Source of the DNA: Thalia democratica
Lineage: Eukaryota
NCBI GenBank assembly: GCA_965202585.1
Contig: OZ241832.1
Location: 51,150,001 to 51,214,000, forward strand
DNA: 64,000 bases
Reading direction: 5' to 3'
Position 1 is the stretch's first letter, and each line of letters opens with the position of its first letter. This document shows, in pieces, positions 1-64,000 of this stretch. The notes beneath the pieces were generated by a model, which ran no database searches, was not told where the DNA came from, and was given only the letters and a program-made list of their open reading frames with translations. The position numbers and the translations under genes were made by a program.

Positions 1-274
1 GCGGACAACGAAAGGTAAAAGTGCAATCCGCGATCATATTTTTTATTTTCAATCGGATGCGGTCCATGAAAGGCATAACTTACACTAAATATTCTGAAGC
101 TTGAACTTAAAAGCGAAAAAAAAATGTTTATAGGTAAAATTTAAGGGAAACTTAAAACATTCACGAGACTATATAACTTGGAAAAGTAAAAAAAATGAAC
201 TTACAACTGTTACCCCACGACAAATTTTGTTTTAGAAATTTGGTCTGTGACCATCAAATGCCTGCCACTCCCTA
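1..274 (-). mobile_element. hAT (Charlie-like) MITE, cut by the window start
   Basis: Its reverse complement aligns along its length with the TIR/TSD-bounded element at 17767-18048 (shared GACCAAATTTCTAAA and TAGTGTAAGTTATxCCTTTCATGG). Confidence 0.7.
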
Positions 275-1789
275 GTTTATCAAAACTTAAGTAGTTATGA
301 ATATTCTATACTGGTATTTGTACAGGAGAACTTTGAGAAATTAATTTTACTACTAAGTTTAAAACCTTAAAAAACTATAAAATTTTACAAAACCGAAAAA
401 AAAAATCAAATAGTAATAGAAAACATTTTTTTCTTATGTGTTTCCTAACTGTTAAATACTTAATCACTATTTATTTTTTGTTTCATAAAAATTTATTATA
501 CCTGATAGATGTATTTTGATTTTGTTTTAAAAATTTTTTCTTAAAGTATGTAAATACATACATAGTACCGTAGTTTAAATAAATGTGTGAATAATTCTAA
601 GACTTATAAAGCAAATAAGACTTATAAAACTTTTTATTTTATAAATTAGTTGTTTTCAAATAAGCTGAAAGCATTATATAAAAATACTTTCTGTTTTAGT
701 TAGTTTAAATAGTAGCAGTTGCTGAAAATTAACTAAAACAAAAAATCAAAACGATGTAAATAAAATAAATAAGTAAAACGGTTTAAGAACTTCCGAAAGC
801 TTACTCTAAGTTTTTTATCTACCTTGAAAATCTTTTTTTTTTTTCAATTATCAAGAAAAAGCGCTAATCTACTCGGGTTGTTACTAAATTATGTATTAAT
901 AGTTGTGAAACTGACAAGTAAGCTGCTATTTTATCTCCAAATTTTATCTAGATATAGTACTAGTATTTACTTATTTTCAATTAATTTAAATTTAGCTAGA
1001 AAATTTTGTTTTACTCAGAATAGTGTTTTCTTTACGAAAAAAAATTGAAAATTTATGTTTTTATAATGCTGTTACAATACTTTTACACATGTTTATATAC
1101 GTTTATTAAAAGTTAGTTTAAATAAGTACGATCTATATAAAAAGGTTAGAAAAAAAAATTACAACACTTTAAACTTTTTAACATAACATAAAAATAATTT
1201 CAATACATTAAAACCAGATATGTTTCATATTATTATCATCAGTGGTTACATAGCAGTAAATATAAAGTAAAAGTGAAATCAAAATAGTCAAACCTTAAAA
1301 ACAAAACATTAACCAATATACTAGTTATAATCAATGTTACTTAAACACAATATTATAAAAGCTAAAAGCCTAAAAAAACATTAAGTAAATAAAGCAATAC
1401 TACATTTAAATTCACTTATCCTACATAGAATTCGTTTTCTATTCCAAATGCAGATAACCTCCATTTTACTTAATTGAAAAGTGTTAAAACAACTTTTTAT
1501 CAATACAACTATTTCCAAATAAAAATTTAAAGCACAACTTTGATTATTCACTAAATTTTCAGCAATGGACGATCTTTTAGCCGTTATGTACTCCGAATTA
1601 TCTGGGTCTCTAGCTTTATGTGAAACCGCCTCTGCAACAGGTTCGGCAGTTTTGACAGGAGCCAGATTAGCAGTAGCTTAGGGGCCATCTTTGTCTTTAG
1701 TTGCTAAGAGAGGGTTTAAGAGCTTTGTTTGTATTATTTATTTAATTAAAGGTTAGTTTAAATATAGACTAACAAATATCTATATGCTT

Positions 1790-2514
1790 TGTTATACATC
1801 AAAATGAAAGGCACAATAATAAAAGTTTATTACTTTAGACTTTAGAGACTTCTTGCAGTTCACGATTCTAACTGTGCAGTAACAATTGCTTGCTCGTGCA
1901 GTTTATTGGTTCAGAACGTAGTGACTAATACTTCATCGTTGACACCGGATGTAGAGCGCGCGAGATAAAAAGACACAATATTGAAATGAATAGATGAAAG
2001 ATAAAAGTAATAAGTGTATGCCACCGAAGCGTGGGCTTATTCGTGGAGTTCAATGTTCAAATTGACCCAAATTAGAAGCTGTTGCTGGAGGACAGCTTGT
2101 CTGCTACAATATGCGTAGGCTTATGATTATGGCACGTTAACAACTCAAACAGAGTTGTACGCCCCGTCGACGTTGTCAAATAGGTATAAAAATGTATATA
2201 GAACAAAATATAAAAACTACGAAATTATGAAGTAAAATACAAAGTAAATGTTTTTACAAACAAACAAATACTTGAATAAGAAGGTTTTGCCGGAGATCAT
2301 CTAGCTTTTCCAAGATGGCGGCTTACGGTCAAAGCGCTAAGTGACGTGGAGCTGCTTTCTTCTTGACATGAAGTCGGTAAGACTTTCTCTTTCATTCGCT
2401 CGGCTGCTTATATACATCTCGATTGCATAACAGTTCGCATGATCAAGGCATGATTCTAATTAAAACATACTAATTGAAGCATGATACCCGGCGTGATTGG
2501 TAGTTAATTCTACA
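1790..2514 (-). mobile_element. LTR-like / promoter-like island (possible solo LTR)
   Basis: GC- and CpG-elevated island with TGT...ACA ends. Read on the minus strand: CCAAT (2496-2500), TATATAAG (2407-2414), full YY1 motif CAAGATGGCGGC (+2311-2322), AATAAA about 35 nt before the end. No TSD, PBS or PPT recognised. Confidence 0.35.
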
Positions 2515-5500
2515 TGGCATTAAGGAAAATACGTCAACTAGCGGTTGTTATTATTTGTCTGAAAAAATGTTTTTAAAAAAGAAAGTGTTTTTATCATTTC
2601 TAGAATTATTGATAAAAGGATTTAAAAATGAAATTATTTATAAACTCGACTTTTGGACTATCGAAGCAAAATTATAAAATTTTCACGTCGATGTCCAACA
2701 ACCGCGTTCACAACTTTTATAGCTTTATTTCCTTTTTCCTTCTAAAATGACCTCAGTAACACTCATCGTTCACGTTCATTTGAAAGGGGGGAGTCAAAGT
2801 CGTGCTGAAAGTTTAATTTTAAACAGATATAAAATAATAATAAAATATTATAGTTAAGTAAAATTAACTTAATTACTTATTTCACCTGATGGTTATTTTG
2901 TTTATATTTTTGTAATTAATCAAATTTGATTGTAACTAGTATACTTGTTAATTTTCGGCGTAACTAAACTGTGATGTATTAAAGGCCTGATTATCTTATT
3001 TTTACTTTTACTTTATATCTATTGCTATGTAAATATAGATAAAAACAGCGTTAAGTGTATTTCATTTCAAGACTCTTTTTATATACTCTTATAACAATTG
3101 ACTTGACTTCAAATGTTCGTATTATTATAGTTTGAAAAAACTAACAGTTATAAATAATCTTATAATTATTTATAATTTAAGTACTTATTTAATACAGTGT
3201 AAGTATTTTTTAAGATTAAAGCTTATCATAAAATAACAACTTTAATTAAGTATTTAATTTTATTATTGTTTCTTTACAATTACTAGTTTAATGCTTTATG
3301 ATTACTGTTATCATGACTAACTTAAATTTTATAATATAGATTTTGATAATCCTTCTGTTTTAAACAGTTTTGCTTGTCTTATTATAATCTTATATAAACA
3401 AGTTAAAGCTTTAGAATGAATTTGTAGGTTAAAAATGGGTTTATCATTCTTCTCAGCTGTTGATTAATATATACAGACGTACTTAATTTTAATAGACATA
3501 TCTTATTGATAATGTGACCAGCTTTATTTCGTTTTTGTTGAAAGTTTAAAGTAAGAAACTATTTTAAAAATATTGTACGAACTGTTCTAAATATATGTGT
3601 TGAATTGAAAATTTATTAACAAAGGTTTAAACAATAAACTTTGAAGTTTTTTGTTTGGTTACTACTTATTTTTACTTCAGTATAACGTTAATATCTGTTA
3701 AGTGCAATACAGTGTAATATTTATTGCTTCTACAACTAAAGTTAGCTGAAAACAGATTAGTTAAGATTAGTTAAGATCATTTCCTCAAATATATTTTGAA
3801 CTAAATGATATACAAAACCTTTTAAGATTATCAAAATAGCTCATACATTTTCGTCTTTATTTACTAATGATTCTTTTTTAAAGAAAGAAATAAAAAGGTT
3901 AATAACTGTTCCATTAAAGTTAAACTTAAATTATCGTTGGTTTATTATACTCGTTTAAATTCTTAAACCATGTGCTTGATAAAAAGCTATCAGCCTAAAC
4001 AAGTTGCATAAAGTTACTTTCTACGTTGATTACTTTAAAACAAGCAAATGAAACATTTTTTTATTTTTCTGAAAACTTTATACGAATGAAAGTAACTAAA
4101 ATTAATACTCATATTAAACGACTATAAATATATGCTGCACAGAGCCGAATTGTCTAAAAGGGCAGTGCTTAAAATCTTTTGATATTTCTAAAAGTTTCTG
4201 TAAATTATATACTCAATAAACTTTTGTTACAAATTTTGACTAAAGCACGGTATGACACAGATTCTACAGTTCATATGAAAGTTATGCAGTTTCTAGTGTT
4301 TTTTTTTTGTTTTTTCTACTTTATGAAATATAACAAAACAATTGTTTTAAATTAAAAAAAAAAAACTAATTTAGTTTTAATAAATAAAAGTGATTTAATA
4401 TTCGTTTTACAAAAAAAAATAACATTTTGCTTTTTGTTCTAAAATACAAGCACATACTTAAAGTAAAAAAAAATTATTGTAATATTCGAATGTTGATAGT
4501 TTTATACCAATCTTATACTTCACCATAAATGTTGGCTGACGTAAGGTTTAGCAATGTACGGTACATTAATAAAAAACATCTTACCCGCGACGTACCTTTT
4601 AGCTTGAAAAGAAGTTGCACTGAACAAATAACTTTTAAGCTATTCATAACAAATATCTATGAATTTTTTTTTTTCTGATTTTCAGTGCACAGTTGTAATA
4701 CTTATAAAAGATTATTTTAGTATAAGTTTTTAATTGAAGAGTTTTAAAAATTTCATAACCCATACAATTTTCAAATCTTACGAAGCCCGCGAAAGACCTT
4801 TTTTTCTAAGTTTGGTCCGCTGATTTTAAAAGTTTTTCGACCCAGACTTATTAGTAGTCACATTTTTTTTCGGATAAAAAGTTTAATACACAGTTTTTAC
4901 AATATGATGAACATAGTTTTAAATTAACTATTATATATTTGCTTTCTTTTCGAAAGTTTAGATTTATAAGCTACTAGTACAGTTCAAATAAAGTTTAATA
5001 TTTAGTAAGCAATATTTTTATTATTTAACTGATGCACAAACATTTCCTTAAGAATATTTTTGTTAACGTCGGTTATTAAATGGTTTCTTATAAATTCAAG
5101 TTGCGATCTTTCTAAACAAATAGCTTTAAACTGACTAAAATTAACATATTATGTAGTTTTTATTTTAGTTTACTGATAACTTTTGTGTTTAAATTTTTTT
5201 TATTGTTACTTAAAATAAACTCCTTCTACTGACGTAAAATAGCATTTTATACTTATTTTGTACTTTGTTTGTAGGTACAAAAGTTAAATAAAGTTGTTAA
5301 ATTATATTTTAATTTTATAAGTTTGCATAATGTTTAAGCTATACTTAACTGCTTGAAAAGTTTTTTGTGTGAACTTATGTTATACTGATCATAAAAACTA
5401 TAAATTTATTTTTGAATATATTTTGTTTAGTTTACTTTTAAAATGAAAAATTCAACGAAAATACAATATTTTGAGTATATTAGTACAAGTGTTTCATGTG

Positions 5501-5699
5501 GCTTATGGCTAAAATTTTCAGCTACTTGAATTAAAAATAAAGACTCAAATGTGTTTTACAGCACATTAGAGTAGTAATAAAATTAAAAAAAAAAAACAGA
5601 AAACGACGTAAGTTTAATTTTTTTCATAGCGTATATTAGTGCAAAGTGAAGATTAATCTTTTGAAATATGTCTGACTCTGTTTCATATATATACATATA

Positions 5700-6290
5700 T
5701 ATATATATAATTTATTGAAATGACGATTTTAAAAAAGCTGGAACATATGTTTCATAAAGACAAAAAAGATTGTCTCTAATCTTCAGCCAGTTCAAATTTA
5801 AAATAAAAAGCACTTTGGTAAACAAAGATACAAAAGTTTACAAAAAAAACAAAAACAATATGACGTAAGAATTGACAATTCTTACGTCATATTGTTTTTG
5901 TTTGTATTTATATATATAAAATAAGGTTATTATTCAAACTTGAACTCCTTCTCCTGAGCCCACTTGAAGGGCTTTTAAATAATTTATTGAAATGTACGAT
6001 TTTGAAAATACTGGTACATATTTTTCATAAGACAAGCACAGTGCATTTCAATTCGAGCTTTAACTGCGGAGGATTACAAACAATTTTTTGCTTGTAAGTA
6101 ACATATGTTATGCTTTTTATAAATCAAATATTTGTAATAAACTAAGTAAACATAGTTTTTGCAAATTGTCAAATTCAAAAAAAAAGTACATTTGTTACAT
6201 AAAGCTAAATGCTTTAATCCTCAGCTGTCAAAGTTTGAACTGCAATGTGCTTTACTTTGAACACAAAAAAAAATCACTATGACGTAAATA
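5700..6290 (+). repeat. Two degenerate copies of a (TA)n-associated repeat ending in an A-tract + TATGACGTAA
   Basis: TAATTTATTGAAATG...TTTCATAA(A)GACAA occurs at ~5708 and ~5980; TATGACGTAA at 5859 and 6278; (TA)n runs flank the units; CTGAGCCCAC is shared with 23187. Confidence 0.55.
5847..5903. repeat. Perfect palindrome, 28-bp arms, 1-nt spacer
   Basis: AAACAAAAACAATATGACGTAAGAATTG-A-CAATTCTTACGTCATATTGTTTTTGTTT, checked base by base. Confidence 0.95.
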
Positions 6291-6988
6291 TGAAATTTTG
6301 TAGTGGACAAATTTGACATATATATTATATTTATATATATATTTTATTAATTAATTTTAATCATTAAAATAACAAAATACATACATTTAACAAAAAAAAA
6401 ATGTTCTGCAGTAATTATATTTAAGTGTCAGTATTTTATTTTAGTTATGATCAATTTCGTCGATTTATCCAAGAATAATGCCAGAAAAGGTTATCAAGAA
6501 AATATTTCAAAACCTTTTAGTAAGTTTTCTTTACAATGTGTGACAAAACCAGTTTTAATTTATATCTAACTGTTTATTTAAGCACATTAAATGAGTTTCA
6601 ATTAGCACATACGATGGAATATTAAATAATATTTTGACTGCAATAACTCTAAGCACTACCAAAAAAAAACGTTTCTAAAATTTAGATTAATAATAAGTTT
6701 TTATGTTAAACAAACTAACGTGCTTTACATTTATATTTTATTTAAACTAACTGAGCATTTTACAGTGTTTTAATAGAATATAAAAATTTAATAGCATTAA
6801 TAAAAATTTGATTACAATCGATCAAGTTTAAAAATTTCAGTGCTAAACTAATTTTATCTAATTAAAAGATTATAAAAGTTTAAACGATAGAAAAAACTTG
6901 ATCAATATTTTTATTTTTTGAATATTTTTTAGGTGAAACAAAGAAAACAAAATCTGAATTTATAACAGCTTTGAAACTGAACAAGCTC

Positions 6989-8365
6989 ATGATGAAAGGT
7001 GATATAAACCCAAGCATTTACAAGCACTGTCAAGCTAAAATAACTGTTGAAAGTTCTCACTTGTTTTATACGCTGGCTAAAATCTACAAACTAGACAAAG
7101 TTGCTGAATTTTCACTGAGTTATATGGTTCGTTGTTTTCCAATGGTAGTTGAGACTCAAAACTTTTTACAGCTAGACTTTGAGATTATTGTAAAATTACT
7201 TGCAAGTTCTGAACTAGATATTCACTCGGAAGTTCAAGTATTCAATGCAATAAACCAATGGATAAATTACAATTTTAAAGAGCGTATTAAGTATGCGAAA
7301 AAACTGTTACTAAAAGTTCGTTTTACACTGTTATCTGACGCCAGTATAGATTATCTTTTAAACAGATCTTCATCATTTGCCGGAAACAGTGAATGTGTTG
7401 ACATGTTTAAAGAAATTTTAGAAGGCGAGAAAACTTTACTTCGAAATAAATCGTTGAGTTACTACACCGGAAGATATTGTAACCAAGATAAATTTAACAT
7501 GTTGATTTGTGGTGGACTTTATTTAAAATCTGCTGCTCACGTGGCAAGAGTCAAACAAATTAATGGAACAAACTTTAAGGATGTTAACGATCTTTCCTCA
7601 ATGCTAAAAGTGCGGATATGCTTCAAAGCAGCTTCTTTAAAAGGTGAAGTTTACGTGTTTAGTGGTTATGACAAAGATGAAAAAGACATAGTGTCTGTTG
7701 ACAAGTATTCACCTTCTGCTGACACGTGGAGCGAGGTGGCTGACAGGTTTGACGACCGCAAGCACTTTTGCATTTGCCCGTTCATGGACAGCATATACGT
7801 TTTTGGCGGGTACTACAAGACCATTGACGATTTCGACGTTGATGACGTTTCGGATTTCGTAACGGAGTCTTGTTTGCAGTTTAACGCGGCGGAAAGACGC
7901 TGGAAAGAAGTTTGCGGCATGGATGAAAAGAGACATTACGCCGATTGCGTGGCTTTCCAAGGAAATGTCGTTGTTGCGGGCGGAAGCGATGGTAAAGAGT
8001 TTAGTTTGAAATCAGTGCATTCGTACGATGTTTTCGCCGATAAATGGACGTCGATGCCCGACATGATCAAGCGCAGAATTTATCACAACTTAGTTGTTGT
8101 AAAAGAAAGATTGTTTGCTGTTGGAGACGGAGTTGACAACTGTGAAGTTTTTGACAACGTTGGTAAAAAGTTTGTACTTCTAAAGTCGCCGCACGACATT
8201 TTTTCTAACAGAGCTGTGTCGATTGAAAACAAAATAGTGATCGTTCAACAAATAAAACCGAATGTTATTTGTTATGATGCTAACGAAGATGAATGGTCTG
8301 AAGTTCCTTGCGATTTAACTGATAACATTATGTATTTTTCAACCGTTAAAATACCTTGGCATTAG
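6989..8365 (+). CDS. Kelch-like protein (BACK domain + Kelch beta-propeller, no BTB), single coding exon, 458 aa from the first ATG
   Basis: BACK motif FLQLDFEIIVKLLASSELDIHSEVQVFNAINQWI; Kelch repeats with GG doublets (ICGG, VFGG, VAGG) and conserved Trp (DTWSEV, RRWKEV, DKWTSM, DEWSEV). The frame is also open back to an acceptor TTTTTTAG at 6931-6932, so an upstream exon cannot be excluded. Confidence 0.9.
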   Translation: MMKGDINPSIYKHCQAKITVESSHLFYTLAKIYKLDKVAEFSLSYMVRCFPMVVETQNFLQLDFEIIVKLLASSELDIHSEVQVFNAINQWINYNFKERIKYAKKLLLKVRFTLLSDASIDYLLNRSSSFAGNSECVDMFKEILEGEKTLLRNKSLSYYTGRYCNQDKFNMLICGGLYLKSAAHVARVKQINGTNFKDVNDLSSMLKVRICFKAASLKGEVYVFSGYDKDEKDIVSVDKYSPSADTWSEVADRFDDRKHFCICPFMDSIYVFGGYYKTIDDFDVDDVSDFVTESCLQFNAAERRWKEVCGMDEKRHYADCVAFQGNVVVAGGSDGKEFSLKSVHSYDVFADKWTSMPDMIKRRIYHNLVVVKERLFAVGDGVDNCEVFDNVGKKFVLLKSPHDIFSNRAVSIENKIVIVQQIKPNVICYDANEDEWSEVPCDLTDNIMYFSTVKIPWH

Positions 8366-9204
8366 TATAAGTATTTAAATTTAGCTTATTAATAGCTTAT
8401 TTATAAATTTTAAACTGATAAAAATAGTTTTCGCGTTCTATTCCTTTACATTGCGAATTAATACTATATCGAACGTGTAAGTAAATACTTTTTGGTTTGT
8501 TTTATATAAAAAAATATTTCAGATTTATAACCATCAGGAAAATAAAGTGTGTGCTTTTAAAACAGCTTTTTGTTTGTGCTACTCTACAAAAACGCTTACT
8601 AAAATAATATTTCATGTTCTAGTTTTGTAATAAACACAAATTTCTTTCCTTCATCACGTTAATGCTTTATATGTAATGTTGTGAAATATTGGTTTAGTTT
8701 AGTTTAAAAAAGAGGAAGATATCTAAAAAACACTGCAAATTAAAAATTTAAGGAGCAAAGTATGGAAAATTATAAAAAATTAATATAGCTGACAATTTTT
8801 TTACGTTAAAATTAACATGTACAAGTTCATAGTTTATTCTTTCAAGACTTTAATTAGCAAACTAAGTTTCGATCAAAGACCTCGTCACCACTTTTATAAA
8901 ATCTAAAAAGAATGTTTAATCCGAATATTTTACAACATAATAACAATAGCATGTAATAAATTCGGTAACTTTTTAAGCTAAAACTGTAGTTAGTGTAAAG
9001 TTTAAAATTTTGGCTAATGCTAGTTTAGTATAGGTTAAAACAAATAAAACTATCAAGATACTTCCATACAGATTAGCCCATGATTAAGCAACAAATAAAT
9101 TGTTTTAAAGCTCATTTCATCTGAAAGCAACAAAAAATTAAATTGGTTTTAAATATAATTGCGTATACTAGTTAAAATTTTTATGTAGAATAGAGAGATA
9201 TTTA

Positions 9205-9292
9205 TTGAACAAAACAAAAAATTGCTCAACATTTATTGGTTCAAGGACTTAGATACACAAAAAGACCTTTCGGTCATCGAGTTGCATATCCG
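9205..9292 (-). repeat. SINE-like dispersed repeat, partial copy
   Basis: Reverse complement contains ACTCGATGACCGAAAGG...AAGTCCTTGAACC...TTGAGC, matching the family consensus. Confidence 0.5.
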
Positions 9293-10339
9293 ATTTAATC
9301 AAAATTATAATGATAAACAAAAAAAGAAAAAAAATTACAGTCAAAAATTAAACTCTATGAAAAACGAAACTATTAAACTTTACAACATTAAATATTTTTC
9401 TTAAAAAATACCCAAGGAAGTTAAAAGAATTTTAATATAATAGTATCTAATATTATAAATACATAAAATATATATTTAACTCTACGTTAAAAGAAAAAGT
9501 TTCAATCTGAAATGTTTTTAACTTTAAAATTTAACAATAATTTAAGCAAAAAATTTAATCTTTATATGATTTAAAAAAAAGGAAAAAAAATTAAAATAAT
9601 TAATAAACTTTAAGTTTTATTTTTAAGTATGTTTAAGAATTTAGATTCTACTATTATCTTACTAGAAAAAAGTAGTTTTAAGTAAAGCTACAATATAAAG
9701 ACAAATATGACAATAAATAAGTAAATAAAATAAATCTACAATATTCAAAAAAAAAAAGTAAAATAAAGCTGTATCCAATAAAAAAACAGGAGAAAAAAAG
9801 ATATTGCTTAAACTAAATAAAAAGTATATAATAAATATACTCTTTTAATAATAACTATCAGTTTTTACAAACTTGAACTAATGTCTAGATATAGGAGTTT
9901 AACTAAACCAAAATAATAATATAAACAACCACAAAAAACACCCAAAATAGTAAACAAGTTTTTTTCTTTGAAAAAATTTTTAAATAAATAAGATAAAAAA
10001 CAATAATCATTAAATAAGTCAACCTATTACTAGTTTCAAATTTTAACCTCTTGGTTTAAATATTTAATTTTCTTTTTTTTTTGGCAAAAATATGTTTGGA
10101 TATTAATATTTTATTTAAACAGATAAAATGTAGACTATTAAATGAAATGGTTTACTAATACACTTACAAACTACAAAAAAAAACATTTTACAACTTTCTA
10201 CAAACTACACTGGACCAATGCTATTGAAACCCACTTAATATACTCAAAAATAACATAAAAAACCTACTCAGATGAAAAATGAATATTTATCTACTGTTTA
10301 TAAACAAAAACAAAAGTTCCTGTTCATCTTATGTAAATG

Positions 10340-11900
10340 CTATTGAATTAGTTGATCATTTACTAAATCATCCTTTAGTTCAAACTGAAACCTTCCAAGA
10401 TGGCTTTGGTCAATAAACTTAATAGGTAGGTCTGTCCAAAGCCTACTGACTTGATAAGCTTGTAATTTATAACTATTACTGCTTTTAAATCTAGGTAAGA
10501 AAAAAATTGTTTTTGAGGACCTTGTTGAATGGCTATTTATTTTAGTTATATTTTTAAAGTAACACTTAAAATTTAGTGGTAAAAAACTACGTAAAAACTT
10601 GAACATAAAAACTACCAACTCATATTTGAATAATTTTTCAACAATTAACTTTTCTTTTGTTAATTTCAAACTTCTTACACTCTCGTTGTACTTATTATAG
10701 CGAATGCATCTGAGTGCTTTATTTAAGATTATATTGATTTCATTAACTTTTTTTTTTATTGGTTCTACCCCAGTATAAAAGACCATACCTTATATAACTC
10801 ATAAAAAGTAAATTAAAAATTAAGTATGAAGATTTTCCATTTAAAAAGTACTTTGTTTTATAAAGAACACCGATTGCCTTTAATAATTTACCTTTTACCA
10901 TTTCAATATGTTCCGCCCAACTTAAGTTATTAAATATTTTTACTCCTAAGCACTTTAATTCTTTATCATTTTTACAATTGTTTTACCTATTTTGACACAA
11001 AATCTTATGTTTTTTCAAAAAGTTGTTTTAGCTGGATGAAGTACAGTACTTCTAGTTTTACTTTAATTGATTTAAGTCTGTTTTCTTCATGCCAACTTGA
11101 TACATTTTGAAGTTCAAAACTAAGTTTGTCACTGTCTTGTAAACATGTACTTTTATTAAATGTTCTATACAGTAAAGTATCGTCTGCAAAGTTTAATACT
11201 TTTAGCTAGTAATGTTTTGTAGGTCAATAATGTGCATGGGAAATAAAAGAAGTCCTAGGACTGAACCTTGTGGTACTTCTACGTAAACTTTTTAACGTAT
11301 TGATTCATACCCACAGAAATTAATATACTGTTCCCTTTCAGTCAAGTAAGATTTAATTAACAATTGCATTTTCCCTATTACACCATAACATTCTAATTTG
11401 TTTAGCAAAATCCTTCTATCAGCACTGTCAAATGCTTTACTTAAACCAAGTTATAACGCACATACTGCTTTTCCCTTATCAAACCTGTTCAGAACATCTT
11501 CTACAAATTCAAACAAAGCCATGGTAGTAGAGTTGTATTCTCGAAAACCAAATTATGAATTATTTAAAGTAATGTTTTTAGTAAAAATGCTATATAAACG
11601 ATTGTAAATTACTTTTTCAAGTATTTTATTTAAGTTAAATAATATTGAGATAGGTCTATAGTTGCTCTGTAACTTTGTTGATCTTGATTTGAATATTGGA
11701 ATTATTTTTGCTAATTTTAAACTATTTGGATATTTACGTTCGTAATATACTTGATTAGTCAATTCACTTTAAACTTAAGACACAGGACTGTTGATATTTT
11801 AAAGAATTTTAATTGAGATATTATCATAACCATTATATTAGCCTTGTTTAAATCTAAGTTTTTATAACGTTAAAGCAAAGAACTTTTTGTGGTTTTTAGT
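10340..11900 (-). pseudogene. 5'-truncated, decayed non-LTR retrotransposon RT (L2/CR1 group)
   Basis: Minus-strand translation: YPNSLKLAKIIPIFK, NYRPISIL, KILEKVIYNRL, FGFR..ST, LSKAFD, VPQGSVLG.LLF, FADD, W.EHI..V..KL.K.IG.LYK, YG.LYWG. Several stops and frameshifts. Confidence 0.92.
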
Positions 11901-13356
11901 CAAAGCGTAAATGAAGATTATGATATCACTTTTTTGAAGTTCCAATGTTTAAAAAACTCTATTTATTAACTTTTAAATTTTATTACTACTATTGTTGTGT
12001 TACCTATGCTAATTCTTCTTTAAATATTTTTTTTTATGCCACATGAATTCATGTAACTCTAAAAAACAAACTTAAAATCTAACTTTAAAAAATATTTTTA
12101 GTAACTAAGCCACCATTAAACTTCTATACTTAGTATAAAACATATTAAAACCATTCAAATAGCAACTCAGCATAAAATCACGTCCAAAACACAAACACAC
12201 TTAGATTTGAAGCGTATATTAGCTTTCTGTCACAGCTTACTAATGAGTTTTTATCAGATTTAACCGAACAAGATTGATTTTGGCTAAGTTTTGATAAGTA
12301 TCAAAATTACGAGCTTTTTATGTCACATTTGTGTAATAAGATAGGTTAATCACGTAAAAAACAAAAATGTTATTTTTGATAAAACAAAGCTTTTAAAAGA
12401 AACCACTAAGTTTATACAAAATAAAATAGTTTATGATTGGTTAGTACTAGCTACAAATCTTTAATCCAATTTCGGATAAATTTGAAAGATTTATATATAT
12501 ATATATATAAATTGGAATTTGGTAACATTGAAAAAAATATTGACCCTTTTTCCAATCATCACTAAACTGCAAACTGAAAAAAAACTAGATTGAGTTTCAT
12601 AATGTATCATTTTTTTAAGTTTATATTGTTTTTAGTTGAAAACCATGTTTTTGTTTTTAGTACTATGCAGTACGTTTCTAAAGAAAAGTAGTGAAAATAT
12701 ATTTAAACGTTTTTAAAAAACAATGGAATTTTTTCATTTATATTTCATTAATTTATATATTGTTACGTATTTTATTTTTTTATAAAAACTGCATAATAAC
12801 GTGTCAAAAATTTTTTAAGGTTAAATTTTTTAACATTATACAGTTTGACTTTTTTTTTACGCTTTCAAGTAAACACAGCAAACGATGTTTACTTTTAAAC
12901 ATATCACTGTTTTGTAAACATATCACTGGACTTTTATGTTAACTATTCAACTTTTTTTTTAAACGAACTACTAAATTTGTTGAATTTATTAACGATTCTT
13001 GCGATAATAAAACTATAAAATATCTCTATTTCACAGAAGAAAAAATATATAGTTTTAACTTTTAAAATTAAATTTCAAAAATAAAGTTCGCTCAAAAAGC
13101 TCATCAGTGCAATAGATAAACAATTTTGGATAACATAAAAGTCAAGGAAGATAAATTTTAAATAACCATAATCTAGGTCAAAAGTTAGGAAAAAAGTTAT
13201 TATCATAAAACAAAAGTTAAAAATATTTAATTTTTCACTCTTTTGTAGATTGAGAATTTTTTTACTTGAGTGTAAGTTATTTAATACAAAAATAAGATTC
13301 TAAGAGAACAGTTTTTAAAAGTCTATGTACTATATAAACTAAAACGTGTGATATAT

Positions 13357-13447
13357 TGTGTAGTACGACTCGATAACCGAAATGGTCCTTTGTACACTAA
13401 GTCCTTAGACAAAACTTTTTGAGCGCTTTTTTTATCGTTCAATAAAC
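13357..13447 (+). repeat. SINE-like dispersed repeat copy
   Basis: GACTCGATAACCGAAA...GTACACTAAGTCCTTAGAC...TTTTGAGCGCTTTTT...TTCAATAAAC matches the copies at 26944, 37482, 40571 and 57521. Confidence 0.6.
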
Positions 13448-14569
13448 AATATATAAAGTAAAATAAACTTTAAAATTTGAGTGAATTTTAGGAGGTATAT
13501 AGTGTTTTTTAAGATATAAAGATTAAGTAAACTAATTTTTTTAAACAAGAACAATAGAAAAACTTTAAATTTATATAATGAGTCTTTACCAAACTTGTAC
13601 AGCTTTAAGAATTAAGTATAATTGGTCTACTTAAAGAGAATAATATAGGTAACTTAATCGTAAAATAGTTTGCATAAAATTTTAACATTTTTGTGTCGTT
13701 TTACATTGAAGCTTACGTGTAAAATCAGTTTTGTTTATAAATAAAATTTGTTTATAAATAAATAAAATATTTACACTTAGGCTATAAACCTAAAGTACAA
13801 AACATAGTGATCTAATTAACTACCGCGTATATTTTCTAAAGTTAACGAGGTAAATATAGTTTGTGGATCCTAATTTTTGTTTTTCTTCACATCACAGTAC
13901 TTTTCTAAAATACTTAGAGTATTAACTTGTTAACAGTTATCACACGTGTTTTTTTTTTAATAAAGCACCATTAAAATAAGGTAGTTGAACAAAAAAAACG
14001 TATGACGTATAAAAAATATTTAAAAGAAATTTAAAAACTATGATTAAACAAAACTAAAAAAAAAAACTAAATATTATTTTATTATTTCAAAACAAAATTT
14101 TAAATCATTTCAAGATATTTTTTTTTCAAACTAAAATAAATAATTTTTAGTTTTTTTTAGTTTGAATTTTTAAATGTTTAAAAAAAAAGTGGTTGTAGAT
14201 CTATTAGATAAAATAATTGTATTAAATAACAAACTAAAAATAAAAACTATTAAAACAGAAATTTAAAAACTACTAGAAATAAGTATAATTTAAAACTTAT
14301 TTTAGCCATATCTCTAAAGTTATTCATAACTTTGGAAAACAAAAAATTGAGAGCAGGTATTAATTATACCTACATATTTATTTTTTGTTCTTTTCAAACT
14401 TATTTTACTTTATATGTTGTTGCCATTTATATTAAATTTTAAGAATTTAAATTGTAAAAATTTTAATTTTCAAAATTTTAATTGTCGTGCACCCACATCG
14501 AAGTACCGTGATTTTTTAATAAATAAACAACAATTTTTTTTTTTTTTAAGTTCTAGCATTATAAAATAA

Positions 14570-15226
14570 ATGATGGACAGCAACAACTTTGAGATTCATA
14601 TAAACAGAATTAATAGAGCGCACAACCTTCATTCCAAGCTTTTAAACAAATTGACTCCGCAACTGCTGGAGAATATGAAAGATCTGAAACGAACTCTGTC
14701 CGCTTCTATCAAATACGCCCTTAACAACAATGAAATATTCAAAAAAACTTATCAAAACTGTGATATCGAACAAAAAAAGAGAATGATAAGTTATTTTTCA
14801 CAAATGTACAATAAATACAGTTATGAAAGTTTGTTTGTTAAAAAAAAAAAAGATATTATTAAGAATGTAGAATCTGTGGTCATTAGTTATAATAAAAGCG
14901 GTAAAGGAAACGATCTTATTCTGATAAAAAACTTCTTCAACCACAACTACAAAAATAAAATTCCAGTTATTGAGTTTAAAAATAATAGGTACTGTTGCAT
15001 CGATGACAAAGCCATAAAAACTTTCAGGGATTTGGACTACCAAACAATTTTAAATTACGCAATTTTTTGCAACCACTCCAGAGAAATATTGACAAAAAAT
15101 AATGCTAAAAGACTGTTAAAAGTTAGGAACTTAATATCTCACTGCAAAGCTTGTAAACTGATGGATGAAAACACCTACAACTTCTGTTTACAGGAAACAA
15201 ACGAAATAATGGATTTAAGCATTTAA
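14570..15226 (+). CDS. Intronless 218-aa protein with a predicted C-terminal HEPN-type domain (R-x4-H, RNLISH)
   Basis: Clean ATG-to-TAA ORF with an in-frame TAA immediately 5', a strong polyT-AG upstream and AATAAA at the stop. The C-terminal pattern DLDYQTILNY..FCNH...RLLKVRNLISH resembles HEPN families (DZIP3/Swt1/CXorf38-like) as recalled from memory. Confidence 0.75.
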   Translation: MMDSNNFEIHINRINRAHNLHSKLLNKLTPQLLENMKDLKRTLSASIKYALNNNEIFKKTYQNCDIEQKKRMISYFSQMYNKYSYESLFVKKKKDIIKNVESVVISYNKSGKGNDLILIKNFFNHNYKNKIPVIEFKNNRYCCIDDKAIKTFRDLDYQTILNYAIFCNHSREILTKNNAKRLLKVRNLISHCKACKLMDENTYNFCLQETNEIMDLSI

Positions 15227-17247
15227 TAAATTTGCCTTACAAGTCAAACAAAAGTCGTTCGAGTGGAATTCTGAATAAGAAAAAATCAAACGCTAGCAAA
15301 TAATGAAATTCGGTTAATTTTTTTATTTTTTTGAAGCATATGTTTTATATATGAATGTATGTTAGTTCTTTTGTTCTTTAAGTTGTCACTCCTTTTATTA
15401 TGCTGTTAATCTTTACTTTTAATAAATCGAGAGAAAATTTTAAATTAGTTGCTAAAGCTTGAATAAGTCAAGTGTAAACAAATTACATTCTTATCACACA
15501 AATGTGACGAATCAGACTCATGTTTTGACGCTTAACAAAATTTATGCAAAAGTTATCTCGTTATTTATTATTATACTGTGTGAAGAATCTAAATAAATGT
15601 ATCAAATCTTAAATAAGTTTCTGTTTAGATTTAGATATGATTTTATTAACTTTTCAAAATACACTTTAAAAAACAATAGAATACTGTTTAATAGTGTTTA
15701 AATTACTAAAAGTTTTTATGTAAAACTTTGTTTCTTTAGACTAGTGATGATTTTGTGCGCTATAAAAAGCAAGAATTATCATTTAAAGAAGAATAACATT
15801 AGTACCAGCTATATTTTACTTAGCATAACTTTAAAGACATTTTAGGTAGAGATTTCAAAGTTGTTAAACAAAAATAAGAAATGATTGTTAATACATTTTT
15901 TGATTAGATAACGGCAGACTACTGTATTCAATTGCATTTAATTGTAAATAATTTTCGCAGTCTAAAGGCATAAGCCCTAAAACTTACATAAAAATGTAAA
16001 TATAAATTATTTATATTAAACACGCTAAAAACTGTTTACTGTTTATTCTGTATATACAACCAAAAAAAAGTTAATTCAAACATTTAATAGTTTGTTTGTT
16101 GTAGAAAAGTAACTATGAGTTTATAATACATGTAACCTTTTAAACATACAGGTTTTTCTTATAACAAATAAATTAGATTTATAAGTAATTGCAGTAAATA
16201 CTTATTCAAATAAGAACATAACTGTTACAGAATTTATGTTTTTTTAAATGAGTTTATAAGATACTAAAATAGTTTATAGTTTTATTATTAGAATAGTCCA
16301 ATACTTTACCATAAAATAACTAAAAAACTCTTTTAAATTTGTGTTTTTTGAAGATTACTGCTTAACATAAGATAACAATTTTCATCAATTAAAAACTTTA
16401 CTTTTAACATATTTACTATAAAAAGTTTAATTTTAAACTTAATGTACAACTATATAATGCAAAGTTTGAAAAATATTAAACAAAACATTTTACTTATTTT
16501 CAACTTATAGTGTATATTTTACTTAAATATAGTATCTAAATGTTTTGTAATACAGCTGTAAATTGTTAAAATTGAAATAATTTCAAAGCTCGCAACTATG
16601 GTCCACCAACTTGATGTGGCAGTTATCGAGTTAAACATCGTTGAATTTGAAAAACTGTTGTAAGTTAATTAAAAAATAATTATAAAAAATAGTCATTAAA
16701 CTGTAAGCTATAACATAATTTCAGTATTTAAAAGCTTTATGTATTTTTGTTACCTTTACTGCTTATTGACCAGGAATATCACGTTTACTTACGGACACAA
16801 AACTACGTAGCTTTTTCACAAAACTCTGACGATTATTAAAGTTCGCACTCATTTCACTATTACTATAAGAATAAATCAAGTAGCAGAAGAAACTAAGTAA
16901 AAAACTAAATACATAGTATAAGCATTAAATATAAAGAATTACATATAATATTTGTGTTTTTAATGAGTTCTATAAGTTTTTTTAGCTTATCGGTTATAAA
17001 TTGTTTGACTATTATTGTTATTTCAACTTAGCTTTAAAAGTTAGTTTACTACTAAAAACAAGTATCCAATTTGTGAAGTACAAACGTGAAATTCAATAAT
17101 GCAATATTTATGTTCTAATTTTAGTGTAAAAGAATGAAATCTACTCTAAAAATTTTAACATACTATCAAGATTATAAAAGAAATTTAAAATTGTATCGAG
17201 TTATACATAAAAAAGCTTCTCTCAATTTTTAGCGCTTACTTTACGAA

Positions 17248-17337
17248 TTTAACAAAGGGTTGATCATGCCAATTCGATCATCAGACAACAATCTTTCAGT
17301 AGGCTGATCGAATTGGCATGATCAACCCTTTGTTAAA
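17248..17337. repeat. Perfect inverted repeat, 33-bp arms, 24-nt loop
   Basis: TTTAACAAAGGGTTGATCATGCCAATTCGATCA (17248-17280) and its exact reverse complement (17305-17337). Confidence 0.95.
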
Positions 17338-17766
17338 CTTGAGCTTGTCCGACGGCAAACAAAAGTCCAGGCTTCTGCTCTGCAGACTTTCGCCGATGTT
17401 TTTGTTGAAATTACGAAGTTAACATATATAGTTTAGATTGCTTTACGCTTATTTTAAAACATTATTAGTTGGATCCAAAAAACTTTCCTAACAATTTTTA
17501 AAAAGGTTTTATTTTATTTCTTAATTTAAAGGTGTTCTGAAAAACTTCTTAATATTACAGTTAAACAGATAATAAAACTCTATGAATAAGTAGAAAACCC
17601 GTTTTTTTAATAATAAGCAATATACTTTTTCAACAACTTTTAAAAAACTTCTCTAAACAAATCAAAAATAAATAAGTTCTTTTTGTTTTTATAAAAACTT
17701 TATACTGTTTAAAAATTTTAAAATAAGTCTAACTAGTTTTTAGAGTTTTAGAAAGTCATACTAAAT

Positions 17767-18048
17767 CAGGAGTCGACAGGTATTAAGATGGTCAAGGACC
17801 AAATTTCTAAAGCAAAAAGTGTCGTTGGGCCACAATTGTAATTTGAATTTTTACTTTTTTAAGTTATTTAGTGTATAAATTAAACTTCCCGTAAGTTTTT
17901 CCTAAGACCTATTTTTTTGCATTTAACTTCAAACTTTAGAATACCTAGTGTAAGTTATACCTTTCATGGGCCGTATTCCATTAAAAATAAATAACATAAT
18001 CACGGATTGCTTTTTTACCCTTCATAGGTCGCAGTTTGCCGACTATTG
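17767..18048 (+). mobile_element. hAT (Charlie-like) MITE, 282 bp
   Basis: Degenerate TIRs CAGGAGTCGACA / (rc) CAATAGTCGGCA; 8-bp TSD TACTAAAT/TATTAAAT (7/8 match); second copy at 1-274; right half repeated at ~27995-28133. Confidence 0.75.
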
Positions 18049-19204
18049 TATTAAATCTAGTTTCCTAATTATTATCCGAATTACTTACAAATACTATTAG
18101 TTAATATTTTCAAACTATTTAACTTGATTTGTTAAATTACTTACGTAAAGGGATAAAGTATCTGAATTACTATAAAAAAGGTTGTAATTAAGTTTTGAAA
18201 ATAAAAATTGCTTTAAAACAGCGTTTCCTGAAACGGGCGACATTGTAATATTGCCCCATTTTAAGCGTGGTAGTGAGTCGGGGCGGCGACTTTGAAACTT
18301 TTTGCAGTTAAAGTATTGTAAATAAAGTAAACTCACACTTCATATTACAGGGGTTTGTAATGGAGAGTAAAACCAAAAGCCTGCGGATCCCAGAATAAAG
18401 AAGGATGGTTATATTTAAGTTTAATACAAAAGGAATGACTATTAAAGCAAGTTTGGGAAGTCTTACTTTATAAGATTAGTTTAAAAGCTTAAACATGTTT
18501 ATAACTATTTCTATACCGAGTTAATACGTATCAAAAATAAGTATTTCACTTCAAAGCTAAATTTTGTTTTTATTAAATACTAAATATATGAATATACTAA
18601 TAAGTAAATTATACATAGGAGCGAAAAGCAGAAAAAGTAACTTTTTGTTTAAAATAGAATAAGCCAATTATTGTCCGATATATATTTCTCTTTTCAAATT
18701 AAGCCATGTATAAAATTATTATTAGTTATCTTAGTTAAGAATAACGTATTAAAGGTAGTTTTGTTTACTTTTGTAGTTAATAGAAGGTTGTATAAAAAGT
18801 TTTACCAAATTAAAGTACATTTTTATGTTAGTTGACATTGTAGTTTATAATAAAGTAGTTTTTGATTAAAGTTAAAATAAAAAATTATATAACTATATGT
18901 ATAATTTAAATGCTAAAAAACTATTTGCTAGTTGCTGCATAAATTATAAACTTGTATAAAACCAACAGTCTATTTAAATGAGTAAGTTTAAAATCTATTC
19001 AAAACATATAACAACTAATTCTTACAAAACTATCTAAATAAAAGCATATGTCAAAATATACAAAAAACCTTTATGCATAATCAAAAGAAAACTTTTCAAA
19101 AAGCTAGATTAAAAACAGGAAACTATTTTTTGTTGTAGCTAATAAACAATTAATTTATTTTAATCAATAGCTTAACATTTTTTTAACATAAGTACTGAAA
19201 TTTC

Positions 19205-22200
19205 CTACTCAATTATTAAATTTTTATATTGTGGCGGTTCATCGGTAACTTTTTCTGGTTGATAAGCACCATCAACATTAGAATTTGGAACCATTATATT
19301 TGACTTTGAAACCATTTCATTACCGTTAGTAAATATTTGAATAACAATTGGCTGATTTCCGAAACTTGGTTGAACTACAATTTGTTGGTTCGGTTTAAGA
19401 ACTGAGTTTCCTAAAAATTTATATTTTTAATCATAAAACATATTATTTAAAATGTAAAATTTTGAACAAAGATGATATAGTGTAATAGTTTTGCAAAAAA
19501 AAAAAGCAAGATCAAATTTGAGTTTTTAAAGAAATAAATTTGTTTATATAAATTATTAGTTTCGATAAAAGAACGCTGGTTCTTTAATTAACACTACACT
19601 TTTAATCATAAACTTATCAAGCTTCTTTATTTAATTTTGCTTTAATTACATTTGATCAAAATTTAAAATAATATACAGATTAACGGATAATAAAAATAAA
19701 TCGAACCTGGTTGAGCGTTTCCTGATTGCACAATCACAATTTTTTTAGTATATTCCTGCAAAAATATATTATCAAATTTAAGTTAAATTATAAACCTACT
19801 ATAACTGTCCAACGAGCTTAAAAACTAGACGCTTTAATATAAGTTAATTTTAAATCTTTAAAATATATAGCTAGGTTATAGTTATAATAAGTAAACTAAA
19901 CAAACGAGTTAAACTAGTTATAGACTAACGTTTTGACCAAACAATTCACAACGCTTGAACCCAAACACACTCAAACCGACGAGTAGTAAAAACATTGCAG
20001 AAGCACATATTGAAACGAAAATTCCCAGAACATAACTGAAGTCACCAGGATATTCCATCTGGATAGATAATTAAGAAAGTATAAAAATGTTTAAATCATA
20101 ATTTTTAACTATTAATTTATTTTATTGTTATCTGTACCAAAAAAATTACTTCTAGTTTTAGTTAGTAACTTAGAGCTTCTATCGGTAAGTTTTTTTATAA
20201 AAAGGAAAACTTTTAACTTTATCTATACTGCAACTGTAAACGTTTTAATCATTGCAACTGTATGAAAATGTAATTACATTATGCTTCCGCTAGAATTCAC
20301 ACTGCCAGTTAAAACTACAGTTTTGTTTAAAATACTTTATTAAAATACATTTTTTATAAGCAGTAAAATTTTAAAAATTGTTCTTCGATTTTTTCAATTT
20401 ACAACTATGTTAAAAAATATAATTAGTTAGAAATTAAAATAAATAAAAGTTATTGTACTAGTAATGGAAAAAATGATGGAAATTAAAAAATACAACGTGC
20501 AAGTTCTAAATGTTTAAAACGCTCACTCAAATTTAAAAAAAAAAGTTTTAGTTAAATTAAGTTTTTAATAAAATTACACATGATCAAAAAGTACTTACGG
20601 CTGTAAGTTTTGAGTTGGTGACGATAAATGTGAATGACATAATAGCCCCGACTACACTGAAGCCCACAAAAACTATGTTCTAAAAATAAATTTATTTTTA
20701 ATATAAAGTTTTTCAAAGCTAAATTTCAATCCATTAGGTACGAGTACAAAAAATGTCATTTCAATAACTTTATACAAATAGTAGAAAAACAAAGTTTTTA
20801 GTTTCATAGTTTTTATAACAAAACTAACAAAGTTTTTTTTTTTTAAATGTTTTACTGCCTATGCATCAAACAAAAACTGTAAATATTAAATTCGTTTGAT
20901 TATTTTAAAAGACAAAATAGACTTTAAATTTTTGTTTTATTGCTTTCTGTTAATACATTCATAAATTTTAAACTTTTTTTTTCAAACATAATAGTAAGCA
21001 ACTAGCTAAAAAGCTCAAAACTTTTAAATATTATGTTATTTTATGTTTTATTAAACCCAGTTATAAAGTATAAATGTATTTAAATAAATTCAATTTGGTT
21101 TATTTTTAATAATTGAACAGTTTTAGTACAGAAACAGGTGTTTTTAGGATACTTTTAACAGTTTACAGTTTGTGAAAATTAAAAAAAAAAGAAAACAGCA
21201 AAAAAGTTTGAAAAACTACTTTAGGGCAAAGTTAAACTATACAATACTTTTCTAACAATTAGCCTAAAAAATAATATGTTGTTTTTTTAGTTAGTTTTTA
21301 CATAAAAAGTAAACTCACGAATAATTTAGATTTTGAATTTGACTTTAGTGAAACTCCTAGTACTCCAGCTACGAATGGCTGAAAAGTATTTTCTTTTAAA
21401 CAAATCAGTTTGGCAAATAAATTTTACTATATTTTGTTATTTCAAGAAAATAACACTTTTATAACAGTGATACATAAAAAAGTGATCAAAGTTTGTTTAT
21501 TTTTTTAAGCTTTGCTATCGAAATTCGTTAAAATACTTTATAAGACATAAAAATTATCTAAAGACGAAAATTTAGTTCAAAATAACCATAAAATATAAAC
21601 AGCTAATTCTATTCCACTATGTCCTATAACAAAGTTAACATTGTTTTTTTTGTAGAAGCCTTATCATGACAATTAGTATTTATTTTTTTAAACTATAAGT
21701 TACTAAGCCGTACATTATAACTATTACAACTAGTGTATTCGGGAACGGGTCAAAATAGCACAAAGACAAAATTGCTGAGGAGACATATTTGCATGAAGAC
21801 AAATTTTCTCGAGGGGACATAATTGCAGGAAGACAATTTTGCACCAAGGGTCAATTTTCTACGGTGGGTCATGTTTGCACGAAGTAAAAAAAAACAGGAA
21901 AATAGATAAATAAATAAAAAATAAAAGTTAATAATAAAAAGACCAAAGATAAAAAGATGTTACCGACCGATGGTAAGGGTCAGGGGTAACAGTTATATTT
22001 AAAATATAAATAAAAAATAAACATTAAAGTTTATTATTAAAAAAGAAAAATAATAAAAAAACTAAATAAAAATAAGTTTATTAGAAAAAAAGAAAAAAAT
22101 GCTACCAACCGAGGGTAAGGGTTAAGGGTAACCGTGATAGTAGATATAAAATAAATAAAAAATTAAAAATATTAAAAAAATTTCAACCCGTGCAAAAATG

Positions 22201-22745
22201 TCTTTCTGTAAAATTGACCCTCCGTGCAAAATTCTCATTCGTGTAAAATTGACCCTTCGTAGAAAAGTAACTTTATGCAATTTTTAATTCGCGCAATTTT
22301 GTCTCCTCGTGCATTTTTGTCCGCTCATGCAAATTTGACACCTACCCAGTTTATTTATATATTTATCTAGATAGATTTGTAAAACTATACTATAAGATTT
22401 AATTGATGTATAAAGGCGACAACTTAATTTTATTGAAAATTTAAAAAACAACTAACCAATGGTGGGCACCAGACACCTTGCATATACGTATAGTAACTAA
22501 TAGAGCAATGTATAATGCCACAAATGAAGCTGACACCTGAAATAAAAACAACCCAAACCTGCAAAAACAAAAACAGATTCAAAACTCAAAGTTGTTTACT
22601 TTACCGGAAAACTTACACTTAGACGTAGAATCATTTTCAAGTATTTTTCATCTTTGTTTGTTGCAACGCTTTCTATACTTTGCAAAGGAGTTTGAACTTC
22701 AGGTTGTTGAACTAAAGGTTTTTGGTCTTTTAGGTTTTCCGTCAT
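19205..22745 (-). CDS. Four-transmembrane MS4A/CD20-like protein, 7 exons, 251 aa
   Basis: complement join(22617-22745, 22457-22558, 21319-21378, 20599-20679, 19930-20058, 19707-19755, 19205-19410) = 756 nt; all introns GT-AG with consistent phases. Four hydrophobic segments (VWVVFISGVSFICGII; GVWCPPLPFVAGVLGV; NIVFVGFSVVGAIMSFTFIV; VLGIFVSICASAMFLLLVGLSVF) and a C-terminal PPQY (PPxY). The family label is by motif resemblance only. Confidence 0.85.
21741..22347. mobile_element. MULE/MuDR-type MITE (607 bp) in intron 2 of the MS4A-like gene
   Basis: TIRs GGGAACGGGTCAAAATAGCA / (rc) GGGTAGGTGTCAAATTTGCA (15/20); arrays of ~17-bp subterminal repeats (GCAAAATTGACCCT.CGT); 9-bp flanks AGTGTATTC/AGTTTATTT. 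Confidence 0.7.
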
Positions 22746-23146
22746 TTTTTTAGAAACTCTTAACGCTGATTTATAATCATTTTCGTTTAAGCAAAATTTT
22801 GTTAATACTCATTTCTAACATTAAAAAGTTTATACTAATAGTATAAGTAATTAATTTTAAAAATGATATATTTTAATATTGTTATTTTAGGTGTTTTTTA
22901 TCAACTAATTTGTCGATACTTATGCTTGTAACTTTGATTATATATAAACGTAAAAACTTATAGTTAGGTATTTAAAATTTATAACAATGTAACAACTGTA
23001 AATATATATATATGTATATATTTATTTATTTGTTTATTAAAGAACAAAATGAAATTTTGAATTGTTTCTGTTTCATTTAAACAGTTGTTTCATTGTTATC
23101 AATTTTAAATACCTATCTATAAGTTTTTACATATATATATATATAT

Positions 23147-23644
23147 AGAATTAAGATATTTAACTTGATAAATTAAATTTTTCACACTGAGCCCACCTTT
23201 ATTAATAAAAAGGTTTATTTAAAGCTGCAAAACTCGAAGGACTCGAGTTTCGTGCCTATGCACTCATCAGCTTCAAAACAAGTTGAAAATAAAGCACAAA
23301 ACAAAAACAAAAACACACAAATGAAAGTTAAAAAATTTAGCATAAATAGATTATGACGTAATTTTGAAACTATCAATAATCATGCAAAACGGCTTGTGCA
23401 AAAAATAATTTACCAATCGACAATAAACTTGCAAAAATTCATATAACTTCAGTGAGTAAATATATATTACGACAGATAATTGAAAGATATAAAGATAAAT
23501 TTAAGGTACAAATTGAAATTTAGATTATTTTAAGATGAAATTAAAGCTTTTTTAACTTTAAAAGCGTTTTTTTTTATATGTCTACAAGACGATACAAACT
23601 CGCTTATTTTATTTAGGCATCTCTTGTCTTTCAGTGCATAGACA
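23147..23644. mobile_element. ~500-bp insertion present only in copy A, related to the 5.7-6.3 kb repeat
   Basis: Absent at the orthologous B position (~34135-34147); sits at a (TA)n run; contains CTGAGCCCAC (23187) and TATGACGTAA (23352). Confidence 0.6.
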
Positions 23645-26600
23645 ATGTACATAAGGCTCATAATTTTATTTTAATTTAGAAAAAAAACGTATTAAAGTGT
23701 TTCGAACATAAATTTTTCTAATTTTTTCTCCAAATACAAACAACATAATTTTATTTTAAATTTAAACGAACATCTTGACATCAAAAACTGCTCTAAGCAA
23801 AAACGAAAACAATTTGCTAAAAAAGTGTTTTAAAAGAAAATTTACATAAAGCAAAATGTTTACTTAACAAATGAATTGAAAACAGTTCTAAGTACTGAAG
23901 AATTTTCAATTTGTGCTTTATTTGTTCGGCGATTTTCTCAGTCAAGTCTGGCAACTGTTGTGGTCATTCAATGTTACATGAATTGAAAAATACGCACGTA
24001 ATCAGTGTTTATTCGGCATATAAAACTTCAGAGATGTTGGTTTTTGCCCTTCGCAAACTTTTAAAAAATTATAATACAGGATATAACAACTCTTAAAGAT
24101 TTACAAAACCATATCTTTTTGTAAATGATTTTTTAGTGTTAAGTAAGTTTTTGTTCATATTTAACTTGTTTAATATGTTTTTTAAGCACAGTTTTAGAAT
24201 ACTCTTCAAAATAAAAAAAACTGTTAATTTTAACTTAGATTAATCATTACTTTATGCAAATAACTTTTTAGATATATTTTGCTTCAATGTTTAAATAGTT
24301 AAAATGCTTTGTATGACAAACAGTAATTTTAGATAGAAACAGTTTTTAAATACACTATGAGCAATATGTATATTTAATACATATTTTTGTAACTTGTGTT
24401 ACAATATTTATTCAATTTCTTTTATTATTCTAAAATATTTTGAGCAAAGTGTACAAACTGTACTTATTGTTTTACAATGTACAAACCTTTGCTTAGTTAG
24501 TACAAGTTTGTGATAGTATAAGCTTACTTTCTTATTTAAGTGATTTTTTCTAACAAACAAATTTTTTTGTTCCATAAAAAAAAGACAAGCTTGAAAAACG
24601 TTTTTGAGCAATCTTTAATGCTAAAGATAAAAAATTCTTTTTGTTTTCGCAGCTTTTAATTTTCAACAGATATACCTTTAATATTTTGAAAATTAAATTA
24701 CAATTAATTGTTGGATATAAACTTTTTAAGCTTGAAAAATATGAATTAAATAATCATAATTTTCTACTTTGTTTTAGCAAGTTTACAATTTGTTACCCGC
24801 TATAACAAAAAATACTCTTGCTTATTGACGTAATTTTAGTAACCATGAAAGTCGACAATAGAATTAATATACACAGCTACTTCAAAGAACTAAAATATAA
24901 TCGTAGAGCTTCTGTAGAAGTATGTTTAAGACTCGAGCTTAACAATAATGTTTCTTTAGGATAGACAGCTATGTTTCAACCGAGTATAAGTTTTTTATAA
25001 ATGTAAGTAAACAGTAGAAACGTTCTAGGTAAGTTATTTATAGTTTTAGAAAATTGTAACGCTGGTTTATACTTTTAATAAAGAAATGAGTTTATACTTT
25101 AATTTTTAAGTATACAACTACTAACAAAGTTAAATGCTAGTACTTCAACAAACGTTTTCAAAAAATTGTTTCAAAACTATAATTTTTAATCAACTAAGTT
25201 GCTTTGCTTGTGTTTTGGTTATATATAAAAGTTAAAAAATTCAGTTAAGACTTTAAACTTGATAGTTTTGAAACATTTAGTATTAACGAAGTATGCGAAA
25301 GTTTTACTTTATTTTTTATTATATATAAAAAAGAACTTAAAAGTTTGTTAAAAAAGAAATTCTTCGAGTCTAACGAATATAAAACTTTCTAAAATAACTA
25401 AAAAAAACAAATAAGTATCTATTTAAACGATTACTTTGACTTCAAAAGTTGTTTAAAAAAATCAAAAACAATTTTCTTGAAATTGTTCCTAAATAAGTGT
25501 TTTCAAATACATACGGCGAGGTGTTTACTTCACGAGTGAATAGTTATGAATACCAAAAATATTTGCTCAATTTCAAATTTCTTTCTTTATTTGCTCGGCT
25601 ATTTCTCATATGATTGTGGCAACTATTGTTTGTAATAAATGTTTTAAAAATGCGTGCGTGAAAAGTTGTTTGCAATTTTTTAACGGTTTATATTTTCCTG
25701 ATTTTCCCAGGACCACCTTGTCTTTTAAGAACAGAAAGAATCGGAAATTAAAATAAACAATAAAGAATACTTTAAGATTTTAAAGTATTCAGGAAAACAA
25801 CTCTTAAATTAAGAAAAGTTATCTTGTATGTAAATGTTTTAATTTTCTGTAGATATGCTTTAAACATTAAGTAAATTGTAATTTAAACTTAGCTAATTTT
25901 ATAGTTTAAGCTTTTACTAAAAGGATTTTGTAATGTTTTTCAAATTAAAAAGAAGTTATAGGTTTAGGACAAATTAACTAATGTTCTATGCCAATAAATG
26001 CTTACTTGTCTCATGATAAAAAAAAATTCTGAATAGTAGTTAATTATCAATTGAAAAAATTACTTAAAACAAGTTCATATTTTAGTAAATTGTGATATGG
26101 AATTTTTTTTACTCTTTTTAATCTAGTAAAGTAATTTGAATAAAGCGTTTAAGTTATATATATTTTTGTGTATAAGTTTGCTTTTCGGAAGAAAAAGTTA
26201 AACAGAATTAGCCTAAATTAGCACGGATTTTTATTATGAAAATAGTTTCATTATTTATTTTTAATGAACTAACTTACTCAACATAAAAGTAAAAAATATG
26301 TAAACTTGAAGTTTCTACCTATTTCCAATTTTTTTTTTTTTACATTTTTGTTGAAAATAATTTAAGTCATTTTGTGTTCATAGTTCAACATTTTATTCGA
26401 GTTGATATTGTTTGAACAATTAAAATGGCAATTAACAGTTGTTTTAACAAATTTATAGTTTTTTTTAGGATGTAGTTAAACATATCTGCACTTTTAGTTG
26501 TTTAAATATTTTACTTTTTCATCGTTTGTACCTTATGTTTTAGTGAAAAGTAGTTTGTTTTCTCCCTTTGTTGTTTAAAGTTATTTTGAAAATAAAACAC

Positions 26601-26943
26601 ATATAGCTATAATCTCACACATAATTCGTTAGGAATCTTTTGCTAATATAAGCAATTCAAATTAAAAACAATTTTTTTAAAGATTTTGATGAAAAAAGAA
26701 TGTTTCATATTAGCGAAAAATTAAGTTACGTTTTTAATTTGATAATAATTTCAACCCACAGCGAGTTTAAGTTATATAGAGGTATTAGTTAGTTTTACTC
26801 CAAGATAACTTAGTTATTAAAATCTAAAACGGAAAACTTTTCTTTTAAAAAGCCGAAAAAATTTAAAATACTTTTAAAAAATCCAAAGACAAAGTTCCTT
26901 TACTAAGTTTTAATAATACTTCTAATACGTTTTTCCTGGGCAT

Positions 26944-27056
26944 GTCCTGGACAAGACGTTAAAAGGTATCTGTGGTGTGCCACTCAATGACCGAAACGTT
27001 CTTCGTACACCAGGTCCTAGGACCAAATATTTTGAGCACTTTTTTGTCATTCAATA
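26944..27056 (+). repeat. SINE-like dispersed repeat copy
   Basis: GTCCTGGACAAGACGTTAAA...GTGGTGTG..ACTCAATGACCGAAA...GTACACCAGGTCCTAGGACC...TTTGAGCAC...GTCATTCAAT. Confidence 0.6.
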
Positions 27057-27319
27057 TGCTGGAACTTCAAATTGAATAAAAAGTTTTTGATTTAAATTGT
27101 AAGTTGTTATAAGGTAAAAGTTTTAAAGTTAATAGAAATTTTGTTTTTGTTGTTTAAAACTATTAAAAGTGTGTTGTATTTTGTAAAACTACTAGTTCGA
27201 TTTTTACGCCAATTATTTTTAAGAAGCTTAGTAAGTTTATATACAACAAACAAGAATAAAAATTAGTTGTACTAATAGGTCAAACATTTATTTTTTGTCG
27301 GCTTTTTTAAATTTAAACC

Positions 27320-27590
27320 GAAAATGTCATATATACAAAGCAAGACGAATCGTTTAAGATGTTTTTGTTTAAATTGAATAAGAATCGTAAGCTCCGTTAA
27401 ATTTTTAAAAAACTTGGTTGCTTTATATAGAATAAATAAGAATAAAAAATAGTTTAACTATTAAGTCAGAATAAAAAAATGACGGTTTTTATTAATCTAA
27501 TCTAAAAATGTTATATCTACAAAGCAAGACGAATCATTTGAGATGTTTTTGTCTATATTGAATAAGAATTGTAAGCTCTATTAGTTTTTT
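27320..27590 (+). repeat. Two imperfect tandem units (~185-bp period); also at ~37870-38110
   Basis: CAAAGCAAGACGAATC.TTT.AGATGTTTTTGT...ATTGAATAAGAAT.GTAAGCTC occurs twice. Confidence 0.7.
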
Positions 27591-30500
27591 TACGAAAACG
27601 TGTTTATAACGAATAAGTGTTAAAAAACGCAAATACCTGATTTTTAGTAACTGGCTTACTTTTTTTTAGTATCAGATAACCCAGTAAAAAAATTATAAGA
27701 TGTTTGATTCTAAAAACTAAATTTATTTATGTTAGAAAGTACAAAATGGGTATACAGACTTTTAAACTATTAATTATATAATAGTTTAAGTAAACAAAGG
27801 CTTTTATAAAATTTATGTGTTCTTTAGTTTAGAAGCATTTTTAGTTTACTAATTCGTCACACTTTGAAGAGTATAAGTTTTAATAAAAAGAATAAAAGTA
27901 TATACAAATCGAAATAGTTTTTACCGACTTTAGAAATTATAAAGCAATTTCAAATAAATGTTATATTAGTCTCAGAGGGGAATTAAAAAAGTTTTTTTTT
28001 TTTGCATTTCACTTCAAACCTCAGAATATCTAGTGTAAGTTATACCTTTCATGGGCCGTATTCCATTAAAATTAAATAACATAATCACGGATTGCTTTTT
28101 TACCCTTCGTAGGTCGCAGTTTGCCGACTATTGTATTAAATCGAATTTCCTAATTATTATCCGAATTACTTACAAATACTATTAGTTAATATTTTTAAAC
28201 TATTCAACTTGATTTGTTTAATTTCTTACAAAAAGGGATGAAGTAATTGAGCTACTCTAAAAACGATTGTTATCAAGTTTTGTAAATGTAAAGTTGCTTT
28301 AAAACAGCGTTTCCTGAAACGGGCGACATTGTAATATCGCCCCATTTTAAGAAATTTAGTGAGTCGGGGCGGCGACTTTGAAACCTTTTGCAGATAAAGT
28401 ATTGTAATTAAAGTAAACTTACACTTCCTATTACAGGGGTTTGTAATGGAGAGTAAAACCAAAAGCCTGCGGATTCCAGAATAAAGGGGGAAGGTTATAT
28501 TTAAGTTTACTACAAAAGGAATAACTATTAAAGCAAGTTTGGGAAGTCTTACTTTATAAGATTAGTTTAAAAGCTTAAACATGTTTATAACTATTTCTAT
28601 ATCAAGTTAATGCGTATCAAAAATAAGTATTTCACATCAAAGCTATATTTTGTTTTTATTAAATACTAAATATATGAATATATACTAATAAGTAAATTAT
28701 ACATAGGAGCAAAAAGCAGAAAAAGTAACTTTTTGTTTTAAATAGAATAAGCCAATTATTGTTCGATATATATTTCTCTTTTCAAATTAAGCCATGTATA
28801 AAATTATTATTAGTTATCTTAGTTAAGATTAACGTATTAAAGGTAGTTTTGTTTACTTTTGTAGTTAATAGAAGGTTGTATAAAAAGTTTTACCAAATTA
28901 AAGTACATTTTTGTGTTAGTTGACATTGTAGTTTATAATAAAGTAGTTTTTGATTAAAGTTAAAATAAGAATTATATAACCATATGTATAATTTAAGTGC
29001 TAAAGAACTATTTGCTAGTTGCTGCATAAATTATAAACTTGTATAAAACCAACAGTCTATTTAAATGAGTAAGTTTAAAATCTATACAAAACATATAAAA
29101 ATAAATTCTTACAAAACAATCTAAACAAAAGCATATGTAAAAATATACAAAAAACCTTTATGCAAAATCAAAAGAAAACTTTTCAAAAAGCTAGATTAAA
29201 AACAGGAAACTACTTTTTGTTGTAGCTAATAAACAATTTATTTATTTTAATTAATGGCTTAACATTTTTTTAACATAAGTACTGAAATTTACTACTCAAT
29301 TATTAAATTTTTATATTGTGGCGGCTCATCGGTAACTTTTTCTGGTTGATAAGCACCATTAACATTAGAATTTGGAACCATTATATTTGACTTTGAAACC
29401 ATTTCATTACCGTTAGCAAATATTTGAATAACAATTGGCTGATTTCCGAAACTTGGTTGAACTACAATTTGTTGGTTCGGTTGAACAACTGAGTTTCCTA
29501 AAAGTTCATATTTTCAATCATAAAACATATTATTTAAAATGTAAAGATATTTTGAACAAAGATGTTATAGTGTAATAGTTTTGCAAAAAAAAAGCAAGAT
29601 CAAATTTGAGTTTTTAAAGAAATAAATTTGTTTTTATAAATTAATAGTTTCGATAAAAAAACGCTGGTTCTTTAATTAACACTACACTTTTAATCGTAAA
29701 CTTATCAAGCTTCTTTATTTAATTTTGCTTTAATTACATTTGATCAAAATTTAAAATCAGATACAGATTAACGGATAATAAAAATAAATCGAACCTGGTT
29801 GAGCGTTTCCTGATTGCACAATCACAATTTTTTTAGTATACTCCTGCGAAAATATATTATCAAAATTAGTTTAAACTACAAACCTACTTATGATTGTTCA
29901 ATGAGCAAAAAAGCTAGACGTTCAAGTAGAAAACAAACTTAACTCTTTTAGAGACTATAGTTATTTTCAAATTAGAATTAATTGATGTAACAAACAAGTT
30001 AACACTTATCTATAAACTAACGTTTTCACCAAAGAATTCACAACGCTTGAACCCAAACACACTCAAACCGACGAGTAGTAAAAACATTGCAGAAGCACAT
30101 ATTGAAACGAAAATTCCCAGACCATAACTGAAGTCACCAGGATATTCCATCTGGATAGACAATTACGAAAGTATAAAAATGTTTAAATGATAATTTTTAA
30201 CTATTAATTTATTTTATTGTTATCTGTACCAAAAAAATTACTTCTAGTTTTAGTTAGTAACTTAGAGCTTCTATCGGTAAGTTTTTTTATAAAAAGCAAA
30301 ACTTTTAACTTTATTTATACTGCAACTGTAAACGTTTTAATCATTGCAACTGTATGAAAATGTAATTACATTATGCTTCCGCTAGAATTCACACTGCCAG
30401 TTAAAACTACAGTTTTGTTTAAAATACTTTATTAAAATAAATTTTTTATAAGCAGTAAAATTTAAAAAATTGTTCTTCGATATTTTCAATCTACAACTAT

Positions 30501-30745
30501 GTTAAAAAAATATAATTAGTTAGGAATTAAAATAAATAAAAGTTATTGTACTAGTAATGGCAAAAATGATGGAAATTAAAAAATACAACGTGCAAGTTCT
30601 AAATGTTTAAAACGCTCACTCAAATTAAAAAAAAAAAGTTTTAGTTAAATTAAGTTTTTAATAAAATTACACATGATCAAAAAGTACTTACGGCTGTAAG
30701 TTTTGAGTTGGTGACGATAAATGTGAATGACATAATAGCCCCGAC

Positions 30746-30868
30746 CAGACATGTTAAAAAGCTCTGCTTTGTTTACTCAAGCGTGAAATTACTAACTTAA
30801 AACAAACCAAAGTTTATACGCTTCATTGCTGAATTACCATAGTAACTATTAGCATTTTACCAACTCTG
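30746..30868. mobile_element. hAT-type MITE (123 bp) inserted in exon 4 of the B-copy gene
   Basis: Perfect 8-bp TSD GCCCCGAC (30738-30745 and 30869-30876), present once at the empty site in copy A (20645-20652); TIRs CAGACATGTTAAAA / (rc) CAGAGTTGGTAAAA (11/14). Confidence 0.85.
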
Positions 30869-31967
30869 GCCCCGACTACACTGAAGACCACAAAAACTAT
30901 GTTCTAAAAATAAATTTTGTTTTTATATGAAGTTTTTCAAAGCTAAATTTCAATCAATTAGGTACGAGTACATAAAATGTCATTTCAATAACTTTATACA
31001 AATAGTAGAAAAACAAAGTTTTTAGTTTCATAGTTTTTATAACAAAACTACCAAAGTTTTTCTTTTAAAATGTTTTACTGCCTATGCATCAAACAAAAAC
31101 TGTAAATACTAAATTCGTTTGATTATTTCAAAAGACAAAAAATAGACTTTAAATTTTTGTTTTATTGCTTTCTGTTAATACATTCATAAATTTTTAACTT
31201 TTTTTCTTTTCAAATATAATAGTAAGCAACTAGCTAAAAAGCTCAAAACTTTTAAATATTATGTTATTTTGTGTTTTATTAGAACCTAGTTATAAAGTAT
31301 AAATGCATTTAAACAAATTCAATTTGTTTTATTTTTGAATAATTAAATAGTTTTAGTACAGAAACAGGTGTTGTTAGATACTTTAAACAGTTTACAGTTT
31401 GTGAAAATTAAAAAAAAAAAACAGCAAAAATGTTTGAAAAACTACTTTAGGGCAAACTTAAACTATACAATACTTTTCTAACAATTAGCCAAAAAAATAA
31501 TATGTTGTTTATTTAGTTATTTTTTACATATAAAGTTAACTAACGAATAATTTAGATTTTGAATTTGACTTTAGTGAAACTCCTAGTACTCCAGCTACGA
31601 ATGGCTGAAAAGTATTTTTCTTTTAAACAAATCAGTTTGGCAAATAAATTTTATTATGTTATGTTATTTCAATAGAATAACACTTTTATAACAGTGATAC
31701 ATAAAAAAGTGATCAAAGTTTGTTTATTTTTTTAAGCTTTGCTATCGAAATTCGTTAAAATACTTTATAAGACATAAAAATTATCTAAAGACGAAAATTT
31801 AGTTCAAAATAACCATAAAATATAAACAGCTAATTCTATTCCACTATGTCCTATAACAAAGTTAACATTGTTTTTTTTGTAGAAGCCTTATCATGACAAT
31901 TAGTATTTATTTTTTTAAACTATAAGTTACTAAGCCGTACATTATAACTATTACAACTAGTGTATTC

Positions 31968-32574
31968 GGGAACGGGTCAAAATAGCACAAAGACAAAATT
32001 GCTGAGGAGACATATTTGCATGAAGACAAATTTTCTCGAGGGGACATAATTGCAGGAAGACAATTTTGCACCAAGGGTCAATTTTCTACGGTGGGTCATG
32101 TTTGCACGAAGTAAAAAAAAACAGGAAAATAGATAAATAAATAAAAAATAAAAGTTAATAATAAAAAGACCAAAGATAAAAAGATGTTACCGACCGATGG
32201 TAAGGGTCAGGGGTAACAGTTATATTTAAAATATAAATAAAAAATAAACATTAAAGTTTATTTTTTAAAAAGAAATACAATAAAAAAACTAAATAAAAAT
32301 AAGTTTATTAGAAAAAAAGAAAAAAATGCTACCAACCGAGGGTAAGGGTTAAGGGTAACCGTGATAGTAGATACAAAATAAATAAAATGTTAAAAATATT
32401 AAAAAAATTTCAACCCGTGCAAAAATGTCTTTCTGTAAAATTGACCCTCCGTGCAAAATTCTCATTCGTGTAAAATTGACCCTTCGTAGAAAAGTAACTT
32501 TATGCAATTTTTAATTCGCGCAATTTTGTCTCCTCGTGCATTTTTGTCCGCTCGTGCAAATTTGACACCTACCC
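31968..32574. mobile_element. MULE/MuDR-type MITE, B copy
   Basis: Near-identical to 21741-22347, with the same flanks. Confidence 0.7.
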
Positions 32575-33034
32575 AGTTTATTTATATATTTATCTAGATA
32601 GATTTGTAAAACTATACTATAAGATTTAATTGATGTATAAAGGCGACAACTTAATTTTATTGAAAAATTAAAAAACAACTAACCAATGGTGGGCACCAGA
32701 CACCTTGCATATACGTATAGTAACTAATAGAGCAACTTATAATGCCGCAAATGAAGCTGACACCTGAAATAAAAACAACTCAAACCTGCAAAAACAAAAA
32801 CAGATTCAAAACTCAAAGTTGTTTACTTTACCGGAAAACTTACACTTAGACGTAGAATCATTTTCAAGTATTTTTCATCTTTGTTTGTTGCAACGCTTTC
32901 TATACTTTGCAAAGGAGTTTGAACTTCAGGTTGTTGAACTAAAGGTTTTTGGTCTTTTTGGTTTTCCGTCATTTTTTTAGAAACTCTTAACGCTGATTTA
33001 TAATCATTTTTGTTTAAGTAAAATTTTGTTAATA

Positions 33035-33817
33035 CAGTAGACTACCGCTTAAGTACGCAAATTGAACCCGACCAAAAAGTGCGTACTTAGCACGGTTAGT
33101 GCGTACTTTTCGACGGCATAGTATAGTATGAAATTTAGTTGTTTGTTTTCTTTCTTACAACTAGCCTTCAAATAATTAAGCCAAATAAACAAGTCTTTTT
33201 ATTTTAAATAACATTTAATACATAATTCTAATCTGCAAATTTTTTTATTAGATTTTAAAATGATTTATTTTTTCTATAAAAAGTTTCTAAATAATTAATA
33301 CATATATTTAATATAAAAAATCAATGTCAGTCAAAGATATAAAAAAGAATATTAAGCCATATTTTCCATATTTTGTTTTGTTAGACGAAAAGTATCAAAC
33401 TACATTGTGTTTACCAAACATTTTTAAAACATCAATGTCTGTACATTTAAATTAAATTATGACTTAACTATGTTGTAATTGTAGGTTTTTTTAACTTTGT
33501 CATCTAGATTTATTTATTTTATTGCATTACAGCTCAAATATCATTATTCTTTTCACTTTTCTGCAACTTCTACATGAGTATTTAGTTTATTAACATTTAA
33601 TAACAGGACTGTGACAATCTCAGGCCACTTAGACTACTCAGGAGTACTCACCCTAGTTTAAAAGTTTTGAATGTCTCAGGCTAACTCAGCAGGTTGGCCA
33701 CTCTACCTGGAAACATAAAATAATCAAAATTTAGATTTTTTTTGTCTTTCTGGATAAGTGCGTACTTAAGGCGGGGTGCGTACCAAAAAAAGTGCGTACT
33801 TAAGTGGTAGTGTACTG
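33035..33817. mobile_element. Tc1/mariner-pogo type MITE (783 bp)
   Basis: TA duplication relative to the empty site in copy A (~22806); 25-bp TIRs CAGTAGACTACCGCTTAAGTACGCA / (rc) CAGTACACTACCACTTAAGTACGCA (23/25); subterminal GTGCGTACTT repeats; contains a hAT-family remnant at ~33615-33715. Confidence 0.9.
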
Positions 33818-36800
33818 TACTTATTTCTAACATTAAAAAGTTTATACTAATAGTATAAGTAATTAATTTTAAAAATGATATATTTTAATATTGTTATTTT
33901 AGGTATTTTTTATCAACTAATTTGTCGATACTTATGATTGTAACTTTGATTATATATAAACGTAAAAACTTATAGTTAGGTATTTAAAATTGATAACAAT
34001 GAATCAACTGTAAATATATATGTATATTTATTTATTTATTAAAGAACAAAATGAAGTTTTGAATTGTTTCTGTTTCATTTATACAGTTGTTTCATTCTTA
34101 TCAATTTTAAATACCTATCTATAAGTTTTTACATATGTATGTATATGTACATAAGGCTCATAATTTTATTTTAATTTAGAAAATAAAACGTATTAAAGTG
34201 TTTGGAACATAAATTTTTCTAATTTTTTCTCCAAATACAAACAACATAATTTTATTTTAAAGTTAAACGAACATCTTGACTTCAAAAACTGCTCTAAGCA
34301 AAAACGAAAACAATTTGCTAAAATAGTGTTTTTAAAAGAAAATTTACATAAAGAAAAATGTTTACTTAACAAATGAACTGAAAACAGTTCAAGTACTGAA
34401 GAGTTTTCAATTTATGCTTTATTTGTTCGGCGATTTTCTCAGTCAAGTCTGGCAACTGTTGTGGTCATTCAATGTTACATGAATTGAAAAATACGCACGT
34501 AATCAGTGTTTATTTGGCATATAAAATTTCAGAGATGTTGGTTTTTGCCCTTCGCAAACTTTTAAAAAATTATAATACAGGATATAACAACTCTTAAAGA
34601 TTTACAAAACCATATCTTTTTGTAAATGATTTTTCAATGTTAGTAAGTTTTTGTTCATACTTGACTTGTTTAATATTTTTTTAAGCACAATTTTAGAATA
34701 TTCTATAAAATAAAAAAAACTGTTAATTTTAACTTAGATTAATCATTACTTTATGCAAATAACTTTTTAGATATATTTTGCTTCAAAGTTTTAATAGTTA
34801 AATTGCTTTGTATAACAAACAGTAGTTTTAGATATAAACAGTTTTTTAGATACACTGTGAGCAATGTGTATATTTAATACATATTTTTATAACTTGTGTT
34901 ACAAAATTTATTCAATTTCTTTTTTTATTCTAAAATATTTTGAGCAAAGTGTACAAACTGTACACATTTGTTTTACAATGTACAAACCATTGTTTAGTTA
35001 GTACAAGTTTGTGAAAGTATAAGCTTATTTTCTTATTTAATAAATTTTTTCTAACAAACAAGTTTTTTTGTTCTATAAAAAAAAGACAAGCTTGAAAAAC
35101 GTTTTTGAGTTTTTAATTTTATATTCCGTTCAATCTTTAACGCTAAAGATAAAAAATTCTTTATGTTTTCGCATTTTTTTATTTTCAACAGATATACCTT
35201 TAAAATTTTGAAAAATAAATTACAATTAATTGTTGGATATAAACTTTTTAAGTTTGAAAAATATGAATTAAATAATCATAATTTTCTACTTTTTTTTAGC
35301 AAGTTTACAATTTTTTACCCGCTATAACATGAAATACTCTTGCTTATTGACGTAATTTTAGTAACCATGAAAGTCGATAATAGAATTAATATACACAGCT
35401 ACTTCAAAGAACTAAAATATAACCGTAGAGCTTCTGTAGAAGTATGTTTAAGGCACGAGCTTAACAATAATGTTTCTTTAGGATAGACAGCTATATTTCA
35501 ACCGAATATAAGTTTTTTATAAATGTAAGTAAACAGTAGAAACTTTCTAGGTAAGTTATTTATAGTTTTAGAAAACTGTAACGCTGGTTTATACTTTTGA
35601 TAAAGAAATGAGTTTATACTTTAATTTTTAAGTATACAACTATTAACAAAGTTAAATGCTAGTACTTCAACAAACGTTTTCAAAAAATTGTTTCAAAACT
35701 ATAATTTTTAATCAACTAAGTTGCTTTGCTTGTGTTTTGGTTATATATAAAAGTTAAAAAATTCAGTTAAGACTTTAAACTTGATAGTTTTGAAACATTT
35801 AGTATTAACGAAGTATGCGAAAGTTTTACTTTATTTTTTATTATATATAAAAAAGAACTTAAAAGTTTGTTAAAAAAAAACATACTACGAGTCAAACGAA
35901 TATAAAACTTTCTAAAATAACTAATTCTTATAAATAAAATAAAAAACAAATAAGTATCTATTTAAACGATTACTTTGACTTCAAAAGTTGTTTAAAAAAA
36001 TCAAAAACAATTTTCTTGAAATTGTTCCTAAATAAATGTTTTCAAATACATACAACGAGGTGTTTACTTCACGAGTGAATAGTTCTGAATACCAAAAATA
36101 TTTGCTCAATTTCAAATTTCTTTCTTTATTTGCTCGGCTATTTCTCATATAATTGTGGCAACTATTGTTTGTAATGAATGTTTTTTAAATGCGTACGTCA
36201 AGAACTGTTTGTATTTTTTTAATGGTTTATATTTTCCTGATTTTCCCAGGAACACCTTGTCTTTTAAGAACAGAAAGAATCGGAAATTAAAATAAACATT
36301 TAAGAATACTTTAAGATTTTAAAGTATTCAGGAAAACAACTCTTAGCCATTAAGAAAAATTGTCTTGTATGTAAATGTTTTAATTTCGTGTAAATATGCT
36401 TTAAAAATTAAGTAAGTTCTAATTTAAACTTAGCTAATTTTATAACTTAAGTTTTTACTAGCCGAAATTTACAACATTTTCAAGTTAAAGGGAATTTTTA
36501 AAGAAAGTTAGGACAGATCAATCATAGTTTTATACCAATAAATGTAGTTACTTGTCACATGATTTTTTTTTGAATCGTAGTTAATTATCAATTGAAAAAA
36601 TTACTCAAAACAAGTTTTTATTTTAGTAACATGTGTAATTTGTTTTACTCTTTTTAATCTAGTAAAGTAATTTGAACAAAGCGTATAAGCTACAATTTTT
36701 TACGTGTATAAGTTTTAAAGTAATCTATAAGTTTGTTTTCAAATAAAAATAAATAAACTGAATTAACCTAAATTAGCACGGACTTGTATAATGAAAATAT

Positions 36801-37481
36801 TTTTTTTACTTGTTACAATGAACTAATTTAGTCAACAAAAAAATAAAAATATTATAAACTTGAAGTTTCTCCCTATTTCTAATTTTTTTAAAACATTTTT
36901 GTTGAAAATAATTTTATTTATTTTGTATTCGTAGTTAAAGATTTTATTCGAATTGATATTATTTGGAAAATTAAAATAGAAATTAATAGTTGTTTTAACA
37001 TATTTAAAGTTTTAGTAGCATGTAGTTAAACATACCTGCACTTTTAGTTTTTTTGTTTAAATTTTGTACTTTTTCTTCGTTTGTACCTTATGTTTTAGTG
37101 AAAAGTAGTTTGCTATCTCATTTGTTGTTTAGAATTGTTTTAAAAATAAAACACATATAGCTATAATCTCTTACTTATTTCGTTAGGGATCTTCTTGCTA
37201 ATATAAGCAACTCAAATTTAAAAAAAAAGTTTAAGATATTTCGTGGAAAAAGATTGTTTCATATTAGCAAAAAAGTTTACCTTTTTAAATTGATAATGAA
37301 TTTAACCCACACGAGTTTAATTTATATAGAGGTGTTTATCAGTTTTACTGCGAAATGACTTAGTTATTAAAATCTACAACGGATAACTTATCTTTTAAAA
37401 AGCCGAAAAAGTTGAAATACTTTTAAAAAATCCAAGGGAAAGTTTCTTCACTAAGTTTTAATAATATTTCTATTACATTTT

Positions 37482-37593
37482 TCCTGGACAAGACGTTAAA
37501 AAGTATATGTGGTGTGCCACTCAATGACCGAAACGCTCTTCGTACACCAGGTCCTAGGACCAAATATTTTGAGCACTTTTTTGTCATTCAATA
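37482..37593 (+). repeat. SINE-like dispersed repeat copy (duplicate of 26944)
   Basis: Same consensus. Confidence 0.6.
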
Positions 37594-38799
37594 TGCAGGA
37601 ACTTTAAATTTAATAAAAACTTTTTGATTTAAATTGTAAGTTGTTATAATGTAAAAGTTTAAAAGTTAAAACTAAATTTAAATTATTTAAAAGTTTTTGT
37701 TATTTAAAACTATTAAAAGTGTGTTGTATTTTTTAAAACTACTAGTTTGATTTTTTAGCCAAAAACTTCGAAGAAACTTGGTTAATTATATAGAACAAAC
37801 AAGATTAAAAATTAGTTGGACTTATAAATCAAACATTTATTTTTTTACGTCTTTGTTTAATTTAAACCGAAAATGTCATATACACAAAGCAAAACAAGAC
37901 GAATCATTTAAGATGTTTTTGTCTAAATTGAATAAGAATCGTAAGCTCCATTAAATTTTTAAGAATAAGAATAAAAAATAGTTTAACTACCACGTCAGAA
38001 CTAACTAATGACGGTTTTGATTAATCTAATCTAAAAATGTCATAATTACAAAGCAAGACAAATCATTTGAGATGTTTTTGTCTATATTGAATAAGAATTG
38101 TAAGCTCTATTAGTTTTTTTTACGAAAACGTGTTTATAACGAATAAGTATTAAAAACGCAAATACCTGATTTTTAGTAACTGGCTTACCTTCTTTTAGTA
38201 TCAGATAACCGAGTAAAAAAATTATAAGATGTTTGATTCTAAATACTAAATTTATTTATGTTAGAAAGTACAAAATGGGTATACAGACTTTTAAACTATT
38301 AATTATATAATAGTTTATGTAAACAAACGCTTTTATAAAGTTTATGTGTTCTTTAGTTTAGAAGCATTTTTAGTTTACTAATTCGTCACACTTTGAAGAG
38401 TATAAATTTTAATAAATAAGAATAAAAGTACATAAATATACAAGTCAAAATATTTTTTACTGACTTTTAGAAATATAAAGCTAATTTTTAATAAATGTTA
38501 TATTAGTCTCAGAGGGAATTAAAAAAGTTATTTATTTTGGTCTAAGGATTTGAAACCTATTATTTCATGTAAAACGGATTGAAAAATAGTAAATGATTTT
38601 AATTGATTTGTTAAGCTAAACTATTTAGTTAAAACAAAAAAAGAATTTCATTTTAATACATTCAAAAATTGTTGTGTCTGAATAAATCAAACCATTATTA
38701 CAGGAAGCTAAATGTTTATAATACTAGCAAGCTTTTTAAGTTTCTGTTATAAAATTAGGTGCTCCGTTTTTGAAAATAAAGGTTGAATTTAAGCGCTTG

Positions 38800-40140
38800 T
38801 AAAGAATTTACTGTGATATTTATCTGATCAAAAAGTAACATTATAATGAAAAATTTTAACTTTTTTAAAAAGCTGTTAAACACTTTTAATTCAGTTTTAT
38901 ACGATAGAATTAAGATTTTAGTAATTGAGAAGTCGGAAACATAGGTTTAAAAATCTAGTAGTAAATAAAAGTTGCAATAAATAATCTTTTTGTAAATGTA
39001 AAGGTTATAATTTTTTTTGTTTCTAACTAGAGATCTTTATGATTCGCGAACTGCTATACCAAAATATGTTCTCTTATAAAGACTCTGCTTCAATAAAAAA
39101 GTCATAGCTAGCAACCTAATCGATAACAATTGGTTTGTTAAATAAACATTTTTTTGATTTTAGAAACGGATGTAGTTAGAAGTAAACTTTTAAAAAAATT
39201 ACAAAAAATATAAAATTGTAGTTGCTCATCTTTATACTTTCAGATGACAAGTAAATGATTTTTTTATGTAACCTCCAGCCAGATTTAAGCAAGTACAATG
39301 TTATAGGCTTGTAAAGACAAAGTAAATTTATTTAATTTCAAAAACGCTCTTTTTATTAACACAACTGTTAAATTTTAGTTGTATTATATTGTGCTAGCTG
39401 TTATTATAACAACAAAAAAGAATTAACTTTCTGTACTAAACGAATTTACATTGATTAAGCTATTTTTCAAATTTAATTATGAAACTTAAAAGTAATAAGT
39501 TTAAATGCATGCATATTTTGATCAAGCGAAACTACCAAAATTAGTTTATTTTTCTTGATCGTATATATAATTCTTATTGAATTTCTTAAATAAGTCATAA
39601 AAACTCTTAATCTGCAAATTAAATAATCAGTCAAGAAAGAATACTTTTGTTTTTGTTTAGCTCTATTTTATGATGATGTTCTTCTCAGAAAAAGGCTCTT
39701 TTAGATTTTTTATTAGATAAACAATTATTCTGCCTGTTTTTTTTTAGTTTTTGAAATCCAATTATCTCAGGATAAGCAAAAATTATTTGTGCAGAAATTT
39801 ACTGAATTTTCTTAGCAAAAAAAGTCAAACAAGTTTATAGACTTCAGTAACATAGTAACTCCAATGGATAAATCAAATATAATTTCTTCTGTTTTCTTAG
39901 TAATACATTACACACCTCTTTATCTTAAATAGGTACAGTTGCATGACAATAAAGGACATTTCTTATGATGAGTTTAAATTATTTTAAAATATATTAAGTT
40001 TTAAGCAAAAAAATTCTAGAAACACTTACAGTTTATCGTGATTCGTGACACTTTTTTGTTAGTATTTTGTTTTTGTAATTTTAATTCTTGTAGTTGACTA
40101 AAAGTTGACTTATAGCCATCGACCACGACACCGATAGGTA
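38800..40140 (-). pseudogene. Decayed Penelope-like retroelement (RT/thumb region)
   Basis: Homologous at the nucleotide level to 61250-63080 (e.g. AAATTTCTGCACAAA...TTTGCTTATCCTGAGA). Degenerate FLD*LFNL...Y..N..IY, AYNIVLAKSG and IFWY motifs. Boundaries approximate. Confidence 0.6.
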
Positions 40141-40340
40141 CTCATCTTTGCATATATAAAATGAGACTTTTTTTGTATAGATATTTTTAATATAAACCCT
40201 TATCTCTAACCCGTCTTACCCAAACATGTAACAAGCACATCAAGAAGTAAAAGTTTTAACATTAAAGTTTGAAACTAACATAAAAAAAAGTCTCGGTTTG
40301 ATATTTGCAAACGATTTGTAGGTTTTTGAACCACTATAGT

Positions 40341-40447
40341 TTGTTGAACGATAAAAAAACGTATTTTGTCCTAGGACTTGGTGCACGAAGAACCTTAAGG
40401 TTATTAAGTCGCACACCACGGATACATTCTCATGTCTTATCCAGGAC
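40341..40447 (-). repeat. SINE-like dispersed repeat copy
   Basis: Reverse complement GTCCTGGATAAGACATG...GTGGTGTGCGACTTAATAACC...GTGCACCAAGTCCTAGGAC. Confidence 0.6.
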
Positions 40448-40570
40448 ATAAAGAATTTTTGAAAATGGTTTTTAGCTTAAAATATTCTATATCATTTTTA
40501 TACATTATTACTAATTAATCCAACAATTTTTCATTGTGAATTTCAAATATTCATCATTAGTTAAACTATT

Positions 40571-40684
40571 GTCCTGGGCATGACGTTAAACTGTTATGGT
40601 GTATGACTCGATAACCGAAAGGTTTTTTGTAGACCAGGTCTTAGGACTAAACTTTTTGAGCGTATTTTTTGTCATTAAATAAAC
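40571..40684 (+). repeat. SINE-like dispersed repeat copy
   Basis: GTCCTGGGCATGACGTTAAAC...GACTCGATAACCGAAAGG...CCAGGTCTTAGGAC...TTTTGAGCG...GTCATTAAATAAAC. Confidence 0.6.
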
Positions 40685-42513
40685 AGTATATATTTGAACA
40701 TTTATCGTAAAGCTCATATCTATTAATCAGTTGTCAATAAGGGTTTTTTTTAATTATTTTTCAAACTAGTAGTATGTTTTTCTTTTAAAATATTAATCAA
40801 CAGTTAGTATCTAAAAGCTATATCTACAAATCTGACAAGAACTATTTGTTTATTTTTTAAATTATCGCCTCTAATTTAAAATTTTTTATGTTAAATGTTC
40901 AAGTTTTAGCTAATACTGAATGTCTACCACTAGTTTACTCAAAGATCAGTCAGAGTTTAAAAATGTTAAATCAGCAAAAATAAAGAGCTTTTTTCAAGTT
41001 AAATTGAATATAAACTATTTGAACTTAAATGTTTTGATTAATTTTTATTATGTTTGGGTAAAGTGGGTTAGTTAGGGATATGGGTATAAAAGAATAAAAA
41101 TAAAAAGCTGTAGAAAATTTGCTGACTAATCTTTTTTTGCACAGCACAGGCCACAGACTAACCTTTAAAGACTTTTTCAACATTTAGTAACATTTTTCCA
41201 ATTGTCTAAGTTATTTTTTAAATTTACCTATATTTAGTAATAAGCTTATTAAGCAGACTTAAAAAAAAAACATTGTCATTAATTTATTAGTAGTTTAGTT
41301 ATATTTGATTACATTATATTATTTTAATGTTTAAACTTTTGATAAGACACTTATATCATGCTTTAAAAAAATGTGATTTAACAAAAACTATGGCTGTTTT
41401 TTTAACTTTAGTTGTTTACTCAAACGTGTTTTATTTATTTATGTTGTTTCTTTTTAAACTGTAGTATTGTATTTTCCTAATAAAGTTTGGAGAAAATTTT
41501 AAAACGAAGTGCTTTCTGGCAACTCAAAGACTGTCTTATATACATCAATCTATAAATTCATTTAGTAGAAGCAATTTTAGATAATACTTTGTAGTTGAAA
41601 CAGTAAAGTTTGGAAATTTAAAAAGTCTAGAGTAGACCCTAAAACAGCCCTTTATAATACTTTTAAAGTTCAATTACTTTAAAAGTTTATACTTTATAAG
41701 TAATGTTAGTCGGTACAAATTTTTTATACCAACTGTTTACGACGATTAAGGATGTAATTTTTTAGTTTAACCAAACAGAAATTTGTTGAGGTTTAGTGTT
41801 TAGTTTTCAACATAAGCAATCTGACAAGACAACCTTAGTACTAATAAATACAAATATCACGTTGATAAGTATGTCGTTTTTTTTTTAAATGCTAATAATA
41901 TATTAAGTCAACTCTACCTAGAAAATGTAGTAAAAAGCCATGGTTGAATTATTATAAGAATAAACTAATTTTTATTTTTTTGTTCTGTTATTTTGGTAAT
42001 TAAACTTAGCTCAAGAAAAATTTATTTATTCAGGTTGTCGTGTCACTTATTAAAAACAATTTTAGTTTCTCTAATGGTGCTTTTTTAATTTGAACCAATT
42101 TAAAAGACCATTCTTAAATTTTGAGAAATCATGTGAATTCTAGATTTTTCTTGATTCTCATGTAACTTGTAGTCTATTCAGGAATTATAGCATTTATTTT
42201 TTTTAATGTTTTTAGTTGAATTAAAACATATAAGAAAATAATGCTGTTAGAAAACTCACATAGCTATTATCATAGTAATTTAACTCTATGATTTGTTGGC
42301 ATATTGTTTTTAATGAATAATTAAACTGCAATTTCTCACAACCATGGTCAATAGACTGGTGTTGAGAAAAAAAATTTTGTCATCAAACTACACTCAGTTT
42401 TTAAGATAAAATGTGTGACCTAGTGCCATAGTGGTCTTAATGATGGCTTGGAAAACTAGATGAGTTGATTGTTACAAGATCCAAACCCAAGGCCGATATA
42501 TATATACAAAAAA

Positions 42514-42928
42514 CAGGGTTGCCAAAAAAATACCTGGAGTTTTACAACTTGGACAAAAAAGACCTGCAAAAATATGGAATTTGAAAATTAAAAAAAAAAA
42601 CCTGATAAAACTGGGAATTTTGAAGAAAAGTCACTAAAAATATGGATTAAACAGTTTTTACATGTAAAACTAAAAAAAAAAGTTAAATAAGTTAAGTTAA
42701 ATCTGTCTAACACCAAATTTTTTAAAAATTAATTAGATATTATTAATTGAAAATATATTTATAGTAACATTACATTACAGTATACTTTAAATTTTTTTAT
42801 ATTATTTAGACAGATTATTACCTTTAAATAATTTTATACTAAAAAAGGACTAACAAATTTTTGTTTTTAAAATTTTGTAAGATATTCAGAAAACAGTAAA
42901 AAAGTTCAAAAAGTCTTTGGCAAGCCTA
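42514..42928 (+). mobile_element. hAT-type MITE, CAGGGTTGCC family
   Basis: Left TIR CAGGGTTGCC, internal ACCTGGAA repeats, degenerate right TIR TGGCAAGCCT. Confidence 0.65.
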
Positions 42929-42978
42929 AAAAAAAATCAAACACTTAAATGATACACATTACCTATAGAGCTAATAAA

Positions 42979-43391
42979 CAGGGTTGCCACTTTACCTGGA
43001 ATTTGACAATGTATGGCAAAAAAACCTGGCAAAACCTGGAATTTGAGAAATAATGAAAAAAAAGGAAAACATGAAACTTTGAACATAAACCACTAGAAAA
43101 ACCTGATATTTTAAACAATTTTTTTTATGTTAAGTGAAAAAATAATAATTTCACTCAAAGAATCTATCATATAAATAAAAAAAATTGTTTATCATCAAAA
43201 TGTTTTTTTTTATTAAAAAACATGTTTAAAATAGCCTTACAATACCTTTCCAAAATTTTTATACTTTTTAACACAGTTTCATACCTTTAACTTAACTCTA
43301 AACTATAAATAGACCCAAAAATATGTGCTTTTAAAAACCTGGAAAAAATTTGGAAATCCTAAAAAAAAAATTGAAAGCAAGTGGTAACCCT
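42979..43391 (+). mobile_element. hAT-type MITE, CAGGGTTGCC family
   Basis: CAGGGTTGCCAC...GTGGTAACCCT; flanks share TAATAAA. Confidence 0.75.
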
Positions 43392-43604
43392 TAATAAAAT
43401 GATGAAATAAAAATATTTGTTCAGAAAAATTTTTGGTAAAATTTTAAGACAAATAATTTAAGTGTAGCATTCTTATGTGTACAATCAAAATAAAAGTTGT
43501 TTAAAAAATGTTTTCATTTACACTGATTTTTAAGTTAACAGAGAATGAGATGAAAAATAACAAAAACAAAGTAAACCTAACTTTTCACTGTTATTTGTCT
43601 CTTA

Positions 43605-44503
43605 CAGGGTTACAAAAAAACCTGGAATCCTGGAAAAACCTGGAAATTTAAACAATTTTTACATTTTAAGGGCACAAAGGCAGGTAAAACACTTTTTTCA
43701 CAATTTGATCTTATTTTATATAGTTTTTACTAAGCTACAATAGGCTTTTTAAAGATTTAAAAAAACCAAAATAGTTTTTGAGATATAGCCGGTCAAAGTC
43801 GGAGGCAACAATAGGTTCCTTATGAGAGGCTCAAACTAAAAGGGCAAATAACTAGAAATCACTAAAAATCTATCTCCTACGTTTTTTGAGATAACTACCT
43901 CAAATTTTCAGGAAGTTTTCCTTGCAATATTTAAAAAACTCTGTCTGAAAGAATTAAAAACAAAAACTTTTTTTTTAATATGAAATTTTTATTTTTTATC
44001 TTTGCTGTTTTAGTTTGCGCCTTCCATAAGGAACCTATTGTTGCCTCCGGCTATATCTCAAAAATTATTTTGAATTTTTTAAATCTTAAAAAAGCATCTT
44101 GTAGTTAGTATAAACTATATAAAATAAGATCAATTTGTGAAAAAAGTGTTTACCCCCTATGCTCTTAAACTTTATAATAATTATTTGTAAACATAATCAA
44201 AACTGGTACACCACTAAACAAAAAAGTAAAATCCAGTGTTTATTTTCTCTATGCCCTTAAGTACAAACATTTTGATTAGGCAGAAAAAATCTATCATATA
44301 GATAATTATTTTTTTCATCAAAGTTTTTTTTTGTTAAAAAAAAAAGCATATTTAAGTAGCTTTACAGAATTTTTTCATTGTTATTATAATATTTAACACA
44401 GTTAAACTTTACCAATAATAGACCCAAAAATGTGTACTTTTTAAAACCTGGAGGAAATTTTTAAAATCTTAAGAAAATTTGCCAAAAACATTTTGCAATC
44501 CTG
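43605..44503 (+). mobile_element. hAT-type MITE, CAGGGTTGCC family, interrupted by a Kolobok-like element
   Basis: CAGGGTTAC at 43605; family sequence resumes at ~44280 and ends TGCAATCCTG at 44503. Confidence 0.6.
43670..44164. mobile_element. Kolobok-like (TTAA-flanked, RR..YY ends) fold-back MITE, 495 bp
   Basis: TTAA at 43666-43669 and 44165-44168; long (~150-175 bp) imperfect inverted arms (e.g. GGAGGCAACAATAGGTTCCTTATG / CATAAGGAACCTATTGTTGCCTCC). Confidence 0.75.
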
Positions 44504-44697
44504 GTCTTATTTAATACTTTATTTATAGTTATTTATATATGTTATTTTAGAAAATTATTATTATTCAGCCTCTAAGCTTTTCCAATTATGGAACTTAATA
44601 ACAACAGTTGAACATCTAATCAGTAGTTTCCTAGTTTTATAAATTGTCCTTAAGTAGATTCCAGAGAAATTATATAATCTTATACATAGTCTACTTT

Positions 44698-45040
44698 TAG
44701 GGGGTCGCTACACTTTCAAGATACGCAAGATAACTAAAAAAAGTTCCTTTTTTTTTGAAATCTCAGGATAAGTCAGGCTAATTTAAAATAAAAATAAAAA
44801 AACTCATGACCCATGCCCCACTTAATTTTTTTTTAACACAGGATAGTTTAAAATTTTTGGAAATCTCGGACAAGTTTTTTATATTTGAAAAAATTATTAT
44901 TTGATTTAGTTTCAATGTTATGTTTTTTATATCCAATTTTTTTAAAGAACTTTTATTTTATTGATTAAGTTTTTTTTAAGAATTTGAAACAACTCAGGAT
45001 GACACAGACAGTTTTTTAGACTCAAAGAGTGGCAACCCTG
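44698..45040 (+). mobile_element. hAT-type MITE, CTCAGG subfamily
   Basis: Degenerate left TIR AGGGGGTCGCTAC; right end ACTCAAAGAGTGGCAACCCTG. Confidence 0.65.
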
Positions 45041-45331
45041 TTAAGTCAGCTTTATTATGACTACTCTAAAAAGTTAGAAAATTAAAAAATCTCTATAGAA
45101 ATTTTTTAGTTCACTCAAAGGAATATTGATAATTTTACAGCTTTATTTCCATGTGTAGTAAACTAATTTTTATACACAATATTATGCACATTTAGATGAT
45201 AACTGGCTAAAGTTATTAGATGCAAACTAACTGAAAAACTTCAATACCAATTTACTTTGGACAGTTTCTATCAGAAACTAGCAGTCTAATAACAAATAGT
45301 TTTAAAAATATTAGAAAGTATAAGCAATGTA

Positions 45332-45750
45332 TAGGGTTCCAACTTTACCTGGAATTTGACAATTTAGGCAAAAAAAAACTGGAACAACCTGGAATTTGAG
45401 AAATTTTGAAAAAAAAAAGACCTATGATTTTGATCAAAAATACTAAAAAAACCTGAAAAATACAGAAATTTTAATATTTTTCACATGTCCAGTAGTAAAA
45501 TTTTGATTTAACTCAAAAATCTATTATATGAATAAAAAGTTTTTGTCTTCATCAAATTTTTTTATTAAAAAACGTACCTAAAGTAGCTTTACTGTATCTA
45601 TTCAATGTTTTTATACTATTTAACACAGTTTCTTACCTTAAACTTAACTTTAAACTTTATATAGACCCAAAAATGTGTACTTTTAAAAACCTGGAAGAAG
45701 ACTGGAAAACCTCAAAAATTAAAAAAAAAAAAAAACGAGTGGCAACCCTG
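45332..45750 (+). mobile_element. hAT-type MITE, CAGGGTTGCC family
   Basis: TAGGGTTCCAAC...GAGTGGCAACCCTG; flanks share AATGTA. Confidence 0.75.
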
Positions 45751-48138
45751 AATGTACCAAAATTAGAGATTTGTTTATTTTGGGTTTACTTCCAAATGTT
45801 GGAACCCTTTACGTATAGTCCCTTTACATATTGTTGATAATCTAGTTAAGTTGATTATAAAATCATGAAGCAAAAAGCTCTTTTTTCTCTCTTTAAGTTT
45901 ATTAATTTTTCTTTATAAATTTCTGTAGAAAGTACAAGATCGTTCTAGATTAGTTTGTATTATATATGATGTTTCTAATATTTTAAACTTCCTTAATTTT
46001 GTAGTTATAGGATTGGGTTAAGTCAACTAATGCTAATTAGTTGGTACAAAAACTGATATTTTATTCATTTATTTTTTAAGTTTTAACTTGCAATAAATTT
46101 AATTTCTTAATTTTTAAGTACTTGAGTATGATAGTAATATTCTATTGTAATTTTTTTTTACAAATTTAAAGATTTAAATGAGTTATTGTAGAGTATTTGA
46201 ATACTTATATATGCTTTACTTTTTCATAATATGATTAAGACTACTTATTTACTATTATAAATAAAAGAAAACTGTTACAGTATTAGTGAGTATGAAAACT
46301 TACAAAAATACTTGAAAACCTTTGTGGTTTATGATAGAGTTTTAGTTTAACAGTCCTCAGCCTTCTATGAGAAATATGCTAGGTTTATTAAAAATATATC
46401 TTTTCAGACAACAATATAATAACTCTTTGGGGGCTATGTTATTTTTGAAACATTTAACTGTGAAATGAAAGTTGTATTCAAGTGAGCAATGTTTAAAGAA
46501 ATGAAAATTAAATAGGTTACTGAGAAGCAAAAAATGATCATAGTTGTTAACTTATTAAAATGCTTAAACTTACCTTTTCTAAACTAGAAACTATTAGCTT
46601 AAAAACACATTGTAAGTCATAAATTTTAATAACACTGTTTTAAATAACTGTATAACAGACAGCTGTTAAAATAATAACACTGTAAAAGTCATGATAGTAA
46701 ATGAACAATGTTATAAGTATGTATTGCAGACATTTTGTTACTAGTGTTAGAGTTGTAAAATTTTTTTCTTATATAACTATATGGTTAATACCTCTTTTAA
46801 ATTTTAGATGCTTTTTGCATGCAAAACTACAAGTAATTATGTTGTGGATATAACAAGATAAAAGAAAATATAGTGTATGTTGATAGTAAATACAGGTTTT
46901 AGCTGTACTGCAAAATAAAAACAAATCAGGCCAGTGACTTAAAAAATACTAGTAAATGTTCAAAAAAAAAAAAAGACACCCAGTAGAATTATGAACTTCA
47001 AGTTTTTGGTAAAATTATAGACAGTTATCTTTTCCTTAATTTACCTCCTAAAATGGTAAGAAAGCACTATTAATATCATTTAATTTATCAATAAAGATAA
47101 CAAGTATGGTTTGCAAAAAATCATATTTATTTTACCTCAATTGGTTTTAGCCTAATAAATTAAAATTATTTTTAACTCATATTGATCAAAGTATAAAAGT
47201 ATTTTTAAAATTTATGAGAATTAATCTGACTCTCTCTTTTGTAACAATAAATCTTTTTCAAATGTCTGCATCATGTGTAATTGTCTATTTTGAAAATAAC
47301 TTCACTCATCTTAAATTGGTTGGAAAAAAAAATGTTATGGTAAAGCGGAATCCTGCATGATAATCTATTTTGATATTTCCATTTTAATATTGATTTATTC
47401 TAAGTTTTGACAGTACAGAACTGTAGTAATTATTGTAAGCTTATAAAAATAGGACTGCCAGACACTATTAATAACTCAAACTGGTTTGAAAAATAAAACT
47501 ATGGCTGACTAAGATTGTTTAGTTTTTTTTTCAAAACTCAGATATTAAAATATTTTTGTTAATTTTTATGCACTTTATTCAATTTTTTCATTCAAATTGG
47601 GTTTTTGTTTTTTTCTAATATTTTTAGATATTTAAACTTAAGTATCCTTTCTGTTTTTGGATCATGTTAATTTTTCAATTCTATTATAAGCTCATGTTTG
47701 CTTGATAGCACTTTTTTGCATTAGTTTTTGGCCATTCAGACATTTTTTGGTTCAAGTAGTAACAACTATGATTTAACTAATTGTAGTTAAATTTATCATA
47801 ACATTAGTTAGAAAATCTATTTACCTTATTATTTTAATTGTCATGTATATTAAGATTAATATTGTTCTGTTATTATATACATTTAAACATTATCTTAAAT
47901 TTCTTCTACAAATTTCTATCCTTTCTAAGCAAAGTGTATAATTACTATATTAAATTAAATAATCACTGTTTTCTTACTTGGAAATGTGTAAAAACTAGAG
48001 GGGCTAAGATGTTAAAATTTTACTTAAGTTTCATTACAATTTTTTTTTATCAGTCATTTAAGTGTCAATAAACTAATGTTGTGGTCTGAAAAGTTCTAGT
48101 TTAAATTACATGGCTAACTTTTGGTCAAAGTTTATATA

Positions 48139-48565
48139 CAGGCTTACCACTTTAACAACAAAATGTTCTCAGAAAGGTTAATGTTCTAAGTTAGGCACCA
48201 TGGTAGTAAAACAGTTATAATTAATTTTTCCTGGAAACCTGAAACTTGACAATTTAGGCAAAAAAAACCTGGATTTTGAGAAATTTTGAAAAAAAAAAAC
48301 AGGCAAAACCTGGAATTTTAACAATTTTCACATGTTCAGTAGTAAAATTTTGATTCGACTCAAAAAACCTATCATATAAATAATAAGTTTTTGTCACCAT
48401 TAAAATTTTATTTTTATTAAAAATCTTATTTAAAGTAGGTTTACAGTAACTTTTCAATGTTTTAACACAGTTTCTTACCCAAACTTAACTTTAAACTAAA
48501 AGTAGACCCAAAATGTGTACTTTTAAAAACCTGGAAAAATTTTGGAAAAGCGAGTGGCAACCCTG
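48139..48565 (+). mobile_element. hAT-type MITE, CAGGGTTGCC family
   Basis: CAGGCTTACCAC...GAGTGGCAACCCTG; interior colinear with 45332-45750. Confidence 0.7.
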
Positions 48566-48854
48566 TATGTACTTGATGTTGGTGGTCTTTATTTTACTAA
48601 AAACCTCATTTCAAACAAAGGTAACCCACTAAACAATGTGCAACTTAACTGTGACCTAACAATCTAGCTAAAAAAAAAAGCTTGTTAGAAAAATATTTTG
48701 GAACATGGTTGCAACAGGCTCATGCCACTCAAGCCAACTCTACCTGCTTGAAACTTTTTTAGGTTTTTTTTTTAAACTTAGGTTGGCTAAAGCTTGTTTG
48801 AATTTTTCAAAATAAAACCAGAATTGAATATTAGTCTAGTTATAATGACTTTAA

Positions 48855-49098
48855 CAGGGTTGCTACACACTCAATATACTCAGGCCAACTCAGTATATTT
48901 TGAAGTTTTTGAAAATTTTAGGATGACTTCGGACATAATTTTTTCTAGATTTTGAATATGATTTAATTTGATTCAAATTCAATCTTTTGTAATTTTATTA
49001 ACAATTTTGTTGAAGAACTTGACTTTTATTAATTATGGAAATTAAGAAAAGTTTAATGTCATTCACAATGTTTTTATTTAACTCAAAGAGTGGCAACC
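48855..49098 (+). mobile_element. hAT-type MITE, CTCAGG subfamily
   Basis: CAGGGTTGCTAC...ACTCAAAGAGTGGCAACC; colinear with 44698-45040. Confidence 0.7.
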
Positions 49099-49741
49099 AA
49101 GCTTTAGAATAGTATTTTTTCTAAGATCCGAAATATATTAAAAAATTTCTGTGTTTTGAAAATCTGAAAATATTTGGTATCTAATTTTTTTGTTACAAAA
49201 TATAGTTTGGAGTTATTTAAATTTTAACTCTAATTGCCACTTTTATGTTTAGTAGCTGGAACGTTAGTAATTTTTGTTGTAGTATAAGAAAATATTCTTA
49301 TGGTTTCCTTAAACTAGCTCGTTTTTTGAAAAATAAAGATAAGTTTTTTCTTTATCACATAATGACTAGTTGAATAAAAAACTATAAATGTAAAAATTTA
49401 ATAAATACATTTTTATCCTAAAACATGTTTAAGACTTTTTAGTTGTTTTAAATGCTTAGCTAATAGTACAAGGAAAATTAAACTGAACAACACTAATATA
49501 GATTGTTGGTACTAGTTTTAGCTATCTTTTTTGTATTAAAAAGTAGTAAACATTTATTAAGAAATCACCATAACACTACAAATTTCACAACTCTTGTTTT
49601 AGAAAACTGAGCTGTTTAATTTAACCTCAACTCTCTGTTTTTGTAAAAAAGAAATAAAATTTATTCAAATCATTTATACTCTACTATCCATACCAATACA
49701 AAACTTGAATTGTTTACAGAACACATTGGTAAATAGTTATA

Positions 49742-52700
49742 ATGGTCAAGGAAACCAAATTGTACGATACGCTTGGCGTGTCTCCTTCAGCAACTGCCAA
49801 TGAAATGAAGAAAGCTTACAGGAAAATGGCTATGAAGTTCCACCCTGATAAAAACCCTGGCAATGAGGAAGCTGCTGAAAAAGTTTGTATTTGAAGTTTT
49901 TTAGTGACTAAATAAGATAGTAAAGAAAAAAATTGATTCAAAGATGCTTTAAAGTTTAACTCAATTAATTATTCAAATGTGTTGTTTCTAACAGGTTATA
50001 AAATATGATAAGTTATACAACTAAATGTTTTAATTAGTTTTTAATAAGTAGAAAATTTTTGCTCTTTGTTTAAACTACTTATATTAAAAGATTTTGTTTA
50101 CCTTAAAAATAAAGCAACGGACGAGCTAGTTGTAAAACTTACATATTTTAACAACTGGTCAGGGAGAAATTCATTTCCCATCAAATAACTTACAGTAAAA
50201 CTATTTCCAACTAAACTAATTCAATCTAAGTATAGACCTTTTAAATGCTTTACCTTGTTTTAAATTTATGAGCTAAATCCAATACACAATACAATAAGAA
50301 TAATGTTTTTGCGTGCAGTACTAATGTTTTAGTTCAAATTAAACTATTAAAAACTTAAATAGTATACTTAAGACATAAATACAGTTCTACTTATATCTTT
50401 ATCCCCTTATAACAGGGGATTGCAGGTCGAAAAAGGATTGTTTTTTATGTGCTTTATGAAACATATTTAAAAATATTTTTTTTGAACAAAATAAATTTAG
50501 ACGATAATTTATCCTTTAAAAATAACTATAAAACTTAATTTTTGTTTTTGAGAATATTAATATATTAAACTAGTTGAAATAGAAATTTAATGCGGGCCGC
50601 AGTTTGCCGATCCCTGCTTATAACAATTAGTTAGTTGAAGTTATGTGTAATATTAAATATTTTATTTAAAAAGGAAAGACTTTGTTAAAGTTCAATTTGG
50701 CACATTTTAAATAAACTTAATCTCTGTTATACGGTTAAAATATTAACGTATAAAAGTTTCTTCCTTCTTTTTATTTATTTGAACACAATTTACAAACATG
50801 TAAAAGTTGGTGGGAATTGAAATAATTTGTAATAACTATATAACACCAGATTTATTCATGACCACTCAATTTAATGTCTAACAAATTTCACAGTTCAAGG
50901 AGATCTCGTATGCGTACGAGGTGCTGGCAGATGAGAAGAAGAGGGAGATTTACAACCAGGGCGGCGAGCAGGCGCTGAAGAAAGGCGGCGGTGGGGGCGA
51001 CGGTCACCACGACCCCATGGACATATTCGAAATGTTCTTTGGTGGTAAGTTTTTTATTGTGTTTGTTTTAAGTTTAAAGCTCAATAAGGATTATATTTTT
51101 ATTTTAAAGGGCCTAGCTACAAGCATAGCTTAAATTGTCTAACTTTCTATTTTAAATAGTTTGCCTTCTTTTGCTTTTAAAAGCTTTCTCTGAAACTGAA
51201 TTTATTTTTTTAATCATAATAAATAATTGATAGTTTGGTGGTAAGTACTAAACTTCTTTTTTTATAAGTTTATAGCTCAATAAGGGCTACATTTTACTTT
51301 TAAAGTGCCTAGTTACATTAATTGCTTAAGTTTGTCTACATCTCTAAGCTGGTAAAAATTTAATTAAGTTGCGTTTTTTAAGTTTTCTCTAAGACTGAAA
51401 GTATTTTATTTACCACATAAGTTGATTAAGGCCATAGGGGGGAAAGCCATGTTTTTTACAAGTTAATCTTATTTTATAGTATTTTTTCTACACTTTAAGA
51501 TGCTTTTTGTGGTTTTAAAAAACTCGAATTATTTTTTGAGATATGACCAGTCAAAGTCAGGCCGCATAATAGGTTCCTCATGGGAAGGAAAAACTAAAAC
51601 AGAGAAAAAAGACTATTTTGTTTAAAGTCTATATCCTCCTACATTGTTCAGGCAATCTTCTCCAAATTTTCACAGTCTATTCTTTATATAATAGTAAAAA
51701 TAATGTTACTTATGATTTTAAAAAATTTAAAGTAAAAATAATTTTTCTTTTGAAAAAAAAAACTTTTTTTTAATTTTTGTCATAAAGGTTTTATTTTTTT
51801 TAATAATCAAAATTCATAAATAATTTTTTTTTCTCATAATGTTTGGAACATTTACTGAAAATTTAAATAAGATTGCTTGAAAAATGAATTAGGAGATAGA
51901 TTTTTAGTGATTTTTAAAATTTCTAAGAAAATTGATTCCAAAAAATTTGCGGTCTATACATTTGTATCGGAAACCTTTTACAAAAAATAAAACATCTCAA
52001 AAGTTAAATGATATTTTTGAATTTTATAAAAACTGGCTTATAGTTTGTAACTAAACATTTCATATAAAAGCCAATGTTAATTTTTGTAAAAAAAGTGTTT
52101 ATCCCCCCTATGGCCTTAATAGTGTCTATGTATATTAACCAATTTGTTTAAAAATGAAAGCTATTTATTTTAAACTTAAACTAAAATTAGCACAAATAAA
52201 CTTGATAGTTGTAAAAATTCTGATTATAAACTCTTACAACCTTAAGAACAATAAACGTTTTGCTTAAATAAGAGTAAGTAAAAAAGGCAATTTAAATGCT
52301 TGGAACACGTACACTTTGAGATAAAATTATCTAATCAAAGCAATTTGATGCTTTTACCTAACACTTACTTGTGTTCCAAATTAAAATTAAATACCATCAT
52401 GGGTGAGACTTTTCGACAAAGAATTTTTTGCATATATCAGGGTAACATGAAGTATAAAAATTAAATCAAAGTAATTTCAAGCTGTAAGCTATTTTCAGTT
52501 CTTATGCGCTCTTTAAACTGACTGCAAGCAACTCTTTCAACCAACGACATTACGATTCTCGCAAAACACATTCCACAGGCGGCCGCAGGAACAGGGGTCC
52601 GACGAAAGCGGAGCCGATGGTGCACGACCTGAAGGTGTCGCTTTCGGAGCTGTACAACGGGGCGACGAGGAAGCTGAGGATCAACAAGAACGTGGTGTGC

Positions 52701-55400
52701 GGGGAGTGCGACGGCAGGGGAGGGAAGGTCGGCGCGAAAAAGTGCGCGGCTTGCAACGGCCAGGGCGTGGTTGTGAGGATGCACCACTTCGCGCCCGGCA
52801 TGGTCCAGCAGGTGGGAGAGTTGAACATTTTGATGGTTTAATAATGTTGTTTCTCAATGCGTTTTTGAATGATTGTTATTACAAAATTTTTGATTTTAAT
52901 TTTTTTTTTATTACATACTCGTTTTATTATCACAAAAAAACGTTTCTTGCCCCAGTCAAAGTTCAGCAAGTGAGAAAATTGTTTCAAGTTGAAAAATTGT
53001 TTTGATTTTTGACTTTTTTTTGTTACTAATTATGCTTGATACGATAAGTCTTTGAGTTTTGGTATTAACCAAAGCAGCTTTGAATTTAATTGTTTGATTT
53101 TATTACCACTAACTTGTTTTTTTTTTAGACACAACAAACGTGCCGTGCTTGCAACGGACAAGGTGAAAAAATCGCCGAAAGTGACAAATGCAAAAGCTGC
53201 AACGGCAAGAAAACCAAAAAGGAATCCAAAGTTCTTGAAATGCACGTTGATAAAGGTGAGAATTTCAGAAATGTGTTTATAATAGAAAATTTTACGTTGT
53301 ATACGGTTGATTAAACTTTTATTTTTTATGATAAACAAGACTTAATAAAGTTACTTAGACAAATTTTCAAATAGTATTTCCTTTCTCCTAATCTTCTTTA
53401 TTTTTTTTTAATGGTTTAATTTAATTAACCAAGACAATTTCTTCGGCTTTTAATAGTTGATTAAATTGCAGAAAACAACTTACAGAAACCTTAAATAAAA
53501 CCTGGTAGTAAAAATCTTAGTAAAAAATTTCGTTTCGCAGGAACAAACTTTTAAATCGTATTAGACCGTATATCTATCAGCAGGAGAAAATTCGTAGTAT
53601 TTTAACAGGAACAAACTCATAATAATTTAGCAGGAACAAACTCGTAATATTTTTGCAGGAATGAAGTCGGGGCAGAAGGTGACGTTCAGCGGGGAGGGCG
53701 ACCAGCAGCCGGGCCTGGAGCACGGTGACGTCATAATGGTTTTGAGGGAGAAGGGGGACAAGACGTTTGAGAGGCGGGGCGACGACCTGATGGTGAGCAT
53801 GGACATCTCGCTGAGCGAGGCGCTGACCGGGTTCAGGAGGGTCATCAGGACACTGGACGACCGGGACATCCTCATCAACTCGGGGCCTGGTACAAGAGTT
53901 TAATTATTTTTTTAGTTGGTTTTATATAAAGTTCGTTAATTTGTTGATAAATAATTAGGTTAACTTAAGAACTTGTTAAGTCGAAATTAGTTCTAAAAAT
54001 AAAAAATTAACAAATTTAGAAGAACTAACATTCTCGGTTTTTTTAAAATTTGGTTTAAAAAACTGGTGGTTACCATAAGCCGTGTTTTTAGTTTAATGCA
54101 ATTTTTTGATACAATTTTTTAATAACAGTTCAATCTACGACCATACTGAAAATACAGCTCAGCCATTTTACACACAACCACATACTTACATTCTTTAAAT
54201 AACTTTCACGTATTGAAAACTCTTCAAGTTCAAAAATTTTATATTCACCAACCAAATCAACCTATTCGCACTTTCACTTCTTTTTCAACCAATCAAATCG
54301 ACAGGCGAAGGCATCAAGGACGGCATGATGGTGAAGTGCGTGCACGGGGAGGGGATGCCCCTGTACAGGAACCCGCTGGCGCAGGGAAAGCTGATCGTCC
54401 GCTTCAACGTGCAGTTCCCGCCGAGCGGGTGGTGCGCCGACGAGAAGGTGCTGCAGCAGCTGGAGAGCCTCCTGCCGCCGAAGGAGAGCGTGATGGTGGA
54501 AGACCATTTCGAAGAAGTCGCCTTGCACGAGTCAGTTGAAAATTTGAAATTTAAAAAAAGTTTAAAAAAAATTTAGTTTTGAACTTGAGTTTGAGCGAAC
54601 CAAAATTAGTTTGAAAAACTTATGGTTTTAACAGGCATTTTATACGCGTTCATCTTGTAAAAAGCAAAATTGTTTTTCACTTGGTTTGAGTATTTATTTT
54701 TCAGTTTTAAGATGGTGCTGTAGTTTTTTTTTTGTCACTGTTTAACCAATGTTTAAAATTTATCTTTTGCTATAAAACATTATTATTTGTTCTGAACATC
54801 AATACTTTCAAGTGTTTATTATTTTGAAAACTAAAGTTTTGTTCAGTTTTTTACTAATTACCTTGTAAAATTCCCTTTGAACAACTACATTTTATTATAA
54901 ATCTTCAGATAGACATTTCTTTTGAATTGATATTACTGTTTGAATTTATGAGTTTCTTTTAGCCAAACTATAAAAAATAAGCTTCACTCAGACAAAATTC
55001 AGCTAATTCGAAATTTTTATTTTGTAAACTTTATTTTTATTTTACTGTCACAAACGATTAACTATTTTGATGAGTTCAAATAATATTTTTTGGTATTTAT
55101 TTCAGTTTGTAGTTTTAGTTTAGTTTAATCCTTGTGGCTATAAAACTGAAAAAAATACTTTATCATGATTAAAAAGTAATCTAGTTAGTAGTCACTCCTT
55201 GTTTTCCTTGTTGAAGTAGAAACAAACTCAAGTTGCAACATTTGTTTTTTTAAGGTGAATAACTCTAGTTATATTGTATTTTTTGCAGTTATCACCAAGG
55301 ATGCAACGGAGCTTCCCAACAAGATATGGAGTATGAAGAAGATGACCATGAAGATCCAAGACACCATGGAGCAGGAAACCCCCAGTGCCAGACTCACTAA
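49742..55400 (+). CDS. DNAJA1: DnaJ/Hsp40 subfamily A (type I) co-chaperone, 7 exons, 406 aa
   Basis: join(49742-49882, 50894-51044, 52579-52811, 53129-53255, 53659-53889, 54305-54530, 55289-55400) = 1221 nt, all GT-AG and in phase. [10 protein letters not shown]-domain with HPD, G/F region, four CxxCxG motifs, C-terminal CaaX box CQTH. The symbol denotes DNAJA1/4-like; exact paralog not resolved. Confidence 0.95.
50413..50616. mobile_element. hAT (Charlie-like) MITE in DnaJ intron 1
   Basis: CAGGGGATTGC...GGGCCGCAGTTTGCCGATCCCTG, flanked by CTTATAA(C) direct repeats. Confidence 0.7.
51038..51425 (+). repeat. ~195-bp tandem duplication that copies the DnaJ exon-2 donor
   Basis: TTTGGTG|GTAAGT at 51038-51050 and again at 51234-51246, followed by colinear AGCTCAATAAGG...GCCTAG.TAC...TTGTCTA. 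Confidence 0.75.
51430..52115. mobile_element. Kolobok-like MITE (686 bp) in DnaJ intron 2
   Basis: TTAA|GGCCATAGGGGGG ... CCCCCCTATGGCC|TTAA; left arm colinear with 43670-43845. Confidence 0.8.
53581..53660 (+). repeat. 25-bp minisatellite ending at the exon-5 acceptor
   Basis: CAGGA at 53581, 53606, 53631 and 53656 (exact 25-nt period); consensus CAGGAACAAACTCGTAATATTTT; a further CAGGAACAAACT at 53538. Confidence 0.9.
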
Positions 55401-56678
55401 CCCCCAGTTGCCATGACGACGACCTATTTTTTTAATAAAAAATTCCTAAACTTTATCTTAATTTCAGTTTTTCTAAAAAAGCTCTCTCTTAAAAAGTTTC
55501 TTAGATGATTTGTTTGTCTTCTGTTTTTATATTTGAGTTTTAACAAGCAAACTTGGTACATTTTGTTGCTGCAGCCATCATTTTTCGAAGCTGCTTCTTT
55601 CTAGTTTAATTTTCTTAGTAAATGCATTTAGTTTCCTTTTCGAAATTGATTTTGTATGAAATAAATATATATGCATTTTGTTTTTGTTTGTATAAGCTTT
55701 AAGTCTTTCAATCCCATTTTTTGTTTAAAAAATTCAGAATTTCCCTACATGGTTGAATGAGTTTCAGCTGAATATTTTAAACGTAAAAAACTTTAAAAAA
55801 GTAAAACTTGTAATGTACAAGGCAATGTAAATTTATTTAAAGTACTTAAAATGCTCTTCAAAACTTTTATAAAGAACCAGGAAGAGTAGAGTTAAAGTTA
55901 TTATAAAACAAACCTTAACTAGTTATATAATTCATTTTTTTCTCTGTAGAGTTTTAATGCCAAATGGTCTTAAAATTATGCACTAACAACAAAAATGAAT
56001 GGCAATCTGAAAAGGAAAAATTAAATAAAAACTTAAGAGCTAGTTGTAGAATAACAACTAAATTTGATCAACAATTAAAACAAATAACTTTAAATAATGT
56101 GATTACAATGATATTTAAAAACCATAAGTTATTTTTGAAGTTCAGTTAGCTGATAAAGTTTTAAAGAAATATAAATTTATTGATTAAAACATTCAAAATG
56201 TTATAGTATTTTATACTTCGAAAAATGTTTAATTTTTATAACACTTTATCTCATAATTAATTTTGATTAGTAAGCTTAGATATGGTAATGCATATTACAA
56301 ATGCAAAAAAAAAATCCAAGTAGCTTTTACCCATTTTTTTATACCCACTGAGCCCTAAAGGGGCCATATCGCTCAAACTGGGATAACACTCTTCAGTTTA
56401 TAAAAAAAATTCCTTAGCTTTTTTTAACAAAAAAATTCTATTGTACTGAAATACAATATGTAATAGTACAGTTTGTAGTATTAAAAACTACGCTTAAAAC
56501 TTTGAAACCGGATCCTGTTAAAGCGTTTTGAATTTAAAGCATTTTTTTTAGTAAATTTCAGCTAATACTGCTATATTGTAACTCCTTAAAAGTAGTCTAT
56601 TATTTAAGTTATAGTAGTAGTATTTCTGTAGAAAATTTAGTTTAAATCCTCCATATAAGGCATTATTTTAAGGATAAT

Positions 56679-56930
56679 GGGTAGGTGTTAGAAATGAACT
56701 AAAGGACACTTTGCACGGATTGACTTTCGCACTAGCAGTCTCCCTAGCAATGTGTCAGTTTAGCGAGGGTTCCAACACTTTTTTACCATCACCTCTTTGT
56801 CGGTAGTTGCTTCTTTTTTTCTTAACGACCACTGTTACCCCTACCTTTAATCGATAAGCGGTTTGTTCTGCCGGCAAAACTGTCATTTGTGCAAAATAGA
56901 TCTTCCGTGCAAAAGGGACTCGTCTCGGAG
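56679..56930. mobile_element. Truncated member of the MULE-type MITE family
   Basis: Begins GGGTAGGTGT (family TIR); contains ACTGTTACCCCT (rc of the internal AGGGGTAACAGT) and GTGCAAAA repeats. Confidence 0.55.
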
Positions 56931-57145
56931 AAACAATGTCAATCTTCTATCCAACAACTATAATGTACAGTTGATGCAACACGAGATTACTATTCTTCAA
57001 ACTTTAATAGACGGATTGTAAAGTATATTTTTTATTAAGGTCATTATGCTTTAGTGCAGCACTACTAATAAGAAAAACTCAAATGCTTTAAAAATACGAT
57101 AATCTATAAATATTTTTTTAAGAATATTACGCGGAGTAGTTATAT

Positions 57146-57458
57146 TAGAGTCGGCAAACAGCGGGCCAAATGGGGTCCGCGATGTCAAAATACATTTTTT
57201 ACGATAAGTAATAAGAACGTTATTGTGGTAAAAGCTTACAAATAAGATCTTAATCTAATAGTTAACCATTACTAGTCCTCTACTACTGCTTACTTTATCA
57301 CTTTTTTTTCGGTTGAAAACAGTATTTTTGTGTTGATTACTACATACATTTAAGATTAACTGCGGCATACTGAAGATATTTTTTAATACATTGCAGCCCG
57401 CGAGCAACTTTTTGAATGTAAATTAGCCCAAAAATAATTAAAGACTGCTGACCCTCTG
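57146..57458 (+). mobile_element. Degenerate hAT (Charlie-like) MITE
   Basis: AGAGTCGGCAAACAGCGGGCC at the left end, GCAGCCCGCGAG...GCTGACCCTCTG at the right end; no TSD seen. Confidence 0.45.
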
Positions 57459-57520
57459 CATTATGATACAAATAAGTAATCGATATCACGGTAAAATTAT
57501 TATGTTTTAAATAATCACTT

Positions 57521-57600
57521 CGTAACCAAAAAGATTTTTCGTACACCTTGTCCCAGGATCAGCTATTTTGAGCGCTTTACTTTTTGTCATTCAACAAACA
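57521..57600 (+). repeat. SINE-like dispersed repeat, partial copy
   Basis: TTCGTACACC.TGTCCCAGGATC...TTTTGAGCGCTTT...GTCATTCAACAAAC. Confidence 0.5.
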
Positions 57601-60600
57601 ATAATCGTAACCATCGTCGATTTAAAATTTTTAACTTGAAAAGGGATTTAAGTTTTGTGCAATACAAGTCTAACCAAAACTCGAACATTTTTGTTGATGT
57701 TTTTAGACTAAATAAATTTGTTAAAACAAAAGCTATCAGAAGTTGAGTAAATGCTTTTATTTTTTTACTTTTTATTAAAAAAAAATATTTTAATTATAAT
57801 AGAAGCAAGCTAAGCTTTAACTTCTATTATTTTAAAATACTTCGTATATTTGTAGCATATGTAAATATGAGGTTTCTACGAAAATAACATCACTTTCTAG
57901 TAAAGTTCATTAAAAAAAATAAGCAAAAGGTATGTATACCATCAAATCGGTATATGAAAAAAGTGTTGTTCAATGTTAAATAATATATTAACAATTTTTT
58001 GTTAATTTTGTAATAACTAAAAAAAAGAGCTTTTTTTTGACAAATATTTTTACTTTATTTACAAACTAATACACAAATAAGTAAATGTTTTAAATTTATG
58101 AATAGTTTGTGATGTAACTCCTAATTTTAAGTTTAGTTAATGATTGATTAAATCAGCAAAGTTAAACGTGTTCAATCAATAATCATTAAACAAGAAAAAT
58201 ATTTTAAGAAAAAGTTTATTGAAGTTTGGAAAGAAATGTATAAGACCCAATTCTAATTCTAAACTAGTAAAAAGCCAATTTGAAAAAGTTAGTTAGTATA
58301 ACTCCAATGAGAGTTTAAGTAAACTGAATATTTAAAAATCTGAGAATATTTACTGTTCATCCCAATTTAAAACTTTATTAAATTCACAAAATAAGAAAAT
58401 AAACTGTTCCAACTTGTTAAAACGACTAAAATTTTTAGAATAACCTGAACTTAAAAGTTTAGGTTTACAAAGAAAGTTTATGGATAAAAAGATTAAATGC
58501 AAACATTAAATTAGATTAAACAATTGATGAAGATTTAGTATTTTAGTGCTTTGTATTTTAATATTATCAAGAAAAGATCATTTTTGTACATGATGTTCAA
58601 GCATATTTAAATGTATGCGTTTGTGAGTAGTTAGATATTAAAATCTTAGTTTTTGCAATTTATTTATATTCATGCAACTAATTGTGTTTCTATTATGAAA
58701 TAAATGTTTTATAAATTTATAAAGCTAAAAAATCTTAGTTTTTAACTTTAATTTCGTTTACTTTGTAGATTTGTTACAACTAATTGTATATATTTTCAAC
58801 CGTTTTTCACTTGAAAACAATTTAAATAAAACGAAAGTACTTATGAAACAAAAAGTGTGCACTCGTTCATTTTTTTAAAGACAGTTGAAGTAGTATTGTA
58901 TTTTATTACAATAATTTTGTTCTTACTGAAAATTTAATTGTTTACTTTCTGAAAAAAGGGGTTAGCATTGTTTTGGACACTAATGGTATAAAACGGTTTA
59001 AAATTCTTATACAACAAGTTACAGTTTACAGAACTTTTCGAATGTATTTAAAATAAGGGCTAGCATACTTAGATGTTTAGTATAGGGTTTATAGTTTGTA
59101 TCATATATCAACCTTACAAAGCATTTAACTGTTATAACTATATTAATTAAACTTACACTTTTTGTTTTAAGTATTACTAAATTAGTTTATTTATTTTTAA
59201 TTTGTTTTTTGTAACTGAATTAAAAACAAAATAGAAATCTAAAAAGTTATCGAACTTTGACCCTAGGGTCAAACTCTAGTCAAACAATAATAAGAAACAT
59301 GTATATAGATAGAACTAGTTTATAACTTAAACGTTTAATTCATTAATAATTTTTTTAAAGAAAATAAAGGTATAAATTATTTGTACATAATTTTTTTAGT
59401 TATTTGACGAGCATACAAACAAACATAAAAACAGCTATTTTATTTTTTATAGTTAAATATAAGTTTAAGATCTGCTTTTTTCGCAACTAGCGAGTTATTT
59501 CTTAAAATAAAATATGTACTTCAAATGTAACTAAATCAAATATGAACGTTTTTTTGTCAAAGTTATTTTTATAAGCTTATTGAAGCTACATGTGACTTAG
59601 ATAGAACTAACTGCTAAATATTTCAATATTATATTTGTGATGAGATTACTACATACCTAATTTTATTAGTAGTAAAATGTAGTAAACATTGAACTTAAAA
59701 TGATACGTATTTGTTTAACATTTTTATTTTATGGAAGCTTGTTTTTTTCTTGCTGATTTAGTTTTAAGAAAGTATAACACTAATACAACTTAAACTTTAA
59801 TTAAAATTTTTCTAGTGATAAGCTATACTTCGTTGTAAAACTTATAGTATAAGTTTAAATGTTTAACATGTTAGTACTAGTAACAAAGAACTAAAGTCTG
59901 TCTTTTAACCTAAGCTTCTTTTAAAAGTCTATCTACCTTTAGAATAAAAGTAAGTTTGCAAGTTTTTTTGTATAAATATTAGTTACTCTAATTATAGACA
60001 ATTATTAAAACAAACCAGTACTTACGAAAATTGTACAACTTATACGCGGTTATATTAATTACTAATTTAGTTAGTCAATGAAATATTCTAAAGTTTTAAA
60101 CTATTATTTGAATAAAACAGGTTTACACAAAAATTCAATCAATAAAGTCTTTAAAAACACCTTGACATAAAAAATTCTTTTAAATTTAATTAAACCTATT
60201 TATGTAAAATATTTTTATAAGATGTATAAAATTCACAATGTTATTTTAAAGTACAGTTTTATCGTTCGATTTGATTTAAAAGAAAAGAGGTAACGTTTAA
60301 CTGGTCGTTATGTTTTATGTTTCTTTAAATTTATAAAACATTAGCAGCTACGGTAACTTTCAATATTTGTTATTAGAAAAATTCTTTAGATGTTGCTTGT
60401 AGTAATATTTGTTTTTTATTTTTTTCATTTAAGTTTTATTACTAACAAAGTTAAGGTAAAAAAATTAATTAAGATTGTTTGTTAAATGTTATTTTTTTCA
60501 AAGTTTCATTATGTTTAATTAAGCCAAAAATTTGTTCAATAAAATAAACTGTTGAAGAAAACATACTTTCAGTTGGTTTAATAACATACAAACAAGTAAA

Positions 60601-60700
60601 CCAGTATCATATTTCACAAGGCAATACAAACTGTATCAGCTTCACTCATACGTGACTTCTTTGACCAGAACATTTATTTAGGATTCGAGTAAATTAAATT

Positions 60701-61078
60701 ATGATCGAGTACGACCTGCAGTATTTCTTCTACGTCAACGGCACGTGCGTCATCAAATCGTCGAAAGAAAGTTGCGCCGAAGCCGACGACGACGCTCGTA
60801 TAATGCAGTTCGACGACGGCGTGAGAGGAGACGATTACGTCATGAGGCAGCACGAGCTCGCTGATGACGTCATTCACGAGGAGACGAGGCTGTGTTTGGG
60901 CGACGGTGATCGGGGTGAAGGTTATTACGCGGTGAACCGGAACGCGGGCGATTTGGTTCGACTCGGTTTGAGCGACTCCATCCAGGAAGTCGTTGGAAAA
61001 TCTCACCGGAGCTTCGGCGCGTCAAAAAAACCCCTCGTCATACTACAGCTGTTTTTCGTTAAAAGTATAAAAAGCTGA
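60701..61078 (+). CDS. Hypothetical 125-aa acidic protein (or first coding exon), function unknown
   Basis: Sharp GC-rich island with strong G/C third-position bias in this frame (atc gag tac gac ctg cag...), acceptor-like TTATTTAG 19 nt upstream and in-frame TAA before the ATG. The 3' end (stop versus splice) is uncertain. Confidence 0.7.
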   Translation: MIEYDLQYFFYVNGTCVIKSSKESCAEADDDARIMQFDDGVRGDDYVMRQHELADDVIHEETRLCLGDGDRGEGYYAVNRNAGDLVRLGLSDSIQEVVGKSHRSFGASKKPLVILQLFFVKSIKS

Positions 61079-61249
61079 AATTTTCAAGTTTTTTGAGATT
61101 TTATGCAATTATTTTTATTTTTACTTCCAAGCTCGCTGGTCCTAAAAGTATTGTTGATATAGTGTTTTTTTTTGATAAATATTTAGATACAAAATATTAT
61201 TAAACATTGAAAAAACGTTTCAAATGTTTCTGTATTTTTGTACTTTCAC

Positions 61250-63080
61250 TACATTGATGTCGTGGTCGATAAATTAAAATGACATGATCAGTTTCTGATA
61301 AACTAAAAGATTAAAATCTTTAAAAAAAAATTTTTTTGTAACATAATGTCATGCTAAAGACTTAATGTCCTTAAAGGTTTTTTTTTAATTTAAGACACTT
61401 TATGAATAACTTAGGTATAAATCAAGTTAATTGATCTTTTAATTTTGAATTAATAAAGAATACTAGATTACGGCCGGATCCATATTAAATTACTTAAAAA
61501 AAGCATTATTAATTTATTCTGTGGACACAAAAAGTGAGTCTTATAAGTAAAATGATATTACACTTGATATTTTTACAATAATAAGATTTAATAATATTTT
61601 CTATAAAAGAAATAAGTGAAACCTCAAGCTTGAAATAATCGACAGGAATAAAAGTTTTTCAATTTATGGTTAATTCTTACTCAATTTTGATTACTTTTGG
61701 TCATTATTTATTTTTAGTGATTTGATAGTGAATAACTTAACCCTATATCGCTAAAGATCTTTTGGTGTAGGCTACTAACTTTGCTTATCAAAGCACCAAC
61801 GATTGCGACATACAAATATGATTTATCCTTTATTCTTTGAAAACTGTACCTATGTAAGCTAAGGAGGTATTGATCAATAAGAAAGCAGAAGAAAATCATT
61901 TCGATATATCCATGGAGATTTACCATGGTACTGAAGCCTAAAAACTTGTTGGAATTTTCTTTTTAAGAAATTAAAGTAAAATTTCTGCACAAAAAAAATA
62001 TTTGCTTATCCTGAGACAATAGTATTTTATCTACTTAGAAGTTTTTAAGCAGAATAATCTAATAGCTTTGAAATAGTCTAAGGGCTTCTTTCTCTAATCG
62101 TAAATTATACATCATTTAAATATACTTTCTTGACTTATTACTTGATTTGCAAAACGGTTCGTATCACACTATTAGAAAACCGAATAAAAAAAAATTAAAA
62201 ATACAAACTAAATTGCATATTTTTGCTTGATCAGTAAACGTTTAGATACTCTTTAGTCGTATAATTATTTAAAAAATGAAGTTAAAACAATCTTAAACCG
62301 TTGTGAAAAAATTACTAATATTAAGTTGTTTTAACTATCAGCTAGTACAATACAAAACAACCTAAATTCAACAGTTTATGATAATAATAAAAAAAGTAAT
62401 TGTAGGTAAATAATCTTTATTCTATCTTTACAAGTCTATAAAAGTGTACTTGCTAAAATCTGGCTCCAAGTTACAAAAAAAGTTTGGTATTTCTCATGTA
62501 AAGGTAAACGGACAAACCATTATTGTTTTTTATTGTATTTGTATGTTTTACAGACATTTTTTATGATTTTTTTTCTAATATTATGTATTTTGTAAGTATT
62601 TTTTTTTAATATTTAATGAATTAAACATGTTTAGGCTACCTGCTGTAAATTTAATATTAAAATCAGAGGATTTATAAGTGAATATTTTTTACAGCAGTCC
62701 TAATACTTAATTAATTATGAAATTCTAAAATAAAAAAAAATAAAAAAGGCTTTTTCAACACTTTAAACTTACATTTACCAAAAGATTATTTTTAGCATGT
62801 TTTACTCACTGTCAGCTAAAAATAAAATAAAAAATAAAAGTTAGTATCAGAATCTTAATTATAAAATATAAAACTAAATAAAAAATATTTGTAAAAGAGG
62901 TTTTTCTACTATTTTATTGAAATAATATTTTTTGGCTAAATAATTTACATATCAATTTTTTCATGAGCTTTTAAATTTAACCAAAATTTGTTTTAGCATT
63001 AAAAAACTTACCATTCAACACTCTTTACAAAAATTTAAGTCTTGCTAGTGTTAAAATATTTTTCGGTTTGCTTCCTGTAG
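61250..63080 (+). pseudogene. Decayed Penelope-like retroelement (GIY-YIG-type PLE RT)
   Basis: Plus-strand remnants follow the PLE RT order: PYIAKDLLV*ATNFA; INKK..FDISMEIYHGTEA*KLVG (cf. FDVTMGSYDGAEVCELVG); CLS*DNS (cf. GLYRDDG); FLDLLLDLQNGSYHTIRKPN; YKSVLAKSG; LYKN..VKI. A second copy lies at 38800-40140. Confidence 0.65.
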
Positions 63081-64000
63081 TAACGAGTGGGTTTTTATGT
63101 GTTTATGCAAAACAGCTTACGTATTAAAAAAATTATAACAACCTTATTTTTAACTTTAGAAAATGCTTAAGTAAAACAATTGAAATCATCTAGCCTTGTT
63201 TTATCGTTGGTTACAAAAACGAAAAAAAAAATCAAAAAATTTTTATAATTTTTTTTTTTTTTAACTTAACGTGTAAAACTTTAGTTGAAAAAAACTATAA
63301 TTTCATTTGAATAACTAAATCAATGAAAAAATTTTATAGCTTTTTATTATAACTTATACCTTTAAATGCTTTACGGCTTTTTAAACAATTTATGCTCTTA
63401 AATTTAAATTTGTATGACATTTGTACAATAATTTTATATGCGAAAATTATTATTTAACTAATAGTTTAAACGTTTTTGTGTCTCTTCTTACACTAAAACA
63501 AAATAGTAATAACTTTTCTTACTTATTTTTTATAATATTTTTTTATTTGGTCGTCTAAGATTTCTTCAAAAAAATAAGTATAGTTAAAGTTGTGTTTTTG
63601 AACAATAAACAATATTAAATTCGCTAAAAAAAAATGAAATGTTTATTTAATTATAAATTAGACAAAAATAAACAAATAAAGTAGTTTTCATTAAACACTG
63701 CTTTTATTTTGTAGAAAACTTAAAACTTGTTTCTTGATTATTACTAATGTAATAAAAAGGAGAATTTTTATTTTGTTTATGATAGCCGTAAAACACTTAA
63801 AGAGCTTTTTAATTTAATAAAAGCTATGTATATTTGATTAGATTAGTTATATTAAAAAACCAACTATACCTTTAATATTTTTCTGATACGATTATAATTT
63901 GTCTAAAAAAGTTTCTCTTAAAGTTTAAAACGTATCCTTATAATAACAGTTTGTTATAAAAAAGTCTCTGACCGAAACTTGGTTTGCATAATAAAGTTTT

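Follow-up and report, generated by a model that had tools for sequence, protein, structure and literature searches.

A HEPN domain is an up-and-down bundle of four helices with a conserved R-x4-6-H motif on its penultimate helix. HEPN enzymes generally act as pairs of domains, and in eukaryotes many of the domains are regarded as non-catalytic. Those of the CXorf38 type have been predicted since 2013 to be animal innate-immunity RNases; to our knowledge none of them has been tested at the bench, and we know of no CXorf38-family protein for which activity has been demonstrated. CXorf38 was defined in 2013 as a new HEPN family of the Swt1-like group and predicted to be active (Anantharaman et al., 2013, PMC3710099), a prediction that is made for this type because the R, N and H residues are kept. 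The same work listed the HEPN domain of Swt1 as inactive, described a Zn ribbon inserted in the HEPN domain of CXorf38 and reported fusions of CXorf38 to dsRBD, NACHT, DEATH and CARD domains in deuterostomes and cnidarians, with a role in defence against RNA viruses suggested (PMC3710099). In human CXorf38 the motif is 162-RNEIMH, D134 is ranked as the key acidic residue and predicted to be catalytic, a downstream helical bundle is predicted to occlude the site, and a truncated form of the protein is predicted to form a canonical HEPN dimer (bioRxiv 10.64898/2026.05.28.728550).

The gene described here lies in a 64-kb stretch of DNA (the window, by which we mean the whole of the stretch analysed) and is best explained, with a confidence somewhat above even, as a functional, lineage-restricted gene encoding a minimal and very divergent HEPN protein of the CXorf38/DUF4559 (Swt1-like) kind, predicted to cut RNA. 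The initial annotation of this DNA had presented it as a candidate unrecognised ribonuclease effector, which overstates the case since CXorf38 was already defined as a HEPN family in 2013 (PMC3710099); that the CXorf38 HEPN was known, by computation, leaves as new the short, intronless, core-only variant and its tie to a set of unannotated, very long proteins.

The coding sequence is complete in a single exon at positions 14570..15226 of the plus strand, 218 amino acids plus stop as read from the ORF list and the sequence, and begins with an ATG immediately preceded by an in-frame TAA. Codon 186 (15125-15127) is AGG, encoding Arg, and codon 191 (15140-15142) is CAC, encoding His, both inside VRNLISH; the intact 218-codon frame, the Arg at 15125, the His at 15140 and the stretch KTFRDLDYQTILNYAIFCNHSREILTKNNAKRLLKVRNLISH quoted in the initial annotation were all recovered from the sequence. 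Such an ORF is far beyond chance, because the GC content of the window is ~25% throughout, stops are expected at ~9% per codon at this composition (giving, by our own arithmetic, a chance of ~2e-9 per start for 218 codons) and the 64 kb hold four ORFs only of at least 120 aa. The G+C content of the ORF is 30% and its GC3 38%, against 21-23% in the flanks. In two public DNA runs of this organism, Logan contigs span 13429-17275 with the ORF unchanged; the public runs containing this stretch are DNA only, their contigs end in repeats and their word depth is an even ~80x. The gene at 14570..15226 is real and intact.

Some other features of the window were noted in passing. A ~330-bp interspersed repeat (14165-14498), which has hundreds of genome copies (772 first-look candidates at 72-83% identity), ends ~70 bp 5' of the ATG, and a short local inverted repeat lies at 14059-14158. 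In the 464-aa ORF at 6971-8365 on the plus strand (listed with TTG), BACK and Kelch repeats were recognised (E 2e-21 and 6e-20), with the BTB domain absent within the ORF, which probably represents the large terminal exon of a BTB-BACK-Kelch gene; ORFs of 148 aa (10340-10786, minus strand) and 125 aa (60701-61078, plus strand) are without a Pfam match.

A word-indexed protein search with the ORF gave no match, and among 1.8 billion representatives searched exhaustively with HMMER there were two matches only, P0001 (E 4.8e-26, 114 aa) and P0002 (E 1.8e-12, 329 aa). The cluster of P0002 includes proteins of 1583 and 1589 aa, and two more, of 1547 and 1402 aa, came from a further search; in alignment, the first ~210 residues of these long proteins (P0006, P0010, P0013 and P0014, 1402-1589 aa) span the whole ORF. 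A marine metatranscriptome catalogue is the source of P0002, and one of the long proteins is encoded without interruption on a JGI contig of 5.3 kb, so the long form is transcribed in marine plankton. The window's genome itself holds at least 13 multi-exon loci of the long family, on C1, C2, C5 (where one gene lies at C5:27289000-27299000), C6, C9 and C1121, in which the module is spread over at least five exons with a phase-0 intron two codons 5' of the Arg, between K and VRN. The ORF is homologous over its full length to an intact short paralog in the same genome, L002, and to residues 1-~210 of P0006 and P0013; homology to the long proteins and multi-exon paralogs covers all 218 residues (P0002 at E 2e-12), and the RNxxxH and LD motifs are identical. 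Whereas the long proteins extend for more than 1200 residues further and have the module on at least five exons, the window gene consists of one exon and ends after the core. Its N-terminus aligns with the N-termini of its homologs, its stop matches the stop position of the paralog, and a search of the window for a remnant of the downstream part of the long proteins found none, all of which bears out the earlier description of the gene as intronless and stand-alone. The window ORF is, as these alignments show, a short member of a previously unannotated and expanded family of ~1500-aa proteins, and this family is linked to HEPN.

As to the remainder of the long proteins, Pfam recognised no domain in any of those of 1402-1589 aa; the ~1200 residues past the HEPN module in P0006, P0010, P0013 and P0014 (L033) have neither a Pfam domain nor an ESM-Atlas neighbour, residues 380-1300 of a long protein giving no match in that atlas. 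A scan of metagenome contigs with the exon-5 alignment gave 253 pattern matches, none of which was confirmed. The genome (G000) also contains a more divergent subgroup of the long family (L035-L039; C1 81.99-82.28 Mb, C5 21.14 Mb and C6 36.58 Mb), with at least three loci clustered within 280 kb on C1, in which the motif reads VRNAIAHY or VRNGVAHY and two members have Glu in place of the Asp (ELEPQ, EFEPQ).

Residue conservation was counted in a 27-row alignment (A3); a version with N-terminal exons added (A4) was misaligned and was left out. An R-x4-H pattern alone is common by chance and is meaningful here because it is conserved: within the R-N-x3-H motif, R186-N187-L-I-S-H191 (15125..15142, plus strand), R186, N187 and H191 are invariant in 18 of the 18 family sequences. 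The initial annotation had made its reading depend on the conservation of this Arg and His among homologs, and neither varies. The acidic residue 30 positions before the Arg, D156 (codon 15035..15037, plus strand), the counterpart of D134 in human CXorf38, is Asp in 13 of 15 sequences and Glu in the remaining 2, and aligns with the FD of L043, the genome's own DUF4559 protein; A164 is kept in 15 of 15. Towards the other end, F7, R13 and M36 are conserved in all five sequences that cover the N-terminal helix.

In the models described below, the protein is divided into three parts, all encoded on the plus strand. Residues 4-53 (14579..14728) form a long N-terminal helix which is the first helix of the bundle in the AF2 model and in VIA-align superpositions. 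Residues 54-145 (14729..15004) are a variable middle part, poorly modelled (pLDDT 38-64) and divergent between the paralogs, towards the end of which residues 133-144 are predicted to form a beta-hairpin with adjacent C142 and C143, a four-ligand pattern being absent. Residues 157-216 (15038..15217; pLDDT 74-97) make up three C-terminal helices of a HEPN-like core, and it is this segment that is matched by the Swt1-like, DZIP3-like and CXorf38 AFDB-cluster models and, in relatives, by DUF4559. The N-terminal ~130 residues, previously regarded as novel, do not make up a domain of their own: they are common to the N-termini of the ~1500-aa family, and in the model their first helix lies against the C-terminal helices in the same bundle.

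The assignment to HEPN draws on several kinds of sequence comparison. Pfam returned no family for the window ORF up to E 10. In the relatives, DUF4559 (PF15112, curated cut-off 27 bits) matches P0014:1-200 at E 6.7e-6 and 26.2 bits (residues 5-164 on profile 119-283) and P0001 at E 3.6e-5 and 23.8 bits (profile 115-177), both just below the cut-off and both in register with the D...RNxxxH segment. HEPN_Swt1 (PF18731, cut-off 27.5 bits) and another HEPN model reach sub-threshold values of E 0.03-0.12 in relatives, PF18731 scoring 13.9 bits against P0013 (E 0.068) and 13.2 bits against P0014. PF18738 (HEPN_DZIP3) matched neither the ORF nor any of the 27 alignment members, and a genome search with it, in which the control was silent too, gave no match and is uninformative. 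A single gene of the genome clearly belongs to DUF4559, L043 (C7:28601680-28602582), an 805-aa single-exon ORF with a match of 79-83 bits: the family profile aligns with it by hhalign at E 0.029, in register at both the Asp and VRNxxxH, and by hmmsearch at 7.8 bits, a score reached by 0 of 1000 shuffles. A word-indexed protein search with the DUF4559 core of L043 gave no match. The spacing from Asp to Arg is 30 in the window ORF (D156-R186), 31 in L043 and 28 in human CXorf38 (D134-R162 according to the preprint), and by language-model features the nearest ESM-Atlas clusters are HEPN_DZIP3, DUF4559 and HEPN_Swt1 (0.93). No HEPN protein was among the matches of a profile search of PDB sequences, the best of which, MJ0754 at E 0.009, falls over the variable middle part and not over the motif, and was judged spurious.

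Structure prediction from the single sequence was unusable (pLDDT 39). Given alignment A3, AF2 returned a model with a pTM of 0.59 in which residues 1-40 (pLDDT 78-97) and 150-218 are confident and residues 79-136 fall below a pLDDT of 50, the middle third being unreliable. When this model was compared with AFDB clusters, the first rank went to the N-terminus of an unnamed 940-aa protein and ranks 2-6 included two Swt1-like HEPN proteins, one DZIP3-like HEPN protein and one CXorf38 homolog, at E 0.5-1.1 and probabilities of 0.69-0.95, none of them significant. Foldseek against the PDB and Swiss-Prot AFDB gave nothing better than E 1.4, with Csm6 among the weak rows only, and over all three collections no match was significant (E >=0.4). 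Among 48,000 PDB representatives, the top 50 by VIA-align include the HEPN proteins and HEPN-bearing nucleases 1wwp, 2hsb, 5yep, 1ylm, 4rgp (Csm6), 7ae2 and 8vz6 (AbiF), in which the N-terminal and C-terminal helices of the model superpose on whole HEPN domains; their Z values of 6.1-7.9, like those of up to 8.1 overall, lie within the range that the tool gives for unrelated helical bundles. By shape, the best ESM Atlas match was to an unnamed cluster at TM 0.39, and a homodimer prediction scored 0.00, which counts neither for nor against pairing.

The HEPN reading, for which several independent and individually modest lines agree, is probably correct. Both the HEPN assignment and the CXorf38/DUF4559 likeness proposed from the sequence alone are upheld by the relatives' sub-cut-off DUF4559 matches, the L043 alignment and the Swt1/DZIP3/CXorf38 neighbours. 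In the fold comparison that had been suggested alongside them, HEPN models are among the top AFDB-cluster matches, and no structural match is significant. We infer a HEPN fold for the window protein with good confidence, and place it in the CXorf38 branch, as a divergent sister group and not as a Pfam-level member, with confidence a shade lower.

The likeness to CXorf38/DUF4559 comprises the conserved Asp, V-R-N-x3-H ~30 residues further on, followed by a helix of acidic/aromatic pattern (MDEN..F in the window ORF, LDENF in L043). The differences are as follows: the window ORF is below the Pfam model and ends near profile position ~185 of 305, so that the downstream helical region of DUF4559 (profile ~180-283), retained by the long relatives (P0014 matches up to profile 283), is absent from a protein which stops 27 residues past H191; it is also free of partner domains (dsRBD, NACHT, DEATH or CARD), and no Zn ribbon could be recognised in it. 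L043, from the same genome, is likewise intronless and has the same core motif (FD...VRNEMMHC), but is a clear DUF4559 member with a long C-terminal extension, and its similarity to the window ORF is detectable over the ~40-residue core only. The DZIP3/hRUL138-like (PF18738) and Swt1-like (PF18731) HEPN domains are the nearest neighbours by language model and fold and have an RN-x3-H type motif in common with it, although the former gives no profile match and the latter only E 0.03-0.12, in relatives. Minimal prokaryotic HEPN proteins, such as the HEPN-MNT toxins (SO_3166 5yep, 7ae2), AF_0298 (2hsb) and TTHA (1wwp), consist of the HEPN bundle only and superpose on the model with Z 6.1-7.9 and rmsd 3.0-4.1 A over 93-99 residues, in the range of unrelated bundles; unlike these proteins, the window gene has a eukaryotic host, a ~90-residue insert after helix 1 and no adjacent MNT-like partner gene that could be seen.

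Constraint on the gene was examined through its short paralogs. Searched in six frames, the 802-Mb genome to which the window belongs yielded L002, an intact 219-aa paralog on contig C4 (C4:55938766) with 42% identity, and a broken copy, L003 (G000:C4:55916602-55917251, minus strand), 22 kb from L002 and in the opposite orientation. Between the window ORF and L002, dN is 0.47 while dS is saturated (~3) and third-position identity is 45%; such a dN in the face of saturated dS indicates that the ORF has been held open, and its motif kept intact, over a long time. The most divergent part is residues 51-100, with 26% amino acid identity. The window gene and the copies on C4 lack every intron of the long paralogs and end 27 residues past the His. 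L003 and an independent metagenome contig, L034 (ENA ERZ27289125 k119_782856), have both lost the same 1 nt from an A-run, so that the frame shifts after ~residue 95, the downstream frame with RNxxxH being open in both; this could be a shared old lesion, could give an N-terminally shortened product or could be a homopolymer artefact in both assemblies.

Beyond the stop codon, a non-coding 3' flank and possible 3' UTR (15358..15804, plus strand) is 68% identical to the flank of L002, compared with 49% in shuffled controls and 45% at third codon positions. It has stops in every frame and occurs at four places in the genome only, one of which (C4:55982623-55982861) is without an adjoining ORF, and an Rfam search of 13000-17500 gave no match. 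The flank may represent either a 3' UTR under constraint or a conserved element in its own right; recent gene conversion was rejected as the source of its conservation, the adjoining C-terminal third codon positions being just 42% identical. An origin of the ORF from a transposable element was also rejected, as the ORF and the 3' flank are present at only 3-4 genome places. The loss of all introns fits retroposition as the origin of the short form; inspection by eye of 15500-16400 and 13700-14300 for a poly-A tail or target duplications revealed none that was clear, and against simple retroposition the short copy keeps the 5' part of the long genes.

That same absence of all of the at least four introns which split the module in the long paralogs, in a copy which spans only the 5' part of the long genes, could be taken to mean that a long family member gave rise here to a partial copy, as a retrocopy or fragment, which is dead or dying and whose ORF is open by chance, the more so as the sister copy L003 on C4 is broken, an interspersed repeat ends ~70 bp 5' of the ATG and the runs containing the stretch are DNA only. 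We consider this very improbable: an unconstrained ORF would soon be lost in DNA of 25% GC, yet the frame is open at a dN of 0.47 although synonymous sites are saturated relative to the intact paralog, the start, the stop and the catalytic residues are conserved, and the 3' flank is conserved above the neutral level. The gene is intact, the family exists, its key residues are conserved and the ORF has been retained by selection. A retained gene might nevertheless encode a lineage-specific helical protein that is not a HEPN at all, in which RNxxxH is a structural or binding motif and the weak matches reflect how common helical bundles are; every match falls short of the curated and conventional thresholds of significance, no HEPN protein came out of the profile search of PDB sequences and the model is poor at residues 79-136. 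We regard this as quite improbable, since independent methods converge on the narrow CXorf38/DZIP3/Swt1 group and not on assorted helical proteins, and the match is in register at the Asp and RNxxxH with a close Asp-Arg spacing (30, 31 and 28).

With the fold granted, there is the further question of whether the protein is itself an enzyme. It could instead regulate the long paralogs or serve as a decoy, pairing with their HEPN modules and either activating or blocking them or completing a composite site, or it could be a plain RNA binder. The window protein is nothing beyond the module which the long proteins carry at their N-termini, HEPN enzymes generally work as domain pairs, and the inactive listing of the Swt1 HEPN exemplifies the many eukaryotic HEPN domains that are thought to be non-catalytic. 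All predicted catalytic residues have, however, been kept at synonymous saturation, and a pure decoy would not need them; we hold a non-enzymatic role to be unlikely and prefer a divergent HEPN protein of the CXorf38 kind with predicted RNA-cutting activity.

According to this preferred explanation, the long N-terminal helix and the three C-terminal helices would make up the bundle seen in the model, with the variable insert between them, and D156, R186, N187 and H191 are the predicted active-site residues. The window gene would be a short, intronless form of a module that otherwise occupies the N-terminus of a multi-exon family of ~1400-1590-aa proteins, and its product, ending just past the core, would be without the helical region found downstream both in the long proteins and in CXorf38. 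By analogy with HEPN enzymes that have been characterised, pairing of the protein with itself or with a long paralog would create a composite, metal-independent RNA-cutting site: self-pairing would yield a free-standing RNase, while pairing with the N-terminal module of a long paralog would make it a regulator. Enzyme activity, pairing and biological role are ascribed to the window protein only by such analogy. A more speculative extension, which we think rather unlikely, has two forms. In one, this core-only HEPN would be a small, constitutively active RNase that is restrained through its RNA, in keeping with the unusual conservation of the 3' flank; in the other, it would act in trans as a subunit that turns the ~1500-aa paralogs on or off through mixed HEPN dimers. 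Were either of these true, the gene would be part of a eukaryotic toxin/antitoxin-like arrangement split between separate genes.

Taken alone, the gene adds to a known superfamily one divergent member, from a single lineage. It and its intact paralog are approximately the smallest natural form of the CXorf38-type HEPN domain, and its 218 residues, free of partner domains and of the downstream region, would make it a handy subject for a first activity assay and for structure determination. As a natural variant which ends where the core ends, it could also be used to probe the proposal that the region following the core in this family is autoinhibitory.
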